64,000 bases of DNA, taken from the NCBI GenBank assembly GCA_965153355.1, contig OZ231126.1:46252001-46316000 (forward strand), given 5' to 3'. Shown piece after piece: positions 1 to 64,000 of this stretch (its first letter is position 1; the number at the start of each line of letters is the position of its first letter). Under the pieces are notes generated by a model. That model worked only from the letters and a program-made list of their open reading frames with translations, did not search any database and was not told the origin of the DNA. Source of the stretch: Flaccisagitta enflata (taxonomy: Eukaryota). Position numbers and translations under genes: made by a program.

Positions 1-1572
1 CCCCAAAGACAAACCAAAAAACCCATTCTGGGGACCCCAAGAACTATCATCTAGAATGTCTTGGCTACACAAAACAATATCAGACTAAATCATTTGAAGG
101 CAAAATTTGGGAAAAAGTCACTTTTTATGCAAAATCAAGCATTTTTGGCCATATTTGGCACTTTCATGGTTCATACAGCTTCCAAAACTTTAGAAAATAT
201 CTAAAAAGTGTAAGATTAGCTAATGTGTAACTAGTTTTACCTTTTCAAGCTAGTTTGGATGGATATTTTAAAGATTAGAGCAAAAAAAATCACTTAAAAC
301 CAGAAAATTGAGTTTTTTTCAGCATTCTTTTGCCTAAAATCATTCAAGCTACATCAATAAGCCTGTAAACTATAAAAAGTCATCCAAGGATTGCACATGG
401 TCAGCGGTACCTGATGCCCCACTTGGAGTGAGAGTGGAGTGAGAGCAGGGCAGCGGCCCTAAAGGGCCGATGTCCTGTAGGACACAGGGGTAAATTTTTA
501 AACGTCTTGAGAGGGCATATTTGATGCCTTTGGAGCAATCTTCCATGATATTCAATGGAGGTTTTGCATTTTGTTTCAATTTGCCATGTTATTCAATGGG
601 AATTTCACATTTCATTCATTTTTCTTCAATTATCCATGTTATTCAATGGGAAGTTTGCATTTTGTCAATTTTCCATGTTATTCAATGGGAATTTGAGGCT
701 TGAAAACCTTCGGGGGGGGGGACGTATGGACAGACGTACGTAATGGTTCACCCCTGTGTCCTACAGGACATCGGTCCTTTAGGGCCGCTGCCCAAAAAGT
801 GTGTGGGAACAGTTGAAATTTATATGGTTTTGCCATTTTAAGTAAGTTTGAAGAAACACTTAACTCTCAAAAGCTAAAAAAATGACTTAAAAACTATAAA
901 TTTAAATTTTTTTTTAGTATTTTCAGGCTGAAATGTTATCAATCCTTCAAAACTATTTCATGCAAGTAAAATATATATATTACATACAGTAAAGTATATA
1001 AACATACATTTCACTATTACATATATTCTTATGTATATGTCAATATTCTGTATTTTTGAATATATCTAAAATCAGATTAAATCTTCGAAAAAATATTATT
1101 TCATTTGTTTTTTTTTTCATTTTTAAATTTTTCAGTGATATCTCTATTAAACACTTTACCCTCCTGAAGAGTCGAAAAAAATTCTTGTTTTTACTTTTGG
1201 GGCCATGCAGAGAGGGGTGTATGGATGACCGACATGGTAGCAAAAGAATGCTAAAAAATGTGGGTTTTAAATGATTTTTTTTGCTGTAATCTTTGAGATA
1301 TCCATCCAAACTAGCTTGAAAAGGTAAAACCAGTCACACACACATCAGCTATTCTTACACTTTTTAGATATTTTCTTTAGTTTTGGAAGCTGTATGAACC
1401 CTGAAAGTACTAAATAAGGCAAAAAATGCTTAATTTTTGCATAAAAAGTGACGTTTTTCCCAAATTTTGCCTTTAAATGATTTAGTCTGATGTTGTTTTG
1501 TGTAGCCAAGACATCCTAGATGATAGTTCTTGGGGTCCCCAAAATGGGTTTTTTGGTTTTTCTTTGGGGGGC
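1..1572. mobile_element. Foldback/MITE-like non-autonomous DNA element with ~340-bp terminal inverted repeats; left end at or just beyond the window edge
   Basis: 1-~340 is the reverse complement of ~1240-1572 (CCCCAAAGACAAACCAAAAA... vs ...TTTTGGTTTTTCTTTGGGGGG). No coding capacity. A family-B element sits inside at ~375-798. Confidence 0.8.
375..798 (+). mobile_element. Interspersed repeat family B (Helentron/DINE-like non-autonomous element), copy with an AT-rich internal tandem array
   Basis: Subterminal inverted repeats GGGCAGCGGCCCTAAAGGGCCGATGTCCTGTAGGACACAGGGG (448-490) and its reverse complement (~750-793). Internal repeats of TTCCATGTTATTCAATGGG. A related copy lies at ~30065-30427. 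Confidence 0.7.
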
Positions 1573-1907
1573 TATCCAGAATCCAAAATCAAAAAAAGAA
1601 TTCAATTTGAATTTTTTATAAATAAATCTTTAAAATTTCATAACACAAGAAACATTTGTCGTAGAGCATACTGCTTGGCGCCAAATGAAAGAGAATTATA
1701 AAATTTATTTAGCCTATTAATTTCATCGGATGAGATTCACAACTTTCCCATAAGAAAATGAAAACCCTGTTTTTCTCAAATATGTCAAAAGTCAAAGACT
1801 GACTTCGACTTCTTTCCTGACAATAACTTAAAATGACTAAGAATGACTTAGAATGACTTTGAATGACTAAAAATGACCTAAGATGACTAAGAATAACTAA
1901 AAGTAAT

Positions 1908-2401
1908 AAACAGGTCGCCCAAGGGCAATACGTGGTCAGCGATACCCGTTGCCCTGCTTTGCATGGTTGAAAATCGGAATGAGAGGCAGGGCAGCGGCCC
2001 CGAAGGGGACGAACTCCTGTAGAACACAGGGGACTTTTGTTCGTTCGTTTGTCCATCCGTCTGTCCGTCCGTTCCCCCAGGCCCTCTCAGGCCTGATATC
2101 TGGCCTTTCAGACCTAAAATCTGCCCTCTCAGGCCTGAAATCTAGCCTCTCAGGCCTTGAATCTGCGAGGGCAGATCTAAGGCCTGAGAGGACAGATTTC
2201 AGGCCTGAGAGGGCAGATTCAAGGCCTGAGAGGGCAGATTTCAGGTCTGAGAGGGCAGATTTTAGGCCTGAGAGGTCAGATTTCAGGCCTGAGAGGGCCT
2301 GGGGGGGACGAACGGACGAACAAACGAACGAACAAACAAACAAATGAAAGTCCCCTGTGTTCTACAGGACTTTGTCCCCTTCGGGGCCGCTGCCCAAAAA
2401 A
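1908..2401 (+). mobile_element. Interspersed repeat family B copy with an inverted 21-bp minisatellite
   Basis: 5' GCCCAAGGGC hairpin, ~45-bp subterminal inverted repeats, (GTCC/GTTC)n stretches, and a 21-bp AGGCCTGAAATCTGCCCTCTC array that flips orientation near 2165. Nearly identical architecture at 52456-53084. Confidence 0.75.
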
Positions 2402-2976
2402 GTAGAGTTTGACGGACGGACTGACGGACGGATGGACAGACAAAGCAGGTTGTAGAGTCGCGTGCACGCGACTAAAAAACGCAAGATTCCGATGTTTTTA
2501 ATAAATCTTTACCAATAGACCAGCGGACAGCCTAAATTATAGAGATGCGAGGATGCATCTAAAAAGCATCAATATTGATGGATTGACTTAAATAAAAGAG
2601 TACGTTTGCCCTTGTGTGATTGATATGAGCCTTGTAAAAATGTCGCAGCCAGACATACCTGAAAACGAAAATCATTGGGGTGACGATCAATCGTAATTGC
2701 CAAAATGTGAGCAACCAAAAGTAAAAAGGTCCGTGACCTTGAATTGGGAGAATTCCCACTCGGGCGCAGACAAGAAGAAGCAATGCAGTCATCTGAGTAG
2801 AAAAATGGATTGTTCAGTTGATATCAACATCCTGAGGCTTTTTGACACATTCCCGAGAAACATGGTTTTCATTTTCTTAAAAGAAAGTTTCGGAACTCGA
2901 TCAAACAAATGAGCCCTCATACGATTGCGTAAATGAATTTGAAAAATTCTCCTTTTTTGGCTCCTAAGCTATAAGC

Positions 2977-4423
2977 TTGACGGTATGTTTTCCCCCTCGT
3001 GTGCTCAAAACCCATGTACCCGATCGTTTTTGATTATTCTTATATTATTACTACCTAGAACTAAAGAGATTTAGGATTTTTGATCCATTTTAGGGACCGC
3101 AAGTTCCATTTATTTATCACCACTCCAAGGTGGTTGTGGTGAAAATGTTGAAATTTGGTCACTTTGGGCTAAAAATCGGGCCACTTTGGTTTGGAAATTT
3201 GACCCGAAATCTGTGAGATTATGAAACTAGAGCTCAAGAGCTAACCAGTGGTGCAATCCGCATGTTGCTATCATTTTTTGTTAAGATTTGAGAGCTTTTC
3301 AAATATGGAAGGGTATGAGGGTTATTTTACCAATTGATTTTAGTGGTCAATTTTGACATTTTTTACAATTTTTGATATATTTCCGCTTTGGATGGACAAA
3401 TCTGGATGAAATTGGTGTCCAAATTGAAGAGTTTTTGATACTCTAGATGAATCTGGTAAAATTTTGGATCGATATGACCCTCTACAAGCAGGTTCCAAAA
3501 AAGTGATTTTTTTCGCCATTTTGGCTACTTTGGTCAAAAAATTTGGACACTTCTGAGATAGAAAATGACAAAAAATCAGTGGGTAAATTAAACTACTGCT
3601 CAAGATCTAACCAATGGTGCAATCGGCATGTCAATAGGTTAAAGCATATAGATTTGGCAAAGCTTCAAAGATCAGTGGGTATAATAAAATGACATTTTTT
3701 GGTCATTATGAGCCTAAAAGCTCTGCCAAATCTATATGCTTCAACATAACAACATGCCGATTGCACCATTTGTTAGATCTTGAACAGTAGTTTAATTTGC
3801 CCACTGATTTTTTGTCATTTTCTATCTCGGAAGTGCCCAAATTTTTTGACCAAAGTGGCCAAAATGGCGAAAAAAATCAATTTTCAGCACCTGCTTTTAG
3901 AGTCTCCCAAAAATTTTTAGGGTCATATTGATCAAAAATTTTTCTAGATTCAGTTAGAGCATCAAAAACTCTTCAATTTGGTCACCAATTTCATCCAGAT
4001 TTGTCTATCCAAAGTGAAGATATAACAAAAAATGTAAAAAACGTCAAAATTGACCACAAAATTCAATTGGTAAAATAACCCTCATACCCTTCCATCTTTG
4101 AAAAGCTCTCAAATCTTAACAAAAAATGATGGCAACATGAAGATTGCACCACTGGTTAGCTCTTGAGCTCTAGTTTCATAATCTCACAGATTTCGGGTCA
4201 AATTTCCAAACCAAAGTGGCCCAATTTTGAGCCCAAAGTGACCAAATTTCAACATTTTCACCACAACCACCTTGGAGTGGTGATAAATAAATGGAACTCG
4301 CGGTCCCTAAAATGGATCAAAAATCCCAAATCTCTTTAGTTCTAGGTAGTAATATTATAAAAGTAATCAAAAACGATCGGGTACATGGGTTTTGAGCACA
4401 TGAGGGGCAAAACATACCGTCAA
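2977..4423. mobile_element. Near-perfect 1.45-kb foldback element
   Basis: Arms 2977-~3665 and ~3718-4423 are reverse complements (TTGACGGTATG...CATACCGTCAA). The element is flanked by the direct repeat CTATAAGC (2969-2976, 4424-4431) and interrupts a family-D repeat. Confidence 0.85.
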
Positions 4424-5975
4424 CTATAAGCAGAATGCTCTAAGACAAATATTTTTCGAGTTACGATTTTTTATAGCTTTTTTATGAAAAATTCAAATTG
4501 AATTTTTGTCAATTTTTTATGATTTTAAATAGGATCAATGAAGGAGTGTACTAATGTTTGTTTGAGCATGTTTACGAGTATAGCTGCTCATCTGTTTGAG
4601 TGTTTTTTAGTATTCAAGCTCATTTAGCTCAATCTTTTTCTCCTCTGATTTTAAATGCAATAGATAAATAAACAAATGTTTTGATACACGTTTGAGCATA
4701 CAATACAAATACAATAAAGCATGATAGTGAGCGTGGCTGGTCATCTGTGTGAGTGATCTTGCGTATTCTATCTCATCTTGGTCATTTGACTCTAGTTTTC
4801 TCTGATTTTCAGTGCAATCAATACATACAATTGCTCTTGATTTCATCTAACTAAATAAATTTGCATTGTTTTATTATAAAAGGTTGGTGGATTTAGCCGT
4901 TAGCCGTCATTACTGCTACTTGCACTTATTAATTTACATGCAAATGTGATCACATCAAGCCTGATCGATGATCCTCATCCTCACATGATCACAAGCCACT
5001 CCCCGATCCCCTCCACCTCCCTTCACACGGCCCTCTTCTAGGAGAAAACCTAATTTTCGGTCTCACCTCTATTGATCTTAACTTTTTTAAAAAGATCATT
5101 AGGAGAAACCGTAAAGAAAAGATTTGAACTTCGTCATTTTTTATCGTCTCCTTCATGAATACATGTATCAGTCCTCTTTTTAATAACGATTCGTCCACTC
5201 TCAGAAAATTCCCAAAATCTACCTCCTCAACGAAAGTTCCCATCTTTTGTTTATCTCGAGTGGAGGGTCAGGGAGGGAAAGGGGAGAGCTAAAAGAAAGA
5301 ACAAGTGACGCGGGGTCACAATATCGTTGCAGGCGGGTGGGTAGAGGCATACAATCCCCATCCATAACCCTCCGACCGACAGACAAACCGACGAACGAAC
5401 GGACGGATGGACAAAGCCTCAAAGTAGAGTTGCGTGTCTGCAACGAAATAGAGAAAGTGAAAGAGAAAGCGTATTCCTTGACCTTGTCAAAGAGTTACAA
5501 ACTTAGCAGCGGACGAGCCAATTCATTCGAGCTAAGGTGCGTGTACAAGAAAACGAAATTCTTTCCTGGGAAATATGATAAAATCTCTACCAACAACTGG
5601 TGTTTACGAGCTTTCCGTCCTTATCAAACAATCAAGGCAAATCAATACTGGCTCACGCAGCGCACTTTGACAAAAAAAAACAAAATTTCACCCCATCTCG
5701 GGTTGAAAATTGTTTAACAGGGGTAACCATGGGCAAAAAAAAAAATCGTACATCGCTTATTTCTACCATACCTTGGTGCTACTTTTGAGAAAGTACATAA
5801 GATATATGACCATTCTGAAGAGCTTCAAAAAATCTTTTATTTGAGTCGTTGAACGAAATTCTAACTTGAAAATTATAGAAGTTATGTTAATTTGAAAAAA
5901 AGTATCAAATAGAAATCGGCCAGATATGACGATTTTTTTCAAATTGAATTCATGGACTAAATGACTTTGTTTTAC

Positions 5976-6810
5976 CAGTAATGGCGGCTGTCGCCGTGAG
6001 GAAAAAAGTCGTAAGCTTTGGTCACTTTTCACCAAGCTTTTGTCTTTAGTCACTGCAAATTTTTTGTTCTTTTAGATCAAATCAAGAGCAATTGTATGTA
6101 TTGATTGCACTGAAAATCAGAGAAAAATAGGACTGAGCCAAATGAGCTAGATGAGCTAAAATGCTCAAAATCACTCAACCAGACAATCAGCTATGCTCAC
6201 TGACATGCTTTTTTGTATTTACATGCTCCCATCAAAACATTTATTTATCCCATTAAAAATAAAAAAAACTGAGCTAAATAAGCTAAGTGAGCTAAAATGC
6301 TTAAAAACACCCTCACAGATGAGCAGTTATGCTCACTGATATGCTTTTTTGTATCTGCTTTCTTAAACATATATCAAAACACTATTTATTTATCACATTT
6401 AAAATAAAAAAAACTGAGCTAAATGAGCTAAATGAGCTAGAATCCTCCAAAACACCCTCACAGATGAGCAGCTATACTCATAAACATGTTTTCTTGTATT
6501 TGCATGCTCAAACAAACATAAATACACTCTTTTTTTGATCCTACTCAATATCATAAAAAATCGAAAAAAATTCAATTCACAATTTTTATAAATAAATCTT
6601 TAAAAAATCATAGCGCGAAAAATATTTGTCGTAGAGCATTCTGCTTGGCGCCAAATGAAAGAGAATTATTAAATTTACTTACCCTATCAATTTCATTGGA
6701 GGGCCCATTCGCTCGGTGGAGATTCCCAACTTTCCCATAAGAAAATGAAAACCCTGTTTCTCTCGAATATGTCAAAAAGTCGAAGACTGACTTCGACTTT
6801 TTTCCCGATT
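5976..6810 (+). mobile_element. Interspersed repeat family D (~830 bp) with internal ~120-bp tandem units and a 3' hairpin
   Basis: Starts CAGTAATGGCGGC and ends at the hairpin AAAAGTCGAAGACTGACTTCGACTTTT. Reverse-orientation copies at ~13255-14101 and ~2835-4915 (interrupted), and a partial copy at ~1575-1815. Confidence 0.7.
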
Positions 6811-7749
6811 ACCATTTCTAAACGAATCGACTTTAAAAGGTCTGCTTGGCGCCATTTTGTAGATAATAAGTTATATTTTCATTTTCTCTTAAATTTTTTT
6901 TAGTTTCCTTTTGTCAGATATGATTTTCATGCTTTGAAAGACAGAACTAAAAGTACAGAATCCCTTGCATTGAGAAGTCATGGTGATGCTCACTTCAAAC
7001 TGTTGCCATTTCCAAACGAATTGAGCTACAACTTTCTGCTTGGTCAAGATTTGAAGAACTTTTGAATATCTTTCAAATGGTCACCAATTTTTTGTATTTT
7101 CATTGAAAGCAAGCCGGTTAAAAGCATCAAAAACCGCCATGTACGGTTTTTTTTTCTTTGTACATGGTTAGATATAGCGTGGGAAAAAAATCAAGGCCAG
7201 ATACACGGCTACTGCAGTTGCATGCCAGTGAGCAGGGGCAGTGATAGAAAAGGTCACTAAGGCATTTGGGCAGGAGTGGTAAGTTCAAAAAACTCAAGAA
7301 CGCGAAAAAAGCAAAAAGGGGACCAACCAACCAACCAACAGACGAAGCGGGGTGTAGATTCGCGTAGCACGCGACTTATAAAACACAGTAAAAGGTTCCA
7401 AAAATGAAAAAAAAATAGCTGAATGCAGAAAAGAAGAAGGAAAAATTTAAAGAGATTGGATTTTGAACTCTTAGCACTCATTATATTATCTCATTACCAC
7501 AACACCTTTTCACACAGCCTAAATATATATCTTAGCCTATAAATAAAATTAAAACATTTTTCTGCTTAACAGAGAAAAAAGTCTAAGAGGAGGGAGGGGG
7601 GAAGGTAAGATTCAAAAGCCGCCCAACTGTATACATCCCTGTCATTCAAGTTACTTCGATTAAAAGATGGACTTTAACCCCGACAATTTTTTCTTCTTTC
7701 ATTCGAACAAAACACTCCCTCGGTGGAAATTCCAAAGAAGCCAAGAAAA

Positions 7750-8896
7750 ATGGAGATTACTTCGTTCCAAGACACCGCCATCCGCTCATCTCAGTTAGAA
7801 GAGTACGACGAAAAGGAATTGACTACCTCGCAATATGCAGACAACGTCGCCGACTCCATCGCCAACTGCTTCATCAAAGTACTCGACGATCGGATTGATT
7901 ACCGAGGCCGCGCCATAAGACACGGCTCATTCACGCGCCAAACAAACCTGGCCAAACCGGGGATCAGCGACGTCGATGTTCTTTGTTTTATCGGCGAAGG
8001 ATATGGATACGATATCCACACTCTCAGCGACTTTGAACAAGTCAGAGAAGACGCGCTGGTTGATATAAAAAATCACTTGCTGCAAAACCTCGATTCTCAC
8101 TTTTATGAAGTCAATCTTCATCAATTCTGGCCGAGATTGTGCGTCAGTTTCCTCGTCAAAACTGGCTATCGCGCCCGCACTCCTTGGAAAGTCGATGTCA
8201 TCATCGCTTTCGAAGGAGTGAATCACAATGGCATCCTGAGGGAAATGCGCTCCTTGAGCCGCACCGAAGCCAACCACAATGCCAACGCGTTGAGCATCCA
8301 ACGGAACGACCTTATCAGTCGATATCTCGACGATTGCCCGCGACTCAGGTAAAGAGACAATATAATTTTCCGATTAACGCCCTGGTAATGTGATTCATCC
8401 GTTAATTTTGTCTCATAATTCTCGACCAGAACTAACTCATAACTCGCCAAATCCGAACAGGAAACTCATCCGTTTGGTGAAGCACTTCAATACAGAAATT
8501 TCCATGTCGCGGATCAACTGCCGGAAGGAAATTGCCGGGTTCGTTTTCGAGGTGATGATTGTGATTCTCTACGCCAACGGGGACATTCCCGAAAACTTTG
8601 CAATGAACCGCGCCCTGTGTACATGTCTCGAAACGATCGCCTTTTGCGAAAACGACATCTATCTGCAGTCCGATGTCGCTAAGGTCCATCCGGAGTACCC
8701 CTGTGGCGACGACTTGGATCGCCTAGAGCAGAATTGCGAACCTTCAAATGGGCTCGTCGTTCTGGATCCAGTGGCGCCGTCCCTTAACATCGCTAGAAAT
8801 AAGAAGACCGGGAAGGCATGGGCCATCTTGCGGCAAGATGCCGAAAGCGTCTATTATCATCTAAAACGCAATGGAGTTGCACCTTATCGCAATTAA
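7750..8896 (+). CDS. 2'-5'-oligoadenylate synthetase (OAS)-like nucleotidyltransferase, 344 aa; exons 7750-8348 and 8461-8896
   Basis: Motifs HGSFTRQT..SDVD (pol-beta hG[S]x9-13DhD type), third acidic residue in KVDVIIA, LIRLVKHF, FVFEVM and VVLDPVAPSLN match OAS signatures. The 112-nt phase-2 intron (GTAAAG...CTAAC...AACAG) joins the two ORFs in frame (PRLR-KLIRLVKH). Confidence 0.88.
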
Positions 8897-9768
8897 AGTC
8901 TGGCTTTTCTGGGGCTCTTTCAACGTCAGCCGTCACTTGAGTCTTGATACCAAGGCATATTCTATCATAATGAGATAGGTAGTTGTATTTGTTCACCGCA
9001 ATCGTTGGTGACATTTCCGACTAAGTTTCATCTTTTATCCGTAATTTTCCTATAAATTCGCGGCTTTCTAGTTTTGCTCATGATGATGAATACTGAAGAC
9101 ATGATTTCAGTCGCTCTTGTACTTGTGATTTTCACGTCGCCTCTGACAGATGCTCACTATATTAGAAGTTTGTTTTCCCGCAATTCATGAATAAGCAGTT
9201 GGCTTGTCTGAATTTTTCGATTCATATTTTTATTGGCACAGAATGATCCAAGCTTGTTTAACCTACTTATTTACTTGATTCAGTAAGAAGACAGATCGCA
9301 CGATTTTGAAAGAGTCGCAACGGACTAACCTTCCTGAAGAGATGACGCATCTAAAATGAAATAGTCATTATCTTAATGATGGAATAAAGACTTCACAAAT
9401 AGGTTCACATACATGTATTTCATAGTAGAAAGCCTGAATTTTCTAGCATTTTGGCAGACTCATAATTCATAGACAAAGAAGACAGAGAGAGACGTAGCAT
9501 TGCTAGCGCAGCGTGTGTTTATGATTGAAATAAAGCTCCCCTTATGGTTGCAGCAGACAACGATCTGACACGACATTGACAGGAGTCTTACACAAAAAGA
9601 TCCAAAGGCATGGCCCAATGTGGTAGATTGCATGGCCTCTCTGGAAATCAGATGCCGCATTCATGCTCATCTCGCCCGGGTAGAATCCCCCGGTTAACAA
9701 CAACAACACAGAGAGAGAGAGAGAGAGAGAGAGACAAATTTATAGGGGTCATTATTAAAAGCGTCCAC

Positions 9769-12084
9769 CTGAAGAAGAGTGGTCGAGAGAAATTGCAGCG
9801 CAGTTGTGATCATGGCTTTCCTGATGGGAATGACGGATCGCCGAGCTGTCGCAGTCGCATTTGCAATGTGCCGAGAGAGAAATCGCCAAATGACCCCATT
9901 TGCAATTGATGTCACCGACGCCGTTTGTAAAAATACGGCGATGAGGTAAATCAAAATTGGTAGTAGGCGACCTCCCTAATAAAGATGTTTCGGATTTGTT
10001 GACACAATGTGAATGGAACAATTAAAAAGATGTAGGTTTTTAGTCGCGTGCTACGCGACTCTACACTCCGCTTTGTCGGTCCGTCCGTCGGTCCGTCAGT
10101 CCGTTCGTCGGTCCGTCCGTCACACTTTACTTTTTTGGCGTTTATGGGTTTTTTGGCTAAACGGCTCCTGCCCAAATGCTCCACTGACCTCAAATATGGC
10201 CCCTGCCCACCCGCACGCGACTGGGGTAGCCGTGTATTCGGCCTTGTTGTCTTGTGCACGGGGTCTGAGAGTCCCTCTTTTGCAATTTTGCACTGTCCCT
10301 CCGATCCGTCTGTCATTCCGTCATGGTCAAGATTATTTGGTGACTGATGCAGTGATGCACCTGCCCGATGCCCATCAGTGCGCGCGACATGAGGATCGAC
10401 CTTGGCCTAGTAAATTGTAAGTAATAAAACGCCATCTCAGTAGCTGTAGCTATAGCACTGTATTGGCGTGGAATCTAAAGTCACCTTGCCGAGGTTCTCG
10501 AATGCATCGGCAACAAGGTCGGGAAAGTAGATGGGGCACCATACAATCGGAGGAAACAAAGAAATGATCCAAATCCAGACCAAAGCCGCGATGAAGGCGC
10601 GGTGATCCATGATCGGGCCTGGTTGGAATCTCATTGACATGATCTGTTGCGGCAAGGTGGGGCATTAACGACAATTTGGGAATCCGAATGTTGAAAGTTG
10701 AAAATGAATTCCAATGCTCAATTTACAAGGGCAATTTATGATTTTGATATGATAAGTGGTCTCCAACAGTAAGTTGGGAGCAATAGGTCAAGTACAAAGA
10801 CAAAGAGGGTGACCTACAGTCACAGTTTGATTGAAGAACCTCAGACTTTGGTTGCTGATGGTCCAAGGATTTGAGTGAATATAAATTTTACAGCAAGTGA
10901 TTTAAAAGTAAGATGACAATGATTGTCCACAGTAGCATGTGGCGCCGTAGCTCAGTTGGTAGAGTACTGGGTCTAAGGAATTAGTTTTTCTCACTTCATA
11001 GTCACAAATTCGAATCCAGAGAGGCATTGCACATTTTTTTTTTGTCCACAGTTGGTTGGAGCCAGGGGGGGCCGGCAACCCCCCAAACATGCCGTAAGAA
11101 TTAATTTTTTTCTTGTTTCACACAAATTCATGTCCAACTAAGAAGAATCTGCTGTCAAATCAATTCTTACGGCCTAGGAAGATAGCTAAAATTGATTTTA
11201 GTAATATCAAAAATCGAGAAAACCAGATTGCAATGGCAATCGTCACAGAAGAGGTTGAGGAAACATTTTAGCGTTCCTAATAAAACGCAGCGAAGGATAA
11301 CTCATCAATGTTTCACTATATGTTTAACTGCACTATGACACACAAAAATCGGGTTTCGTTAGTAATCAAAGATTACAAATTGATCGAAGAATTTCTTGAT
11401 AGTTACTTTTTCTGACCATAAAAAGTTCAAAAATCAAAACTAAGTGGTAGAATTTGTTTCAAAGAAAGTAGTCGTACCCTAAAAAAGCTCTTTAGACATT
11501 ATCAGCCTCCTTCCTCCTCTGGGTTGGAGCTAAAGCTATAAAACTATATTCACTCAATACTCTGGTCCATCAGGTTTAAGAAAAATCATGTTTCGAGCTA
11601 CTTCATCAAAACGATGTACTGTACTATCAGGGGTCTAGGTCTTCACATGCTCAAATTTTGACGAGTATTTTACCTGCTTCGTCCGTAATAATGTCACTAA
11701 CATTTCTGACAAGCTTTCAAACGAATTGTTTGCGACAATGAACATGACGCCAAAAACAATGCATGAGAATCCTTTCAACGAAACTTGTTGCAAAAGACAT
11801 CGAGAAGTGACCACTGCCAAAATACCCACGGTTCCAAAAACCATGTCCCATAACGCCAAATGGAATTGCAACACGTCAAAATGGGATCGATCAGATATTT
11901 TGCCAAGTACCAAGACGATAAAACCATTGGTCAGACAGTTGAAGGTCAAGATGCAACCTTCGAGAAAAAAGCCCAAATAATCTAACCATGAGAAAGTAAC
12001 GAAATTTGCCGTGAGATTTCTGATCATGGATGGAATCTCCGTGGAGGAGTTGGTTCCTAAGGTTTCGTTATACGATAAATTCAT
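9769..12084 (-). CDS. Divergent rhodopsin-like (class A) GPCR / chemoreceptor-like; exons 12084-11674, 10643-10485, 9975-9769, 3' exon(s) unresolved
   Basis: N-terminus rich in N-glycosylation sequons, TM1 Asn (LTNG), TM2 HLALWD, TM3 Cys and LLRTKQ|IMS in the DRY position, TM4 VWIWIISLFPP, and TM5-ICL3-TM6 (LIYLIAVFL...IRKAMITT). Phase-0 GT-AG junctions. Confidence 0.7.
10037..10248 (+). mobile_element. Interspersed repeat family A (DINE-1/HINE-like), representative copy; at least 12 more in the window
   Basis: TTTTTAGTCGCGTGCTACGCGACTCTA 5' palindrome, (GTCC/GTCG)n stretch, CACGCGACT subterminal repeat and 3' hairpin GCCGTGTATYCGGCCTTGTT. Other copies near 7191-7380, 15222-15372, 16547-16705, 18756-18958, 29897-30053, 40125-40240, 43547-43690, 46712-46875, 48435-48636, 50725-50925, 61730-61815 and 63250-63465. 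Confidence 0.75.
10941..11043 (+). pseudogene. Degenerate tRNA-like sequence (tRNA pseudogene or SINE head) in GPCR intron 1
   Basis: GGCGCCG-TAGCTCAGTTGGTAGAGTA (A-box/D arm), TTCGAATCC at 11009-11017 (B-box-like) and a downstream T-run. The acceptor and T stems do not pair well. Confidence 0.55.
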
Positions 12085-12915
12085 CGTTTCCCGACAATGA
12101 GAAAAAGATCGCAGAGCAACTTAGCTTTGAAGTGCGAAAGTGCATCTAGAACTGAGATACGTTAAGGTAACGCGAACAACGCGTGATTTACTAGCTTGGG
12201 GCAATTTTTCCTATAAAGTGGGCCGGCTGAAAAACATGATTTGGCGGCAATAAAAACACTGTTTTTTTCCACCAATTATTCTGTTGATGATGAAAGCTGT
12301 TCTAAGACATCCCTTGGGACAAAGTGCCTAACATACATCCTTCAAATTCACGATTTTGATAGGTTAGGTGGCCAAAAGTAGAGCCAAAACAGCCCATTTT
12401 CCCTGTCACACTTGTGTCACACTTCTATCTACCACGATAAAAACATAAAAAAATTGTCAAGCCTTACCAACGATAGGTCATTTTTGTACCATTGCCATCC
12501 CTAAAGAAGCATCATAAATTTGATGGTGACTGGTGGACATTTACTATGCGGAAATTTCATTCATAGTTGATTTGTTGAAAATGATAAAATATCTCATCTT
12601 GATATAGTAATATGCAATACATAGAAAAGCATATCTTTAACTATGATGTAGAATTTCCTTTTTTCCCCTGTTTAGTAAAGGCATAACCCAGGTTACATGC
12701 CAAATTTCAGAACTTCATGTCATTTTTAGCCAAAGATATTGATTTTTTAAAAAAGTGTCCTATCGAGTTAACACCTTGTCACACTATGTCACACTGTTTT
12801 TCACAAAAATTTATATAATTGAACACAGTTCAAGACTGTAAGTGATTTTTTCAGTTTGACTTGAAAGAGTATCAAATTCTGAGCCTGTTACCAAAATTTT
12901 AAGCTGATAGATGCA

Positions 12916-13215
12916 CAGGCGTGTATAATGTTGAGTATTCCCCCCCCCCCCGGTGGGGGGGGGAATAAAATCAAAAGCTTGAAAAAAAAGAAAAAAGAAA
13001 ATTTTTGAAGATTTAACACTTTTCGCAGTACCAAAAGGTAAAATGTAATTACTACAACACAATTTAACACTATTAAAACCTAAAATATACTGTTTTATAG
13101 CTTTGAGGGTAAAAAAATCAATGATTTTGTAACGCAACATGACGCGTCGCGGGGAAGAAAATCAAATGCAGGGGGGGGAATAAAATCAAATGCCACTCAA
13201 CATTATACACCCCTG
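12916..13215. mobile_element. hAT-like MITE (300 bp)
   Basis: TIRs CAGGCGTGTATAATG / CATTATACACCCCTG with an 8-bp TSD TAGATGCA (12908-12915, 13216-13223). Confidence 0.85.
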
Positions 13216-13254
13216 TAGATGCAACTATCAGTGAATCACATTATTTTTTTCAAT

Positions 13255-14101
13255 GTTCGGGAAAAAAGTCGAAGTCTGTCTTCGACTTTTTGACATATTC
13301 GAGAGAAACAGGGTTTTCATTTTCTTATGCGAAAGTTGGGGAACTCATCCGGCTGATTGAGGCCTCCAATGAAATTCATAGGGTAAGTAAATTTAATAAT
13401 TCTCTTTCATTTGGCGCCAAGCAGAAGTCTCTGGGACAAATATTTTTCGCGCTATGATTTTTTAAAGATTTATTTATGAAAAATAAAAATAGAATTTTTT
13501 TTTTATTTTTTAAGATTTTGTGTAGGATCAATAAAGGAGTGTATATATGTTTACTTGAGCATGCAAATACAAAAAAACATGTTTATGAGCACAACTGCTC
13601 ATCTGTGAGGGCATTTTTGAGCATTTTAGCTCATTTAGCTCACTTGGCTTAGTCTATTCTTTCTGATTTCAAAAACAACAAATGAATAAATATTTTCATA
13701 CTTGTTTAAGCAAACAAAATAAAAAAAAACATGTCAGTGAGCAGAGCTGCTCATCTATAGGGGCATTTACAATTATTCTAGCTCATTTAGCTCATTTACC
13801 TTGCTCTTTTACTCTGATTTTAAATAGGATAAATACAATAATGTTTAGACCTTAGCATGCAAATACAATAAAGCATGTCAGTGAGCAAGGCTGGTTGTCT
13901 GGTTGAATTTGAATATTTTAGCTCATCTAGCTCATTTGGCTCAGTCCTATTTTTCTCTGATTTTCAGTACAATCAATACATACAATTGCTTTTGATTTGA
14001 TCTAACAAATAAAAAAAATTCAGTGACTAAAGATAAAAGCATGGTGAAAAGTGACCAATGCTTACGACTTTTTTCCTCACGGCGACAGCCGCCATTACTG
14101 G
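13255..14101 (-). mobile_element. Interspersed repeat family D copy
   Basis: Reverse complement of 5976-6810 along its length, including both end motifs. Confidence 0.7.
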
Positions 14102-14303
14102 TAACTCAATCAGGCGGTTGATTTTGGCCAGGCCGGTTTATAGGAGAAACTGCCTTGGCGATTGAATTTATTGATTCCCCGATCACGAAATCAGGCAATG
14201 CAAGGGACGTTCATGATGCCCCAGAACGTCTCAGATAGCGTCGGTCTTGGATTCCAAAGCAAGGAAAAGAAAAAAACAAAAACAAAATCCATGAGTATAC
14301 ATA

Positions 14304-14909
14304 CTACCTAGGAAATAATTATAGCACCAAAATAAGTTTCAGCCCATTACTGGACTATAAAAGTACAAGAAAAGGTTTGCAGGCGTCTTGATGTTTTGTG
14401 TGTCATCTTTCCTGTCCAGTAACTAATTGCACTAATGGCGGCATCAATCGTTTTTAGGCTTTTACTGTCAAATGGTCTGGCATGTTCCAGCGCATTCAGC
14501 GTGGCTTTCTGAAAAAGTCAATCTGAGGAGCGCATTACAGTCCATGTTTATGACGTCTTTATGAGCTCATTTTGAGCGTGAGTCCCTTTGAAGTAAGTGA
14601 ATGCAGTCGTGTACATCATGTATCAAGAAGAAGAAAAATCTGCCAAAAAAGTCCAAATAAAAATCAGCTATGACTCATTAAAGTTGGCACCAAAAACGAA
14701 TCAAAAAGCTTTTTACAAAATAGCATCTGATATCTATTCACGTTTTTGATTGTAACTTTTAAACAGATTGAGCTGGAAGGTTCTGCTTGGTCTTGATCGA
14801 AAGATAATTTCTTGGAGATCGTTTTTTTTTTTTTTAAAAGTTAAATTCATTAAGATTAACACAAAGTTATAGAAGGTTTATCTTGGTGCTATGAATATTT
14901 CCTAGGTAG
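14304..14909. mobile_element. TA-flanked MITE
   Basis: TIRs CTACCTAGGAAATAATTATAGCACCAA / TTGGTGCTATGAATATTTCCTAGGTAG with TA on both sides. Confidence 0.7.
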
Positions 14910-16093
14910 TAGTCTTGCTTTTAAAACCTCTTTGCCCCAAACAAATTGTTGCTGTGAAATGGAAAAAATGATTTCTATCATGTGATTTTTGTTTTACTAA
15001 AGACAATGACAATAGTCAATTGTTTAGCTATTTTCAGTCTTAAAACTGCCAAGGGACATCTCATGGCATTAAGAGGCAATTACAGACCTGCACCCATATC
15101 CTAAATACATGAAATACATTTTGAAAACAAAAAGAAATTGGCTCTTATTTGAAAAATCAATAAAGGACACAAGAATTGATCTTTTACACTTGTCTTAATT
15201 GATACATTTGTTATCTTATTCTTTTTAGTCGCGGACACGCGACTCTACATCTTGCCGTGTCAGTTGGTCCGTCGGTTCGTCCCTCTGTCACATTTTTGAA
15301 CTGCGATCCGTTTTCGCATTACTGCTCCTACCCAACCGTCCGCGACTAGATTGCCGTGTATCCGGCCTTGCTTTAATTTGAGAATGATTCAGCTTAAAGG
15401 GGGATTTTATTCAGTTAGTATTCGAGGGATGGTTAAGCCGAAAAAAGATAAAGCGGTTTGCATAATGTCGAGCAAAGGCTTAACAATTGTTGCTCTGACT
15501 GGTTTGACCTCATTTAAGATTTTTGATATTCATGTTTACGTTAATAGATCGAAGATCGGAGCTTCTCTGCCAAGTTAATCTCAGAATGCATCAACAATAA
15601 GAACAAATATATCTGAGTAGTACTAACACGCTCATTGATAATAAAAGTTAGTGATGATACGCGAAAAATATTCTCTCGCTGACTAGCTACACCATGTGAC
15701 TGCAAAATGATTGGAATTTTGGAAATATAGGTCAAATTCGAATTACCAATTCTCTTAACGTTTCATTCATTATCAAGAACGAGACTGCCACTAACGACAA
15801 CAAAAGGTTAATCAAAATGCAGCCGTGAAGGTATCCGAATGAAAGAATGAAAGCAAAATATTGAATTAGACTCATTTTATGACAATCTCTTTAATAGATT
15901 CATTCCATCCATCCGTCCGTCCATCCGTCCGTCCGCGCCCGTCCGACCGTTTAAGCATGGAAAGCAGTGAGAAATGGTCGACCCAGCAAAAAATACAAAA
16001 CAAAGAAAAACAAACAATGAAACCAAATAAACGAAGAAGCAGTATCAGACACATCAGTTCAAATTTCATCTCACTGTTCCAGCAAAAAAAATT

Positions 16094-28401
<12,308 letters not shown>

Positions 28402-29721
28402 CTTTTTATGGTTTCTGCAATTTTGATACTTTTATTGTTCAAAAGTTGGAAAGGACAGCATCCGGTTTTTGGTTCGTTTGTTTTTCATTTGTTTTTTTTT
28501 CCTTCGTTTCGATCTTTTTGTTCTTTGTTTTGTCTTTTGTTTTTTATTTTTGTCTTTTTTTTTTTTTTTTGTCTTTTTTTTTTGGTTGTTCCTTAGCTTC
28601 CTTATGTATTCTTGTTCCACCCGTTTCACTTTTTTCTCTTCTGGATTCAATTTGGAGTTAATAAAAACGGGATTACTTAATTAAAAGACGAATCAATTTC
28701 ATTATGATTTATGAATTTTGACTGGCTGACTGAGTACGAAACTATTGTGTGAGCAACAAAACCTTGGGTCACACGATCACTTGTCAGAAATTGTCGTCTA
28801 CGTGTCCTTTTTTTAAACTCGAGAGTCTCTTTAGAACGAAAGGAGTTAAAGTTTGACTTGATTCTAGGGAAATTCAAGAATCTTAACTCCAGAAACGAGG
28901 CAAGAAAAAAAATGGATCTTTACATTTCGTGTCGAGGATTTTCATTATGTTGATTCCAATTCTTCTAGATAATGTATTTGTATTCAAACCGTGTCGATGC
29001 CGCGAGGCTAGGAGTCAGTTTTGAACGTGTATCGCGTTACAGCTATATACAGCTAAATACAGCTAGGAACATTCTTCATACATTTTTGCTACGCTGTCTT
29101 TCGCAATAGCGTTGTCCCTGAAAAAGCATTGCCTTAAAGAGCAATGCGCGAAAAAGTAGTAAGGAGAGCCAATTTGAATTGTTGTTTGTTTGCACGTTTG
29201 TTGCAAGTAGTAAACATGTATAAGGCAAAATGTCATCATCAGAGCTCACGTGCTCCTTTGTGATAAGAATCTGCTTTATCGAAAAATTTCGCCAACTGAG
29301 AAAAGTGAGGCTCAGCCATTTATCTACATTTGACAACAAAAGTAAAGTGGGAACATATGGCTTGATTTCTCAACGACAGTTGTCGCGGTTCCCAGTGAGA
29401 GACGTTCACTCGGGCCAGGAAAAAAATGTGAAAGTAAAAGAGGATAGATTGATTCATAGCAACAGATAGAAAGATAAATAGACAGATTTAAAGACAGATA
29501 CGTAAGCAAATAGACAAAAAGATAGATGGACAGAAAGACAATCGTATACTTCATGAAGAGATAGATGGTTAGTGCGATAGAAGAAAAGAAGAAAGATAAG
29601 AAACAAGTGACGCGGGGTAACAATGACGTCGCGGACGCGGACGGGTGTCAAGGCGATCCAATTCCGATCCACCCCACACACAAACAATGAGAATCCAAAA
29701 CACTCGTTTTTCCACTCAATC

Positions 29722-29812
29722 AAGAAAAGAAGAAAACAAGAGAAAAAGAAAGAAAGAAGAAAAAGAGAGAAAAAGAAAGAAAGAAAGAAAGAAAGAACGA
29801 AAGAAAGAACGA

Positions 29813-29896
<84 letters not shown>

Positions 29897-30452
29897 AAAC
29901 AAGGCCGGATCCACGGCAATCCAGTCGCGGACGGTTTGGCAGGGGCGGTGCGAAAACCGCTCGGAATTCAAAAATGTGACGGACGGTCGGACCTGCCGAC
30001 CGACCTACCGACCGACACGACAAGGTGTAGAGTCGCGTGTCCGCGACTAAAAAGAATGAAAGAAACAAGTCATCAAAGGATCGGTACCCCATGCCCTGCT
30101 TGGAGTGATTGCTGAAGAGGTGGAGTGAGGGCACAGGGGTGAATTTCTATATGTCCTGAAAGGGCATATTTGAGGCCTTTGAAGCAATTTAACATGATAT
30201 TCAAATTTCAATGGGAGTTTTTCTTTTTTTCAATTTCTCATCAATTTGCCATGTTATTCAACGGAAATTTTACATTCTTTTCATTTTTCATCAATTTTCC
30301 ATGTTATTCAATATGAAGTTTCGCATTTTATTCAATAGTCTTATTTCAGAAAGTTAGAAGCTTGGGGAACGTGCGTAACGGTTCACCCTGTGTCCTACAG
30401 GACACGGCCTTTAGGGCCGCTGCCCCGGAAAGAAAAAAGAAAAGGAAAGAAA

Positions 30453-30493
<41 letters not shown>

Positions 30494-30612
30494 GAGAAAG
30501 AAAGAAAGAAAAAGAAAGAAAGAAAAAAAGAAAGAAAGAAAGAAAGAAAAAAAATAAATGAAAAGAAAGAAAAAAGAAAAAGAAAAGAAAAAGAAAGAAA
30601 AAGAAAAAGAAA

Positions 30613-30652
<40 letters not shown>

Positions 30653-30707
30653 GGGAACGAAAGAAAGAAAAAAAGATTGAAAGAAACAAGGAAAGAAAGA
30701 AAGAAAA

Positions 30708-30755
<48 letters not shown>

Positions 30756-30769
30756 AAAAGAAAAAAATA

Positions 30770-30845
<76 letters not shown>

Positions 30846-30899
30846 GAGAAAGAGAGAAAGAAAGAGAGAAAGAAAGAAAAAGGATGAAAGAAAAAAGGA

Positions 30900-30974
<75 letters not shown>

Positions 30975-30985
30975 TAAGAAAGGAA
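29722..30985. repeat. (AAAG)n microsatellite tracts (29722-29898, 30428-30985) flanking family A and B elements
   Basis: Directly visible. Confidence 0.95.
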
Positions 30986-31476
30986 GTACGGTAACTGACG
31001 GGAAACCGCTTGGTAATAGAAATCTGATGTTTGTTCTTGATCAAGCCCGCCAACAGTGCAGTGCAGTGCAGTGTTTACACAAATACATTTTAGAGCCAAA
31101 ACTACAGTTACACCCCGGTACACCGTACCCAAAAATTATGGAAATCCGCCTATTGCAAATATAAAATGCTTTTCCCCTCAGGCCATTTCTTTTTTATCTC
31201 TCATGTGGGCCATAATGTAGATCCGCGTATAACAAAAAATAGAAAAAAGAAAATTATTTGGTCCTTTGACATCCGTTATTGCGGGTTTGTCTTTACTTTT
31301 ATTCTGTTTGACGTTAATTCCAACCCTCCGTGTCGGCTTCTTCTGTCTAGGTCACAAAGGAAAGACTGCATTTGTGTGATATTCGATGCGCTTTCTGTAG
31401 CCCCGCCATCTTTAGCCTATCATTAGCCTCGTGGTTTAAGCCTCGTGAATGTTCAGTTGCCGTTCACTCGTCGTTC

Positions 31477-31670
31477 ATTGGCTGACGTCATCATGGTTGT
31501 ATTCATCCGCGCACACTTTATCGTTATTGCCATATTTGGGCATTGCGTCACCCGTTTTGAACCGCTTCACTGTCGCTCTAGAAGTATCTATGCGCGTGGG
31601 TGAGGGTTGAGTTTGGGAACTATTTTTTGTATTTGCTCTTAAATACCGGAGCGCGTGGTCGTTTGTCAGT
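31477..31670 (+). promoter_or_regulatory. Predicted LTR Pol II promoter: inverted CCAAT box plus CRE, TATA-like box, initiator
   Basis: ATTGG at 31477-31481, TGACGTCA at 31483-31490, TTAAATA at 31639-31645 and TCAGT at 31666-31670 (TATA about 29 nt upstream of the Inr A). AATAAA at 31837-31842. Confidence 0.55.
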
Positions 31671-31707
31671 AGCAGTTCGTGGTGTAGTGTGGAACCGTCC
31701 GACCATA

Positions 31708-31814
31708 GTAAGTTGAAGTTGATATTGAATTGTGTGTATTAAATTGTTTGTATTTCTTTACGCCCCTTAACAAGGCCTAATGGTTTCTCCCCCTTTTTTT
31801 GTCCCTTTTTGTAG
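31708..31814 (+). other. Predicted 107-nt spliceosomal intron inside the LTR (copy at 39326-39432)
   Basis: Consensus donor GTAAGT, branch-like CTAAT at 31777-31781, long polypyrimidine tract and TAG acceptor. The size matches host introns in this window. Confidence 0.75.
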
Positions 31815-32625
31815 ATTTGACGTGTCGATGCGATGAAATAAATGTTTTTGATTCAACCACGTGCTTTTCGATAGACGGAAAGGATAAGCTACTCAATTCT
31901 CACGCTAGAAATATCCAATAGTCAAATTATGTGGACTTCGCCGCTCTTTTCTCATCGTCCTTCGATCCAGTGAAATTATCGGACAATCGTCGCGGACCCG
32001 TCTATCGTCGCGGACCCGTCAATCGCCGTGGTCCTGTCAATCGCGCCTTTTGTTCTCAAGAGGAAAAGAAAGTTTTGTCCTCGTCGCATCGGAGATTCCC
32101 AAAACGCGGCTCTCTCTGTCTCTCTCCTTCCCTCACTGCCGGACCGAGAAAAACAAACGGAAAAATCGCGAGTCTGGAGTGGGGAGAATTAAAAGTTTTC
32201 CGTCAGCTTCTAAAGGGAGAAAACAAGTAAGAAGTCAGCCTACCGCCCGCTGCTTCTACATCGCCGCTAAAACGCCTAAAAGTAAAGTAATAACGTGATT
32301 TCAAGTGAAAGTTAATCCGTTGTTCATCGTGTTTAAGTGAACACGTGGGCCATCGTGAGTTGATCTTGCATTGGCCCAAAGTCGGAAAGGTTGTACCTCC
32401 TCTTTCTCCGTTCGTCCATTCATCAAGTATATCTCCGTCTCTTAATCCATCCATTGTCCGTCGGTCCAAACATCGGTGTAAGTCATCGTAGTTTGGTCCG
32501 TCATCGCTAATCTCTATCTCTTTCTTCGTCACTGGGGAAAAGTAACCCGACGCTTCCATTGTTGTTCATCGTTCAATTGACTGTTGTTCTCCGACGATTG
32601 ATTGTTGCCTATCGCCGCCTGAGTA

Positions 32626-35600
32626 ATGACCCGTAGCTCAAACAAGGAAACGCTTGATCGGTTCGTCGCTCTCTCTGAACAAATTGGGGAGAAAGAAGAG
32701 ACCGACGACGACTACAGTAATCTCGCCGACCAGTTTAATTCTCTTCTCGCCGATCTGCTTTTACAAGTGTCCACATTTTCGCCCGAACAAAGACAGTTCA
32801 TCGAAGAAAAAGCCGGCGAAGGAATACAAAGTAAGGAGTCAAGGGAATTATACGCCCGCTTTTACAACGCCCACAGTAACCTCGACCGCTTTCTAAAAGG
32901 CACCGAATCAGCGGACGACGATTATACAGTAGTCGGCAATAACTTTAATTCTCTCTTAAAAGAAGCTCTCGATAATCTTCCCTCGTTTACTCCCGCTCAA
33001 CGCCGGTTCATTGAAGATAGCAAACGTAAAACTTTTCTTCCTAAACATCGTTTGGCCCGTTGTCGGGCCCGAAGCCGATCGCAGTCTCGGTCACGTTCTC
33101 TCTCTGTCTCTCATCAACAAAGTCTCTCTTCGGAGGAAAGTTTTGCGTCTACATCTACGAATTCAACCATCATGGGCGACGCCGCTCAAAAGAAAGCGGC
33201 CGAAGAGGCGGCAGCAAGAAAAGCCGCCGAAGAATCGGCAGCTCTCAATAACTCTACCGAATCAACCATGTCATCCAAAGTGGCTTTGCTCAAGTTAAAA
33301 TTCGACGAAGAAGCCGACGCCATGGAAATGGAAAAGTTAAAACTAGCTCAAGCCTTCAAGAAGAAGAAACGCGATCTACTACAGGCGGCGATCGAGGAGG
33401 GTCTCGACAATGACTTAGCCGAGTGCATCGCATCAATCGACATCGAGGGTACGGCGGCCGCTCCGTCAACGCCCGCCGCAGGTGCTGCAGCCGCCGCAGC
33501 CTCGCCGCAGCCCGCCGACATCTCGCAACTGGTCGGTAGCCAACGATTGAAGAATACAACGCCAGCTACCGCCGAAAAGTTCAGTGGCGGAACGGAGGCG
33601 TACTCGCGCTTCATCGTCAAATTCAACAGCCAAGTGATGGATCTTCCAGGAGTCTCCGATGCCGAGAGGTTCGTCGCCCTTCAAGACTGGACCGCCGGTG
33701 AAGCTCACAAGATGATCTCCACATACATCTACGAAACAGATAAGTCCACAGCTTTGAAGGAGGCGTTAGAAGAGTTGAAGTTTTTCTATGGGAAAAGGCA
33801 AGGAAAGGCCGAGGGCAATTTGGCCAAGATTTTGGAAGGGAAGGAAGTCCCGACTAATTCAATTGAGGGGATCAAGGAGTTAATCCAAGAGATTAAGGAG
33901 ATGGCAGCCTTTGCAAAGGCAACAAAGGATGATTCATTTTTGGAGCTGAAGGCCACAGTGGTATCCATAGTGAAGAAAAGGTTGAGTTACAAGCTCAAGG
34001 AGAAATTCTCCAAAGTGTCCCGAAGTGCAGAGGATAAAGGTCAGAAGGTCAATGTAGACTTTCTCATCAAGTTTTTGAAAGACTGGTTCAAAGAAATCAG
34101 CTGCAGCTTTGGGATGTGCGAGTTGGTTGATAGTAAGCCTGCATCCTCATCATCTCCCTCTTCTTCTCCTAGTTTCAAAGGTTTGCCAAAGACGGCCGCT
34201 CCGTCGAAACCATCACCATTCTCCAAGGCCAACATTGCCGCCATGGAAGCAAACGAGCTGGGTATCTCCCAGCGCCGCCCGCAGCAGCCGCAGCCTCGCT
34301 TTTCGACGCCGCAGCAGCCGCGCACATCCTCGTCGACGCCGCAGCAGCCGCGCGCATTCTCGTCGACGCAGCAGCAGCATCAGTGGGTCCCCAGCAGCAT
34401 CCAGTGGTCTCAACAGACTCAGCAGTTAAGTCCAGTTTGTTTGTACTGTTCAGATGCCCATCTTTTGGATGGATGTCCCAAGTTTAGTGAATTGAGTGTA
34501 CCAGAAAGGAAGCAATTCCTGTTCAAGCAGCGTCTCTGTCTGAGATGCTTCGGCAGGAACCACCAGATTGGGAAATGTCGTGAGAAAGTCCAATGTTTAT
34601 TGTGCAATCGATTTGGTCACAATACCCTCCTTCATGCAGCTCCTCTTACCTCTCAGAGTCAAGTCCCTTCCTCAAGCAGTGGAATGGTCAATGTGATGCC
34701 GGCCGGATCCAACGTGGATGTGCAGAATCGTCTCCTTCAGCTCTCTGGGACCCAGGTGGTGGATCCAACTCCAGCTGAGACAGGGGCCGCTCCCCTCGAG
34801 AGTCAGGTGAACGTGTCTGCCGCAGTGTCAAATGTTGATTGTTTCAGACCAGTCCTCGCTGTTAAAGTTAATCTTCCTGGTGGTAGGTTCACCTCAGTTT
34901 ATGCCTTATATGATACGGGCTCAAATAAAACGCTCATTACCCAAGATTTCCAGCGCAAGTTCAACATCGCGACTCGACAGCAGTTTGTTACGCTGAATGG
35001 ACTGGGCTCGTCCTCATCGGGTCAAAGGGATGTTGCAACATTCTCGCTCCAGTCGCTCGTGGATCCCAAGACGGTTCTGGATGGCGTCGAAGCCTACGTC
35101 GTCGAATCACTACCCTTCAAGCCAGGTCATATCGCTCGACAGCATCATGTTGACAAGTTTGATTACATGGAAGGTGTTAGGTTGATTGAGTTGGATTCTG
35201 ATAACATTTCGATTCTTATTGGAACTGACCTTGCACCTGCCTTTGTCCATTACGAGGCTCGCATTCTCAATCGCTCCTCTCCAGTCGCGCTGAGATCGCC
35301 ATTTGGTTGGTCGTTGATGGGCCCAATCGACCGCCCGTCGAAGTCTGCGTGGGCCGCTTACGTCTCTTTCGATGAAGGGAAACAGCTGAATGACCAATTG
35401 GAGAAATATTTTCGCGCTGACTTTCCGGATGCGCCATCTGCCAAGGTTGGAAGGTCGCATCAAGATCAGCGCGCCGAGGACATGATGAAAGCTTCATGCA
35501 AGTTTGTTGACGGGAGAATTCAAGTGGGACTCCTGTGGGACAAAGATCGTGAGACAACCGCCACTCTCATGCCATCCGCAGCATCAGAGGCTACCGCACG

Positions 35601-38600
35601 CGTTCGGACGATCAAGATGGTTCGTCGACTCTCCAAGACTCCGCATCTCAAGAAGGTGGTCGAAGACTCAGTGGAGAAGCTCCTCGCAGAAGGTTGGGCT
35701 GAAGTTGTTGACATGAATGCCCCGACATCAGACATTTTGTGGTATCTCCCGGGTGTCCTTAGTGAGCGCAAGGGCAAGCACAGGTTTTGTCTGGATGGCG
35801 CTGCCGAAAGTTTTGGTGTGAGTTTGAATTCAATGCTGTTAACTGGCGAGGGATCAAATGTCACAATCTTTAACGCTTTGTCGAATGCGCGAAGATATAA
35901 CTTTTTCGCGTGTGGTGACATCAAATCATGTTTTCACCAGATTCTTATCCCTCCAGAAGATCGAGATGCCTTAAGGTTCTTCAGGTGGCTGCCTGGACAA
36001 GAAGACGTCCTTGAGTGCATCCGAATGTGCCGCAATATCTTCGGATCCGCATGTTCGACTGCGATCAATTCCTTTGCCATTCGCTACAACGCAGAAATCA
36101 ATGGCGCCGATTTTGCCAGGGAAGTCATTGAGGCGATCCTTCGAGCTTACGTCGACGATGTCCCGACATCATCTCCCACAGAGGAAAGTAGCATTGAGCT
36201 GGTCCGCGGTCTTATTGATTTGTGTGCTCGTGGAGGCTTCCCATTGACAAAATTTGTCGCTAACTCTCAAGCCGTCTTAGATTCCATCCCTACAGATCTC
36301 AAAGCAGAGGGATTCAAAGGACAAGGGCCGCTCCCTTCGACGTCGGTGCTCGGGGTCAAGTATGACCCAAAGGAGGATACTTTTCGCATCAAGTCCGCCG
36401 CGAAAAGTGGTGGGGGTCCATGGACTCGAAAACGCGTTCTCTCCGTGGTGATGGGTATCTTCGACCCTCTCGGCCAAGTCGCTCCGTACACGCTGTTGGG
36501 AAAGAAGATGAACCAGGAGTTGTGCGCCGCCAAGTTTGGCTGGGATCCGCCGCTACCGCCTGAAGTTGACGCCAGAGTGGAGAAGTGGTTCCAAGGTATG
36601 GAGCAATTGCAGTCTTTGCCCATTGTTCGATCATTTGGTTTGACCTATCATGGCCCACCCGTTATCCTCATCACATTCACTGATGCCTCGATCATCGGCT
36701 ACGGCGCCGTTTCTTTCTTTGTTATTGAGGCCACAGGCCAAGTCGTTTGGGTTGCAGCTAGGTCACGTGTCTCGCCAACTAAGGAGACCAACGTCGACGT
36801 CAACGGATCAATTCCTAGGTTGGAGTTGCAGGCTGCCGTCACTGGAGTGGAATTGTCGACGCAGATCAAGGAAGACATCGATGTCCAGATTTCCCGGGAA
36901 TACTTCTTCACGGATTCCACGACAGTCTACTTTTGGATCCAAGGAAAGGATGGTAAGCATCCAGTGTTTGTTGCCAACCGTCTCAACAAAATTCATCTTA
37001 CCCATCCAGATGCTCCGCCAAAGCAGTGGAGATGGGTGCCTACTGGTCTTAACCCTGCCGACGTCGTCTCCCGAGGTGCCATGCCTGACGACACCGAAGC
37101 CTGGAAGCTGTTTCACAAAGGTCCGCGCTTCATCGCCTGTCCTGAAGATGAGTGGCCTTTGCTTCCAGTCCCCGACGAAGCCACGGTGGGGGCATCCAAC
37201 GCCGCTGATCCATCAGTTCAGGAAAGTAACCCTGTTGTCATTGGTTGCTTGGAAAGTTTGCTACGTCGCAAAAGTAACTTCACATCGATTATGCGCATTG
37301 TCAGTTACCTTCTTAGGTACGTGGGCCGCTCCCGCAAGAAAGTTGACAAGTTTAATCCTACAATTTCGTCTCTCCCCAGTGCCTCAGAGATGCAAGATGC
37401 CAAGGATCTCCTCATTCGAGACTGCCAACGTCGCCATTTTCAAGCGGAAATCACAGTCTACACTGAAGGGACTGTGAAGAAGAGGAAGATCAAGAGAGTT
37501 CTCAACAGGTCAGCTTCGTCTTTGCGCCAGTTGAACCCATTTGTTGATGACAAGGGATTTCTCCGAGTTGGAGGAAGGTTGGGTCTCTGCAAAGAGGCAT
37601 TTGAAGTGTCTCATCCATTGATTCTGCCTTACGAAGATCCTCTTGTTAATCATCTCATCAAATTCATTCATGAGGAATTTGGTCACGCCGGCATCGAGTA
37701 TGTTCTCTCCAAGTTACGCCGTCAGTTCTGGATCATCAAGGGTCGCCAAGCCGTCAAGAAGGTTCTGTGGCGATGTCTCACGTGTCGCCGTCGCCATCGT
37801 CATCCGGAGCAGCAACAGATGGCGCCTCTCCCATCTTATCGCATCGAAGTCGCGCCGCCCTTCACAGACACCGGAGTGGATCTCTTCGGCCCCATCTCAG
37901 TTAAGTGTGGCCGTTATGGGAAGAAGGTGTGGGTGGTGTTGTTCTGCTGCATGCGAGTCAGAGCAGTTTTTCTTGAAGTAGTGAAGGATTTGGAAGCTCA
38001 GACGTTCATCGAAACCTTACAGCGTTTTCACTCCTTCTACCCTTCCGTCAAGCGTCTCCACAGTGATCAGGGGACCAATCTCGTCGGCGCCAACAATTTG
38101 CTGCAGTCAATGCTCGCCGAGTGGAAGAACGTCCCCGAGTCTGCTGTATTTCCTCGGCCAGTGGGCATCGAGTGGATCTTCATCCCGCCTCATGCGCCAC
38201 ATCAAGGTGGAAGCTGGGAACGTCTCGTTGGAGTGGTGAAGAAGACCATTGGAGGTATCACCTCGGGGCTGACCCCCAGTGATATCCAATACGAACGCTT
38301 TCGCACTATCGTCCAAGTCGCCGCAGGGATCGTCAACCGCCGCCCGTTGACGCGATTCTCTTCCGATCCTCAAGATCTTCGGCCGCTGACACCAGCGCAT
38401 TTCCTCAATCCAGCGATGTCTCATCTGGTCCTTTCGTCCGACGCTCTCCCATCGGTGCCGCTCACTGGAACGGAGCTGCGTCGATCGAAGGATGTCCTTC
38501 GTCCAATCCTCGATTCGTTTTGGAAGCAGTGGACTACTGAGTACGTCGCAAGTCTCCAGAAGAGATCCAAGTGGATCTGTCGCCAACGCAACATCGCCAA

Positions 38601-38829
38601 AGGTGATCTCGTCCTCCATGTTGAAGAATCTATGCCCAGGGAACGCTGGCCCTTGGCCATCGTGACGGGTATCATCCCTAGTGAAGATGGACTCGTTCGT
38701 CGTGTCCACATCCGAACCTCATCCGGTCAATCCTTCGAACGTGACGTCAGGAAGATCATCCTCCTCGAACGCGAAGGGGAAGATGAGAAGGTGGAGGAGG
38801 TGGTCATCGATGGTGGGGGAGATGAATGA
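32626..38829 (+). CDS. Bel/Pao Gag-Pol polyprotein (Gag with triple Cys-His knuckle, aspartic protease, RT, RNase H, integrase), 2067 aa
   Basis: CLYCSDAH..C / CLRCFGRNH..C / CLLC..HNTLLH, ALYDTGS, GDIKSCFHQ, YVDD, FTDAS, IPRLELQAA, H..H..CLTC, GVDLFGP, SDQGTN, GGSWERLV and FWKQWTTEY. No stops or frameshifts. Confidence 0.97.
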   Translation: MTRSSNKETLDRFVALSEQIGEKEETDDDYSNLADQFNSLLADLLLQVSTFSPEQRQFIEEKAGEGIQSKESRELYARFYNAHSNLDRFLKGTESADDDYTVVGNNFNSLLKEALDNLPSFTPAQRRFIEDSKRKTFLPKHRLARCRARSRSQSRSRSLSVSHQQSLSSEESFASTSTNSTIMGDAAQKKAAEEAAARKAAEESAALNNSTESTMSSKVALLKLKFDEEADAMEMEKLKLAQAFKKKKRDLLQAAIEEGLDNDLAECIASIDIEGTAAAPSTPAAGAAAAAASPQPADISQLVGSQRLKNTTPATAEKFSGGTEAYSRFIVKFNSQVMDLPGVSDAERFVALQDWTAGEAHKMISTYIYETDKSTALKEALEELKFFYGKRQGKAEGNLAKILEGKEVPTNSIEGIKELIQEIKEMAAFAKATKDDSFLELKATVVSIVKKRLSYKLKEKFSKVSRSAEDKGQKVNVDFLIKFLKDWFKEISCSFGMCELVDSKPASSSSPSSSPSFKGLPKTAAPSKPSPFSKANIAAMEANELGISQRRPQQPQPRFSTPQQPRTSSSTPQQPRAFSSTQQQHQWVPSSIQWSQQTQQLSPVCLYCSDAHLLDGCPKFSELSVPERKQFLFKQRLCLRCFGRNHQIGKCREKVQCLLCNRFGHNTLLHAAPLTSQSQVPSSSSGMVNVMPAGSNVDVQNRLLQLSGTQVVDPTPAETGAAPLESQVNVSAAVSNVDCFRPVLAVKVNLPGGRFTSVYALYDTGSNKTLITQDFQRKFNIATRQQFVTLNGLGSSSSGQRDVATFSLQSLVDPKTVLDGVEAYVVESLPFKPGHIARQHHVDKFDYMEGVRLIELDSDNISILIGTDLAPAFVHYEARILNRSSPVALRSPFGWSLMGPIDRPSKSAWAAYVSFDEGKQLNDQLEKYFRADFPDAPSAKVGRSHQDQRAEDMMKASCKFVDGRIQVGLLWDKDRETTATLMPSAASEATARVRTIKMVRRLSKTPHLKKVVEDSVEKLLAEGWAEVVDMNAPTSDILWYLPGVLSERKGKHRFCLDGAAESFGVSLNSMLLTGEGSNVTIFNALSNARRYNFFACGDIKSCFHQILIPPEDRDALRFFRWLPGQEDVLECIRMCRNIFGSACSTAINSFAIRYNAEINGADFAREVIEAILRAYVDDVPTSSPTEESSIELVRGLIDLCARGGFPLTKFVANSQAVLDSIPTDLKAEGFKGQGPLPSTSVLGVKYDPKEDTFRIKSAAKSGGGPWTRKRVLSVVMGIFDPLGQVAPYTLLGKKMNQELCAAKFGWDPPLPPEVDARVEKWFQGMEQLQSLPIVRSFGLTYHGPPVILITFTDASIIGYGAVSFFVIEATGQVVWVAARSRVSPTKETNVDVNGSIPRLELQAAVTGVELSTQIKEDIDVQISREYFFTDSTTVYFWIQGKDGKHPVFVANRLNKIHLTHPDAPPKQWRWVPTGLNPADVVSRGAMPDDTEAWKLFHKGPRFIACPEDEWPLLPVPDEATVGASNAADPSVQESNPVVIGCLESLLRRKSNFTSIMRIVSYLLRYVGRSRKKVDKFNPTISSLPSASEMQDAKDLLIRDCQRRHFQAEITVYTEGTVKKRKIKRVLNRSASSLRQLNPFVDDKGFLRVGGRLGLCKEAFEVSHPLILPYEDPLVNHLIKFIHEEFGHAGIEYVLSKLRRQFWIIKGRQAVKKVLWRCLTCRRRHRHPEQQQMAPLPSYRIEVAPPFTDTGVDLFGPISVKCGRYGKKVWVVLFCCMRVRAVFLEVVKDLEAQTFIETLQRFHSFYPSVKRLHSDQGTNLVGANNLLQSMLAEWKNVPESAVFPRPVGIEWIFIPPHAPHQGGSWERLVGVVKKTIGGITSGLTPSDIQYERFRTIVQVAAGIVNRRPLTRFSSDPQDLRPLTPAHFLNPAMSHLVLSSDALPSVPLTGTELRRSKDVLRPILDSFWKQWTTEYVASLQKRSKWICRQRNIAKGDLVLHVEESMPRERWPLAIVTGIIPSEDGLVRRVHIRTSSGQSFERDVRKIILLEREGEDEKVEEVVIDGGGDE

Positions 38830-38990
38830 CTTTACTTCATCGTTCTCGTGTTGCGCTTTACGTTATCATTTGTTCATTGCCTAATGCAGTTAGTTGTTTA
38901 TGTTAGCTATCTCATTCATGGGTTTGGATGTGTTGTGGGTAGTTTAGTGTTGGTTAGAAATCTGACATTTGTTTGATTTCTAGATGGGGG

Positions 38991-39538
38991 TGTGTGATAT
39001 TCGATGCGCTTTCTGTAGCCCCGCCATCTTTAGCCTATCATTAGCCTCGTGGTTTAAGCCTCGTGAATGTTCAGTTGCCGTTCACTCGTCGTTCATTGGC
39101 TGACGTCATCATGTTTGTATTCATCCGCGCACGCTTTATCGTTATTGCCATATTTGGGCATTGCGTCACCCGTTTTGAACCGCTTCACTGTCGCTCTAGA
39201 AGTATCTATGCGCGTGGGTGAGGGTTGAGTTTGGGAACTATTTTTTGTATTTGCTCTTAAATACCGGAGCGCGTGGTCGTTTGTCAGTAGCAGTTCGTGG
39301 TGTAGTGTGGAACCGTCCGACCATAGTAAGTTGAAGTTGATATTGAATTGTGTGTATTAAATTGTTTGTATTTCTTTACGCCCCTTAACAAGGCCTAATG
39401 GTTTCTCCCCCTTTTTTTGTCCCTTTTTGTAGATTTGACGTGTCGATGCGATGAAATAAATGTTTTTGATTCAACCACGTGCTTTTCGATAGACGGAAAG
39501 GATAAGCTACTCAATTCTCACGCTAGAAATATCCAATA
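38991..39538 (+). repeat. 3' LTR
   Basis: Direct repeat of the 5' LTR, followed by the TSD GCATT. Confidence 0.95.
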
Positions 39539-40001
39539 GCATTGTTTGTGACACGGTGGCAAAACTCAAAAGCATATTCAAATTCAGCCGAGGTAAATCC
39601 ATAAAAATATCCGTCTGAATTTGAAATTTGTTTTTATATGTTGAATATCTGCGGGTTGATCGACTTGTCGTATTCATAATGATCTTAACCGTTTATTCCC
39701 GAAAACATCGAAAAGCTGTTTCAAGAGCTAATAAGTTTACATACATGAAAGCTGTGTCTTAAGTTCCCACTATCTGGGGCTTGTCTGGGTACTTGCTAAA
39801 GATTTAAGATATCTAATTCTGTTTGTTTTATTTCATTCTAAACGATATATTATATATATTAGTTATTATATATATTAGTTTGTCGGTCTGTTGGTCCTTC
39901 CGTAAGTTCGAAACAAAGGTTTCGGGCTTTTCTGTTCTTCGCGGGCACTTACTATTGCCAAAACGGCTTCTGTATAACTACCCCTGCCCCCCCCCCCTTG
40001 C

Positions 40002-40070
<69 letters not shown>

Positions 40071-40780
40071 TTAAACCGACGGAATGACAGAGACAGACGG
40101 AGAGAGTTTAGTTGACTCTAGACTTATTTGGGCAGGAGCAGTGAGGCCAAAGACCGCAAAAAAAAAACTAAAAAGTAAAGTGTAACGGACGGACGGACCG
40201 ACAAAGCGGGGTGTAAAGTCCCGTAGCACGCGACTATAAACGAGATGCCTTATAGTTGTCAAGTTTCTGAATTTCAAGTTATGCCCATGAAGATGTTCAC
40301 TACTGACCAACCGGCAAAACGAAAAAAAGGGAGTGATGTAGTGAGGATTGGGCAGAATAGAGATGGAACGACATCCGCATGACAAGTGTGTCCCCAATAG
40401 ACGATGCGGGACATTTCGGAAGTTTCAATATATCGGCTTTTTACGATTTTCATATGAAAAAGTTGTCTTCTTAGATCCTTTACTACGATTCTTAGCATGT
40501 GTTATCTTGTTCGAGTCGAAATGGGTCATAAGACATGAATGAAGAGAAGTCCTAACGGAGAATTCCGCTCTTTTCGTCGTCATCGACGTCATCTACACTA
40601 TGCGTCGATCCTTATTTAGTTTTAAGTAACGATTGTGTGGCCTTGGCCTTAGTGGCCCACCGAACTCGGTTCTAGGTCTGCAGTCCATAAGAGTGGGTGA
40701 CAGCATAAACTGATGTAGTGATGACTAATGTAGACAAGCTTACCGCTTACGTCATGAGAAACTTGAGGCAATTAAAGTAA

Positions 40781-40857
<77 letters not shown>

Positions 40858-40901
40858 AGAGAAATGCCGAAAGAACCGAGGTGGAAAACAAAACAGAATC
40901 A

Positions 40902-41335
40902 AATCTGCAGTCAAAAAAGGTCTCAGGTCAATATTTCGATAGGCTACAGCTACATTTCTCAGGTCAAAATACTATATAAGGTCAAATTTTCAAAATTGGA
41001 AATTTGTCAATCTGATTCAGAATCCTTGCAAAAAACTGTGTGAAGAAAGTGTCTTTCTTTTTTCAAAATTTTGATTAGAACATAGTCAAAACTAATATTA
41101 TCTGTCAAAATTAGGCCGAATTTAGACAAAAGAGCAATTTTACTCTATGTTGGATGTTTACGTAATTTTATTTGTATATCAAAATTTAAAAAGAAAGATA
41201 CTTTCTTTTAATAGTTTTTTGAAGGATTTTGAATCTGCAATCAGATTGACAAGTTTATTTTGAAAGGTGACCTACGAGAAATGTAGCCGTAGCCTATCGA
41301 AATATTGACCTGAGACCATTTCTGACTGCAGATTT
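40902..41335. mobile_element. Palindromic MITE-like element
   Basis: AATCTGCAGTCAAAAAAGGTCTCAGGTCAATATTTCGATAGGCTAC at the left is the reverse complement of the right end. Exact termini and TSD were not resolved. Confidence 0.65.
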
Positions 41336-41971
41336 GGATTCCTTGGGTCAAAATTGGTCTAGTACGGGATGGACGGTAAAATCCCCCAACTTTAACATAA
41401 TCCTGAGATTTTTTAATGTGGTTATGAACACAGCCAGGTTACTTCTTGTCGTTTAAGACAACGCAGTACGAAATAGGGATGAGAGAGATAGACAGACAGG
41501 GGGGAGGGAAAGAGAGACAGAAAGAGTAAACACACACATACACATAATTACACACACTAACACACACGCAACTCTATAAGAGGCTTTATCCATACGTCGG
41601 TCTGTCGGTCTGTTAGTCCAGGGTCATCAAGTTAAAAAACAAGCGTTTGAGAAACTTTTTGTATAAGTTTTTGTGTGTGAGTGGAGTAGGGGTGTAGATG
41701 GGGGTTGGATGCCCCTGCCCACCCGTCCGCAACGATATTGTAACCCCGCGTCACTTGTTTCATCTCTCCTCATGCCTCACTCTGTCTCTTAGATGTACGT
41801 GCTGATATCATCTTAACACTGATTGATAAAACTAAGTTTTTTTTCACACCAAGTGTTTATTTAAGTTCAGATCAAACATTTCAAGCAGGTCAGATAAGCT
41901 AATGGATTTGCAAATTTGCTTTCTTCCATCATTGGAAAGTTATAAATTTCTTTTTTAACTTCAAGGTCTCT

Positions 41972-42512
41972 CGGGTGGTCAAAAAAAAAGTGACTAAGCT
42001 AGAATTTTTTTTAATAACCTTGAAAATTTTTTTATATGTTAATATTTTAGAAATGAAATAAAATGTATAAAAAAGTTGAATTTTTTTCAGTTTTGTAAAA
42101 CAAATAATTACATAAATACAAAAAAATAAAATGTTTGCATGAATCAGTTATAACATAGATAATCAGTGGTTTTTAAGAAACAAATATATTTATTAGGTCC
42201 TGTCTGTTTGTATTCTTATAATTTTTCTTCAATTTTTTAGCAGTTTTTGAGTCGTCCTTAACTGTAGACAGTGAATCGATGAAAAAACTTCAATTTTATT
42301 ATAGAAAATTTTTGGTATAAATCAAAGCGGTCCAAAATTAAAATCAGTTTATTGTAAATAATTTGAAATGTACAAAAAATGTACAAAAATCATAATAATG
42401 AAAAAAATTCTCCTGCACTATATCTTATTGGCAAAAAAAGAAATTTTACTCTAAATATTTTTCTACAAAAGATAGGAGAAAATGAAAAAGTCACTTTTTT
42501 TTTGACCACCCG
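41972..42512. mobile_element. MITE with 24-bp TIRs (Tc1/mariner-like termini)
   Basis: CGGGTGGTCAAAAAAAAAGTGACT ... AGTCACTTTTTTTTTGACCACCCG with an AT-rich interior. Confidence 0.7.
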
Positions 42513-42848
42513 TTATATAATTCAAACGATCAACGAGTGATGCCTCCCACAAGTCCAAAGATTTTAAGTATAAAACCAAAAATACATGTGCAATTCCTTC
42601 ATCAATTTCCTTCTTACAGAATTTGTTAATAAAATCTTTTATGACATTTGGTCAGTCTTTGGGTTAATCCTTCCGTCCATCGAAAGTCACTATCATAGAG
42701 CTGCTGGAGAGCCGAGCAGTTTTGTCACAAAGCGTTTGTCTTTAAGGGGAGACCGGTCTCAAATAGGAAAAAAAAAACATTTATGAACAACATTTTTGGA
42801 ATCACATATATTTACAACGATGCATGTACAAAAGTGAGGTATCGCTAT

Positions 42849-44530
<1,682 letters not shown>

Positions 44531-44976
44531 AAAGAGATTAGAAAGGATAAAACAATGGACGCAAGGATGCGGTTGACAAACGCCGCATCCGCGTCCGCGT
44601 CTTGGTCAGCAACTTTGCAAACAGCTCCGGCTCCGCCTCCCCATTTCCTGACTTTTTCCGAGCGGCTCCGCGCCCGCGTCTCCCCATAAAGGCCGCGTCC
44701 ACCGCATCCGGCTCCATTCCGGATCCGGCTCCGCTTTTTCTGGGACCGACATAGCGGGGTGTTGAGTAGCGTAGCAAACGACTAAAAATACTGGTTGACC
44801 TGAAGCGGAGCCGTTCAAAGCAATTTTCGATTTACCCTAGATTTCAATTCCACTTTTTCCAGTTCGAAGTGGGTTTTTGATTTTTCGCGGAAACGTGGGA
44901 CTGGCTTGAGTTTGTTCATCCTGAAATTGACGACCTGATCGAAAGCGAATTCAAATTTAGTAATCAGGTAATAGTA

Positions 44977-45559
44977 CTAACTCAAAAGTATAGACACAAG
45001 ATGAGCTTGATTGACTTATTCAATAAATAATAAGTAATATAATTCTGGAATATGTTTGATATTAAGTGTGTCCCGCCTGGACAGTAACAAATGCCTTCAT
45101 ATGCCTTGGCATGCCTTTGTATAGAGATATGAGGTAAATTGGTAAGATCTTTCCCAGACTTTTGGAGTAACTTTTTTCAGCCCTGCTGCTGATTTTGCAC
45201 AAAATTTGTTTTGAAGCTGCTTCATCTGAGACCAAAGCAATTCAATGGGGTTTAGATAGGGGCTGTTTCCAGACCAACCACTAAAGAGTTGTTTTGTGTA
45301 CCATTGCCTGGTTGTAGTGGCACATCATACTAGAGCGCTATCTTCTATCAATGAACTGCATTTCTTATTGCAACTTTTTATTTGGAGTAGCCATCTTGTT
45401 ATATCTGTCATTTCTAAGTGCTTTGACTTGGAAAGATGCGGTTGGTGCCATTCAATCAAAAATATGATCTAGTTTCTAGATCTCATTAATTTTTTTAACA
45501 TTTTCATATTCTATGTAGAGATATTGCCCAAAACGCTTGTGTCTATACTTATGAGCTAG
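44977..45559. mobile_element. MITE with ~24-bp imperfect TIRs
   Basis: CTAACTCAAAAGTATAGACACAAG / CTTGTGTCTATACTTATGAGCTAG, flanked by the direct repeat ATAGTA (44971-44976, 45560-45565). Confidence 0.65.
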
Positions 45560-47461
45560 ATAGTAGTAATCGGATAGCATACCTCAATCACGCAGCTTCT
45601 TGAGAAAAAAAAAGATAACCTAACGAGAAAAAATGCACATGTGTCACTATGTGCACACTGCAATATGGTAGGTCAGTCGGTTAGTCCGTCGGTCGGTTGT
45701 TTACATGTTAAGTCGCTTGCGAAGCAACTGTATAAGAGGGTGTAGTTTGAACCATCCGACAAGTTCTAAGGACGCAAACGGGAAATTAGCTGGAATAATG
45801 AATTTGGAGCACTACGGCCCCTTCCAAGCCAAGATAGTCCCCGCCCACCCGTATTACCGCCGCTGCCGAAAGCCCACCCGCAAGCAACAATTTATCGGCC
45901 GTGTATCTGGCCACGTAGAATTGCGGGCTGATTTGGCGTTGCTACCGTCCGCAGTGAGGGGCCTTTGTCCGGCCATGTTTTTCCATCAGCAAAACTGCCA
46001 AACTGTATTTTTGCAAGATCTAATACTAACAGTAGGCATTTGCAGAAAGTGTTCATTACCTCCATGACAATGAATAAAGAGATTGTTTCCTAATCAAAAT
46101 TGAGGTATAGGTCCACACCGTCTTGGAAGACAATTGACGTCAAGAGGAAAGTATTTGATGGGAGAGGTTCTGTTCTATCAAAAAAAAATTGTCGAATGAA
46201 AATCTTTAAAAATTGCTTTGGTAAAACCTTTTCAACGGGAAATGGATTAGTGAAAGGGAAGAAGCGCTCTTGCCTTTCTATTTGCAGCGAAGAGGATCGA
46301 GAAGGACGCGAAGTCGCGAAGGCGCTCATCTTCTCCCCCTCATCTCCATTACTATTGACGGAGAAAGGGTGGGAAAACTGGGAATGGGAGCCGCGTGTGG
46401 GTTCGAGGGCATGGCCGGATAACAAGATGTAATGCAGTGTATGCCTTTGTTTTAGTCCTACAAGCAAAAAAAAAAGATAGTAGGAACGAATGATAGACAT
46501 TCAGACAGACAGACAGACAGACATAGAAAAAAAGATAACTCGGCCGTACTTTCGAACCCTTCAGCGGCACACACATTTTCTTTTGTTTGTTTGTATGTCT
46601 GTCTGTCGGTCTCTCATTCATAACGTCTATCTTTCTTGATGCTTCTTTTTTCTCTGTTTGCTTTTTATTTTTCCTCTCTGAACCTCCATCAGTCTCGCTT
46701 TCTTTTTACCCTTTTTAGTCGCGGACGAGCGACTCTATAAGAGGCTTTGTCCGTCCGTCAGTCCGTTGCTCCGTCCGTCGGTCATGGTGATCCGAGTTGG
46801 AAAGTGTGAAAACGTGCATTTCCCCCCCTGTCCACCCGTCCGCGACTGGTATTGACCGTGTATCCGCCCTTGTTCCTTTCTTCTTTCCTTTTACTCTATC
46901 TTCCCTCTTTCTTTCTCATTTCTTTCTTTTAGAAATACAGTTAGGTATTGATAACATAAAAAAACACAATGAAGGGACTATATATTCATTCTCATAATTA
47001 ATGGAATTCTATTCTGGGCAGATGCTTCAGAGCGCGAATTTACTATTTTATTTTTAATTTCGTCATTAGCTAGCATGGCCCACCCGCACGGATTCGATAT
47101 CAATGATCAATCAAACGCATTGTTGATGAAATTTCACACTTGGTAGGCCTATGTTTTGTGTTCTATCCCTTGTTGACGTCAAGGCGAAAGAAAAACATTT
47201 CTCGCCCCAGAAGAAAACAATCTTGAAGAATTATAGTTTTCATTTTAAGGATTCATTCTCGCATTCTTAGGCGCGGACTCGCGACTCTGTAAGAGGCTTT
47301 GTTCGTCCTTTGGTCCTCCCGTCCATCAGTCCATCCATTGCATTGGTCCGTGACATGACGTGACGTCGAGTTGAAAAGTGTGAAAACGCGCGTTTGAGGT
47401 GTGTGTGTGTGATCAGTAATGAGACTAACGTCGAGTCGAAAATGGTGTAAATGCGCATTTG

Positions 47462-47606
<145 letters not shown>

Positions 47607-47845
47607 TTCCCATCCGCGACGATTTAATATTGTAATTACCCCCCCCCCCCCGAGTTATTTGCTCGAACACATGAACGACAATCATTTCTAAGGCACGCAG
47701 GATATAATTCCCAGTGCAAAACGAATAACGAATAACGAATCACTTATTTTTGTGGTGTAAATGCATTTCTGAATTTTTAGGTTTATCGTTCACGTTCTTC
47801 TTTTGGTTGACGTTTCAATAATATTGCTTCGATTCGATGAGTCCC

Positions 47846-50561
47846 TCAGCACGCTTTGCTACCTGCAAAATCAGAGAAAGGGACAACGAAGTAGGGTCAT
47901 ATGAAAATGAGTTCTTTGGACGCATAATTAGATGAATCTAAATACCATCAAACGATCAAGCACAGACAATTTTTCATGGTGGAGACTAAGTACTTACTTG
48001 ATTGAGGTTCATCGACAAGTGAATCATATTCGACACAAACGGATTTTAGTTTGGCTCTCACAATTTGCTGATGGTAGGAAGACAAAGTCTTTCCTCGTCC
48101 CATTACCAAGACCTAAAAGCCGGGAATGTGTCGATAAATGGTGACGTCATAATTGTTATATTCATTGCAATGTTGGAATTATCTATTGTCAATAATATTA
48201 ATTCGAAACGAACCTGATCTTCGCCGCATTTTCCGTTTTCGAGAATCTTTTTGCAATTCCAAATCAAGGCATAGTTCTGATAATCCGTGCTGGGGGAAAA
48301 GTGAGAAATATGGAATCATAACGCACCAGAGAAAAGGCAGGCATAGGGGCAGAAATGCAGTGTCTGCCCATATCCTTAAAACTTAAACTTAAAACCGGAA
48401 TTCCAGCGTCAAACATAGATTTCGAAAGCACAAAAAAACAAGGCCGGATACACGGCTACCCCAGTCGCGTGCAGGTGGGCAGGGGCTATAATTGAGGTCA
48501 GTGGAGCATTTGGGCAGGAGCAGTAAGGCCAAAAACCCCATTAACGCCGAAAAAGTAAAGTCTGACGGACCGACGGACGGACGGACGGACGGACCGACAA
48601 AGCGGGATGTAGAGTTGCGTAGCACGCGACTAAAAATCCGCAGCCCAGCTCGACGAGTGAGAATCATTAATTCAATATTCACAAACTATTAATAGCAGCC
48701 CAAAGGCAGTAAGTGGTCAGCGGTACCCGTGCCCTGCTTGAGCAGTATGTGATTTATGTTGAGGGGGAGCAGGGCAGCGGCCCCGAAGGGGACGAAGTCC
48801 TGTAGAACACAGGGGGAATCTATTCGTCCATCCGTCCGTCCTTCAGTCTGACTTCCTTCTGTTCAGGATGCCAGGTTATTCAAACTCTCATTGAATAACG
48901 TGGAGAGATGATAAAATGCAGTATTTGGAGAACGGTACCCATGCCCTTCATGAATAGTTTGTAGGTTAGGTCGAGAAGGGAGCAGGCCATGCCAGGATCT
49001 TGGTCTCCAGGGCCAACATTTGGTCTCAGAGACCAATTTCTCGGACTCAGAGGCCAGGATTTGAGTCTCTAAGGCCAGGATTTGGGTCTCTGAGACTAGG
49101 ATTTAGGTCTTAGAGGCCAGAATCTGGGTCCCAGAGGCCAGAATCTGGGTCTCTAATGCTAGGATGTGGGTTTTAGAAGCCAGAATCTAAGTACCAGAAG
49201 CCAAAATCTAGGTCCAAAGGGCTAAAATGATAGAATTCAGACCAAAATTCAGGTTTTCTAGCCAGATTAGGACCATTTTGCTTGGATTTGGGCTATTTTG
49301 CTTGGATTTGAGCCATACAGTTTAGATTTGGGCCCCAAAGGAGACGAAGCCCTGAGGATGGAGCTGGGGGGGGACAGATGGACGGACGTACGTACGGACG
49401 GACAGATTCCCCCTGTGTTCTACAGGACTTCGTCCCCTTCGGGGCCGCTGCCCAAAAAGCGAAACGAATCGTACCTGAGAACGACGAAATCGAAGAAATT
49501 TTCGCCAAACAGCCCCTCGGCAAATGCAGTCAAGTCGACATCCGGCAACTCCATTCCAAGTCCCAGTGGCTCCATGAAAGTACCCAAACGGAATCTGACA
49601 GACAGCTTGCCGGGTTCCGCTGGATTATCCGGTTGCAATTGCAAAGGAGGAATAGCTTGACACATCTCAAATTTCATTCCGAAGATAGTCATGTCTAAGA
49701 CCGTGGTTCCAGCGACTGTCAACTGTGCAAATGCAAATGATATTGCCAAATCATTTGTAAATCAAATGCGGGGCATTCACGTTCGTGATGTTACTCTTCA
49801 AAGACTAAATGATATGAATGCACGATAAAACAAGCCCAAACACAAACATCCACGCTATTTTGGAACAACAAACCAGAGATGACAGGACGCCACTTAAAAT
49901 GCCAAAATGCGTTAAGAATTAATAATGGTAAAAAAAGATAAATAAAACAAAACCTGATTACTATTTCATACCTGATTGTCCATTGAAAATACCCTGGCTT
50001 TCATGGAATGTGTTTTGATGTTAAAGAAGGTTGAACCGGAAAATATGTTCAGAGCGTACATGGTAATGTCGATGGTGCTCAAGCTAGTTCGTTTCAGCAC
50101 CCTCCACTCCCCTGTTGGCAAAATTCCATGTGGTAAGGTACATTTTACACTTGGTATGATTGCCAAATAAATCGTGATGCGTTTGTCGAATAATCGTCAT
50201 AAGTCTATAAGTTAAAGAAATATGTTGAAACATTGAATCACTGCAGAGGCACAGAAACGAAGAAGAGGAGCTTTTGACTATTAAAACAATTACCGTTAAA
50301 ACTCTTCATGTCAAACATGGGTTGAGCTTTGACATCCTTGACTAGGCAAGTATCCATTCGCCCAAAGCCGGAGTTGCCATAACCGGAGCCAGAATTTCCA
50401 AATGATCCGGTATTGCCGAATGAACCGGTATTGCCGATGTTGCCGGCATTTCCAGAGCTGCCCGAATTAACCGGATTTCCCGTATTGCCGGGAAACCGTT
50501 GGCTCAGCGATGATTGGAAAAGAACGGAGCAAAAAAACAAGCCAATTCCGATGGATGCCAT
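47846..50561 (-). CDS. Secreted lipocalin, RBP4/purpurin-like, 287 aa; exons 50561-50294, 50111-49972, 49722-49475, 48289-48214, 48112-47998, 47862-47846
   Basis: Signal peptide, SCR1 FDMKSFNGEW, SCR2 STDYQNYA, SCR3 VMGR and six Cys spaced as in RBP4. Five GT-AG introns with consistent phases, and the CDS totals 864 nt. Confidence 0.88.
48695..49458 (+). mobile_element. Interspersed repeat family B copy in lipocalin intron 3
   Basis: Same subterminal inverted repeats, with an internal 21-bp GAGGCCAGGATTTGGGTCTCT-type array at ~48990-49260. Confidence 0.7.
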
Positions 50562-52455
50562 ATTCAAGGAGGGAAAAAAAGAGGAAGAAAGAGAAAAAAG
50601 TAACTCGTTAAAATGATCACTAGTTCAGAGTGAGTGAGTGAAATGAAGTGAAGTAAAGGGACTGAGATTCCGAGATGGGAAGGGATTCCAGAGAAAAGAA
50701 ATGGTAGAAGAATGGGAAAGTAAAAAAACAAGGCCGGATACACGGCTAACCCAGTGACGTGCGAGTAGGCAGGGGCAGAGGATAAGAAGCTTCTTAGAGA
50801 AGGTCACATGGGAATTTTGACAGGAGCAGTGGACGGACACTCAAAAATGCAAAAAAAAGTGGACTAACTGACCAACCGACAGACCGACATAGCGGGATGT
50901 AGAGCCGCGTGGCGCGCGAATAAAAAGTTAGTTTTTGAGACTTTTCTCAAGAAGCTTGCTTTGTCAGTCACACCGACTTTGGCTTTGTGTTTGGGTGCCT
51001 TGGTCTCAATGCCCCTACAAAAATAGCCTCGATGGCTGCCTATGCGGCACAACTCAACCACATGCTACTAAAGCAGCCTGGTATTCGTCTGGCCTTGCTT
51101 GTTTTTCTTTGTCGTTCATGCTTTTTAAAAAATTGTGTCAATAGAATCCACTCTCACCAAATTCCGCATCGACCAAAAAAACATACTTGGGAATCTATTC
51201 CAATGCATTGCACCTGCCATTTCGCATTACTGCACTAGCGCTCCTGAAATGCGCAGAAAATGGCTTTGGTATCCCCACCCGGCGCTTTTTCCTTTCCAAT
51301 ATAACTAAAAAACAGTAAACAGGCCTCAGAATGTCACGGGCATCGGAATTGGAGCATCGGTAGTTGAAGGAAAATGAAGAAAAAACAGAAATATAGGGGT
51401 CAGACACCCCTAACTTTGTTAGCTCATATCTTTTTAACGAATTAAGCTAATGACCTCAATTTGGGCTCATTTTAAAGAGTAGGCGCAGCTCTTTAAAATG
51501 AGCCCAAGTTGAAGTCATTAGCTCAATCCATTTAGAAGCAGCATTGCTCCAAAGTTGATGTTAGTTTGAGCATAACATGGATTTCATTTATGCAACCTTG
51601 AAAGCTTATAACATCCAAACGAATTGAGTTAATGACCTCAATTTGGGCTCATTTAAAAAGAGCTGCATCTACTCTCTAAAATGAACCCAAGTTGAGGTCA
51701 TTAACTCATTTCATTTAGAAGTAGCATTGCTCCAAAGTTGATGTTAGTTTGAGCAAAACATGGATTTCATTCATGCAACTTTGAAAGCTTATATCTTCCA
51801 AACAAATTGGGCTAATGACCTCAATTTGGGCTCATTTTAAAGAGCTGCATCTAGTTTTTGAAATGAGCCCAAGTTGAGGTCATTAGCTCATTTTGTTTAG
51901 AAGTAGCATTGCTCCTAAGTTGATGTCATTTTGAGTGCACGCATCTGTGCAACCTGCTTTGTCTGTCTGTCAAACTTTTTTTTTCTTTTTCTGCGTATAC
52001 AGGTGGTTATCACTGCCCCTGCTCACCGTTACGCGACTATGGTGGCCATGTATCTGGCCTGGATAATATCCACCCATAAGAGAAATCCCTCATGCCTCGG
52101 CGACCAGGAGCAGCATTACAAAAACAAGCCATTAAAACTATCCACCTAAGAAGAAAATGAGACAAGGTTTCAGAAGTTTGTTTTACAATTTCACTTTAAT
52201 CTTTTTTTGAATTTTTTTTTCACCACACAGAAGTGCAAAATATCTAAATAATTCTTCAACAAAATATTTTGATATCCTAATGTAATTCTAAAACAAATTT
52301 TTGAAATTCTGATATAATTCTAAAACAAATTATTAATTGAATGATTTATCTTTAATTGAATAATTCAAAACCAAATATCACGAAATTCTAAAATAATTCT
52401 TTAAAAAACACATTGTCAAATTTCAAAATCTAAATACGCAAGGAATTCACAATAT

Positions 52456-53084
52456 AACAGGTCGCCCAAGGGCAATATGTGGTCAGCGATACCCATTGCC
52501 CTGCTTTGCTTGATTGTGAATTGGAGTGAGAGAAGCAGGGCAGCGGCCCCAAAGGGGACGAAGTTTTGTAGAACACAGGACGACTTACGTTCGTCTGTCC
52601 GTCCATCCATCCGTCCATCTCCTCCAGGCCCTCTCAGGCCTGAAATCTGCCCTCTCAGACCTGAAATCTGCCCTATTAGGCCTGAAATCTACTCTCTCAG
52701 GCCTGAAATCTGCTCTCTCAGACCTGAAATCTGCCCTATTAGGCCTGAAATCTACTCTCTCAGACCTGAAATCTGCCCTCTCAAGCCTTGAATCTGCATG
52801 AGAGGGCAGATTTAAGACCTGTGAGGACAGATTGCAGGCCTGAGGGCAGATTTTAGGCATGAGAGGGCAGATTCAAGGCTTGAGAGGGCAAATTTTAGAC
52901 CTGAGAGGGTAGATTTCAGGCCTGATAGGGCAGATTTCAGGCCTGATAGGGCAGATTTCAGGCCTGAGGAGGCCTGTAGGGGGACGGATGGATGAACGGA
53001 CGGACGGACGGATTGACAAACGGACAAACAAAAGTCCCCCTGTGTTCTACAGGACTTTGTCCCCTTCAGGGCTGCTGCCCAAAA
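52456..53084 (+). mobile_element. Interspersed repeat family B copy with an inverted 21-bp minisatellite
   Basis: Same architecture as 1908-2401. Confidence 0.75.
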
Positions 53085-55001
53085 GGCAACCAAGGCCAAA
53101 AATACGAAGAAACCGAGGCCAAAAATACAAACAATAATCATTCATCATAGGCCTTCACTAATGCCGCTTTTGTGCTCCGGCTTGGTAAGCGCTCAATTGC
53201 CTGCCCAACAACACTTAATATAGCCTGAAAATCATCCTCGTTTTTTTGCGCAAATTTTCTAGTAATCGCTTGTCCGCTTAATCATCCTCTCAGTGCTTTC
53301 ATTTGAGATTGGCAGATCGTGAGCAAACTTATGAAAGCGCTGGTAGGCTGTATTGTTTGACCAAATAGAAACTGGCTCGCTCAACCACTAGGTTTCGATT
53401 TGAAGGGCAATGAAAAAGTGCCACGACTGTGGTCCCAATCATAGGAGAAATCTCAGAACACTCATTGCGAAGGTAAAGCTCCTAATCATAGGAGAAATCT
53501 CAGAACACTCATTGCGAAGGTAAAGCTGATATTGTCTTAGCTTTACTAAGTTTAGATTTTTCTATCAAAATTATTTTTTTCTTCTTCTGGGCTGAGAAAA
53601 GTATGTCACGCCATAGGCTAAAAAGCAAAAAAAAAGTTCAACTGGATTTTTTTTTGATAGCTCATTCAGCCAAGCATTTTGAGTATTTCAAAGCCAGGAC
53701 TGAAAAAAAAATAAACAAAGCAATTAAATGAGTGAAGTTCATTATTTCAGATGCTTGAAACTAAAGAGGTTGATTCAGTTAGTGCACCCATCGTCACCGG
53801 TCCCATGCGTAATCCATCTTTGGGAATAGCTTGGATTGCCTTTGAATTACAACAAGGCCGGATACACGGCAAATCAAGAAACCGGTTTTTTTTCACCTCT
53901 TTCAATATGCTGCTCAAAGAAGATGGATTCTCTGAGTTGTCTACACAAGTCCAGATGCTTAATTTTTGAGAAAAAGTAAGCATATGTAAAATCTACATTA
54001 AATTTGTATCAATTTTAGTAAAATCCTACAACTTTTGCTCAATTTTATAAGGGGAAACATTGATTTTATGGTCAGAAACCTTTAAAAATCCATGATTTCC
54101 CTTTAAAACACAGAAAAAAGCTGTAGTTTTTCAAAATGATATGGGCGATAAGTAGTTATTCTTCATAGACACTGAACTGAACAGTAAAAAATCGTTTTCT
54201 GAGGGCTTTCTGGATCTTTTTTCAGAATTGATCTACCATCTTTAGAAGAAAAATTGTGTCGTTTTCTTTTGTCTCATTTGGCGCGGTATTCCCTGTAGGT
54301 GACTGAGTTGCATGGGTGAAATCCAGGCTTAATGATAACTTACATCAACTTAAAGAGATAGCTGCTTCAATGCGAATTGAGCTAACAACCTCAACTTAAG
54401 CTTTTTTTCAAGAGCTGCGTCTTTTCTTCAAAATGAGCCCAAGTTGAGGTCATCAGCTCAATTCCTTTAGAAGATATGAGCTTGCAAAGTTGCATGAGTG
54501 AAATCAATTTTTTGCTTAAACTTACATCTACTTTGGAACAATGCTGCGTCTTAACGGATTGAGCTAATGACCTCAACTTGGGCTCATTTTAAAGAGCTGT
54601 GTCTATTCTTTAAAATGAGCCCAAGTTGAGGTCATTAGCTCAATTCGCTTAGAAGATATGAGCTTGAAAAGTTGCATGAGTGAAATCAATTATTTGCTCA
54701 AACATACATCAACTTTGGAACAATGCTGCGTCTAAACGGATTGAGCTAATGACCTCAATTTGAGCTCATTTTAAAGAGCTGCGTCTGTTCTTTAAAATGA
54801 GCCCAAGTTGAGGTCATTTCCTCAATTCATTCAGAAAATATGAGCTAACAAAGTTAGGGGTGTCTGACCCCTATATTTTCTGTTTTTTCTTCATTTTTCT
54901 TCTACTACCGATGCTCCAATTCCGATACCCTTGAGTTTCTGAGGGCTTTTTACTCTTTTTTGGTCATGTTGGAAAGGAAAAAGCGCCGGGTGGGGATACT
55001 A

Positions 55002-55887
55002 CAGCCGGAGACCCTAGAAAAGCTGATTTTTCAGCTTTTGCTTTTTTTTCAATTTTTCCTTAATTTCTCTTGGCTAAATGTGCTTATTGAGTGGGTTAAT
55101 TTCTTTTTTGTCATGGATCCATGGTCTGTGGCTACATTGTGTGAAAAAATTGCGGTTAATAACACAATTCTAGCATTTTTTTTTCAAATCATGAAAAAAA
55201 TTGAGTTCAGATGGCAACTCTCAATTTTTCTCATTTTTAGCTTACAGATAGATTTTGAGACAAGGAATTCATCTAGAATGTCAAATCCTTTAGCACTCAT
55301 CAATAAATAGGTCAAAACGCGCTTTTAAATATCAAAAAGCCCAAAAGCTTAACACCCAAGTTGTTAGAGCTCAAAAAGCTCAATTCTGAGCTTTTTAAAA
55401 GCTCAGAGTTGAGCTTTTTGAGACTCACCTCCTCCTATACGCAAGTCTCAAAAAGCTCAACTCTGAGCTTTTCAAAAGCTCAGAATTGAGCTTTTTGAGC
55501 TCTAGCAACATGAGACTTGAGCTTTTGGGCTCAAAAAGCTGATTTCTGAGCTTTTAAATATTCAAAAGCGCATTTTGACCTAATTATTGATAAGTGCTAA
55601 AGGATGTGACATTCTAGATGAATTCCTTGTCTCAAAATCTCTCTGTATGCCAAAAATTAGAAAAATTGAAAGGTGCCATCTGAACCCAATTTTTTTCATG
55701 ATTTCAGAAAATATGCTAAAATTGAGTTAATAACCGCAATTTTTTTACAAAATGTAGCTACAAACCATAGATCCACGACAAAAATGAAGTTAACCCACTC
55801 AATGAGCTCATTTAGCCAAGAGAAGTTAAAGAAAAATTGAAAAAAAAGAAAAAGCTGAAAAATCAGCTTTTTTAGGGTCTCCGGCTG
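55002..55887. mobile_element. Foldback MITE (886 bp) nested in the right TIR of the larger element
   Basis: CAGCCGGAGACCCTA ... TAGGGTCTCCGGCTG, palindromic almost to its centre (~55435) and flanked by TACTA on both sides. Confidence 0.85.
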
Positions 55888-56295
55888 TACTAAAGCCATT
55901 TTCTGCGCATTCCATGAGCGCTATTACTGCACCTAACCCGCTGTTTAAGCCAAAGTATTTAACCCTCATGGCCTCGGTAAATCCGAGCCACTTATGCGCA
56001 TATGCCACATATGCACCAGAATCTGGCACCAAGGCCCAGATCTTACCCTCGCCAAATTCCAAATTTGAAATTCAGAGTTCAAATCATAGACTCAATTAGA
56101 CTCCATCAAGGATATCGAGATGGAGACCTGTTGTATGAACAAATGGACGTCGACCAAAGTCAGAGAAAGTCCCAACAATTAAACATCGGATTCAGGCCTA
56201 GTAGCGGACGGTCGGACACATACGTTCAGATGCTTACGAAGTCGCTAAATGACTTGATGAACCTAGCAGAGATGAATAGACTAAATAGCTCCTCA

Positions 56296-56538
<243 letters not shown>

Positions 56539-56685
56539 GTTCAAGATTCAATAAACGAAAGTGTTTGCCGAAGTAAGGTTTGCCACGTAAACTAAACTAA
56601 CTAAAGTGGTTAAGCCTGCCAAGTAGAATATAACCGCGAAAAAGGTAGGAAAAAAAAAGCTTTTCATAGCGCTTTCTCAAAACTA

Positions 56686-56855
56686 CAGTTGAACCCCGCT
56701 CTAGCGGACCCGCCACTAACGGAATTTTGCCTATAATGCATGCTAATTCAGAGTCCCTTTAACTTGTTTTTCTTTATATTTGCTCTTACAGAATTTTATC
56801 TATAACAAACAAAATTTTTTAGTCCCTTGAAATCCGTTCGAGCGGGATTTAATTG
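56686..56855. mobile_element. pogo/Tigger-like MITE (170 bp)
   Basis: TA|CAGTTGAACCCCGCTCTAGCGGA ... TCCGTTCGAGCGGGATTTAATTG|TA. Confidence 0.65.
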
Positions 56856-57563
56856 TAATTTCCTTTCGAAAAGATGTACCAAATCAACATTACAAAACTG
56901 AGCTGTCTGCAAAGTTCCTCAATGATGTTTTAAGGAATGCGGCAGCGGTCGATTTCCAAGCCGCTTCCGCCGCAATTGTTTTGCTTACAATCGCAGTTAA
57001 ATAGTTTTAGCTATCCTATACACCAAATAAGAAACAAGTAAGAACCTCTTGCGCTTCAACATTTCAATTCCCATATTGAAAGTATTGCAACACCTGGACT
57101 ACCTTTCAAAAGATAATGACTATCACTGGAATCCTGCATGAACAGAGCACTCACATTTTTTCAAGATCTCTGGTTTTTGCAGCAGAAAAAACTCTTGTTG
57201 AAGCAAATAAAGCAAAAAAAGCCAGTTGATTATCCAAAAAGAAAAAAAACAATAAGCAATATTATCAACTAATATAAAAGATTTGGCTAACATAAATATA
57301 TGATGGACTAGTTGTAGACAGATGATTCGAAAATTGTAATGTGTTCTTGTAATTTCTAATTGATAAATAAATTTATTTCATTCAATAAAAATAGTTTTCA
57401 TTTTTGTATACTATTATCGAGCGAACACTAGGACGCATCCTTGTGTTAGGATGTAGCAGGTGGAAAAAAACATTTTGCCATTGAGAGAAAATCCCAGCCT
57501 GTTGATCGACACGCTGCATACCCTTCCCTCTATTTCAATTTTCGAAAGCTTGAGATGTCTTCA

Positions 57564-58252
57564 TCAACTGGAGGCCCCTAACTGTTCCATCCTGGCTGCA
57601 GTGTCCTTGGCGAGGTTCAGCTGCGAGATTCGCTCGTAATGTTTGTGTCCTTCTGGATCCCGGAATCGGTAAATGTACGAGGTTGCGCGAGTATCCAACA
57701 AAGCCGCTGGGCAAACATCCACTTTTTTGGGCACAAATTCTGGGAAAAAAACGGTAATGGCAAACATTGTTTTTTACAAATGCAGAGAAGAGGTTTGATC
57801 AGTCATTTGTCTCTGCTGGCCGTTCTTTCATGTGAAGAATGATGTGATATGTCCCTCTCGATTCGAAAATCTAAATTCCAGATTCCAGAAGGTTTTAATA
57901 CAGTTCTGCTTACCAGTTTTGTAGCTGGTGCAATGATCTATTGGCTCAACTCGTGGCTGGTACGACTGATCCGGGGCGAAGCTAGAGGGAGGAGGAACTT
58001 TGCCGTGATTTACGAAGTCGGTAGAGACAGTCGTTATGCCGTCGAAAGGAGCGTCCGATCTGAAGACGAACGAAATTTGTGAGCCGCATGAAAATATAGA
58101 TAAAAAGATACACAGGGTATGACATAGCAGATAGATAAACGAATGATAAATAAATGGATTGAAAGGAAGATGTGTAAACGGAGACTGATTTGTGTGCAAT
58201 ATTGAAAGATTGAATAATTAACTTAGAAATAGGTTGATAGAACGATAGATAT

Positions 58253-58327
<75 letters not shown>

Positions 58328-58976
58328 GCGTACCTAAATCCTTTCGGAGGCGGATGTTTGGCTTTTTCGGGGATGTCCCATTTTCTGAATTCGCCGCGAT
58401 ACGAAGTATTCGGGTTGAATGGTCCTGGATCCCGTTTCCGGTTGGAGGGCAGAATGGGCTTGGCCGGCGCCGCCCCGTGAGGCACGTAGTTCGTCCTGTA
58501 AGTCGTATCGCTGTCCATGTCACCCTCGGGCAACGGCTTGTAATGCGGACCGCAAGGCTGTGGAGGACGCTGATCCCAAGGCACGTAATCCTGTGTTTTG
58601 AGATGGTAAACGAAGCCATGTTATGGCCAATATGTGCACCTTGCTGTTAAGGATGTGTGAAGTACCGTTTTGAATGTATGAATGAATGAAAAAAAACAAA
58701 TGAATGGATGAATTCCCCTCCCCCCCTCATGCCCTTTTTCGCGCCTTCCTATTCATGTACTATTGTGTGATTTTTTGACCACACATTTTCGTTGTCCAAA
58801 CCCTATAAATACCATGATTCTCTGTATATCATTCAAAGCCTGATGATGCATAGTGCAGAAACACGACGTGTAGCTTTTAAAGCCGACTTTTCATTTTCTA
58901 ATTGAATGGATGAATAAATCAAAGGATGAATTTATGAATGAATGAATGAATGAATGAATGGATGAATGAATGAATG

Positions 58977-59011
<35 letters not shown>

Positions 59012-60936
59012 GAATGAACGAATGAATGAATGAATGAATGAATGAATGAATGAATGAATGAATGAATGAATGAATGAATGAATGAATGGGAAGAACATGG
59101 GAAGGCATGAGAGGAAATACGAATCAGACGTCGTAATCGGGCGTTTTGAGCGGTTGATACATTTGCGTGACCGACCAACTAACCGAGCGACGGACGGAGG
59201 GAACCTCTTACTGAAATGCGAGGACGCACATAGACTTAAAACACTTGAACTTATGGAAACACATCAACATCGTTAACATTTTTTCTAACCTTGCGATTTG
59301 TGGTGCAGTCTGACATTGGTTGCGATTTGTCGATGGGGTTTTGAGGCGGACGAATGGCATCAAGTGGCTTCGTTGGACGATGAATGAAATCGTTTCTATC
59401 AAAATAGATGTAAATAAGTAAATGAGCTCTGTTGGGCAGCAAGAATGGTGTCGAATGACGACATTTAAAGCGGCAAAGGTGACGACAACAAAGATACAAA
59501 CAACAGTAAATAAAACAATAACAATACCAACAACAACCAACCATCCCCAGCAACAACAACCCAGCAGCATGACAGCAGCCCTGTAAGAGTGGATACAATT
59601 TCTGTCGCACGTGGTGGGCAAAACTCAGTGCTGGAGAGAAGGTCACTAAGGCATCTGAGCAGAGCCTTGTATCAAAAATAAAACTCTCTGTCATCAATCC
59701 TGCGTATTCATGGTCAATAAATGCCCAGTATGCCCTAAGTTAATGTATGTGAATGAGGTGTGGAGGGCAACGGCCCCGATAATAGGCCTATCAATTCTCC
59801 TTAGATAATTACTACTCAGTTTGGGGAAGGCTGGTTTGGAGAGGGCTAGAGCCTGGTTTGGCTCTGATCTGAATTAAGTGCTGAAACCAGAGTTTGAGGT
59901 CTGAAATAGTTGGGATCTGAAAGGCCTTATTTGGGTCTGAGGGGTCTAATTTAGGGTCTGAAAAGCCTGACATGGGGTCTGAGGCCTGATTTGGATCTGA
60001 GAGGCCTAATTTGAGGTCTGAGAAACTTGATCTTGGGTCTTGGAGGTCTGATTTGGGTTCTGGGAGGCCTGATTTGAGGTCTAGAAGCCTGATTTAGGGG
60101 TCGAAAAGGTCTGATTGAGTTGAAGCCTGATTAGGTCTGAGAAGGCTTTGTTGAGGCTTAAGAGAGGGACAGACAGACAGATGGGCCAGAAGCTGGAAAA
60201 GAGTACCTATGTCAGAATCATGGAAGTCTTGACACCCCCTCCAGGGCATGCCTTATAAGCATTGATGAGTCATGAGTGCCAGTGCCCATAGTGAAAGTGT
60301 GTGAGTGTGAGATGATGTTAGAAGGCATGGCTTCAAAAGAGGCAATAAGCCTCTGCCTTTCTTTTGAGCCTGGAGAGTGGATCAGAGGCCTTGAAGCCAG
60401 AGTTTGGCAGGCGGATTTGAGCCTCTTGGCCTGAATTTGTCCTGGGGCAGTTTATGACTCAAGGGTTGAATTGGGCCCTCAAAAAATGGATAGCAGATAC
60501 TGAGGAAGGGCTGGGATTCCTAGCGACATGAGGGCTGGATTTGCGTCCTCTCAGGAGGCTAAGAGAGAGAGAGGGTGAAGGAAAAGAAAAAAAATTTTAC
60601 TAGTGTAAAGCTGGAGTCTTAGCCTGAGACCACTTCTCTAAAAAAGAGATATAACAAACCAATAATGAGATAACAAATAGCGGGGTGTAGAGTCGCGTTG
60701 CACGCGACTAAAAACGACGAGAATAACGACAGCAACAACAACAGCAACAACAACAACGATAATAACAACAACAACAATAACAACAACTATTACCTTACCG
60801 CAAAAACAATTACTACAACGACAATGTCGCAGAAGCACCTGTAATTCGTGAGAGGGTCGAAGGGTGCCTCGTTGGGACAGTACTGATCACGATCTGCCGG
60901 CAACGTTCGTTGATACGGATGCTTCACATATTCCGT
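57564..60936 (-). CDS. SAXO: SAXO/FAM154-family stabilizer of axonemal microtubules, 5'-partial; exons 60936-60839, 59395-59290, 58590-58334, 58059-57914, 57739-57564
   Basis: Repeated Mn-like motifs (PFDPLTNYRNDF, PMSDCTTNRKDY, MDSDTTYRTNY, FNPNTSYRGEF, PFDGITTVSTDF, PIDHCTSYKTEF) and a C-terminal CPA..L....Y.Y...D.EGH..Y segment. GT-AG introns are phase-consistent. Upstream exons were not found in the window. Confidence 0.85.
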
Positions 60937-61011
60937 CTGTCAAAGAAGATCATGACGGCGAATTAAATTCATCAATCATAAAGAGAAAACGCGAAGAGGA
61001 AGAAGAAGAAG

Positions 61012-61043
<32 letters not shown>

Positions 61044-61250
61044 GAAGAACAAGCAAAAGAGCTAATAGAGGAAGAACTGAAAGCTCTTTTATCATGTTCA
61101 CGCGATCTCTGAGGAGATTTGAATTGCTAATGAGAAATGAGGAACCAGCAAAGAGTAACAACGACGTAGTTGGTATTTGTGAAGATGAAGCCACACCACT
61201 TAAATTACGCTGAGTGAGACGCAAACAGATAGGCTCAAAAACGCACCTAC

Positions 61251-61305
<55 letters not shown>

Positions 61306-61502
61306 ATGGACTTGGGTAAAGGCAAGAAGTGCGCCCAGCAACGACGGTTCCACAATCAAAGGATTTAGTTCGTACATGTCAGGCTTGTGGCACGTCAATA
61401 AGTATTTCAAATTTCAGGACAATCGCATCAATAGTTTAGAAGTTACGGCCTTTTTCATACTGAACAAGGCCAACACCTATAAGTCGCGTGCGAGATTTAC
61501 AG

Positions 61503-61715
61503 ACTTAAAATGACTTAGAATGACTTAGAGTGGCTTAAAATGACTTAGAATGGCTTAGAATGACTTGAAATGACCAAAAAGGACTCAAAATGACTAAATG
61601 ACCAAAAATAACTTAAAATGACTTAAAATGACTTAAAATGATTTAGAATGACTTAGAATGACTAGACATGACTTACAATGACTTTAGATTACTTAACACA
61701 CCCTACAATGACTTA
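61503..61715 (+). repeat. 10-bp minisatellite (AATGACTTAG/AA)n; a related array lies at ~1826-1905
   Basis: Directly visible tandem decamers. Confidence 0.85.
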
Positions 61716-64000
61716 AAAAATGTCTTAACGGACAAAAAAGTAAAAAAGGGGACCGACCGACCGACCGACGGACCGACAAAGCGGGGTGTAGAGTCGCGTA
61801 GCACGCGACTAAAAAGTAAAAGAGAAAACCGACGTTCTTTTTTCCGTTTTTTTTTTGAACTTGCCCCCAATCAAATTTTTGAATTTTTTGAAAAAAATAA
61901 TTTTACAGGTTTTGGATCTAGGCGAATAAAACAATTTCCTATCAATTGCACCCCACTTTTGAAAACCATTTTTCAAAAAAATATTTTGAAATTTTTTTTT
62001 CAAAGTCCCTGCACGCGATACAAAAAAATTTCAAAGTTTTTAAAACTAAATACAAGATTTTGGATCTAGGCAAATCAAACAATTTTTCTATTGTTCTTTT
62101 ACTTACAAAAGAAACAACTTTCAAAAAAAATAATTTGATTTTTCTCAGTCCTAGCTCATGACAAGAAATTTTAAATTTTCTGAAAAAATGAAAATGCCAG
62201 GATTTGGATTAAACCGTCAACAATTTCCTATTAGTTCTTGCCCACTTTTGAAAATAATTTTTAAAAAAAATATTTACATAGTTTTTAGTCTAGCTTGTGA
62301 CATAAAATTTTTCTAAGTTTTTTAGAAAAAGTAATCTAGATTTTGGATCTAGGCAAATCAAACAATTTCCTATTGATTGCACCCCACTTTTTTTTTCAAA
62401 AAAAAAAATTCTCAATAAGGGCTTTTTTGGGGGCCCTTAGGGGCCCCTAAGAAGAAAATGATAATGTTTAGTTAAAGCCGACGGCGAGATCAAATCTCAA
62501 AACTAAACAAGATAAATTATCTCCAAGATCAGTTTACATTCAGTTCTTTTAGATAATTATGTTCATTAATTTGAAAATTACAAATTATTTTTATTATATT
62601 AATCAACTTGTATTCTATTTATTTTCAGAGTACCAGCTCATTCTTAATCCGCCTGCGTTCAGCAGAAAATAGTACAGTTCGCTCCCGACTCATCCTGATG
62701 AAAATAAAATTTACAGTTCGCTTGACTCATCCGGTGAGGAATTTTGTTTCCATGCCAATCACGGCACTGTTAGGAGAAAAGTTTCATGCAGGGTACCAAA
62801 CGAAAGGTAATGACATGGTTTATCATCTAAGAAGGGCCCAAGCTTGCGTAGCTAAGCAATCCCACAAAAAGCAACAAATGTTGCTCCTGTATGTTTTTGG
62901 CGCTCCCAGCGGAAATGCTAAAATTAGAGGAGAAACCATTCTGATCAAGATTCAACGGGTTACTTTTCTTCAGGTCCTAATGTTTTTCTAGAGAGATGAA
63001 CCCCAAGTTGGGCCTTTATCCAGTAGAAAGGGGCGCCGCCGAATTATTTCTTTTTTTTTTATTTTTCCGCTAAAAAGAGACAAAGATAACGACATATGTA
63101 ATAAAGGGGAGACAAAGATAGCGACAAAGAAATAACAACAAGGAAATCCTGAGCCCGCATAGATCATTTCAAATCAAAATACGACAACCAAAAATGGTAA
63201 AAATTGTTACAGTTACCTTCTAACATGTCTCCCACCTTGGCGCTTTGTCCGTCCATCAGTGGTCCGTCTGTCGGTCTGTCGGTCTGTCGATCTGTCGGGT
63301 CGTCGGTCCGTTGGTCCGTCGTCCACGTTAGTCCATCGGTCCGTCGGTCATCGTCCGTCCGTCCGTCTGTCCAGTCCGTGAGCACAAGTCAAAAAGTGTG
63401 AAAACGCGCATTTTCGCCCCTGCCCACCCATCTGCAACTGGTATTAGCCGTGTATCCGGCCTTATTGGGTTACTCCTCTCCTCACTACTCACTAATGAGG
63501 ACTGACAAACGAATAGATGGACAAAGCCAGTTGGAGTTGAAAGTTACGATTTTTTTTGTTGTTTTTCTTGCTCAATTGTCATTGGAGAAGTTAATTTCCT
63601 ATTAAGATACTGTCGTCTGGTGTGGGGAACCGTAAAAAAGACCAAGGGCCCCTGGGAACCTCATTTCGGGAGCCCCAGGGGCCCAAGAGAGCCAAGTTGA
63701 CACCATCAAAAACGCTAAAAATGACCAAAATCATGACTTTTAGATTTCGTTCAGATAAATGAATTTTCCGAAAAGATTCTTTCATCTGGTATGGGGAACA
63801 GACAAACGTAAAGGGCCTATAGGAACCCCATCAAGGGGCCCTAAGGGCTCAGAAAAATATTGACACCATAGAAAAGCTGACAATGACAAGCTTGTTTCTG
63901 TATCATTGTATTTAGTTGTAAATTTTTAGTCGCGTGCACATCTACAACCCTTGTCCATCCAGTCCGGTTGGTTGGTCACACTTTAGTTTTTTATGATTTT

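Follow-up and report, generated by a model that had tools for sequence, protein, structure and literature searches.

A possible self-priming site beside the LTR of a Bel/Pao retrotransposon

How does a Bel/Pao retrotransposon start its minus-strand DNA when the bases directly after its 5′ LTR do not resemble a tRNA-type primer-binding site? The question is raised by the element at 31373–39538 of the window analysed here, a stretch of DNA of 64,000 nucleotides. The ICTV profile, in its available text, gives the family an 18-nt primer site that pairs with the 3′ region of tRNA-Arg or tRNA-Gly, with priming by a host tRNA, and calls its replication poorly understood (PMC8742986). An 18-nt match to tRNA-Tyr is given for Achilles in the accessible part of its description (PMC4580426). 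As far as the available portions of the papers go, self-priming is established only for the Tf1/sushi group (PMC7175516), with predictions for a small number of gypsy and copia lineages (PMC6317226); in a literature search of partial texts, no paper ascribing self-priming to Bel/Pao was found. We consider that the minus-strand DNA of this element is probably started without a host tRNA. The reading that we favour, tentatively, is that the element primes its minus strand from its own R region in a Tf1-like manner, with a core helix that would not need splicing. If this is true, self-priming arose, or was kept, in the third superfamily of LTR elements.

The element is an intact and young (recently inserted) Bel/Pao LTR retrotransposon, and its features are given in Table 1. 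The two LTRs are 99.6% identical in the LTR–LTR alignment and by BLAST, with two differences at 31496 and 31515. At both positions the 3′ LTR has the majority base of the family in the DNA run X1, among the matches listed. Counting the G at 31921/39539 with the LTR would shorten the duplication to 4 bp (CATT). The gag-pol ORF contains CCHC knuckles, which are located in Gag, an aspartic protease, a Pao-type RT/RNase H region and an integrase. The assignment to Bel/Pao made in the earlier note agrees with the Pfam search, in which Peptidase_A17 (2e-32, residues 1268–1432) and DUF5641 (2.1e-24, residues 1960–2048) were detected together with Integrase_H2C2 (4.3e-09); Asp_protease_2 was weak, under its cut-off. 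LTRs, a target duplication, a polypurine tract and a single gag-pol with Pao-type polyprotein domains are shared with canonical Bel/Pao elements (Belpaoviridae, Semotivirus). The right LTR terminates in TA here, in contrast to the CA of these elements. The homologues of gag-pol are Bel/Pao-type proteins of marine and other animals, and the nearest, 52–55% identical over pol (n = 6), are proteins of ENA metagenome contigs. The protein search gave no relative in viral contigs or genome contigs, and one locus in metagenome contigs, 33% identical, with pol only and without LTR.

Table 1. Positions of the features of the element in the window
Feature	Position	Strand	Remark
Target-site duplication GCATT, left copy	31368–31372	.	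Same 5 bases after 3′ LTR
5′ LTR	31373–31920	+	548 bp, TGTG...AATA
TATA-like TTAAATA	31639–31645	+	Prediction; 29 nt upstream of A31668
Initiator-like TCAGT	31666–31670	+	Predicted start A31668
Predicted exon 1, 40 nt, ending GTCCGACCATA	31668–31707	+	CATA end and GTCC(G) complementary to 31928–31936
Intron-like segment, 107 nt	31708–31814	+	GTAAGT donor, TAG acceptor end
ATTTGAC, complement of first 7 post-LTR bases	31815–31821	+	Only 7-mer complement in LTR; proposed self-primer 3′ end
GTGTCGA	31822–31828	+	RNA-library X16 contig joins coding sequence 35054–35083 to LTR starting here
AATAAA polyadenylation signal	31837–31842	+	UGUA upstream at 31810–31813; putative function
Primer-binding-site position, GTCAAATTATG and TGGAC	31921–31936	+	
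Tandem 18-nt units, three and a third, in leader	31986–32045	+	By reading sequence
gag-pol, single ORF	32626–38829	+	Open from 32623, first ATG 32626, 2068 aa
Polypurine tract AGATGGGGG	38982–38990	+	Adjoins 3′ LTR
3′ LTR	38991–39538	+	548 bp, carries same intron-like segment as 5′ LTR
Target-site duplication GCATT, right copy	39539–39543	.	

The sequence GTCAAATTATG (31921–31931) directly follows the 5′ LTR and occurs once in the window. Direct reading confirmed that TGG is absent from these 11 bases, as had been claimed before. A TGG is present at 31932, but both relatives found among the matches listed (contigs with loose ends at 31914 and 31927) have CGG there, and a TGG-type site at this position was rejected. 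With TGG missing from the first 11 bases and replaced by CGG at +12 in the relatives, the sequence makes a canonical tRNA-type primer-binding site unlikely. By the rules of tRNA, the reverse complement of 31932–31946 would be an odd tRNA end (U73, C1). Rfam detected no tRNA or small RNA in the window, and an E-value search of 31300–32700 was also empty; a tRNA-His of 92 nt predicted by ARAGORN at 3179–3270 is not trusted, as Rfam finds no tRNA in the window. Among the matches listed, the first seven post-LTR bases, GTCAAAT, are kept in all three family variants (the window and the two relatives), and YGGAC is also common to the three. Bases 8–11 (31928–31931) are TATG in the window, and CATA and CTTA in the relatives, so that bases 8–12 vary between kept flanks among these matches. 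Such a pattern is not expected for a site that is restored in each cycle from a fixed host tRNA. The element differs from canonical Bel/Pao elements, which are described with an 18-nt tRNA site, in the lack of TGG at the LTR edge and in the variability of the site.

Where, then, is the complement of this site? It had been proposed that the 11 bases pair with a junction formed by removal of an intron from the LTR. A script check showed that 31921–31931 is indeed the 11/11 reverse complement of CATA (to 31707) joined to ATTTGAC (from 31815). The pair 31708/31815 is the sole match among the 579 GT–AG pairs of the LTR (3848 distinct junction 11-mers and all contiguous 11-mers, 4325 words), and the probability that a composition-matched random 11-mer matches at least one of these words is P = 0.0011 (2,000,000 trials). 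The complementarity between the post-LTR site and the LTR of the same element is genuine and exceeds chance expectation (P about 0.001). The further pairing of GGAC with GTCC was reproduced as five pairs, including a U31932–G31701 wobble, across a 2-nt bulge. The limit of 7 nt given for unspliced RNA was also correct: in the LTR no contiguous complement exceeds 7 nt, and the one of that length is at 31815. It is situated in the predicted R, and C31821 pairs with G31921, the first base past the LTR. As its 3′ end adjoins the LTR edge, this complement has the position that is required of a primer.

A start near 31668 is predicted, as it fits a TATA-like motif and the TCAGT at 31666–31670, which we take to be initiator-like from the general form of that motif. 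A start at 31813–31815, corresponding to the plain Tf1-type case, was provisionally set aside because no TATA-like or initiator-like motif is present there. A scan of the LTR for bacterial promoters and terminators gave no match, the model being not relevant to a eukaryotic element. According to its strong splice signals, 31708–31814 is the best-predicted intron of the LTR. The donor is CATA/GTAAGT at 31707/31708, a branch-like CTAAT is located at 31778–31782, and a 26-nt pyrimidine tract is followed by TAG/ATTTGAC at 31814/31815. By a crude hand-made splice score, the acceptor 31815 is the top of 61 AG sites in 31373–32700, and the donor 31708 is the third of 115 GT sites; one of the two GT sites with higher scores is upstream of the predicted start, and the other is downstream of the primer site. 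Other retroelement transcripts with splice signals in the leader or the repeated region are those of HIV-2, with its leader intron, and HTLV-1, with a donor in R. Both viruses are tRNA-primed, and their priming is not known to be linked to the splice junction.

Contigs of three RNA libraries and 869 DNA contigs of run X1 were used. The RNA libraries are metatranscriptomes and may contain DNA, and contig depth is not readable as expression. The splicing at 31707/31815 assumed in the earlier note was not borne out: no spliced joint was present in the three RNA-library contig sets, in which rare forms can be missed, and no intron-less LTR DNA was found among the 869 DNA contigs. The donor is bridged unspliced by two contigs of one RNA library, and the acceptor by three contigs from three RNA libraries (two studies); some of the bridging contigs continue into U5. 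One X13 contig reaching 21 bases past the donor was left out of this count. Comparison of the contigs with the window gave 390 base differences, 67 indels and 156 loose ends; the readings given here rest on 40, 12 and 23 of them, respectively. At the loose end at 31822 in X16, a 23-mer matches exactly at 35061 of the window, and 30 letters match 35054–35083 by eye. This junction, which is one metatranscriptome contig among the matches listed, is the terminus of strong-stop DNA expected if the template is cut after ATTTGAC and mis-transfer then occurs at the microhomology G(C/T)GTCGA. The pattern of LTR end and site gave three loci in viral contigs, all of them chance matches within unrelated A/T-rich coding sequence, and the leader pattern with 22 fixed bases gave 0 matches in metagenome contigs and 0 in genome contigs.

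The calculated duplex between the post-LTR 16-mer and the spliced leader has an energy of −18.9 kcal/mol, matched by 0 of 2000 shuffles, whereas that with the unspliced leader has −10.3 kcal/mol, matched by 560 of 2000. By duplex energy, 31708/31815 ranks first of 103 GT–AG pairs in the transcribed part, and an equal energy is reached by 4 of the 1373 other 16-mers of the element. With the unspliced leader, the post-LTR 11-mer gives −9.0 kcal/mol (47 of 2000 shuffles equally good), and the 20-mer is no better than shuffles (1021/2000). In the predicted spliced ensemble, the 15 listed pairs between junction and site each have a probability of about 0.47, and the minimum-energy fold contains all of them. 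For unspliced RNA, the predicted ensemble gives the ATTTGAC:GTCAAAT helix a probability of 0, because GTCAAAT is paired instead with the beginning of the intron-like segment; CAUA:UAUG has 0.73–0.81 and GUCC:GGAC has 0.84–0.85. The whole leader folds less stably than shuffles (z +2.3). The sequence following the LTR is not predicted to form any unusually stable local hairpin.

In the mechanism that we tentatively favour, the 5′ part of the element's own RNA would fold back, and ...AUUUGAC (31815–31821), in R just past the intron-like segment, would pair with GUCAAAU directly after the LTR. The RNA would be cut after C31821, and synthesis from the new 3′ end would copy U5 and then the 3′ part of R, from 31920 back to 31822. 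The short strong-stop DNA would then transfer to the 3′ R. A poly(A) site is predicted at about 31855–31860. The core helix of seven pairs (8–9 in relatives) would be independent of splicing, and the exon 1 end (CAUA, GUCC) would supply a second part of the duplex in the window copy. The absence of TGG, the variable bases 8–12, the kept GTCAAAT and its sole LTR complement in the predicted R are counted for self-priming, as are the X16 junction at 31822, the CCHC knuckles of Gag and the precedents in Tf1, Tcn1 and TAR copia lineages. For priming from unspliced RNA, all RNA-library contigs bridging the splice sites are unspliced, intron-less LTR DNA is absent from the 869 DNA contigs, and base 8 (C) or bases 8–9 (CT) of the relatives fit the unspliced G31814/A31813, assuming window-like LTRs; U31928 of the window can wobble-pair with the unspliced G31814. 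On the other side, seven A/U-rich pairs make a weak primer helix, the unspliced 16- and 20-nt duplexes are not above shuffles, and both the zero probability of the core helix in the predicted unspliced ensemble and the leader z score count against it. The 31822 junction is a single metatranscriptome contig, and the available text of the ICTV profile has the family tRNA-primed (PMC8742986). If the self-priming is unspliced, part of the exact 11/11 junction match would have to be coincidental, at about 1/64 to 1/256 per donor.

The earlier note proposed splice-dependent self-priming, in which the primer helix forms only after 31708–31814 is removed from the 5′ R. The junction ...GUCC-GA-CCAUA/AUUUGAC would then pair over 11 contiguous bases, or 16 with the 2-nt bulge. 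The part of this proposal that stands is the junction complementarity and the probable lack of a canonical tRNA-type site; a spliced form was not found, and TATG (31928–31931) is not conserved. The match falls at exactly the best-predicted intron of the LTR, with its GTAAGT donor, branch-like sequence, pyrimidine tract and TAG, and the duplex energies, the rank among GT–AG pairs and the predicted spliced fold all speak for it. The 31822 junction fits it as well as it fits unspliced self-priming, and bases 8 and 11 differ between the window and the X16 variant by transitions, which two transitions in exon 1 could possibly match. Nevertheless, the joint is absent from the RNA-library and DNA contigs, where rare forms can be missed, all bridging contigs are unspliced, and the four splice-specific bases differ in each of the three variants among the matches listed. 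A one-in-a-thousand match may also be chance, given the very many windows scanned. Moreover, the intron has to be spliced at the 5′ end of the template and unspliced at the 3′ end, or a second RNA is needed: the LTR would be rebuilt from an unspliced 3′ R, or a spliced RNA would prime in trans. We regard this explanation as rather unlikely. Equally doubtful is its extension, in which the post-LTR site reads the exon–exon junction, so that replication is licensed by splicing of the 5′ R and the progeny keep the intron through the unspliced 3′ R. Should the spliced junction really be required for the helix, RNA processing and retroelement replication would be coupled in a new way, and how an intron survives inside an LTR would become a testable puzzle.

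Priming by a host RNA that is not a tRNA 3′ end, with the LTR match as a coincidence, has a similarly low probability. As in copia-type elements, the primer could be an internal region or a half of a tRNA; mitochondrial tRNAs and other small RNAs are further candidates. In the accessible text, Bel/Pao elements are described as tRNA-primed (PMC8742986; PMC4580426), and primer sites that pair with half-tRNAs or with internal regions of tRNAs occur in copia lineages (PMC5445492; PMC6317226). However, the three variants among the matches listed share just seven bases and differ at bases 8–12, TGG is absent beside the LTR, and the LTR match has P of about 0.001 or less; the odd tRNA end and the empty Rfam searches also argue against a host RNA. 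In a further explanation, which we think quite improbable, the complementarity is a long-range RNA structure controlling processing or packaging, and something else primes. The post-LTR bases would pair with the exon 1 end and the 5′ splice site in unspliced RNA, which would mask the donor of the 5′ copy alone and let genomic RNA retain the intron. The CAUA:UAUG and GUCC:GGAC pairs of the predicted unspliced ensemble and the pairing of GUCAAAU with the first intron-like bases agree with this, as do the intron in both LTRs of the window copy, the lack of intron-less DNA among the 869 contigs, and the YGGAC kept in the three variants listed. In opposition to it, the unspliced duplex is not above shuffles, and shuffles fold more stably than the entire leader; nor does this explanation account for the missing recognisable primer site.

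In the case of Tf1 of Schizosaccharomyces pombe, according to the available part of the source, the first 11 RNA bases pair with the site, and RNase H cuts between bases 11 and 12 (PMC7175516). Like Tf1/sushi elements, the present element has, right after the 5′ LTR, a site that is probably no tRNA complement and is complementary to its own upstream RNA over 11 bases. Unlike in Tf1, this complement is not at the predicted RNA 5′ end but inside the predicted transcript, split by the intron-like segment 31708–31814; it occupies +37 to +47 in the predicted spliced RNA, and the 7-nt core +148 to +154 in the unspliced RNA. The Tf1/sushi clade belongs to Ty3/gypsy, whereas the domains here are of Bel/Pao, with cleavage and priming proposed from sequence. 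For Tcn1 chromoviruses and the TAR elements (Houba, Osr-1) of Ty1/copia, the accessible text reports self-priming predicted from a missing tRNA site and self-complementarity; they are also outside Tf1/sushi but in other superfamilies than the present element, and no intron is involved (PMC6317226). Fungal GalEa copia elements, in the text available, have a Conserved Hairpin Site instead of a classical site and no Tf1-type complementarity (PMC5445492). The present element is similar to GalEa in having an element-specific motif in place of a classical site; the GalEa motif is a local hairpin, whereas the present one is complementary to the LTR and is not predicted to form a stable local hairpin. 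With a summed contig depth in the thousands in the host DNA run X1, the family is very abundant, and native material for tests should therefore exist.

The single open reading frame of the element encodes a product with the Pfam domains Peptidase_A17 (2e-32), DUF5641 (2.1e-24) and Integrase_H2C2 (4.3e-09), and the element is thus assigned to Bel/Pao. According to the homologue search (492 proteins at E<=0.001, 7979 candidates scored), the closest proteins in a large protein collection (n=6, all from ENA metagenome contigs) show 52-55% identity over pol, and a second tier at about 35% comes from sea urchin, coral, barnacle, tunicate and other animals. No second copy of the element was detected by BLAST in the 64-kb window. 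The stretch is present in sequencing runs from marine metagenomes and one organism. The names of the LTR motifs in the table (TATA-like, initiator-like, branch-like and so on) follow consensus patterns, and the motifs are predictions.

Features of the Bel/Pao element and its 5' LTR
Feature	Position	Basis or remark
Complete LTR retrotransposon	31373-39538	LTRs, target duplication, polypurine tract and ORF
5' LTR, 548 bp	31373-31920	LTR-LTR alignment and BLAST; 2 positions differ from 3' LTR
3' LTR, 548 bp	38991-39538	carries the same intron-like segment as 5' LTR
5-bp direct repeat GCATT	both flanks of the element	read from sequence
Polypurine tract AGATGGGGG	directly 5' of 3' LTR	
Single ORF, 2068 codons	first ATG 32626, end 38829	
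TATA-like TTAAATA	31639-31645	read from sequence, prediction
Initiator-like TCAGT	A31668, 29 nt past the TATA-like motif	read from sequence, prediction
Donor CATA/GTAAGT	31707/31708	predicted
Branch-like CTAAT	31778-31782	predicted
26-nt pyrimidine tract, then acceptor TAG/ATTTGAC	31814/31815	predicted
AATAAA	31837-31842	read from sequence

The right LTR end (31917-31920) reads AATA, with TA at the position of the usual CA; the left end reads TGTG, and TGTGTGATATT and TATTGGATATT form an imperfect terminal inverted repeat. At both positions that differ between the LTRs (31496 and 31515), the 3' LTR has the majority base of the family, which indicates that the changes occurred in the 5' LTR after insertion. 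In the leader, an 18-nt unit is repeated in tandem, with three complete copies and a third of another (31986-32045, ATCGTCGCGGACCCGTCT-like); these units could serve in packaging or nucleocapsid binding. Contig depths over 31250-34249 in DNA run X1 of organism A add up to thousands, and the family is thus very abundant there. All of this depth differs from the base of the window at several positions of the leader, among them 32396, 32608 and 32621, and the intact copy is thus a member of a minor subfamily. X1 also contains variants with deletions in U3 (joints 31427>31637 and 31495>31633).

The sequence GTCAAATTATG directly follows the 5' LTR, and its reverse complement corresponds to the 4 bases before the donor plus the 7 bases after the acceptor. 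As the earlier note had described, the match to the spliced junction 31707/31815 is 11/11, and of the 579 GT-AG pairs that the LTR contains, no other yields a match. In the unspliced LTR, the complement is limited to 7 nt at 31815, also as described there. The probability that a composition-matched random 11-mer matches any LTR junction or contiguous word is P=0.0011. The duplex of the post-LTR 16-mer with the spliced leader has an energy of -18.9 kcal/mol, which was reached by none of 2000 shuffles, whereas that with the unspliced leader has -10.3 kcal/mol, which was reached by 560 of 2000. The spliced duplex consists of 11 pairs, a 2-nt bulge and 5 further pairs including one G-U, so that the additional GGAC/GTCC pairing described in the earlier note is found. 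In duplex energy, the pair 31708/31815 ranks first among the 103 GT-AG pairs of the transcribed part; when the other 1373 16-mers of the element are paired with the spliced leader, 4 do equally well. The unique match, its probability and the first rank indicate that the complementarity is not due to chance within one element. A one-in-a-thousand match can still arise when very many windows are scanned; this is less favoured because the matched junction is the a-priori best intron. By a crude hand-made splice score over 31373-32700, acceptor 31815 ranks first of 61 AG sites and donor 31708 third of 115 GT sites, and no GT site from the predicted start to the acceptor scores higher than this donor.

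For the spliced leader, the predicted minimum-energy structure includes all 15 pairs, each with a probability of about 0.47. In the predicted unspliced leader, CAUA:UAUG (0.73-0.81) and GUCC:GGAC (0.84-0.85) are paired, GUCAAAU pairs with the start of the intron-like segment (31708-31814), and AUUUGAC:GUCAAAU has probability 0. The unspliced leader is overall less stable than its shuffles (z +2.3). No strong local hairpin is predicted after the LTR.

One contig from each of two RNA libraries extends beyond the LTR end in a family variant: GTCAAAT CATA CGGACTACGTCG in X16, and GTCAAAT CTTA CGGACTACGTCGCTC in X20. GTCAAAT is conserved in all three variants including the window, and the four splice-specific bases vary (TATG in the window, CATA in X16, CTTA in X20). 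Both relatives read CGG where the window has TGG at +12 after the LTR, so that a TGG-type tRNA site there is unlikely. If the LTRs of the relatives resemble that of the window, C at base 8, or CT at bases 8-9, would pair with unspliced G31814 (and A31813), giving 8-9 contiguous pairs without splicing; in the window, U31928 could form a wobble pair with G31814. Alternatively, the exon 1 ends of the relatives could co-vary, for which two transitions would be enough in the X16 type.

In order to find splicing, contigs of three metatranscriptome runs from two studies (X13, X16 and X20) and of X1 were compared over 31250-34249. The joint 31707>31815, which the earlier note had proposed to look for, was not found in these contigs, which lose rare forms. 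The donor is bridged unspliced by two X16 contigs (31461-31759 and 31661-31759), and the acceptor by one contig from each RNA library (X13 31738-31920, X16 31733-31900 and X20 31713-31894), all three continuing into U5. Among the 869 X1 contigs no intron-less LTR was found, and none of the six joints listed excises 31708-31814. The RNA libraries may include DNA, and unspliced read-through RNA is likely with thousands of genomic copies. Thus, the absence of the joint from contigs decides neither way on splicing.

In the extracts of the cited papers, the first 11 bases of Tf1 pair with its own site and RNase H cuts between bases 11 and 12 (PMC7175516), self-priming is predicted in Tcn1 chromoviruses and TAR copia elements (PMC6317226), and fungal GalEa has a hairpin in place of a primer site (PMC5445492). 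For Belpaoviridae, the ICTV profile describes an 18-nt site that matches tRNA-Arg or tRNA-Gly, with a host tRNA as primer (PMC8742986), and Achilles is described with a tRNA-Tyr site (PMC4580426). Self-priming assigned to Bel/Pao was not found in the consulted portions of the literature searched. The element is similar to a Tf1-type self-primer at most in principle. It lies outside the Tf1 clade and, given the predicted start, its complement is not at the extreme 5' end of the RNA, the position that defines the Tf1 type.

A non-tRNA, self-complementary post-LTR site is well supported. Self-priming by the element's own RNA, in whichever form, is the best single reading, and we regard its chances as about even. 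In a form independent of splicing, which we propose tentatively, the core helix would be AUUUGAC:GUCAAAU and the end of exon 1 (31668-31707) would add pairing. The splice-dependent form of the earlier note is favoured by the full match at the best-predicted intron and by the stronger spliced duplex; with the joint absent from contigs and the four splice-specific bases differing among variants, we consider it unlikely, and of that proposal the self-complementary site stands and the dependence on splicing does not gain support. Whichever form applies, copying of the 5' end would be confined to 31822-31920 and the remaining LTR would be rebuilt from the 3' copy; thus the intron could persist, provided that the 3' R of the template is unspliced. 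A host RNA as primer is likewise improbable: the site varies beyond GTCAAAT, and the variable bases 8-12 are hard to reconcile with a fixed primer of 11-18 nt. The pairing might also hide the donor or serve packaging, for which the predicted unspliced fold speaks, with both short helices probable and GUCAAAU on the start of the intron-like segment; we give this little probability.

For self-priming, an RNA cut after C31821 and extension would give minus-strand strong-stop DNA ending at 31822. One X16 contig carries 255 letters ahead of 31822, the first base past ATTTGAC, and the final 30 are identical (30/30) to internal coding sequence at 35054-35083. In this chimera, the protease region and the LTR meet at G(C/T)GTCGA, a microhomology. 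Such a product would result if the first transfer were misplaced onto this microhomology, and the chimera looks like a deletion product of this kind. With a primer that allowed synthesis as far as the start of transcription, breaks could fall at about 250 positions, of which 31822 is one. The junction, from a single contig picked out for its position, is a hint of a strong-stop terminus.

Elsewhere in the window, ARAGORN gives a 92-nt tRNA-His at 3179-3270, which is doubtful because the Rfam tRNA model stays below threshold throughout the 64 kb. Short tandem repeats (8-14 nt spacing, 83 register copies) form a long array at 30398-31160, directly upstream of the element, and an array of 9-nt period (20462-20951) lies within a 360-codon ORF on the minus strand (20193-21272). 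For the ORF at 8378-8893, Pfam gives OAS1_C (1.4e-07), the C-terminal domain of 2'-5'-oligoadenylate synthetase; this ORF, which neighbours another one (7678-8349), probably represents an exon of an OAS-like host gene.
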